Below the pieces are notes generated by a model. The model saw nothing but the letters and a program-made list of their open reading frames with translations, was not told where the DNA came from and did no database searches. This document shows, piece after piece, positions 1 through 29,654 of a DNA stretch of 29,654 nt. How positions within the stretch are numbered: position 1 is the stretch's first letter; the number at the start of each line of letters is the position of its first letter. This DNA is from Chlamydiota bacterium (GTDB lineage Bacteria > Chlamydiota > Chlamydiia > Chlamydiales > SM23-39): positions 1 through 29,654 of the forward strand of contig JASFVE010000015.1 of NCBI GenBank assembly GCA_050049995.1, given 5' to 3'. A program made the translations under genes and the position numbers.

Positions 1-300
1 CCCATTGACAGTTTGCCTCATTCTAATATCAAAACGAATAGAAGAGCTGATATTATTTGCTTTTCTAAAAACAGCTCAGAGGAGCTTTATCCTTTACTCC
101 TTATAGAATGTAAAGCCGTTCCTATTTCAGAGGATGTTTTCAGGCAAGTGGAAGGATATAATACGGTAGTTAAAGCATTTTTTTTTACTGTCGTGAATCA
201 AACAGAAATTTTTACTTGTTGGCTTAATGAACAAAAAGAAAGGAAAACAATAAACTACCTGCCAACGTATCAGCAGTTAATAAAGGCGGCTTATGGATAA
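1..300 (+). CDS. Type I restriction enzyme HsdR N-terminal-like (PD-(D/E)XK) domain protein, 5'-truncated by window edge
   Basis: Frame is open from base 1 (PIDSLPH...). Motifs RRADII...LLIECKA...RQVEGYN match the D...ExK...QxxxY nuclease pattern of stand-alone HSDR_N proteins. Confidence 0.7.
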   Translation, partial: PIDSLPHSNIKTNRRADIICFSKNSSEELYPLLLIECKAVPISEDVFRQVEGYNTVVKAFFFTVVNQTEIFTCWLNEQKERKTINYLPTYQQLIKAAYG

Positions 301-1801
301 GAGAGTTTTATGTGTATATGGGGCATCAGACATTGCTTCATTGCAAAAAAAATATGATCTTGAAGAAACATATTTAGTTTTTTTAGAAGATGACCAACAA
401 GAATACGAAGCAAATAAATCTTTAGCAGATCAAAATAGTACATATATATATTTTATTGACTCTATTGTAAGGCTCGAACCAATTCTAAAAGAAATTGCTT
501 GGAAATTCCTTTTTCTTGAAATTGAGCTGCAAGCATCTAGTAGCAACAAAGAGACAAAAAGAAAAGAGTTTGAAGAAATTCAAAAAGCTTTTGATCTGAT
601 TGTTGATGGGGTTTTCTTGTCAGCTTCTGATTATTCAGATTTTGGGCTGACTACTATTTTCAATATTTATAGAAACCTATTTCAGGTAAGTTCTTTCCAC
701 ACCCTTAAGGGAATTTCTCAAAAGTTTTTGCAAAAACCTGCTATTATATGTGGAGCCGGCCCATCTTTAAATGAAGCAATTCCTTTTTTGAAAAAGCTAG
801 ACAATCAAGCTCTTATTTTTGCAGGAGGTGCAGCGCTTGAGGTTTTAAAAAAAGAGAATATAACGCCTCACATAGCAGCATGCTTAGATAAGTATGCTGA
901 GAATATTGAAACATTTGAGAGTGTTCCCACGTTCTTTTCTTGGAAAATACCACCTAAAAACTTATCTCATCCCTCTTCTTTGAAAGTACTTTGCTCTACT
1001 AAGAGTCCTTATCTTTTTGATAAATGGATAGAAGAAAACCTAGGATTGTCTTTTGATACAATTGATATGGGATGGACTGTTACAACTTTCATGACTTCTT
1101 TAGCTCTTTATTTAGGTTGTGGTCCAATCATTTTTGTTGGATGCGATTTATGTTTCAATGACAAAAAGATGTATGCCGATCATGTAAAAAAAGAGCATTT
1201 TAATAAGAAATTAGAAAAAGACCACATTGTATGCTTAAATAAAAATAAGGAAACAGTAAGAACGCAAAAAGACTGGCTGATGGCTTCTTTTTGGTTTCAA
1301 AGTACTGTTAAAAAACATAAAAGCACGCAATTTTTCACTACTTCCCGCAATGGTCTATCCTTGGGTGATCGAGTACAAGATTTTTCTTTAGAGCAACTTT
1401 TAGATAGTCCAGGCTTTGACTGTACAAAAGAGATAAACTCCTTGCTTTTAGATCTTCCGCTTTATGAACCTAATGTCGATCAGATGTATCATTTTATTAA
1501 TGAGGAAATCAGTAATGAGCTGGAGTTTGTTAATAAAAGATTAGAGACAATGCAAGGTATGTTTGACAGGCAAGAATATCATTTTTCAGAAAGCTGGAGG
1601 CAAAGCTGGTCTTATCAATATATTCTTTTTCCTTTATGGGAAATGATGAAATATCTTTATATTAGGAATATCAAACAAGATAATCTCTTTTCTTTTACTT
1701 TGGAATTATATAAAACTCTTTATTTTAAAGATGTTTTAGAAAAACACAAAAAGTTAGTAGAAAAATTTAATGCAAGAACTGAAATATCTAATACAAAATG
1801 A
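293..1801 (+). CDS. Motility-associated factor (Maf, MAF_flag10/MptE-like) glycosyltransferase family protein
   Basis: PAIICGAGPSL, ITPHIAACLD, TVTTFMTSLALYLGCGPIIFVGCDL motifs typical of the MAF_flag10 core. Confidence 0.8.
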   Translation: MDKRVLCVYGASDIASLQKKYDLEETYLVFLEDDQQEYEANKSLADQNSTYIYFIDSIVRLEPILKEIAWKFLFLEIELQASSSNKETKRKEFEEIQKAFDLIVDGVFLSASDYSDFGLTTIFNIYRNLFQVSSFHTLKGISQKFLQKPAIICGAGPSLNEAIPFLKKLDNQALIFAGGAALEVLKKENITPHIAACLDKYAENIETFESVPTFFSWKIPPKNLSHPSSLKVLCSTKSPYLFDKWIEENLGLSFDTIDMGWTVTTFMTSLALYLGCGPIIFVGCDLCFNDKKMYADHVKKEHFNKKLEKDHIVCLNKNKETVRTQKDWLMASFWFQSTVKKHKSTQFFTTSRNGLSLGDRVQDFSLEQLLDSPGFDCTKEINSLLLDLPLYEPNVDQMYHFINEEISNELEFVNKRLETMQGMFDRQEYHFSESWRQSWSYQYILFPLWEMMKYLYIRNIKQDNLFSFTLELYKTLYFKDVLEKHKKLVEKFNARTEISNTK

Positions 1802-2228
1802 AACACTTATAATAGTTGATCCTGAATTAGATATTTGTATAAGGGCTCCCTTTGACTTAGTAGACCAAAGAGTTACTTTTTATCCATCTGGCAAAATTAA
1901 ATCTAAAGTTTATTATAGAGAAAAGGAATTACATGGACCGTCCAGCTTTTACAGCCAAGAAGGGGTTTTATTGGCAAAAACATGGTTTTGCTCAGGACTT
2001 AAGCAGGGTAAAGCTTATAGGTATTATAATAGTGGTAAAATCTATGCTCTTTTAAGATTTAAGGATGGAATGAAGCAAGGAACTCATAAATATTTTTACG
2101 ATTCAGGTCAAATCAAAACAGTATTATATTACTCAAAAGGAAAACTACAAAAAACAGCGACTTTATATAGACCCAATCAAGAAATAAAAATGGAAATGCA
2201 CTTTGAAAACGAACTTAGTACACAATAG
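1770..2228 (+). CDS. MORN-variant repeat protein (YwqK-like)
   Basis: Repeated ~24-aa units: FYPSGKIKS, HGPSSFYSQEG, KQGKAYRYYNSG, KQGTHKYFYDSG. Confidence 0.8.
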   Translation: MQELKYLIQNETLIIVDPELDICIRAPFDLVDQRVTFYPSGKIKSKVYYREKELHGPSSFYSQEGVLLAKTWFCSGLKQGKAYRYYNSGKIYALLRFKDGMKQGTHKYFYDSGQIKTVLYYSKGKLQKTATLYRPNQEIKMEMHFENELSTQ

Positions 2229-4056
2229 CAACTCAGATATCTCTACTTATCTTGTAGCCAATAAGAATACGTTTGAAGCTTTTCAAATTAATTTAGACCT
2301 TTTGATGGAAAAAGCCCCTAAAATTGGTTTGTTTGCGCATACATTTCCCTGTACTTATCAGTTTTTTTATACATCTTCGAATGAACTGAATGCTCAAAAA
2401 GATGAAAAAATGATCTATCTAGAGGAGGCTATTTCAGAAGAAGTCCTTCACTGGAAAAAACAGATAAATTTAGAAAATAAAGATGCGATATATATTTATG
2501 GAATAGGACTTGGCTATGATTATTTAGCTTTAAAAAATTGGTTGAAGCTCGATGAGAAAAGAGATCTTATTTTTTTAGAAGATGATGAGGAAATATTTTC
2601 TGTATTTTTACACACAGAATTAGCGACTGAAATTTTAAAAGATCCACAAGTGCATTTTTATTTTTTTCATGATAATGAAAAAAAACATGATGCAATTTTA
2701 GACTTAATCGATACTTTCCCCATTAATAATATTGATGTAGTTTTACCTACATGCCACCATATTAAAAATGAGAGGAAATTTCAAAATCTTAGATTGCATA
2801 TTTTGCGAAAATCCTTTTTAACCAATGCCATTTTTAATGATAGAATAAATTCTCAAGTCCCTTTTCAAAATTTCTTAGAAAATACCAGTAAAATTCCTGA
2901 ATCCTTTTATGCAAATAATTTAAAAAATTCCTTTAAGAATATACCGGCGATTATTTGCGGTGCAGGTCCTTCTTTGGAAAAAAGCATACAACCTTTAAAG
3001 GAGCTTGAAGATAGAGCTCTTATTTTTGCTGGAGGCTCTACCATTACAGCCTTAAGCAGGGAAGGGGTAATGCCTCACTTGGGGATGGCTTTGGATCCCA
3101 CCGAAGAAGAATATGACAGGCTTAAAAATAATTTAGCCTTCGAAGTCCCTATTTTATACTCCACTAGAGTATATCCTAAAGTTTTTGAAACTTTAAATGG
3201 TCCACTAGGCTATATGAGGGCAGGAATTGGGGGCGTTCCAGAGCTTTGGCTAGAAGAAGAGCTTAACCTGCAAGGGGAGTTAATAGGAAATACAGTTCAT
3301 GAAGAAGCTTTGTCTGTTACTACTTTATGTATTGCCATGGCAAAATTTATGGGATGCAACCCCATTATCTTAACGGGTTGTGACTTGTCTTATAGTGAAA
3401 ATCGAAGGTATGCCAAAGGGGTCATTGCAGATGAGCTGAATGGGTTGCCCAAAGAAGAGCTTATTAAGAAAAAAGATATTTTTGGGAAGTATGTTAATAC
3501 AACAGTACAATGGATTATGGAATCGACAGCTATATCTGAGTTTGCTCAGGCCTCTTCTGATTGTCAGTTTTTTAATGCGACAGAAGGAGGTCTAGGCTTC
3601 AACTGCATCCCTAATAAAAGCTTAAGTGACCTTTCTCAAGAATTTCTGCAAAAAAAGTATGACTTGCGATCTTGGCTTCATAGCGAAATTGAAAGTAATA
3701 ACTATCCATTAGCTATGAAAGAGGAAATTACCCATTTATTGCATAAGCTGTCTCAAAGTATCGATAATTGTGAAGTTTATACAAAAATAATCATTGAAGA
3801 GTTTGAGAAGGCAAAGACTGATTCCTATCAGTCAGGAAGAATGGTCTTGGCTGAAATGGACCTTAAAGAAGAAGATGCTTACTGCTACCTTTTTTATGAT
3901 CTATTTCATTATTTAGAAAAGCTTTTTCAAAGAACTTATAAAAATAAAATATATGAAAATGACTGGAAGGCTAATAAAATAAAATGGGAGTGGTTTCATG
4001 AAAAAGTAAAAGAGTATGCCCACATTATTCATAATTTTTTAGACCATAACTCTTGA
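2203..4056 (+). CDS. Maf-family glycosyltransferase (second paralog); start uncertain (TTG 2203 or a downstream ATG such as 2305)
   Basis: N-terminal IYGIGLGY motif plus PAIICGAGPSLEK, MGCNPIILTGCDLSY and FFNATEGG. Confidence 0.82.
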   Translation: MKTNLVHNSNSDISTYLVANKNTFEAFQINLDLLMEKAPKIGLFAHTFPCTYQFFYTSSNELNAQKDEKMIYLEEAISEEVLHWKKQINLENKDAIYIYGIGLGYDYLALKNWLKLDEKRDLIFLEDDEEIFSVFLHTELATEILKDPQVHFYFFHDNEKKHDAILDLIDTFPINNIDVVLPTCHHIKNERKFQNLRLHILRKSFLTNAIFNDRINSQVPFQNFLENTSKIPESFYANNLKNSFKNIPAIICGAGPSLEKSIQPLKELEDRALIFAGGSTITALSREGVMPHLGMALDPTEEEYDRLKNNLAFEVPILYSTRVYPKVFETLNGPLGYMRAGIGGVPELWLEEELNLQGELIGNTVHEEALSVTTLCIAMAKFMGCNPIILTGCDLSYSENRRYAKGVIADELNGLPKEELIKKKDIFGKYVNTTVQWIMESTAISEFAQASSDCQFFNATEGGLGFNCIPNKSLSDLSQEFLQKKYDLRSWLHSEIESNNYPLAMKEEITHLLHKLSQSIDNCEVYTKIIIEEFEKAKTDSYQSGRMVLAEMDLKEEDAYCYLFYDLFHYLEKLFQRTYKNKIYENDWKANKIKWEWFHEKVKEYAHIIHNFLDHNS

Positions 4057-5371
4057 GCTTATTTCTAAGCGTTCTTTCTGTAATTCCAAGTGTTTTAGCT
4101 GTGTTAGATCTATTATTTTGTTTAGCTCTTAAAGTATGTAAAATGTAGTACTTTTCGATTTCTTTAAGAGATTTACCTTCTAAAGAGTTTGAAGGGGTTT
4201 CTTTTGTTGCAATATTTTCTAGAAAAAGATGTTCAGGTTCAATTAAAATCCCATCATCTAAAACTAAAGCTCTTTCAATCACATTTCTTAATTCTCTCAC
4301 ATTTCCGGGCCAGTTATATTTTGTAAGTTTTTCTATTGCATTTGGTGATAATGTTTTTCTTTCTTTTTTTTGTTCATTGCCTATTTTTCTGATAAAAAAT
4401 TCTGCTAATGGAACAATATCTGCTTTTCTCTCTCTTAAAGGTAAAATATGGATAGGAACCACATTTAGTCGATAGTAAAGGTCCTGTCTAAACGCATTTG
4501 TTGCAATAGCCTTTGCCATGTCTCTATTGCTGGTAGATATGAATCGTACATCTACTTTAATAGGGTTAACTCCTCCAATTCTTTCAAACTCTTGCTCTTG
4601 AATAGCTCTTAAAAGCTTAGGCTGCATTAGAAGGGGGATTTCAGTTACTTCATCTAATAATAATGTGCCTGAATCTGCACGTTCAAACCTGCCCACTCTT
4701 TTTTGTAAAGCTCCTGTAAATGCTCCTTTTTCATGGCCAAAAAACTCAGATTCAATAAGGGTGTCTGGGATAGCTGGACAGTTCACTGTAATAAAAGGCT
4801 TATGTTTTCTTTTTGATAAATTGTGAATAACGCGGGCAATGACTTCTTTTCCTGTTCCTGATTCTCCAGAAATAAAAACACTTGCTGAGCTTTTTGCGAT
4901 CTTTGCGATATCTTTTATAAGAGTTTTCATGGCACTGCTTTCAGCTACAAATTCGGACGTCGAAGACATTTCTTCTTTTAGGAATTCATTTTCTTCTATT
5001 AAAGCAACTTGTTCTTCTGCTTTTTGCAAGATTGTTTCAATAGCATCAGGAGAAAATGGCTTGATCAAATAATGAAATGCTCCTTTTTGCATAGCTTCTA
5101 CGGCAGTTTCTACACTGGCATGAGCCGTCATCAAAACGACAGTTGTCTTAGGATCATGTTTTTTTATAAAGTTTAGAACATCTAGCCCTGTTTTATGAGG
5201 CATTTTTAGGTCAGTAATAACCAAATCAAAAGTGCTTTTCTTTAAAACATTGATTGCTTCGAGGCCGTCTTCAGCTGTAGTGATGATTTTTCCTTTTCTT
5301 ACTAGTGTGTCTTTTAAGAACGATCTAAGAATTGCCTCATCATCAACGACTAATATTTTTTCAATTGCCAT
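4025..5371 (-). CDS. atoC: Sigma54-dependent NtrC-family response regulator (AtoC/CtcC-like)
   Basis: Receiver domain (ILVVDDE, DLKMP), Walker A GESGTGKE, GAFTGA loop, LLLDEV, WPGNVREL, C-terminal Fis-type HTH. Confidence 0.92.
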   Translation of the reverse strand: MAIEKILVVDDEAILRSFLKDTLVRKGKIITTAEDGLEAINVLKKSTFDLVITDLKMPHKTGLDVLNFIKKHDPKTTVVLMTAHASVETAVEAMQKGAFHYLIKPFSPDAIETILQKAEEQVALIEENEFLKEEMSSTSEFVAESSAMKTLIKDIAKIAKSSASVFISGESGTGKEVIARVIHNLSKRKHKPFITVNCPAIPDTLIESEFFGHEKGAFTGALQKRVGRFERADSGTLLLDEVTEIPLLMQPKLLRAIQEQEFERIGGVNPIKVDVRFISTSNRDMAKAIATNAFRQDLYYRLNVVPIHILPLRERKADIVPLAEFFIRKIGNEQKKERKTLSPNAIEKLTKYNWPGNVRELRNVIERALVLDDGILIEPEHLFLENIATKETPSNSLEGKSLKEIEKYYILHTLRAKQNNRSNTAKTLGITERTLRNKLKSYGLKNYE

Positions 5372-5373
5372 AA

Positions 5374-6600
5374 CTATCTCCTAAGGGGCAATATAATTGT
5401 AAAGGTTGTCCCTTTCCCCAGTTGGGAGTGGACGTCAATTTTGCCATTATGTGCATGTATAATTTTTTGGACTTCAGATAATCCAAGCCCATTTCCTTTC
5501 TTTTTCGTCGTAAAAAAAGGAGAGAAGATTTTGTCAAAATCTTTTGTTTCAATTCCTTTTCCAGTATCTGAGACAGTCAAAACACAGGAAAGGTCTCTTT
5601 TCATTAAGGAAAGGATTATTTTTCCACCGCTAGTCATAGATTGATAAGCATTCATGACAAGATTTAATAAGACTCCATAGATCGCATCGGCATCAATAGG
5701 AGCAAGTAGTGGATCTGAAGATATATGAAGGTCAACAGAAATATTTTCAGGGCAGTTAGGGTCTACCTTAATGTGTTTCGCAAGCTTTTTAATCAAAGGA
5801 ACCATGTTTTCTGTTTTAGGACTGATAGATACCGGCCTGCTATAATGTAAAATGGTAGTCACTAGCTTTTCTAAGCTTTTAGTTCCACTAATAATATGTG
5901 TTGCCATTTCTTGCATTTCAGGATATTTCTCTAAATCCCTATACAATAAAGTAGCGTATCCTCTTATTCCTCCGATGGGATTCCTAATTTCATGAGCTAC
6001 AGCAGCGGCCATTTCTCCAAGCTCTTTTAGGCGGTTGTTCCTATTTGCTATTAGCTGCAGTTGTTGTACTTCTGTTACATCTCGTAAAAGGAGGATAATT
6101 CCTTGGGAGTCTGTAGGGCCTTTATGGACAAAATTGGCAAAAATTTCTATTTCGATTTTTTCTTTATCCTGTGTAGTCAAAGTTAAATATGTTTCTTTTT
6201 GTGAAAGGCCAAAATTAAGTGCGTTTGAAATAGAAAACCCAAAAAAATCATCTGGGAAAAAGTGGTTAAATGATTTAAATAGAATGTCTTCCTTATTTAC
6301 TTTCAAAATTTTTTGGGCAGCTTCATTGTATAAAGTGATAATTTTTTGCTTATTAACGAAAATGATTCCTTGAGAGATATTTTTTAAAAAAGTCTCTAAG
6401 TAAAGGGTTACGGAACTAAGCTCTTTATTGACACTTTGGAAGTCTTCCTGTAATTTTTCATAAGATTGTTTTAATCTAGCAGCCTCTTGAGAAAAAAGGG
6501 AAAAAGCTTTGGCCAAATGTTGCATGCCTTCAGCTATCGATTCGCTGTTTACAGCTTTTTCAGCAGTTTGTTGAAGTTGCTCGATTAATGAGTCGGACAT
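5374..6600 (-). CDS. atoS: PAS-domain sensor histidine kinase (AtoS/CtcB-like), soluble; likely start ATG 6600
   Basis: H-box AHEIRNP, N-box NLVMNAYQ, DTGKG, PFFTTK, GLGL. No transmembrane segment. AGGGG SD precedes the ATG at 6600. Immediately upstream of the regulator. Confidence 0.88.
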   Translation of the reverse strand: MSDSLIEQLQQTAEKAVNSESIAEGMQHLAKAFSLFSQEAARLKQSYEKLQEDFQSVNKELSSVTLYLETFLKNISQGIIFVNKQKIITLYNEAAQKILKVNKEDILFKSFNHFFPDDFFGFSISNALNFGLSQKETYLTLTTQDKEKIEIEIFANFVHKGPTDSQGIILLLRDVTEVQQLQLIANRNNRLKELGEMAAAVAHEIRNPIGGIRGYATLLYRDLEKYPEMQEMATHIISGTKSLEKLVTTILHYSRPVSISPKTENMVPLIKKLAKHIKVDPNCPENISVDLHISSDPLLAPIDADAIYGVLLNLVMNAYQSMTSGGKIILSLMKRDLSCVLTVSDTGKGIETKDFDKIFSPFFTTKKKGNGLGLSEVQKIIHAHNGKIDVHSQLGKGTTFTIILPLRR

Positions 6601-6657
6601 ATTTACCCCTATAGTTTGGACTATAAGGATTTTCAAAAATTAATAAAAAAGTTTTTC

Positions 6658-7446
6658 ATGAAATATAGTTTTCTGGTTCTTCCATTGCTTTTTTTACTGG
6701 GGTGTTCAGGTCTGGAAAAAACAGAGTACAATAAAATTAGAAAAAAAAACTGCTCAGGCGAGTACATTAAAAGAAGTCGTGCTGATAAGTATGAAATAGA
6801 TCTTGTACCCTCCCAAAAAAAACAGGAGTTATATTCTTGGGAAGATCCTAATAGAGAGTATCTTCCAAAAATTACTAAGGACTTCTTCCGCTGTAAGGGT
6901 AATCCCTTGAACCCACCTAACAATAGCCTTAAAGATTGTGAGGGATCACATCGACATAGCCTTCCAATCATTCATGGAAAAGAAGGAATCTACCCTATAT
7001 TGATAGAGGTCTTAAACTATATTCAAACTAAAACCAAACAAAAAGTAGCTATTACTTGTGGTCATAGATGCCCAAAACACAATGCTTATTCCCAGCCATC
7101 CAAAATTAAATCACTACACATGTATGGAGCAGAGGTGGATTTTTATGTAAAAGGATATGAAGACAAGCCTTTAGCTATTATTGATTTAATCGAAGAGTAT
7201 TTTCAGAGGCAGCCTCGCTATAAAAATAAAGGGCTATACCTTAATTTTAAAAGGCAGAATAAAAAAGGCGTTCAAACTCCTCAGTGGATAAATAAAGAGA
7301 TATCTATAACTCTTTATTTAAAAACAGAAGGTAGGGACTTCGATAATAGACATCCTTATCCTTATATCAATATTCAGGTTAATTATGACCGAGATCTAAA
7401 TGAAAAGATAACTACAGTAAACAATCCTCGCTATATGCAATGGTAA
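6658..7446 (+). CDS. Lipoprotein with peptidase M15-like (D-Ala-D-Ala metallopeptidase fold) domain
   Basis: MKYSFLVLPLLFLLGC lipobox from ATG 6658. ITCGHRCPKHN...SLHMYGAEVD matches the M15 R..N...SxHxxGxAxD pattern. Confidence 0.7.
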   Translation: MKYSFLVLPLLFLLGCSGLEKTEYNKIRKKNCSGEYIKRSRADKYEIDLVPSQKKQELYSWEDPNREYLPKITKDFFRCKGNPLNPPNNSLKDCEGSHRHSLPIIHGKEGIYPILIEVLNYIQTKTKQKVAITCGHRCPKHNAYSQPSKIKSLHMYGAEVDFYVKGYEDKPLAIIDLIEEYFQRQPRYKNKGLYLNFKRQNKKGVQTPQWINKEISITLYLKTEGRDFDNRHPYPYINIQVNYDRDLNEKITTVNNPRYMQW

Positions 7447-7450
7447 ACTG

Positions 7451-7912
7451 CTAATTAATTAGCAGTGCTTCCGCATCAGTATCCTCTTTATTGGTCTTTT
7501 GTTTTTTATGAAGCTGATAAGCTCGGAAAGAAGAAGTGATGCATGCTAAGGCTGATGCCACTAATAAGCTTAGACATAAAACCTTAGTAGAGTGAATAGC
7601 AGGAAGTGTCGATTCACAAGTTTCTTGTAAAGATTGAGAAGTCTCAAGAGGACTTTCTATATACTCTTTAAAAACAGAAATTTTAGGGAAAAGGTTTTTG
7701 AAGATGGTATATCCAGCGTCAATCATCACCTTAAAAGTTTTATCTGCATGGTAAAGTGCATGACCTTCTTGAGCTATTTCTACCAGGATAGGAGCTTTTG
7801 AACAAAGACTTCCAATTTTGCTAGCTGAGCTTTCAACTAATATATAGCCTGCAGAGAATATACCAGTGGATACCGCTGAATAAAGAGGGGAAATTATATC
7901 TATAGGTTTCAT
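7451..7912 (-). CDS. Hypothetical membrane protein with a near-C-terminal hydrophobic segment
   Basis: 153-aa ORF with AGGGTG SD 8 nt upstream; hydrophobic VLCLSLLVASALACI segment. Confidence 0.6.
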   Translation of the reverse strand: MKPIDIISPLYSAVSTGIFSAGYILVESSASKIGSLCSKAPILVEIAQEGHALYHADKTFKVMIDAGYTIFKNLFPKISVFKEYIESPLETSQSLQETCESTLPAIHSTKVLCLSLLVASALACITSSFRAYQLHKKQKTNKEDTDAEALLIN

Positions 7913-8003
7913 AAGATGAACACCCTAGTCAAAAAATTGCTAATTTATCAAGAGATAATTTTACTTTCTAAATAACTGGGTACTCATTATCCTATTTCTT
8001 TTT

Positions 8004-8086
8004 GCCGATGTGGCGGAATGGTAGACGCGGTAGATTCAAAATCTACTCTTCGCAAGAGGGTGCTGGTTCGAGTCCGGTCATCGGCA
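8004..8086 (+). tRNA. tRNA-Leu (anticodon CAA), CCA not encoded
   Basis: Acceptor stem GCCGATG/CATCGGC, D-arm TGGCGGAATGGTAGACGC, anticodon stem GTAGA/TCTAC with CAA at 8037-8039, long variable arm, T-loop GGTTCGAGTCC, discriminator A. Confidence 0.97.
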
Positions 8087-8266
8087 TATTTTCCAAAAAC
8101 ATTTTCTAAGATGATGTCTGTGTTACTTAACTAAAATTTAGAATCTTTTGATTACCTATGAAAACTCACAAGTAGGGTAGAGGAATCAAATCCCCTTCTA
8201 AAAAAAGGTTAATCGAGTAGAGTAATTCCCCATTTAAGCTAATTACAAAAATAATGGGGTAGATTT

Positions 8267-8581
8267 ATGACTTCACAAGTATCTATGGTAAGCTGCAGAA
8301 GATATGCTCAAGAAGAAATTGAAGAGACTTTAAAAGCATATGATGTTCTTCGCTATGATAGCGAGATTAATGCAAAAGAAATCAACAGTATATGTCTCAA
8401 AATGGGATATCTCTGTTCAGGTAACAAACAACATTATGATAGCCTAGCATCGAAATTAGTAAACCGCATTTATGCTATTACAGAAGATGAGACTGAAAGA
8501 GGGAAATTATTTTCCTATGCGAATAGAAATATTGTTATTGGAAAAAATTATGGCATCCTATCTAAAGTAGAGGGGAATTGA
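8267..8581 (+). CDS. Hypothetical protein, paralog A of a tandem pair
   Basis: 104-aa ORF with GGGGT SD; clearly aligns with the next ORF. Confidence 0.75.
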   Translation: MTSQVSMVSCRRYAQEEIEETLKAYDVLRYDSEINAKEINSICLKMGYLCSGNKQHYDSLASKLVNRIYAITEDETERGKLFSYANRNIVIGKNYGILSKVEGN

Positions 8582-8725
8582 TTAAATTTGATAGATTTTG
8601 CCCCTCAGGCAACTGGTAAACTTTTCAGTGAAGGGGGGCATGATTTAATTGTTAAAAATTCTTTTACTTCATAATCTGTGCTCTAAGTTCCATTCATTCT
8701 TTTATAGATAACAGAGGAATTGCCT

Positions 8726-9034
8726 ATGAGCTCACAGTTTTCTATGGAAACTTGCAAACTCCATTCTCAAGTAGAAATTTGGGAAGCTTTAAGATGCTAC
8801 CGTGTTAATAAATATCAGAGTATACTTGAGCAAAAAGTTAATGATCTTTGTCTAGAAATGGGGTATCTGTATAGCGATGACAAACTTAAGCTCAAAGACT
8901 TATTTCAAATGCTGACAAATCGCATTAAAGAAATTACCGAAAATGAATCTGAAAGGCTAAAATTATCGCAATATGCAGATAGAGTCGTTGTTATCGGTAG
9001 AAATTATCGTATTTCTACAAGTAATAGCTTTTAA
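8726..9034 (+). CDS. Hypothetical protein, paralog B of a tandem pair (ATG 8726)
   Basis: AGAGGA SD. MSSQFSM start aligns with MTSQVSM; shares CLxMGYL, NRIxxITExExER and VIGxNY. Confidence 0.75.
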   Translation: MSSQFSMETCKLHSQVEIWEALRCYRVNKYQSILEQKVNDLCLEMGYLYSDDKLKLKDLFQMLTNRIKEITENESERLKLSQYADRVVVIGRNYRISTSNSF

Positions 9035-9109
9035 GAAAAAACTGACTAAAAAAATGTTAGGAAAATATTTCCCATCTTAATTAAGATGAACTACTTTACA
9101 AGGAAGGCT

Positions 9110-9490
9110 ATGGCTAAGTTAGATATTCCACCTCCAGAAGGAGTCTTTCACTCTGAAAGACCTGATAATAGTGACTCATTGTCAAGAGATCTAGAAAATC
9201 ATATTAAAGATATCTTAAAAGCACATGTTAAGCCTATTATAGAAGAAAAAATTCGTGAGCTCTATCACTTCTTGCATAAACATAGACTAGATATCGAATC
9301 TATTTGTAAAAAGAATGGATGGATGCCAGGAGGAAAAAAGGATTTTCTCCATTCACTTGATCGTTCCATTGAATTTTCTCATGAATATATTACTCACTTT
9401 CCAAAGGAGAAACAAAAAGTCCTTCATGGTCAAGTAGTTGAAAGTTCAGAAGAGGTTCTTTTCTTTTTAAATAATGAATTTTCTAATTAA
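9110..9490 (+). CDS. Hypothetical helical protein (start 9110 or 9086)
   Basis: Open ORF; AAGGA SD before ATG 9110. Confidence 0.6.
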   Translation: MAKLDIPPPEGVFHSERPDNSDSLSRDLENHIKDILKAHVKPIIEEKIRELYHFLHKHRLDIESICKKNGWMPGGKKDFLHSLDRSIEFSHEYITHFPKEKQKVLHGQVVESSEEVLFFLNNEFSN

Positions 9491-9540
9491 TCTACTTTTT
9501 ATTTAACTTAATTAAGTTAATTGTTCTTTTTTAAATTAAT

Positions 9541-9568
9541 TTGTAATTAATTTCTATTTTGTTAGAAT
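9541..9568 (+). promoter_or_regulatory. Putative sigma70/sigma66 promoter for the 9642 gene
   Basis: TTGTAA-N16-TAGAAT with extended -10 TG and an AT-rich upstream region; predicted start near 9575. Confidence 0.5.
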
Positions 9569-9641
9569 AAGCCCTAGGGGGCGTGAGTTGCCACTAAAGC
9601 TTTCAAGAGCGAGCACTGTTACAAAATTAGGGGAGGGAACA

Positions 9642-10619
9642 ATGTCTGACAATCTTGAACAATCTTTTTCTCAAGGGGGATTTTCTCCTGAGAATACATC
9701 GCAAAATGTTAGTTCATCTCAAGAAGAAGTAAAAGTAAAAACAGAAACTATGGAGATGGAAACTGTTGAGCCAACAATGGATGAGCAAAGCTACTCTTTA
9801 GGAGAAGTGCCTCAAGCCTATCTGTTAGATCCTGAGATTTGCTTGCCATTAAACTCTGACACTTTAAGTCAGCCAGAAGGAAATCTTAACTCTATGGTTG
9901 ATGAAATTAATCATCACATTCAAGAGGAAGTGGCTTTAATTCAAAAACACCAAAAAAGCGTTGATTACTGGGAAGAGAGAATTGAAAAGAATAAAGCACT
10001 TATTCAGAGAAACTTTGAAAAAGCTAGAAAGAACAACGAATCTACTTCTTATGACAAAAGAAACAGAGATTATTGGTGGTCTAGAAGTGAGCAAGTAGAA
10101 TTAGATTATCAAAATGCTGAAGTTGCTTCTCGTGCTGATGAATGGTCTTGGTTGATCCGAAAATATGGTCTTAAAAACCCAGATGGTTCACCCATTGATG
10201 CTAAAAGCTCTATTGTAGAAGAACTTTGTAATGGCGGCTGTAAAAATCTTTCCATGAGATATAGAGCTAGCGGAGATAAATACGAAGAGCTTAAAAGAGA
10301 AAGAGAGCGCGAGAATGTGCAGCTTGCAAGGGAAAATGCTAAATATAAAAGTACTAACGAAACGCTTCAAAAATATGTTAGTGCAACTTATGAAGATCAT
10401 ATTGAGCCTTTACAAACTGGTATTCTGCTCTTAAAAGAGTTAGCTGCAAAGCTAAAATCTTATGTAACTCAAGATAGCAATGTAAGCTATGGCGATCTAC
10501 GAGAGTGGGCAGAGCTGTATCTCAATGAGTTTTTAAAAGATCATTCAGGTGTGAAGCAATCAGTAGTTACTGACTTTAGACGAATTGCTTCTATTCCATT
10601 ACCACCAGAAAATTGTTAA
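9642..10619 (+). CDS. Hypothetical coiled-coil protein with Ser/Glu-rich disordered N-terminus
   Basis: GGGGAGGG SD directly before ATG 9642; heptad-rich charged segments; followed by a terminator. Confidence 0.75.
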   Translation: MSDNLEQSFSQGGFSPENTSQNVSSSQEEVKVKTETMEMETVEPTMDEQSYSLGEVPQAYLLDPEICLPLNSDTLSQPEGNLNSMVDEINHHIQEEVALIQKHQKSVDYWEERIEKNKALIQRNFEKARKNNESTSYDKRNRDYWWSRSEQVELDYQNAEVASRADEWSWLIRKYGLKNPDGSPIDAKSSIVEELCNGGCKNLSMRYRASGDKYEELKRERERENVQLARENAKYKSTNETLQKYVSATYEDHIEPLQTGILLLKELAAKLKSYVTQDSNVSYGDLREWAELYLNEFLKDHSGVKQSVVTDFRRIASIPLPPENC

Positions 10620-10649
10620 ATAGTGAGGGTCGTTCGCATCTCGCTCGGG

Positions 10650-10679
10650 GGCGTAAGGGGTAACCCTTACGCCTTTTTT
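10650..10679 (+). terminator. Intrinsic terminator
   Basis: Perfect 10-bp stem GGCGTAAGGG-GTAA-CCCTTACGCC followed by TTTTTT. Confidence 0.88.
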
Positions 10680-10696
10680 ATACATGGCGGTAAATA

Positions 10697-11758
10697 ATGA
10701 AGAAAAAGATTTTCTATTTTTCTATTTTTTTAGTTTTTAAGGCACTTTGTGTCAATGAACTACAAATTATAAGCGGAATAGAGGAGTTTTTGTGTTCTCA
10801 GCAGAGTCTGCCTAAAACAGAAAGGTTTTCAGGCGCTATTCTTTTAGCAAAGAAGGGTAGAATTATATTTAGAAAAGCAAATGGCAACGCTGCTTTCACA
10901 GGAGAAGTTCCCAATAATCTAAATACCAAGTTTTATTTAGGGGCCGTAGGTGATGTATTTACATCAACTGCTATTTATCAATTAGCTCAAAAAAAGAGGA
11001 TCGCCTTAGATGACCCCATTTCTAAATATCTAAACTGTCGTTGGGGCAGCTCAAAAGCTTTTAAGGAAATTACTATTTTGCAGCTTTTGACACATACGTC
11101 AGGATTCGGAAATCTTTCTTTAAATACTAGATATAGTAAAATTTCAGACTTTCAAAAACTCATACAGAAAGAAAAACTGCATTTTTATCCTGGCTGTTCT
11201 CAAAAGTATAGTAATATTGGCTATATTTTATTGGCAGCTATTATTGAAGAGGTGAGCCAAGAAAGTTACTGCAGCTATCTTAGGAAGAATATTTTTGATA
11301 AAGCCGGGATGCATAATACTGGTTTTTATATGTCAGAGAAAAGTCATACAAATGAAGCATATGGCTACCTTTGTAATGGCACTTCACTTCAACAGTTTAA
11401 TTATGGTTTAAACAGTCTTAGCGCATTTTCTACCGTTTTAGATATGTTTTATTTTTCTCAATTCCTCCAAACAGAGCAGCTAAATGCATTTCTTCTTAAT
11501 GTCGCTACCAAGCCATCAGCTCATAGGATCAATTGCGCAAAAGGAAATTGGAATCCTTTTGGGCTTAAAATATGGAAAAGTCCAGATGTTGCAGGACTTA
11601 TGGGATCTTCTAGTGGTGCTAACGCTTTTTTAGGTATATTTTTAAAAGAGGGGTATACCTTAGTTCTTTTTGCCAATGTCTCTAATGGACAAGATGTCCA
11701 TCTCTTAAAAAAAGTATATCAATTATTAGGGTATAGTTTGCCTAACTATAATTTCTAA
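10697..11758 (+). CDS. Serine hydrolase / class C beta-lactamase-like family protein, exported, probably catalytically inactive
   Basis: Signal peptide; FSGAILLA, LDDPISKYL, ITILQLLTHTSG, YSNIGYILL. The SxxK position reads AVGD. Confidence 0.8.
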   Translation: MKKKIFYFSIFLVFKALCVNELQIISGIEEFLCSQQSLPKTERFSGAILLAKKGRIIFRKANGNAAFTGEVPNNLNTKFYLGAVGDVFTSTAIYQLAQKKRIALDDPISKYLNCRWGSSKAFKEITILQLLTHTSGFGNLSLNTRYSKISDFQKLIQKEKLHFYPGCSQKYSNIGYILLAAIIEEVSQESYCSYLRKNIFDKAGMHNTGFYMSEKSHTNEAYGYLCNGTSLQQFNYGLNSLSAFSTVLDMFYFSQFLQTEQLNAFLLNVATKPSAHRINCAKGNWNPFGLKIWKSPDVAGLMGSSSGANAFLGIFLKEGYTLVLFANVSNGQDVHLLKKVYQLLGYSLPNYNF

Positions 11759-11811
11759 ATATTTCAAATTGAAATTAATACTATTTTTTTTATAAGTGAC
11801 ATTAGAGGTTA

Positions 11812-11840
11812 TTGAAGTTTTTTGCCCTATCTGTTATAAA
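11812..11840 (+). promoter_or_regulatory. Putative sigma70/sigma66 promoter
   Basis: TTGAAG-N17-TATAAA with extended -10 TG, upstream of the AGGGAG SD of 11873. Confidence 0.45.
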
Positions 11841-11872
11841 TTTTACTGGCGATTCTAGGGAGCTTATAAAGT

Positions 11873-12304
11873 ATGAAATCTTGGATCAAAAATGGGTATC
11901 CTCTCGTATTAGAAGTACTTATTATTATCATTTGTTTAGCAATCATTGTTCAGTCTGAAACATTTCAAGAAAAGATATGTCCTCAAAAATACTGGTCTAC
12001 TAAAGTAGACGAGTTAGAAGGAGATGTTAAGCTAGATCAGTGGAAGGTAAGATCCATAGAACTATCTCTAGAAAAAGAAAAAGCAACCGGCCATTATATG
12101 ATTCAGGCAGCTATCGATCATGCTAAATCTTTTGGAAAAGATGTAGAGAAAGTGGCGCAAACAGCTGTCAATAGCTATGAAGAAAAGCTTTCCACTCTCG
12201 AAAAAGATCTAGAAGCTTCTAAGGAAGCGCTTAGTACCCATCAATTGCAGCTTCTAAATGCAAAGCTGAAATTAGAAAATGAACAGAGATTAGTCAAAAA
12301 TTAA
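11873..12304 (+). CDS. Hypothetical N-terminally anchored coiled-coil protein
   Basis: TM segment LVLEVLIIIICLAIIV followed by heptad repeats; SD AGGGAG. Confidence 0.7.
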   Translation: MKSWIKNGYPLVLEVLIIIICLAIIVQSETFQEKICPQKYWSTKVDELEGDVKLDQWKVRSIELSLEKEKATGHYMIQAAIDHAKSFGKDVEKVAQTAVNSYEEKLSTLEKDLEASKEALSTHQLQLLNAKLKLENEQRLVKN

Positions 12305-14128
12305 GCTAAGTCCTTTTTCTAATTCTAATTTAATTTTATTTTGTTTCTCTAAGGGAATATTCTTATCATCTCGATCTTTCAAGGAAAGAACTTCTAATTC
12401 AGATGTCTGATTTAAATTAGTAGTAGGGAATTTTAAAATCATTTTATGGCTGCCGTTATGCAAGAAAAACTCTAAAGGGATTTCTCCTCCATTTTGCTGC
12501 ATAGAAAGTGCAAAGTTACACCTATGTTTTGAAAAAATTGACTGTCCATTGAAGTAGGTATCCAATACATTTGAACCAACGATCTCGTTGAATATGGTAG
12601 GAAAAATGTCAACATGGCTAGTAACAACGTTTGAGTTCGTAGCTCGATTGCTATTGAGCTTGTAAATAATAGGTACTGTTGTCTGTGGATTGTTTAAGTG
12701 AGTCCCATGAAAAAGCGCTCCATTTTCAAAAAATTCCTCTCCATGGTCTCCTGTAAAAACTAAAATCGCCTCTTCATATAGATTTTCCCGCTTTAATGCA
12801 GTAGTAGCGCGGCCTATTAAGTGATCTATATAATTAACAGAATTCTTATATCTATTTTTGATCTTATCCAACCCTTTTTTGGGATTTATTGTTAAGTAGT
12901 CAATTTCTTTTGCAATAGGATGAAATTTAGGTGTGAAATCATTATGCCAGCTATATTCTGAATGGGTTGAATCAAGAAATATAATAAAAAGGGTAGCATG
13001 GGAATTGTTTTTTAAATCTTTTGAAAAATCTTTGATTGCTTGTAGGTCTCGCTGAGGTGGGGGCTCACCAGTGGCTGTGTAATCCTTGAAAAAATCATAG
13101 ATTTTTTGACTTTCTCCAAATATTTGGTCTTGCATCTTGAAGTATTTCAAGTCTGCAGAAGTGTATACTCGAATTTGGTACCCTAAATCTTTAAGAAGCT
13201 GTAGAGGGATGGCTCCTTGTTTTTGGCTTTTATAGCTATCCCAGTGAAATGGATACATACTGGTAAATATGCTAAACCACGAATGATGAGAAGCATTAGC
13301 ATTGGCAAAGGTCATAGCAATTTTAGGGCCATTTTCTTGCAGCCTGAAAAGATTGGGAGCAATCTCAGAGGTGATATAGTCTTTCCTGAGCGTCTCGATA
13401 ATAAAAAGATAGATATTCGGCCTTTTATCAATGTGACTTGCTACTAAAGGTTTATTTAGAGTAGGTTCCTTTAATTTTTTATTAATAACAATTTTCTCTC
13501 CATTAGGGGAAAGGAAGGTCGATTTCAAAGGGAGTGTTTTTTGGTACTTCGCATGGATTTCAAAGGGTAAAAGAGATCGAGAAAAAAGATCCAATGTAAG
13601 CAAGCTAAATGCTGCGATAACAACTATTTTTCCAATCTGATTAGCGCTTAAATTTAGAGGTTTAGATTTAATGACTTTTTGTGTGATCAGATAAAACATA
13701 ACTCCGGCAAAAGGAATTATAATTACAGTTCCTATCGACAAAAGGGCCATGGTCAAATTCAAATTAAGAGAGTGAATAGCAGCAAAAAAATGGCTTACCC
13801 CGGATGTAAAAAAAATTTTGAAGGCAGATAGGATCGTTGTATCCATCAACTTAACGACGGTATAATCGGCATAGTGCGCTAAAAAAAACAAAAATAAAAG
13901 TCCTACATATGCCTTATAGGCAATAGGAGAAATTTTTTTAAAAAGAAACCCAACAAGAATAAATAGAGAGACTTCCAACAGAGCTTGCAAAGCAGAGTAA
14001 ATGGAAAAAAAAACTTTATATGGTAGATATTCACTTTGAAGAGGTAAAATATGAGATAGGCTCAGAAGAGTTACGTAGATAAGTGCACAAGAAAAATATA
14101 TATAATTTATTTCATTTTTTATTTTCAT
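12290..14128 (-). CDS. Membrane-anchored sulfatase-like/alkaline phosphatase superfamily protein (PbgA/YejM or LTA synthase-like)
   Basis: About 5 N-terminal TM helices; RPNIYLFIIETLRKD, DSTHSEY, TGDHGEEF, HVDIFPTI. Confidence 0.8.
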   Translation of the reverse strand: MKIKNEINYIYFSCALIYVTLLSLSHILPLQSEYLPYKVFFSIYSALQALLEVSLFILVGFLFKKISPIAYKAYVGLLFLFFLAHYADYTVVKLMDTTILSAFKIFFTSGVSHFFAAIHSLNLNLTMALLSIGTVIIIPFAGVMFYLITQKVIKSKPLNLSANQIGKIVVIAAFSLLTLDLFSRSLLPFEIHAKYQKTLPLKSTFLSPNGEKIVINKKLKEPTLNKPLVASHIDKRPNIYLFIIETLRKDYITSEIAPNLFRLQENGPKIAMTFANANASHHSWFSIFTSMYPFHWDSYKSQKQGAIPLQLLKDLGYQIRVYTSADLKYFKMQDQIFGESQKIYDFFKDYTATGEPPPQRDLQAIKDFSKDLKNNSHATLFIIFLDSTHSEYSWHNDFTPKFHPIAKEIDYLTINPKKGLDKIKNRYKNSVNYIDHLIGRATTALKRENLYEEAILVFTGDHGEEFFENGALFHGTHLNNPQTTVPIIYKLNSNRATNSNVVTSHVDIFPTIFNEIVGSNVLDTYFNGQSIFSKHRCNFALSMQQNGGEIPLEFFLHNGSHKMILKFPTTNLNQTSELEVLSLKDRDDKNIPLEKQNKIKLELEKGLSLIFD

Positions 14129-14203
14129 TTTACAATCCCAACTTCTAATGGCTAATGTATTCCTTGTGTCCTTTTTAATAAATTTCGAGGTACTTTAAAA
14201 GAA

Positions 14204-15211
14204 ATGTTACGCATATTTTGTATTATTCTTACTTTTTTTTCATTTGCAGCCCATACAGCTGAGAAACAAGATGTCCTTATTTTAGGAGGTGGAGTAGGTG
14301 GGGTCAGCGCAGCTATCTACTTGGCAAGGGCAGGCTATAAGCCTATTGTGATTGAAGGGAAAAATCCTGGTGGACTTATTTCTCAATCCCATCTGGTACA
14401 AAACTGGCCTGGCGAAAAAGAAATCGCAGGTTACGATTTGTTCATTAAGTTAAAAGAGCAGGCAGAAGCGTGTGGAGCTGTTTTTTATTCTGAATCGGTA
14501 AAATCGGTAGACTTTTCTAAAAGACCATTTCAAATCATTACAACCAGCACTTCTAAGGAAGATACAGAAAAAAAATATTTAGCAAATAGCTGCATTATTG
14601 CCATGGGTACCACTCCTAATTTTCTGAACGTTGAAGGAGAAAAGACTTATTGGGGAAAAGGAATAACCAACTGCGCTGTTTGTGATGGGCCTCTTTACAT
14701 AGGGAAAACAGTTGGCATAGTAGGTGGTTCTGATTCTGCCTTAACTGAAGCAGAATATTTATCAAAGCTTGCTAAGAAAGTGTATATATTTGTTCGAAAA
14801 GATAAGTTTAGGACTGTTGAAAAAGAAAGAGAGAGCAGCGTTCTTGCCAAAGACAATGTTGAAGTTTTATTTAACACGGAAGTAAAGAAAATAGTCGGAG
14901 ATGATGCTCGGCTGCAGAAAGTAGTTGTGCAAGATCATGGCGCTTTAAAAGAAGTACAATTAGATGGGTTATTTTTAAGTATAGGCTCAAAGCCCAATAC
15001 AAAAATTTTTCAAAATCAGCTTAAGTTAGATGAAATAGGCTATATTGCTTTAAGACCTCAAGAGTATCAGCAAACTTCAGTAGAGGGGGTTTATGCAGTA
15101 GGAGACATAGTGGATCCTGTTTTTAAACAAGCAATTACTGCAGCTGGAGATGGGGCAAGGGCAGCCTTGAAAGTTAAGGGGTTTTTGGCTGAGAAGAATC
15201 GCCAGCTTTAA
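14204..15211 (+). CDS. trxB: Thioredoxin-disulfide reductase family flavoprotein with N-terminal signal-like peptide
   Basis: FAD motif ILGGGVGGVSAAIY, redox CAVC (NCAVCDG), TSVEGVYAVGD, QAITAAGDGARAA. Confidence 0.82.
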   Translation: MLRIFCIILTFFSFAAHTAEKQDVLILGGGVGGVSAAIYLARAGYKPIVIEGKNPGGLISQSHLVQNWPGEKEIAGYDLFIKLKEQAEACGAVFYSESVKSVDFSKRPFQIITTSTSKEDTEKKYLANSCIIAMGTTPNFLNVEGEKTYWGKGITNCAVCDGPLYIGKTVGIVGGSDSALTEAEYLSKLAKKVYIFVRKDKFRTVEKERESSVLAKDNVEVLFNTEVKKIVGDDARLQKVVVQDHGALKEVQLDGLFLSIGSKPNTKIFQNQLKLDEIGYIALRPQEYQQTSVEGVYAVGDIVDPVFKQAITAAGDGARAALKVKGFLAEKNRQL

Positions 15212-17105
15212 AAATTACATCGAAAGCTTCTTTGAACTCTTGCCAAACGAAACTTGGAGTTTCTTGAGGGTTTTTGACTATATTTTGTTCATTTTGATCT
15301 TTAAGCCCAATAATTTGCAGCTCTTTTGATCCAAAAATATTTTTCCTATTTTTGAATCTGGCAATTAGTTTGTATTTTCCATTATGCAGGAAAAACTCAT
15401 AAGGTGTTCTGCTTGCGTTGTATCTAGCAGTTAAAGTATATGCCCATTTAGATTTCTCAAAAATAGAATCTCCTTCTAAAAGGTCTGATAAAATGTTTTC
15501 TCCGAAAATATAGTCAAAAATACTGGGGAAAATTTCCATATGGCTTGCCAACGCTGTATTAGGAATTGTTCGATCCATCATTTTTCCAAATTTGTAATAC
15601 AAGGGAACATGTGTTTGTTCTTTAACAAGTTCAGAGCAATGAAACATATGGCCATGTTCCATAAATTCTTCACCATGGTCTCCCGTTACAACAATTACCG
15701 CGTCTTCATATGCTTGTTGGTTTTTGAGACTTGTTATGAACTTTCCAAAAAGATGGTCTACAAAATGCACGGAGTTTCGATAACGGTTTTTAATCATCTC
15801 AATATCCTGATCGCTATGATGAGCTTTAAAGTAACTAAAGTCATTGGAAATAGGTTTAAATTTTAAAGGGAAGTCTTTAGGCCAGCTATAGTCAAAGTGA
15901 GTAGAGTCCCAAAAAAAGATATGGATATTTCCTTCAGGCGACTGCTTAGATAAATATTCTTGAAACTTGGTAATGGTCTGACTGTCGGAATCGCATGCTT
16001 TTACAGGGTAATAATGGGGAAATAAGTGAAAGTGATCTACCAACTTCCTATTATTGCCAAAAATAAGCTCTTCCATTCCATAATAAGATAATTGTGCAGA
16101 AGAATAGACATGAATTTTATAGCCAAGCTTTTTCAAAATTTTCAAAGGGATGCTTCCTTCTGATCGGCTAGAATTTTTTGCTTCAGACCAATAGAGGGGA
16201 AAGTTTGCATGAAAAATAGAATACCAAGAAAGATGTGTTCCATTGCCTCCTGAAAGCGATAAGTCAAAATGAATATTTTCTTGCTTGAACTTTTCTAAGT
16301 TAGGTGAGTTTTTGTCATTGACAAAGTCTTCCCTAAAGCTTTCTATAATAAATAGATAAATGTTAGGTCTGTGAGGAGGAGTAAAAGTAATTTTTTCTAC
16401 CTTTTCAAGTACTAGCTCTTCTTTCTGTAGCTTTTTGGGGGGATAATTTACTGTAAGCCAAATGCTTTTAGGTTGTAAAAATGTTTTTTTCCAGGGAAGT
16501 GACTTTAAGTAAGAGTTATAATCATTGGCATTTATTATACCAGATGCAGAAAAGTCCCATATAAAAAGAGCGATAGGAAGGCAGAAAAGACCCTGTAAAA
16601 AAGCATTTTGGCGCATGAAAATAGGTCTTTTCCTAGAAAGCTTTCCTGTTAGGAGATATATGCCATACCCTAAGACAGGCATTAGTAAAATTCCAATCCC
16701 CATAGCAATCCAAATCATTAAAGGGATGCCAGAAGCATGCAGCATTTCAATAAAGTTTTCAAAGCTTTCATCTAGGACAAAATCTATCGTATCTAAAAAA
16801 GTCATATCCAATATCCTAGCCATAATAAAGTCTATGATATGGGTCAGGAAATAAAGAAAAGTTAGCCCGATAAAAATTGGTAAAAAAACCTTAGGTAGAT
16901 ACTTTTGAATGAGCCATGCACAGCAGATCATAAGGCCTATTTCTAGAAAAGACTGTCCCAGTGAATACAATAAGAAGAAAATCCTTGAACTGGAGATGGG
17001 GTCTATAGTTAGAAAGTTGAAGATAGTAAGTGAAAATAAAATGCCAAACAGCAAAGAAAAGTATACCCAATTAAAGGGGAACTTGGGGGGCGGGGTTCCT
17101 TCCAT
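15174..17105 (-). CDS. Membrane-anchored sulfatase-like protein (PbgA/YejM or LTA synthase-like), paralog of 12290..14128
   Basis: TM N-terminus; RPNIYLFIIESFRED, GNGTHLSWYSIF, DSTHFDY, TGDHGEEF. Confidence 0.8.
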   Translation of the reverse strand: MEGTPPPKFPFNWVYFSLLFGILFSLTIFNFLTIDPISSSRIFFLLYSLGQSFLEIGLMICCAWLIQKYLPKVFLPIFIGLTFLYFLTHIIDFIMARILDMTFLDTIDFVLDESFENFIEMLHASGIPLMIWIAMGIGILLMPVLGYGIYLLTGKLSRKRPIFMRQNAFLQGLFCLPIALFIWDFSASGIINANDYNSYLKSLPWKKTFLQPKSIWLTVNYPPKKLQKEELVLEKVEKITFTPPHRPNIYLFIIESFREDFVNDKNSPNLEKFKQENIHFDLSLSGGNGTHLSWYSIFHANFPLYWSEAKNSSRSEGSIPLKILKKLGYKIHVYSSAQLSYYGMEELIFGNNRKLVDHFHLFPHYYPVKACDSDSQTITKFQEYLSKQSPEGNIHIFFWDSTHFDYSWPKDFPLKFKPISNDFSYFKAHHSDQDIEMIKNRYRNSVHFVDHLFGKFITSLKNQQAYEDAVIVVTGDHGEEFMEHGHMFHCSELVKEQTHVPLYYKFGKMMDRTIPNTALASHMEIFPSIFDYIFGENILSDLLEGDSIFEKSKWAYTLTARYNASRTPYEFFLHNGKYKLIARFKNRKNIFGSKELQIIGLKDQNEQNIVKNPQETPSFVWQEFKEAFDVIFKAGDSSQPKTP

Positions 17106-17201
17106 AATATTGATGTCTATTTATTTCCTCTTTAAATAGATTAATGAAAATCGTCAACTACTGCTTTTCATTATCTTTTATTTGTATTAATTTATTGTGC
17201 T

Positions 17202-17879
17202 ATGCAATGGATTCATAAATTTCAGTTATTTTTATTTGATTTTGATGGATTGTTAGTCAATACAGAACATTTACATTATCAAGCTTATGTCAATACATGT
17301 AAAAACAGAGGAGTCAATCTTGATTGGAATTTTCTTAAATATTGTGAGGCTGCCCATTTTGAATCATTGGGAGTAAAAGACGCACTTTTACGGCAGTATC
17401 CTCAACTTTTTGAAAATGAAGTCTCTTGGGAGGCCGTTTATGCAGAAAAAAAACAACGTTATCTAGAACTTATCCAATCAGGTAAAGTAGAGTTAATGCC
17501 CGGCGTTGAAAAGCTTTTACAAGCGCTGGCTAAAGAAGGAATTAAAAGTTGTGTTGTTACTAACTCTCCCAAAGAGCAAGTGGACTTAGTTAAAGCAAAT
17601 CTTTCTATTTTATCTACTATCTCTCATTGGTTAACTAGAGAGGACTACAATGAGCCTAAGCCCAACCCAGATGGATATCTTACAGCTATTAAAAGATATC
17701 GACAGCCAAAGGATAATGTGATTGGTTTTGAAGATACTGTTAAAGGGCTAAAGGCTTTAGAGCAAACTCCGGCGAAAGCTGTATTGATATGTCCTAAGCA
17801 CCACCCTCAAATGGAAGCTTTATTTGGATTTAGTGATATTTCACACTTCACTTCTTTTGAAGAAATTCAAAATATTTAA
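17202..17879 (+). CDS. HAD-family phosphatase (subfamily IA, beta-PGM/CbbY-like)
   Basis: Motif I FDFDGLLVNTE, VVTNS, KPNPDGY, GFEDT. Confidence 0.9.
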   Translation: MQWIHKFQLFLFDFDGLLVNTEHLHYQAYVNTCKNRGVNLDWNFLKYCEAAHFESLGVKDALLRQYPQLFENEVSWEAVYAEKKQRYLELIQSGKVELMPGVEKLLQALAKEGIKSCVVTNSPKEQVDLVKANLSILSTISHWLTREDYNEPKPNPDGYLTAIKRYRQPKDNVIGFEDTVKGLKALEQTPAKAVLICPKHHPQMEALFGFSDISHFTSFEEIQNI

Positions 17880-17959
17880 TAAAAAAATAACTTACCCTTC
17901 ATTTATTGTGTTTTTTATCAAAATAATTTAAACTTGTTCATTTAAAAAACTTTTTAAAT

Positions 17960-18044
17960 CACCAGGGGTGCTTTACAGCTGAAAAAACCATATTTGGTTT
18001 AACCCTTATAACCTGATCCGGATAATACCGGCGGAGGAAGCGTG
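17960..18044 (+). promoter_or_regulatory. TPP (THI-box) riboswitch
   Basis: AGGGGTGC...GCTGAAA...ACCCTT..AACCTGATCCGGATAATACCGGCGGAGGAA matches the THI-box consensus; P3a-type hairpin AAACCA/TGGTTT. Confidence 0.9.
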
Positions 18045-19259
18045 CATATCAAAAAAAAACTTTTTATTGGTTTTGTCGGCAATTTTTTAGAGCACTATGA
18101 CCATGCGCTTTATGGTTTTCTGGCTCCTGTTTTAGCTAAAATTTTCTTATTTCAAGAAGATTATACCTCTTCCTTATTATGGATTTTTATGATGTATCCT
18201 TTAGCTTTACTGCCTAAAATCATTGGGTCTGTTTTTTTTGGCTTTATAGGAGATACAAAAGGAGCAAAAAAAGCTTTGAGTATGTCCTTAAATGGTATGG
18301 CTATAGTCACTGTTTGCATCGGGTTGATACCTTCTTATCAATCTATTGGGATAATCGCTCCTTTCCTGCTGTTCTCACTTAGACTCTCCCAAAGTTTTTT
18401 TACATCATCTGAAACTGTAGGGGGGGCTATTTTTCTATTAGAAGAAGAAAATAAAATAGAAAAAAATATCTTAAGCAGCATGTATGATATGTCAAGCATT
18501 GCAGGAATATTTTTAGCATCTTTTTTAATAAGCATATTTAGTTATTTTGGAATCTTAGATACTCAATGGAGAATTCTTTTTTTCATAGGAGCTATCACAG
18601 CTTACCTTGGGTATCTTGTACGAAGAACGGATGAAATAAGCTATAAGAAGAAAGAAAAAAGTCAAAATATAGCTATTATTCCATTTTGTACAATAATTGC
18701 CGTGTCTGGCCTTTCTCATGCTATTTATAACATCATTTTTGTTTTTATGAATGGATGGCTGTCAACCATAGCTTCGATAAATATTTCGAATGTTTTTATG
18801 ATGAATAACTTTTTGTTAGTTTTAGATTTTGTTCTACTCCCTGTTTTTGGGTTTTTGGCCTCCAAATATTCAAAAGAAAAAATCATGACAACAGCCCTAC
18901 TTTGTATCTGCTTATTTTCACTTCCTTTATTTGCCTTACTACAATCAGGGTCTTTGATAGTTATTTTTCTTGTGAGAGTATTATTGGTAATAGCGGGAGT
19001 ATCTATTAGCGCTCCGTTTTATCACTGGGCCATTAGCATTACCCCTAAGCATGCACGTTTTAAAACCTTAGGATTAGCTTATGTAATAGGTTCTCAAATA
19101 ATTGGGAAAAGTGCTCCAGCCGTTAGTCTTTTTCTTTTTTCCAAAACTAAATGGGTAGTAGCTCCGGGAATTTATCTTCTTGCAGTAGCTTTAACAGCTT
19201 CTCTTTTTTTGATGTATTTGAGGATAAGGCAGAGGTTGATGGATAAAGCACTTCCATAA
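18042..19259 (+). CDS. MFS transporter (MHS/ProP-like), probable thiamine-related uptake
   Basis: GNFLEHYDHALYGFLAP, FGFIGDTKG, about 12 hydrophobic segments; directly under the TPP riboswitch. Confidence 0.85.
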   Translation: MHIKKKLFIGFVGNFLEHYDHALYGFLAPVLAKIFLFQEDYTSSLLWIFMMYPLALLPKIIGSVFFGFIGDTKGAKKALSMSLNGMAIVTVCIGLIPSYQSIGIIAPFLLFSLRLSQSFFTSSETVGGAIFLLEEENKIEKNILSSMYDMSSIAGIFLASFLISIFSYFGILDTQWRILFFIGAITAYLGYLVRRTDEISYKKKEKSQNIAIIPFCTIIAVSGLSHAIYNIIFVFMNGWLSTIASINISNVFMMNNFLLVLDFVLLPVFGFLASKYSKEKIMTTALLCICLFSLPLFALLQSGSLIVIFLVRVLLVIAGVSISAPFYHWAISITPKHARFKTLGLAYVIGSQIIGKSAPAVSLFLFSKTKWVVAPGIYLLAVALTASLFLMYLRIRQRLMDKALP

Positions 19260-19977
19260 GGAATAATCCGTTAGCTGGAACGGTAGAGGGGGCTGATCTT
19301 CTATCTTTAGCTGCAAAAATATCTTCAATGGCTTGTATGGAAAGTTTATGGGTCGCAACTTGTAGTAAGCAACCGACAATGTTTCTAACCATTTTGTATA
19401 AAAAACCATCAGCTCGTAAGTGGACTATTACTTCGTTATTTCTCTGAGTGACAAAAGCAGATGTTATATTTTTGACCCTTTCATTGTCATTGGACCCTCT
19501 ATTAGAAAAAGAAGTGAAGTCATGAATGCCTTCAAATTTTTTAACAGCTTGCTTCATGAGTTCAATATCTAGCTTTTGAGGAACATGCAGCCTGTAATTG
19601 CGTAAAAAAGGGGGCAAAATTGAGTCATTGTAAATGTAATAGTGATAGATCTTATCTTTAGTAGAGTATCGGGCATGGAAACTAGAGGAGACGGGCTCTA
19701 TGAAAAGAACTTTAATGTCATGGGGAAGAACTAGGTTAGCAGAATGCAGAAACTTATCCAAGTTCAATGGCGAGGCTACATCAAAGTGAGCAACTTGTTG
19801 GAATGCATGTGCGTTAGCATCTGTTCTTCCTGAAGCTGTAAGATGAATATTTTCTTGCAGTATCTGCGAAAATATCTCCTGCATTGTTTGTTGAATTGTT
19901 ATGCCATTAGGCTGGATTTGCCAACCATGATAGTGAGTTCCATCATAGGAAAATAAGATCTTATATCTTTGCTTCAT
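19147..19977 (-). CDS. truA: tRNA pseudouridine(38-40) synthase TruA
   Basis: YDGTHYHGWQIQ, ASGRTDA, FHARY, HDFTSF, FLYKMVRNIVG. Confidence 0.95.
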   Translation of the reverse strand: MKQRYKILFSYDGTHYHGWQIQPNGITIQQTMQEIFSQILQENIHLTASGRTDANAHAFQQVAHFDVASPLNLDKFLHSANLVLPHDIKVLFIEPVSSSFHARYSTKDKIYHYYIYNDSILPPFLRNYRLHVPQKLDIELMKQAVKKFEGIHDFTSFSNRGSNDNERVKNITSAFVTQRNNEVIVHLRADGFLYKMVRNIVGCLLQVATHKLSIQAIEDIFAAKDRRSAPSTVPANGLFLMEVLYPSTSALSSNTSKKEKLLKLLQEDKFPELLPI

Positions 19978-20636
19978 AAAAGAGCCTCAGCAATTTTGAG
20001 ATCTTCAGGATTTGTGATTTTTATATTTTTGCTGGAGCCTTCAACAATTTTTATATTTGGATGAAAATGTTCTACTAAAGATATATCATCCGTTACCTCT
20101 CTAGGATTTTGAGCAAGTTCGTTAAAGCCTTGAGCTAAAAGATCATAGTGAAAAGCTTGAGGTGTTTGGATGTTCCACAGCTCATGTCTGTCAAGGGTCT
20201 TAGTTATACAAAAGTTTTTGTCTACTTTCTTAATAGTAGATGTTACCGGAGTGGCAAGAGTTGCTGCACCTTGATCCTTAGCTGCCTCAATAAGCTTGAA
20301 AATATCAGGTAAGGAAACGAGAGGTCTTGCAATGTCGTGAATTAAAATAATCCCTTGTTTGTTGGAGATCTTTTGAAATCCATGATAGGAAGAATCTTGT
20401 CTTTTTTTTCCAGGAACAGCAAAGGAAATTTTTTTGTTGTCATCTGAAAATAAATGTTGATATTCTTGGGCAGTAACAATAATAATTTCTACTACATCTT
20501 GGATTTGAAGAAATTTTTCAAAGCTATACAGGGCTACTGGCTTTTCTTTCAAAGTATGATACTGTTTGGCTAGATTGCTTTGGAAGCGGGAGCCTTTGCC
20601 GCCTGATAATAAAATAACGCTGATAGAACCTTTCAT
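19974..20636 (-). CDS. ispD: 2-C-methyl-D-erythritol 4-phosphate cytidylyltransferase
   Basis: LLSGGKGSRF, KQY, RQDS, IHDIARP, IQTPQAF, TDD, NIKITNPEDL. Confidence 0.93.
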   Translation of the reverse strand: MKGSISVILLSGGKGSRFQSNLAKQYHTLKEKPVALYSFEKFLQIQDVVEIIIVTAQEYQHLFSDDNKKISFAVPGKKRQDSSYHGFQKISNKQGIILIHDIARPLVSLPDIFKLIEAAKDQGAATLATPVTSTIKKVDKNFCITKTLDRHELWNIQTPQAFHYDLLAQGFNELAQNPREVTDDISLVEHFHPNIKIVEGSSKNIKITNPEDLKIAEALL

Positions 20637-20664
20637 AGGTAGTTATTTTAGCGGATAAGGCAAA

Positions 20665-20697
20665 GAAAGAACAAGCCCAAAAGAGGAGCTTTTGGGC
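20665..20697 (-). terminator. Probable intrinsic terminator after the SWIB gene
   Basis: 9-bp inverted repeat GCCCAAAAG/CTTTTGGGC (20675-20697) followed on the minus strand by a T-rich tract. Confidence 0.65.
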
Positions 20698-20710
20698 ATA
20701 TAGTTTTATT

Positions 20711-20974
20711 TTAAGACAAGTGTTTATTTACACGCTTAGTCATTTCAAACATGTTAATCGCTTTTTTGCCGCCGAAAACTTTAGCGAGCTTTTCGTCTGG
20801 GATGATATTTCGTTTGTTTTTTTCATCTTGAAGACGACGTGATTTAATGTAAGCCCAAAGTTTTTTAGTAACTTCAGTTCTAGGCATAGGTCCTTTACCA
20901 ACTACAGCTGCAAGTTCTTCGCTGATTTTCATTGGTTGCATAAACTTAGATTCTTTCTTCTTAGTTGTTGCCAT
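20711..20974 (-). CDS. Stand-alone SWIB/MDM2 domain protein
   Basis: SEELAAVVG, PRTEVTKKLWAYIK, LQD...IIPDEKLAKVFG, MFEMTKRVNKHL; AAGGAG SD. Confidence 0.93.
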   Translation of the reverse strand: MATTKKKESKFMQPMKISEELAAVVGKGPMPRTEVTKKLWAYIKSRRLQDEKNKRNIIPDEKLAKVFGGKKAINMFEMTKRVNKHLS

Positions 20975-21106
20975 ATTAATACTCCTTTAAAACGGTGATA
21001 GGATTACTTATTCTCCTTAAATGAAATCTTTTATCCTTCTAGTGGTTTTATAGTCAAAAAAAATCGTGAGAAAATTTAAGCTTAGTATTTTAAAACTTTT
21101 GCACAT

Positions 21107-23185
21107 ATGAGTATAGAAAAGAAAAAAAAAGAAATTTCGTATTGGATAACTGAAGTAAGTTTAGCTAAGTCACTGCAGGAAAGAGTAAGTATCTTAGCTA
21201 AACACAAAGACTTCAAAAAATCTAAGTTGTCAGAGAGCTCTGCTTATTTATCTTTGCCACTTAGAAAACAATTTGTGATTCAATCACTTATTGTCATTGG
21301 AGAGTTTGAAAAACTGTCAAATGGTTTAAAAAATGGAGTGTTGCACGATGCTTCTTTATTAGACCAACTAGAAGAAGTAGAAAGCTTTTGCAGTGAGATT
21401 CAAGGGATTTTAGGGTATCAGCTTACTTTACTAAACTTGATATCTAAGAAGCAGACAGTCGAGACACAAGCAAATTATTTTCCTCCAAATTTTGTAGATA
21501 TTTCTACAAAGACTCCTTTAGTGAACAAAGCAATTCGCTGGGGACTTGAGGATCTGTCAAAAATGGGGGAGATATATGTTTTGGGAGGAGCTGCGGACAG
21601 GCTTCATTTACAACATCCTGTTACGCATCGTGAAATGCCAGCGGCCATGTTAAAATTTACTGGTAAGACCTTACTAGAAATACTTATTAATGATTTAAAA
21701 GCTAAGGAAAATCTTTACGAAAAAGTTTTTCATAAAAAAATCGTTACTCCTATTGCTGTCATGACATCTTATGAGAAAAATAATCATGAAATGATTCTGG
21801 AGTTATTAGAGAAAAACAGTTGGTTTGAAAGGCCACCTGAATATTTCAAATTTTTTACGCAGCCTTCTGTCCCTGTAATAGATATTTCAGGAAACTGGAT
21901 TGTTAACAGCAAAAAACAGCTATTAATGAAACCGGGAGGACATGGAGCTTTATGGAAACTTGCAAAAGATCAAAAAGTCTTCCAATGGATGAAATCCCAC
22001 AAAAGGAAAAAAGGGTTAATTCGGCAAATTAATAATCCTATTGCAGGTACTGACTATGGCTTACTTGCTTTTACTGGTTGGGGGCTTAAAGGGGACTTGC
22101 AATTTGGTTTTGCTTCCTGCGCTCGAAGAGTCAACGCTCAAGAAGGAGTAAACGTTCTAGTAGAAAGAAAAACTAAAAATAATTCTTGTGAGTATTTTCT
22201 TTCCAACATTGAGTATTGTGAATTTGAAAAATATGGCATTGAAGATAAACCATTTCAAGAAAATGGCATTTACTCTAGGTTTTCTTCAAACACTAATATT
22301 TTATTTGCTGATTTTGACGCCGTGGAAGAGAAGGTTGCAAAAGTTCCTTTCCCTGGGATGCTCGTCAATTTTAAGAATATAACTTCCTCTAATGAAACTA
22401 TATTAGCTGGGAGGCTTGAGACTACCATGCAAAATATTGCGGATGCTTTTACGGAGAAGCATCCTAAACCACTGAAAAGTAAACAAACCGTTAAAACTTT
22501 TGTGACTTATAATGACCGTGCAAAAACAATTTCTACTACGAAAAAAGTGTTTAAAAAAGGTGTATCTGAGCTAGAAACTCCTGAAAAGTGCTTTTATGAT
22601 CTTTTGAAGAATAATCATGAGCTTTTGACTAAGTTTTGTAAAATAAAAATGGACCCATTTATTGATTTTGCAACTTATGTAGAACAAGGTCCTTCTTTTA
22701 TTTTTACATACCTTCCCAGTTTAGGACCTTTATATTCAATTATTGCACAAAAGCTGCAACGTGGAAAAATTTGCACTCAATCAGAGATGCAATTAAATAT
22801 CTCCGAAATTTTTATCCGCGATATATTTCTTAAAGGTTCCATGATAGTTGAGTCAAAAGACGCTAAGAGCTTTTGTTCCATGGAAAATTTTTCCGTATGT
22901 AACCGAGGTATAGACTTTTCAATGTCTCAAGATTTTTGGAAAGGTGATATTTGCCGAAAAGAAGTTTTTCAAATTTCTTTAGGGAAAAATAGCGGAATTA
23001 TTTTAAACGACCTTACGATTAAAGGGAATGTGACTATTGAGGTTCCTGATGATACAGTTTACAGAGTTATCGAAGAAAAAGGTGACATAAAGATTCTTGA
23101 GACTGATGAGGTAAGAAGGCTTGATTATCAGTTTAATGAAAATTCTGAAATAGAAGTGAAGGCAGTGGATTTCTGCCTTCTTTAA
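21107..23185 (+). CDS. UTP-glucose-1-phosphate uridylyltransferase family protein (UGP3-type)
   Basis: LGGAADRL, KPGGHG, RQINNP, NIEYCEF, NTNILF, GRLETTMQNIAD motifs. Confidence 0.8.
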   Translation: MSIEKKKKEISYWITEVSLAKSLQERVSILAKHKDFKKSKLSESSAYLSLPLRKQFVIQSLIVIGEFEKLSNGLKNGVLHDASLLDQLEEVESFCSEIQGILGYQLTLLNLISKKQTVETQANYFPPNFVDISTKTPLVNKAIRWGLEDLSKMGEIYVLGGAADRLHLQHPVTHREMPAAMLKFTGKTLLEILINDLKAKENLYEKVFHKKIVTPIAVMTSYEKNNHEMILELLEKNSWFERPPEYFKFFTQPSVPVIDISGNWIVNSKKQLLMKPGGHGALWKLAKDQKVFQWMKSHKRKKGLIRQINNPIAGTDYGLLAFTGWGLKGDLQFGFASCARRVNAQEGVNVLVERKTKNNSCEYFLSNIEYCEFEKYGIEDKPFQENGIYSRFSSNTNILFADFDAVEEKVAKVPFPGMLVNFKNITSSNETILAGRLETTMQNIADAFTEKHPKPLKSKQTVKTFVTYNDRAKTISTTKKVFKKGVSELETPEKCFYDLLKNNHELLTKFCKIKMDPFIDFATYVEQGPSFIFTYLPSLGPLYSIIAQKLQRGKICTQSEMQLNISEIFIRDIFLKGSMIVESKDAKSFCSMENFSVCNRGIDFSMSQDFWKGDICRKEVFQISLGKNSGIILNDLTIKGNVTIEVPDDTVYRVIEEKGDIKILETDEVRRLDYQFNENSEIEVKAVDFCLL

Positions 23186-23202
23186 CTAGAATAAGCTACA
23201 TA

Positions 23203-23658
23203 TTATGCAGTAGGGGTCTCGACAACATCAACATCAGTAGCTGGAGAAGCACCTTCAGCTTCGTCAGCACTCTCAGCGCCGTCAACATCATCAATAGCTG
23301 GAGTATCAGCAGCTTTTGGAGTAGCTGGAGCGCCTGGAGCATCTGAAGCACCTGGAGCACCTGGAGTAGAAGCGGAATCATTTTTTGTGGATAATAAATG
23401 CATTATTCCACCGCTTACTAATGCTGCTGCTATTGCAAGTAGAGCTAAAGGAGTTTTATTTGCCCAAACAGTTTTAACAAAAGAAGAAACGCCTGTGCTT
23501 AGTCTAGTAGAAGCTAGATATTCATAAGCTCTACCTAGTTTTTCAAAAGCTGATATCGCAACAGATTTAACTGTAGATGTCACTGGACTAGTTTTTTCTG
23601 CCACCCAATTGTAGCCGGTCTTGATTGGTTGTGTTAAAGTGTTTATTGCTTGTGACAT
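23203..23658 (-). CDS. Hypothetical single-TM protein with acidic Pro/Ala-rich tail
   Basis: AGAGGA SD; TM PLALLAIAAALVSGGIMHLL; low-complexity C-terminus. Confidence 0.75.
   Translation of the reverse strand: MSQAINTLTQPIKTGYNWVAEKTSPVTSTVKSVAISAFEKLGRAYEYLASTRLSTGVSSFVKTVWANKTPLALLAIAAALVSGGIMHLLSTKNDSASTPGAPGASDAPGAPATPKAADTPAIDDVDGAESADEAEGASPATDVDVVETPTA
23324..23368. repeat. Five degenerate 9-bp tandem repeats (consensus CCTGGAGCA), encoding APG-like triplets on the minus strand
   Basis: GCTGGAGCG CCTGGAGCA TCTGAAGCA CCTGGAGCA CCTGGAGTA. Confidence 0.75.
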
Positions 23659-23706
23659 TATTTCCTCTTATATTTAGTTTGTTAATTTAGAATTTAAAAA
23701 GGGAAG

Positions 23707-23735
23707 ACGATAGCCAAGTATAAATTTCTTGTAAA
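23707..23735 (-). promoter_or_regulatory. Putative sigma70/sigma66 promoter for 23203..23658
   Basis: TTTACA-N17-TATCGT on the minus strand. Confidence 0.35.
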
Positions 23736-23840
23736 GTTGAAGTTAAATCGAAATGAAATAAAAAATATTTCAGGAGACAACGAAGATTTACTTTTTTTTC
23801 ATTTTGTTATATAAAGCCTCTAGTTAAAAAGGAGATCCTC

Positions 23841-24939
23841 ATGAACTTAGAAACTATAGAAAGATTTAATGCCCTACAGACTAAACTAGATGATATGTGG
23901 AGGTATCTTTGACTTAGCTTCAAAAGAAGATGAGTTAAAGAAACTAGAAAACTTAATGGAAGATTCTCAATTTTGGGATGATAGTGCAAATGCCAAAAAA
24001 ATTATTGCAAAGTCAAATGCTTTAAAAAAGTGGATTATTCCCTATCGAGATGCTCAATCGAGATATCTAAATATTAAAGAGCTTTTACCAGAAGCGGAAA
24101 AAGAAAATGACAACTCTTTGATAGAAGACCTTTACCAAGAGCTTGACACTGTTGAAAAACTTGTAGTTGAACTCGAAGTAATGAGAATGCTTTCAGGAGA
24201 GCTGGATCCTAAAGACTGCTTTTTGACTATTAATTCAGGGGCAGGAGGAACAGAGTCTTGCGATTGGGCTGAGATGCTTTCTAGGATGTATCAAAGGTGG
24301 GCCGTTAAAAAAGGCTGGAAAGCGGAGATCATTGATAGAGTTGATGGAGAAGTTGCTGGCATAAAAAGCATTACTTTTAAATTAAGTGGAGATTTTGCTT
24401 ATGGGTACAGCAAGTCTGAAAAAGGGGTACATCGATTAGTTCGTATTTCTCCTTTTGATTCAAATGCACGAAGACATACTTCTTTTGCGTCTGTTGATGT
24501 AACTCCCATTATTGATGATGAAATTTCCATAGAAATTAAGCCAGAAGATATTCGCATTGACACATATAGAGCGTCAGGAGCTGGTGGTCAGCATGTTAAC
24601 AAAACAGACTCGGCTGTAAGAGTGACTCACACCCCTACGAATATAGTAGTTTCCTGCCAAAAAGAAAGAAGTCAAATGCAAAACAAAGAAATGTGCATGA
24701 AAATGCTCAAGTCTAAACTTTATGAAAAGGAAGTTACAGAAAGAGAAAATGCTTTAAAGAAGATAGGTGGAGAGAAAAAAGAGATTTCTTGGGGATCACA
24801 GATTCGAAATTATGTTTTTCATCCTTATTCTCTTGTAAAAGATGCTAGAACAAAAGTAGAAACAGGAAATATTCAAGCTGTCATGGATGGTGAAATTGAT
24901 GATTTCGTCAATGCCTATCTCAGAGAGTTTGGAGCATAA
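23841..24939 (+). CDS. prfB: Peptide chain release factor 2 with programmed +1 frameshift, join(23841..23909,23911..24939), 365 aa
   Basis: AAGGAG SD and ATG 23841 give 23 codons ending CTT TGA C; the +1 frame carries the SPF and GGQ motifs. Confidence 0.96.
23899..23913 (+). promoter_or_regulatory. RF2 autoregulatory +1 ribosomal frameshift signal
   Basis: GGAGG-TAT-CTT-TGA-C: internal SD 3 nt before the slippery CTT TGA C. Confidence 0.95.
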
Positions 24940-24951
24940 AAACAAAGATCT

Positions 24952-25458
24952 ATGAATATTCAAAATGATTTAGATATCCGGTATTCAACTGTTAATGATA
25001 AAGAGCATTTGACTAAATGGCTCTTAGATAAAGAAACGCTTAAATGGTTTACCGTATCCACAGAGAAAGAAGTTGATCTTTTGAGTACAAACTGGGTTAA
25101 TTTCTCTAAGTTTAACTCTTCGTTAACAGCTACTTTAGATAATGTTGCCTGTGGAATGGGAACTTTATTTTTAATGCCCTATAAAAAAGTAGCTCACCAC
25201 GCTCTTTTTTATGTAGTTGTAGATCCGAACAAAAGAAAGCAAGGAATTGGGACTTCTTTAGTCAAAAATTTAATCAACCTTTCCCAAAACTATTTTCGAC
25301 ATGAGTTTCTTCATTGTGAAATTTATGAAGGGTGTCCTTTGCAGCCAGTTTTAGAAAAAATGGGTTTTACCTGCTTTGCCAACCAAGAAGGCTTTTTAGA
25401 TATAAATGGCAAGTTATTAAACCGATTGTGTTATCAGTATATTTTTAAAAGGCCGTAA
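24952..25458 (+). CDS. GNAT family N-acetyltransferase (paralog 1)
   Basis: Motif A VDPNKRKQGIGTSL; EKMGF. Confidence 0.85.
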   Translation: MNIQNDLDIRYSTVNDKEHLTKWLLDKETLKWFTVSTEKEVDLLSTNWVNFSKFNSSLTATLDNVACGMGTLFLMPYKKVAHHALFYVVVDPNKRKQGIGTSLVKNLINLSQNYFRHEFLHCEIYEGCPLQPVLEKMGFTCFANQEGFLDINGKLLNRLCYQYIFKRP

Positions 25459-25459
25459 C

Positions 25460-25951
25460 ATGGATGAAGTAGAAATAAGATTGGCTACTTATGAAGATAA
25501 AAAATATCTCATTAAGTGGCTGAGTGACCCGGATACTTTGAGATGGTATCCTATGAGTAATGAAAGGGAAATTGAAGATGCAGCAAATATTTGGATCAGC
25601 TATGTAAAATATAAAGCTGTTATTACAGCTCTATATAATGGACAACCCGCTGGTATTGCCAACCTGTACCTTCAGCATTTAAAAAAAGTGTCTCACCAGT
25701 GCCTTTTAGCAATTGTAGTTGACAAAGATTTTAGAAATAAGGGTATAGGTACACGTCTTATTCAAGAGCTCATCAAAATGGGACAAGAGCAATTTCACCT
25801 TAAATATCTTCATTTAGAGGTTTATGAAAACAACCCAGCTTTTTTCTTGTATCAAAGGCTTGGCTTTGAAAAGTTCGGTGAGCAAAAAAACTTTATAAAA
25901 GAAAAGGACAGATATCGTTCAAAGATTTTTATGCAAAGGAAGTTAGTGTGA
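25460..25951 (+). CDS. GNAT family N-acetyltransferase (paralog 2)
   Basis: VDKDFRNKGIGTRL; LEVYENNPAFFLYQRLGF. Confidence 0.9.
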   Translation: MDEVEIRLATYEDKKYLIKWLSDPDTLRWYPMSNEREIEDAANIWISYVKYKAVITALYNGQPAGIANLYLQHLKKVSHQCLLAIVVDKDFRNKGIGTRLIQELIKMGQEQFHLKYLHLEVYENNPAFFLYQRLGFEKFGEQKNFIKEKDRYRSKIFMQRKLV

Positions 25952-26631
25952 ATGAGTCCCTTTCTCTTCTAGAAAAACTTTCTACATTAACAAGTCTAAA
26001 AGTTTATGTAACTTTGCATAATAATAAGAGCACTTACTTGAGTTTCCAAAAAAAAAGAAGAGAAGTTTTTTTTTCTTTACATAAGTTTTTTGAAACAGCC
26101 CCTTTAGATGTACTGCAGTCTCTTATTGATTATGCGGAAAGTTCTAAACGAACAAGCTTCACTAGAGTAAAAAAATTCATTTACACTAAACAACAAGAAA
26201 TTGACCTTTCTCATACTGTAAAGGAAAAAAATCTTCATATAGAAGGAAAACACTTTAATTTACGGCAAGCATACGAAAAAATTAATCAGAATTATTTTGA
26301 GAGTGCCTTGGATTTACAAATAACGTGGTTTTTTCCTAAATATCGAAGCTTTAGAAATTTTACCTTTGGTAGTTATGATAGAAATCTAAAATTAATTAAA
26401 ATTAATTTTCACTTAGATAGGCATGATACACCTGCATTTTATCTCGATAATTTGCTTTACCATGAAATGTTGCATGCTGTCTGCCTTCCTTTTGTAGATG
26501 AAAAAGGAAGACTTAGAATTCATACAAAAGAGTTCAAAGAAAAAGAAAGGCTTTTTCCCATGTACAAACAAGCAAAAGAATGGGAAAAACAGTTTTTAAA
26601 AAAGTTTTGGAGGGAAAATGGCAGGACATAG
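25948..26631 (+). CDS. SprT-like zinc metallopeptidase domain protein
   Basis: INQNYFE, FGSY, LLYHEMLH (HExxH) and downstream HTKEF. Confidence 0.75.
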   Translation: MNESLSLLEKLSTLTSLKVYVTLHNNKSTYLSFQKKRREVFFSLHKFFETAPLDVLQSLIDYAESSKRTSFTRVKKFIYTKQQEIDLSHTVKEKNLHIEGKHFNLRQAYEKINQNYFESALDLQITWFFPKYRSFRNFTFGSYDRNLKLIKINFHLDRHDTPAFYLDNLLYHEMLHAVCLPFVDEKGRLRIHTKEFKEKERLFPMYKQAKEWEKQFLKKFWRENGRT

Positions 26632-27334
26632 TAAGTGGGCCAATATTAAGCACAAGAAAGAAAGAGCTGACCAAAAAAAAGGAAAAGTATTTTCTAAAAT
26701 TACAAAAGAGATCATTAACGCAGTTAAGCAGGGAGGACCAGACCCTGAGGCCAATGCCAAGCTTAGAGCTGTAATTTTGAAAGCAAAAGCTGCTAACCTT
26801 CCCAATGAGAATATTGAAAGGAATATTAAAAAGGCATCTACCGAAGATCTAGCAAATTATTACGATATCACTTACGAGCTTTATGGACATGGGGGAGTAG
26901 GGATTATAGTTGAAGCTATGACTGATAATAAGAACCGAACAGCTTCAGATATGAGAATTGCTACCAATAAATGTGGAGGAAATATCGCAACACAAGGAGC
27001 TGTTTCTTATAACTTTGAAAAAAAGGGGATCATTCAAATAGCGAAACAAAACGTTGAGGAGGATGACCTGTTTCTTGCAGCAACAGAAGCTGGCGCAGAA
27101 GATTTTGAAAGTGCTGAAGAGGAGTTTATTATCACTACAGCTTCTGATGATTTATTTAACGTTAAGCAGAGTTTAGAAGAAAAGGGATATACATGTGCAG
27201 AAGCTTCTTTAGAAATGATACCTAAAACTACAGTTAAGTGTTCTGAAGAAGATAAAAAAAATAACCTGACTCTTATAGAATGGCTAGAAGGGCTAGATGA
27301 TGTAGATGAAGTATTTCATAATATGGAACTGTAA
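26618..27334 (+). CDS. yebC: YebC/PmpR family protein
   Basis: MAGHSKWANIKHKK, YELYGHGG, TDNKNRTASD, LDDVDEVFHN. Confidence 0.95.
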   Translation: MAGHSKWANIKHKKERADQKKGKVFSKITKEIINAVKQGGPDPEANAKLRAVILKAKAANLPNENIERNIKKASTEDLANYYDITYELYGHGGVGIIVEAMTDNKNRTASDMRIATNKCGGNIATQGAVSYNFEKKGIIQIAKQNVEEDDLFLAATEAGAEDFESAEEEFIITTASDDLFNVKQSLEEKGYTCAEASLEMIPKTTVKCSEEDKKNNLTLIEWLEGLDDVDEVFHNMEL

Positions 27335-28654
27335 GTGTTAAAAAAAACATTCCATATAGCCTTTCAAAACCAATCTATTTTAAACCTTGCCTACCAATTC
27401 TCACATTTGCCGGGGCTATGCCTGCTTTATTCAGGGGGAACTTACGCTTCTAGTAGCCTTTCTTATCTAAGCATATTTCCTAAAAAAGAAATTCTTTTAG
27501 ATAGTAGTACTCCCTGGCAAAATTTGCATAAAAAACTCACCCCTCATTATTGGTTTGGTTATTTAAGTTATGAAATGGGAGCCTTTAGTGATGAAGAAAA
27601 AGTATTGCCCCATAAAAAGTCCGATATACCCTTAGGTCACTTTCAAAGATATTTAATTACAGTTAAGTTTGATAGTAAGAGCAACATAATTGAACTTTTC
27701 ATTGATGAGGAATATGAAGCCTCTTCGGAAGAACAAAAGTGGGTTGATCGTTTTTTAAAGCTTACTGATTGGTTTAAAGAACTTCAAGGGTATTCTTTAA
27801 ACTGCGCTATGCCTAGCCAGTTACTTAAAAAAATAGATTTTGTCGACTACGAAAAAAAGTGTAAAAAGGTTAAAGAATACATCTTGGAAGGAGATGTATA
27901 TCAGGTAAACTTAACGCATGAGTCTATAGCTAAGACTTCTATCTCACCTTTTTTAGTTTTTGCTCGCTTGGCAAATAAAAATCCCTCTCCATTTTCTGCA
28001 TATATTTCTCATGAAAATTATACAATTGTCAGCACATCACCTGAAAGGCTGCTGCTAAAGCAGGGAGATTTTTTGCAGACGAAACCTATCAAAGGTTCTA
28101 TTAAAAGAGATGAGTTTACCTGCGACAAAAAACAGGCAAATAACCTGCTGACTTCTATTAAGGATCGAGCAGAGCTTGCCATGATTACAGATCTTGCTAG
28201 AAATGATTTAGGGAAGCTGTCTGAAGTAAACTCCATAAAGACAAAACCATTCCTTCTTGAAAAATATGAAAACATTATCCACATGTTATCTGAGGTCAAT
28301 GCAACTGCAAAAAAAGAAATTTCTTCTCTTGAGTATTTAAGAGCTCTATTTCCAGGTGGGTCCATTACTGGCTGCCCAAAATTGCGAGCGCAAGAGATTA
28401 TTTTCGAAATTGAGAAGAGAGCTCGTCATGTTTATACAGGTTCAATCGGGTATTTGACTCCAGAGCAGGACTTTGATTTTAATATTGCGATACGCACTCT
28501 TTTATTTCAAAAAGAGCAAGTAAGTATTCAGTTAGGGGGAGCTATTGTTGCTGATTCAACAGCCCAAGCAGAGTACTATGAAAGTCTGCAAAAAGGAATA
28601 TCTATTTTTCAAGCGCTTAACTTAGATTATAAAAATGAGTTTTGTTTTTCTTGA
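27335..28654 (+). CDS. pabB: Aminodeoxychorismate synthase component I (chorismate-binding enzyme)
   Basis: GDVYQVNL, NPSPFSAY, SPER, TKPIKGS (PabB-type Lys), DLARNDLG, FPGGSITGCPK, NIAIRT; followed by a PabC-like gene. Confidence 0.82.
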   Translation: MLKKTFHIAFQNQSILNLAYQFSHLPGLCLLYSGGTYASSSLSYLSIFPKKEILLDSSTPWQNLHKKLTPHYWFGYLSYEMGAFSDEEKVLPHKKSDIPLGHFQRYLITVKFDSKSNIIELFIDEEYEASSEEQKWVDRFLKLTDWFKELQGYSLNCAMPSQLLKKIDFVDYEKKCKKVKEYILEGDVYQVNLTHESIAKTSISPFLVFARLANKNPSPFSAYISHENYTIVSTSPERLLLKQGDFLQTKPIKGSIKRDEFTCDKKQANNLLTSIKDRAELAMITDLARNDLGKLSEVNSIKTKPFLLEKYENIIHMLSEVNATAKKEISSLEYLRALFPGGSITGCPKLRAQEIIFEIEKRARHVYTGSIGYLTPEQDFDFNIAIRTLLFQKEQVSIQLGGAIVADSTAQAEYYESLQKGISIFQALNLDYKNEFCFS

Positions 28655-29453
28655 TGGGGAATTTGTTCGATCTTGCAATGTTAAAACTCCTGTTACAGAC
28701 AAAGATTTGTTATATAGGCAAGGAGTCTTTACAACTGTTTTAGTTAAAGAGGGCAAGGCCTTTTTTTTACACAATCATATTAAAAGAGTAAATCGGCATT
28801 GCAAAAAGTCTAATATTTTAGCCCCTTATATTTCGATAAAGACAATAAAAGAACTGCTCATGAAAAATAATGCCTATGAGGGTTCATATAGGCTGAAAAT
28901 CCTTGTTGCAGCTAAGATGAAGGATTTTCAAAAAAGCACCTTATTAATTACTTTAGAAAAAGAAGCGCCTAACAAAAATGCTTTTAGCCTTTGTAAGCAT
29001 ATAAGGCCTGCCCCTTTTGCAAGTAGTAGAGTAAAGAGTTTAGCTTATTATGATCGCCTTGCTTTAAGAGAGTTCGCTAATAGTCGTGGTTTTGATGATT
29101 GTCTTACCTTTGATAGGAATAAGCATTTATTAGAAACTTCAGTAGCTAATGTTTTTTGGATAAAAAATAATTCCTTGCACTTCCCAGACCCTAAACTTTT
29201 ATACTTTCGGGGCATTGTTTTAACAGCAGTTTTAGTTATAGCGAAAAAACTTAAGATAAAAGTGCAATATGGGAAATACACGATAAAGGACTTGTCTGGT
29301 TCCCATCTTTTTTACTGCAATAGCATGAAAGGGATTCTTCCTGTGAGATCCTTAGAAGAAACTCCTTTGTCTTGGGATCATTCCTTACAAAATACATTGC
29401 TAGAGCAGTATATGGTTTTTTCTAAAGAACACTGGGTTGATCTGACTGTTTGA
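28635..29453 (+). CDS. pabC: PLP-dependent class IV aminotransferase family, probable 4-amino-4-deoxychorismate lyase
   Basis: GVFTTV, HIKR, catalytic Lys in VKSLAY, LLETSVANVFW, CNSMKGILPV; overlaps pabB. Confidence 0.72.
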   Translation: MSFVFLDGEFVRSCNVKTPVTDKDLLYRQGVFTTVLVKEGKAFFLHNHIKRVNRHCKKSNILAPYISIKTIKELLMKNNAYEGSYRLKILVAAKMKDFQKSTLLITLEKEAPNKNAFSLCKHIRPAPFASSRVKSLAYYDRLALREFANSRGFDDCLTFDRNKHLLETSVANVFWIKNNSLHFPDPKLLYFRGIVLTAVLVIAKKLKIKVQYGKYTIKDLSGSHLFYCNSMKGILPVRSLEETPLSWDHSLQNTLLEQYMVFSKEHWVDLTV

Positions 29454-29654
29454 TGAATTGATATAGCCTAAAATAAGCTGTAAAAAACATTAAAGTAACA
29501 AAGGACCAGGCAATAAAAAAATAGAGTTTAGGCAAGACATTCATCAAAATAAAAAACACAAAAGCTTCCGTTCGTTCCACAAAGCCAGGACTATAATGAA
29601 AACTTTTTGAGGAGCGATTTTTAGTAAAAACTGCAACCACTAAAAAGGTAACCA
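29422..29654 (-). CDS. CDP-alcohol phosphatidyltransferase family (YnjF-like) C-terminal part, truncated by window edge
   Basis: Frame is open to the window end; KSFHYSPGFVERTEAFVFF followed by TM segments. Confidence 0.6.
   Translation of the reverse strand, partial: VTFLVVAVFTKNRSSKSFHYSPGFVERTEAFVFFILMNVLPKLYFFIAWSFVTLMFFTAYFRLYQFIKQSDQPSVL

Follow-up and report, generated by a model that had tools for sequence, protein, structure and literature searches.

The window analysed here is a stretch of 29,654 nucleotides on the forward strand of a chlamydial contig (JASFVE010000015.1), from a genome whose family we take to be SM23-39. One of its genes, encoding a protein of 325 amino acids, sits between its own predicted promoter and its own predicted terminator (Table 1). 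As pointed out in a first-pass annotation of this DNA, both untranslated regions are GC-rich islands in AT-rich surroundings, the GC content being 0.50 for the 5′ UTR and 0.58 for the 3′ UTR, while the coding sequence has 0.36, the upstream DNA 0.16 and the downstream DNA 0.25. Since this promoter scores highest in the whole genome with a matrix derived from 30 other homologs (27.1, the next site scoring 19.4), and the gene ranks 43 of 1292 in codon bias, high expression is likely. When the leader is added to the promoter matrix, the locus stands out even more in the genome G000 (44.7, with the next match at 18.8). The following gene is a different one in most homologs, namely a methyltransferase-like ORF.

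Table 1. Features of the studied locus (window coordinates).
Feature	Position	Strand	Basis and remarks
Predicted sigma-70-type promoter	9541..9568	+	TTGTAA, 16 nt, TG-n-TAGAAT; consensus scan; conserved across homologs
Predicted first transcribed bases, purine-rich GGCG leader	9576..9587	+	12-bp complement of the terminator 3′ arm and U tract
Predicted local 5′-terminal hairpin (9577-82 with 9599-9604)	9577..9604	+	P ~0.5, full-length fold from 9575
5′ strand of predicted long-range helix	9606..9624	+	Full-length fold
Shine-Dalgarno (SD) sequence	9630..9637	+	Sequence; outside the helix at this locus
CDS of the 325-aa family-restricted protein	9642..10619	+	
Spacer between stop codon and terminator, 3′ strand of the predicted helix	10619..10646	+	Alternative: local hairpin when folded alone
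Predicted intrinsic terminator	10647..10679	+	13-bp stem, U tract, conserved GGCG/CGCC base
Downstream beta-lactamase-family (PF00144) gene	10697..11758	+	Possible read-through target; not conserved as neighbour

Reuse of the same pair of UTRs around other ORFs was considered and rejected, as each of five UTR pieces of the locus occurs once in G000 and the matrix gap is wide. A direct repeat left by a mobile element or a target-site duplication was also discarded: the gene is single-copy, it keeps the neighbour downstream in most cases, and no match turned up in phages or plasmids.

Other features of the window deserve a record. On the plus strand, a tRNA gene (8004-8086) is followed by two ORFs of 104 aa (8267-8581 and 8720-9034), which resemble tandem paralogs and have no Pfam family above cut-off. 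A second promoter-like site (~11767-11796, score 16.7), with an upstream motif of the TTGAAATTAA type, precedes a 143-aa coiled-coil ORF at 11873, and a TPP riboswitch (17954-18057; Rfam RF00059, 71 bits) lies directly 5′ of a 405-aa transporter-like ORF at 18042. Two similar membrane-anchored sulfatase-like genes on the minus strand (12290-14128 and 15174-17105) surround a thioredoxin-reductase-like ORF, all labels being given by inspection; in homologs, a related gene often comes next after the studied gene. Elsewhere in G000, contig C30 carries on its plus strand two near-identical promoter-SD-ATG cassettes ~385 nt apart (~17575 and 17960) with short ORFs, possibly tandem small-protein units.

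The protein and its relatives

The gene had been described as an orphan, which is wrong: 153 homologs were found among 1325 candidates. Most of them share ~50% identity with the 325-aa protein, and one, 98% identical, carries the source name Chlamydiae hypothetical protein. One copy each of the gene is present in 52 of 103 genomes from the window's chlamydial family, and in an order-wide sample of 400 genomes it has a match in 22 of 49 family members, whereas the 350 genomes of other families gave only one weak match of 57 residues. A profile search of 1.84 billion representatives returned 28 matches, including a spurious one to a plant repeat protein.

No Pfam or NCBIfam match above cut-off was found for the protein, the Atlas gave no usable match, and the gene neighbours offered no functional clue. 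In the AlphaFold2 model (pLDDT 85), disorder at the N-terminus extends to about residue 55 and is followed by two antiparallel long helices (81-162 and 192-277) and short C-terminal helices. With this model, Foldseek returned nothing at E ≤ 0.001, and VIA-align, restricted to model residues 73-282, only generic coiled coils. The top weak Foldseek rows correspond to the B component of an alpha-pore-forming toxin, with a best E of 0.03 and a best Z of 10.5 that is common to generic coiled coils, and the protein has no strong hydrophobic segment. There is no clear transmembrane helix either (median best 19-residue hydropathy 0.97), and no longer fused form appeared among 7997 candidates, which is weak evidence. 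The disordered N-terminus is acidic and rich in Ser and Glu, and it would fit, as a guess, a secreted or structural protein.

Complementarity of the two untranslated regions

According to the first-pass annotation, the two UTRs pair in nested order through five pairs of segments. All five are present at the coordinates given there, adding up to 38 base pairs, nine of them G-U, with one mismatch. The raw duplex of 9570-9640 with 10610-10680 reaches -46.0 kcal/mol; dinucleotide-shuffled sequences give -34.0 ± 4.4 and do as well in 7 of 1000 cases, and the duplex thus surpasses shuffled controls in this raw form. The advantage is lost after subtracting the folding of each end on its own, where the net gain is -9.2 against -7.0 ± 3.5 (238 of 1000 as good; shuffling the 5′ part alone gives 54 of 1000). 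Because this net gain is not beyond the shuffles, the end pairing judged from this locus alone is suggestive, not decisive, and its support comes from the comparison with homologous sequences.

The same net energy speaks for a rival explanation, where the GGCG-type motifs of the leader, the 5′ stem-loop and the terminator would be retained independently of one another, be it through promoter function, local hairpins, a repeated protein-binding motif or simple inheritance, and the GC-rich ends would pair in silico with no selected long-range helix behind them. We regard such a by-product as possible, though on the unlikely side. A first point against it is the bias for one strand. The interaction had been attributed to a plus-strand RNA rather than to a DNA inverted repeat, in agreement with the energies of the two strands (-45.6 for the plus strand and -30.7 for the minus strand). 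This bias extends through the family (-11.1 vs -9.2), and is absent in control genes (-6.9 vs -7.0).

The comparison was based on 88 distinct homologous loci with a stop codon, 64 of them with both a promoter match and a terminator, from which 41 representatives below 75% protein identity were taken; single tests dropped one to four of these (short spacers or unfolded), leaving 37-40. The 150 control loci were taken from five genes (dnaK, groEL, rplS, an NTT-like and a CesT-like gene) in 44 genomes belonging to this family, with subsets of 111 loci with a terminator and 88 with a distinct spacer of at least 10 nt, and genes of G000 with terminators served as further controls. The homologs share a layout of promoter, leader, 5′-terminal hairpin, strong SD (frequently preceded by another GC-rich element), short spacer after the stop codon (median 21 nt in the family) and strong terminator. 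In many of them (e.g. L008, L011 and L013) a conserved near-palindromic GC element, CGCTCGCSAGGCG, stands just before the SD; its possible partners are the leader and the start-codon region, and it is absent at the window's locus.

In the predicted fold of the full-length mRNA from the window, positions 9607-9620 pair with the spacer with probabilities of 0.79-0.99 at 13 of the 14 positions, and of 0.53 at 9618. This inner helix is bulged and adopts two registers (P 0.57 and 0.39). The terminator keeps a probability of 0.95 in the same fold, so that helix and terminator are predicted to coexist. Opening the ribosome-binding site (RBS) costs 5.86 alone and 5.96 in the closed form, and pairing of the 3′ UTR with its own SD was not found at this locus, where the RBS-spacer z is -0.42.

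Conservation is much higher in the spacer than in the coding sequence: over five loci of two subclades, 30 of the 31 nucleotides of 10619-10649 are invariant, with coding sequences 67% identical (ungapped) and different terminators. The sole substitution, G10632/T, fits the partner base in each subclade, and GAGCGAGC, within the 5′ strand of the helix, shows no change between them. The near-invariant spacer would be captured by different 5′ segments, 9606-9622 at the window's locus and the first 15 nt of the transcript in L044. This conservation, next to a terminator that changed in a compensatory way, argues against a mere by-product. A look-alike of a T-arm in the spacer was rejected by inspection, its stem being unpaired and its closing G lost in L044.

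Across the family, at least 5 bp are closed between the 5′ UTR and the spacer in 19 of 37 representatives, against 2 of 18 genes of similar size from G000 (Fisher p 0.007), in full-length folds that left out four representatives and one control and in which the controls are AT-richer; about half of the representatives (18/37) stay under 5 bp. Duplexes of RBS and spacer of -15 kcal/mol or better occur in 8/39 representatives and in none of 88 control loci, the UTRs of the target being richer in GC than those of the controls (0.41 vs 0.27-0.39), and most homologs form weaker ones. The mean z of this duplex against shuffled spacers is -0.64 (p 0.003), compared with -0.16 in controls (p 0.03 between groups), in a test conceived post hoc, after viewing the loci, as one of about ten related ones on genomes that are related and not independent. 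The rplS controls also have a negative z (p 0.04 in the RBS-spacer test, 0.005 in a second test).

On the whole, 5′ ends pair better with their own 3′ ends than with swapped partners of the family when the net pairing is considered (p 0.0036, or 0.0009 with the predicted transcript starts), and this excess is confined to the studied gene family, with p values of 0.28-0.91 in the five control families, which again weighs against a by-product. The raw duplex of the region from -55 to +6 with the spacer gave no such difference (p 0.19). Anti-SD 5-mers are not enriched (11/39 representatives, 21/88 controls). Helices of 17-21 bp over the RBS, made of unrelated sequences, are predicted in L009, L116 and L118, and long unrelated RBS helices in several clades speak against a by-product; pairing that covers the RBS is likewise predicted in relatives such as L008, L071 and L124.

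Taken together, the own-partner excess, the RBS-spacer duplexes and the full-length folds bear out the proposal that the two UTRs of this gene family are complementary beyond what control genes display. By their sequences, the homologs keep the capacity to pair without one fixed helix, as both register and position vary, and the weak column-wise covariation follows from the lack of a single conserved helix. In the folding models, the RBS of relatives is often covered by the pairing, and that of the window's locus is not. Three other genes of G000 (C18:6571-7767, C91:1887-2936 and C1:29295-29684) also have pyrimidine-rich spacers after the stop codon, the first two with 11 and 8 bp closed with their own upstream regions in full-length folds.

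The transcript start and the terminator

A second match links the two extremities of the transcript. A purine-rich leader of the RRRCG type lies at the predicted start of 32 of 39 representatives, and the 3′ arm of the terminator ends in CGC or CGCC in 18 of 40, in comparison with none of 111 control terminators. The match of the transcript's 5′ end to the terminator base noticed in the window is thus a family-wide one. In 21/39 representatives (54%) 7 bp or more are formed between the 3′ arm and the first 13 transcribed bases, a proportion that falls to 8.9% with control arms and only to 49% with swapped arms of the family (own-partner p 0.003). Covariation of leader and arm is significant when G-U pairs are included (p 0.003) and not for Watson-Crick pairs only (p 0.12), most pairs being invariant or wobble and the anchors building in pyrimidines.

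The by-product explanation finds evidence here too. Swapped partners are nearly equal to own ones, the leader C is locally paired in 28 of 33 representatives, five of the seven leaderless representatives still end their terminator in YG(Y), and the RGGCG motif is repeated at +1, before the SD and in the 5′ arm of the terminator.

At the window's locus, the helix of leader and arm (9577-9583 with 10670-10676) resembles the acceptor stem of tmRNA or tRNA-Ala, with a G-U at the third pair, when set beside the tmRNA ends of G000. A G-U at this position of the acceptor stem is the identity rule of tRNA-Ala and tmRNA. In the present case it is explained by the U tract, no CCA end is encoded, and the tmRNA is located separately in the genome.

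The first-pass annotation had seen the end-to-end duplex as mutually exclusive with the terminator. As the main state, this is not supported by the predicted folds, where the terminator has a probability of 0.95-0.97 and the form in which the leader captures the arm one of 0.03. The exact panhandle first drawn amounts to -40.0, the best leader-captures-arm form to -45.3 and the terminator fold to -48.5. A switch would nevertheless have some basis: the helix could zip outward from the spacer, taking first the 5′ arm of the terminator and then its 3′ arm, and result in antitermination into the next gene or in a fully closed rod. At the window's locus, the terminator form beats the leader-captures-arm form by no more than 2-3 kcal/mol, the terminator-melted form lies within 6 kcal/mol in 13 of 40 representatives (11/111 controls), and the CGC/CGCC ends of the 3′ arm, absent from control terminators, would suit it. 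Against the switch stand the probabilities of the two forms in the window, a terminator-melted form that is 9.9 kcal/mol higher in the median of 40 representatives with no difference between own and swapped partners (p 0.54), and a downstream gene that differs between clades. During transcription, moreover, a local hairpin should win kinetically. We thus consider the switch improbable, and as a family-wide melting of the terminator into a rod, or a general choice between terminator and panhandle, it is not supported. One representative, L099, is predicted in its full-length ensemble as a complete rod, with the terminator melted and a leader-arm helix of 11 bp; this case favours the switch and is the best one to test it. 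As far as the compared sequences tell, the end-to-end match is real and conserved, and mutual exclusion with the terminator does not describe the family in general.

The annotation had also raised the idea of a structured RNA, or an intervening sequence, with an ORF in its loop, which is not supported, as 9450-10800 has no Rfam match at E ≤ 1 and the register of the helix varies between homologs. A related proposal is that of a processing stem cut by RNase III, which would release or circularise the ORF, or of a type I toxin-like module, where a toxic protein would be kept silent under an antisense RNA. The RNase III gene is indeed present, and a long-distance interaction between 5′ and 3′ ends is described as a hallmark of type I toxin mRNAs such as hok and aapA (PMC8594479, in part). 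The likeness resides in complementary 5′ and 3′ extremities with alternative folds. The studied gene, in contrast, encodes a soluble-looking protein of 325 aa from an mRNA of ~1100 nt, far from the 20-60 aa and 150-400 nt of type I toxins, and it is chromosomal, single-copy and family-restricted. In a consensus scan, antisense promoter-like sites (score of at least 10 of 12) occur in only 2/41 representatives near the 3′ end and 1/41 near the 5′ end, and are not conserved. The lack of a clear transmembrane helix, flanks that are not rRNA, tRNA or any Rfam family, the absence of phage or plasmid matches, and helices that are short and bulged point in the same direction, and make such a module very unlikely.

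A message predicted to fold back on itself

Because its two untranslated ends are complementary, the message is predicted to fold back on itself. In the reading that we favour, with a probability of roughly 0.55, the finished mRNA would close into a loop, the spacer pairing with the 5′ UTR and the terminator remaining intact, and this closure would tune decay and translation. The helix could form only after the 3′ end has been made, that is, after transcription. At the window's locus it would lie just upstream of the SD, where it could shield the leader from an enzyme of the RNase E/G type or offer a substrate to RNase III; an effect on decay is the likely one here, since the helix is upstream of the SD and the cost of opening the RBS is practically unchanged. 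In many relatives the helix would cover the SD and the start codon and thereby damp initiation. Its start at the stop codon or close to it means that ribosomes, on terminating, would open it, and closure would mainly affect untranslated messages. Through partial strand exchange, the first transcribed bases and the terminator base that they match would contribute a few extra end-to-end pairs, with the terminator not dissolved. Genes for RNase III and RNase E/G are present in G000 (98% complete), where RNase Y and RNase J were not found.

Only a few bacterial mRNAs with a documented 5′-3′ UTR interaction are named in excerpts of a review: RNAIII, icaR, hbs and the mRNAs of type I toxins (PMC7821165). 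The closest to the window's locus is the hbs mRNA of Bacillus subtilis, where a 14-nt segment of the 5′ UTR is reported to pair just upstream of the terminator, which stays in place, and to affect the access of nucleases (PMC5737220, in part). In both cases the complement of the 5′ UTR lies just upstream of the terminator, which at the studied locus is predicted to stay as well; there a helix of 14-17 bp would form just upstream of the SD, as in hbs. The hbs helix, however, is fully complementary, whereas that of the studied locus is bulged, has two registers and shifts its position between homologs. The hbs helix is also described as acting against RNase Y, with RNase J1 downstream (PMC5737220, in part), and neither enzyme was found in G000. 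Besides, according to the review excerpts 3′ UTRs of this sort, that of hbs among them, are not conserved in close relatives (PMC7821165), whereas the pairing capacity of the studied family persists across ~50% protein identity.

A second parallel is found in icaR of Staphylococcus aureus, whose 3′ UTR is reported to pair with its own SD (PMC3868564, in part), and in the long-range folding between aSD and RBS that serves as a comparison system (PMC12697547, in part). The likeness applies to relatives such as the six mentioned above, where a 3′ element is predicted to pair with the RBS of its own message. It does not extend to the window's locus, where the SD is outside the helix, and the 3′ UTR of the studied family differs from that of icaR in being short, starting at the stop codon and having no fixed anti-SD motif. 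The best reading of the folding models would be a 5′-3′ UTR interaction of the hbs/icaR type with an unusual evolutionary turnover. By analogy with the hbs and icaR mRNAs, closure is likely to tune stability and translation.

A more speculative extension, which we see as a long shot, would turn the mRNA into a latch that senses translation. Each terminating ribosome would open the helix at the stop codon and keep the 5′ end open, and an untranslated message would close into an end-protected loop, exchanging its first bases into the base of the terminator. Such a loop would keep an abundant message silent and in store during the dormant chlamydial stage, and the full rod would be a read-through state in some lineages. 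Chlamydial elementary bodies are reported to carry mRNA (PMC1894823, in part), and nothing links the studied gene to such mRNA.

A literature search of incomplete coverage found no UTR interaction in chlamydiae and no mention of this gene family. What would be new in the favoured reading, the closure of a finished message with an intact terminator, is that the capacity to pair persists while the sequences and the position of the helix turn over, from upstream of the SD to over the SD or to the very 5′ end. The locus draws attention to a likely highly expressed, uncharacterised and lineage-specific chlamydial protein, and its family offers a natural series of ~40 variants in which mRNA closure may be tested in a bacterium whose ribonucleases include RNase E/G and RNase III.
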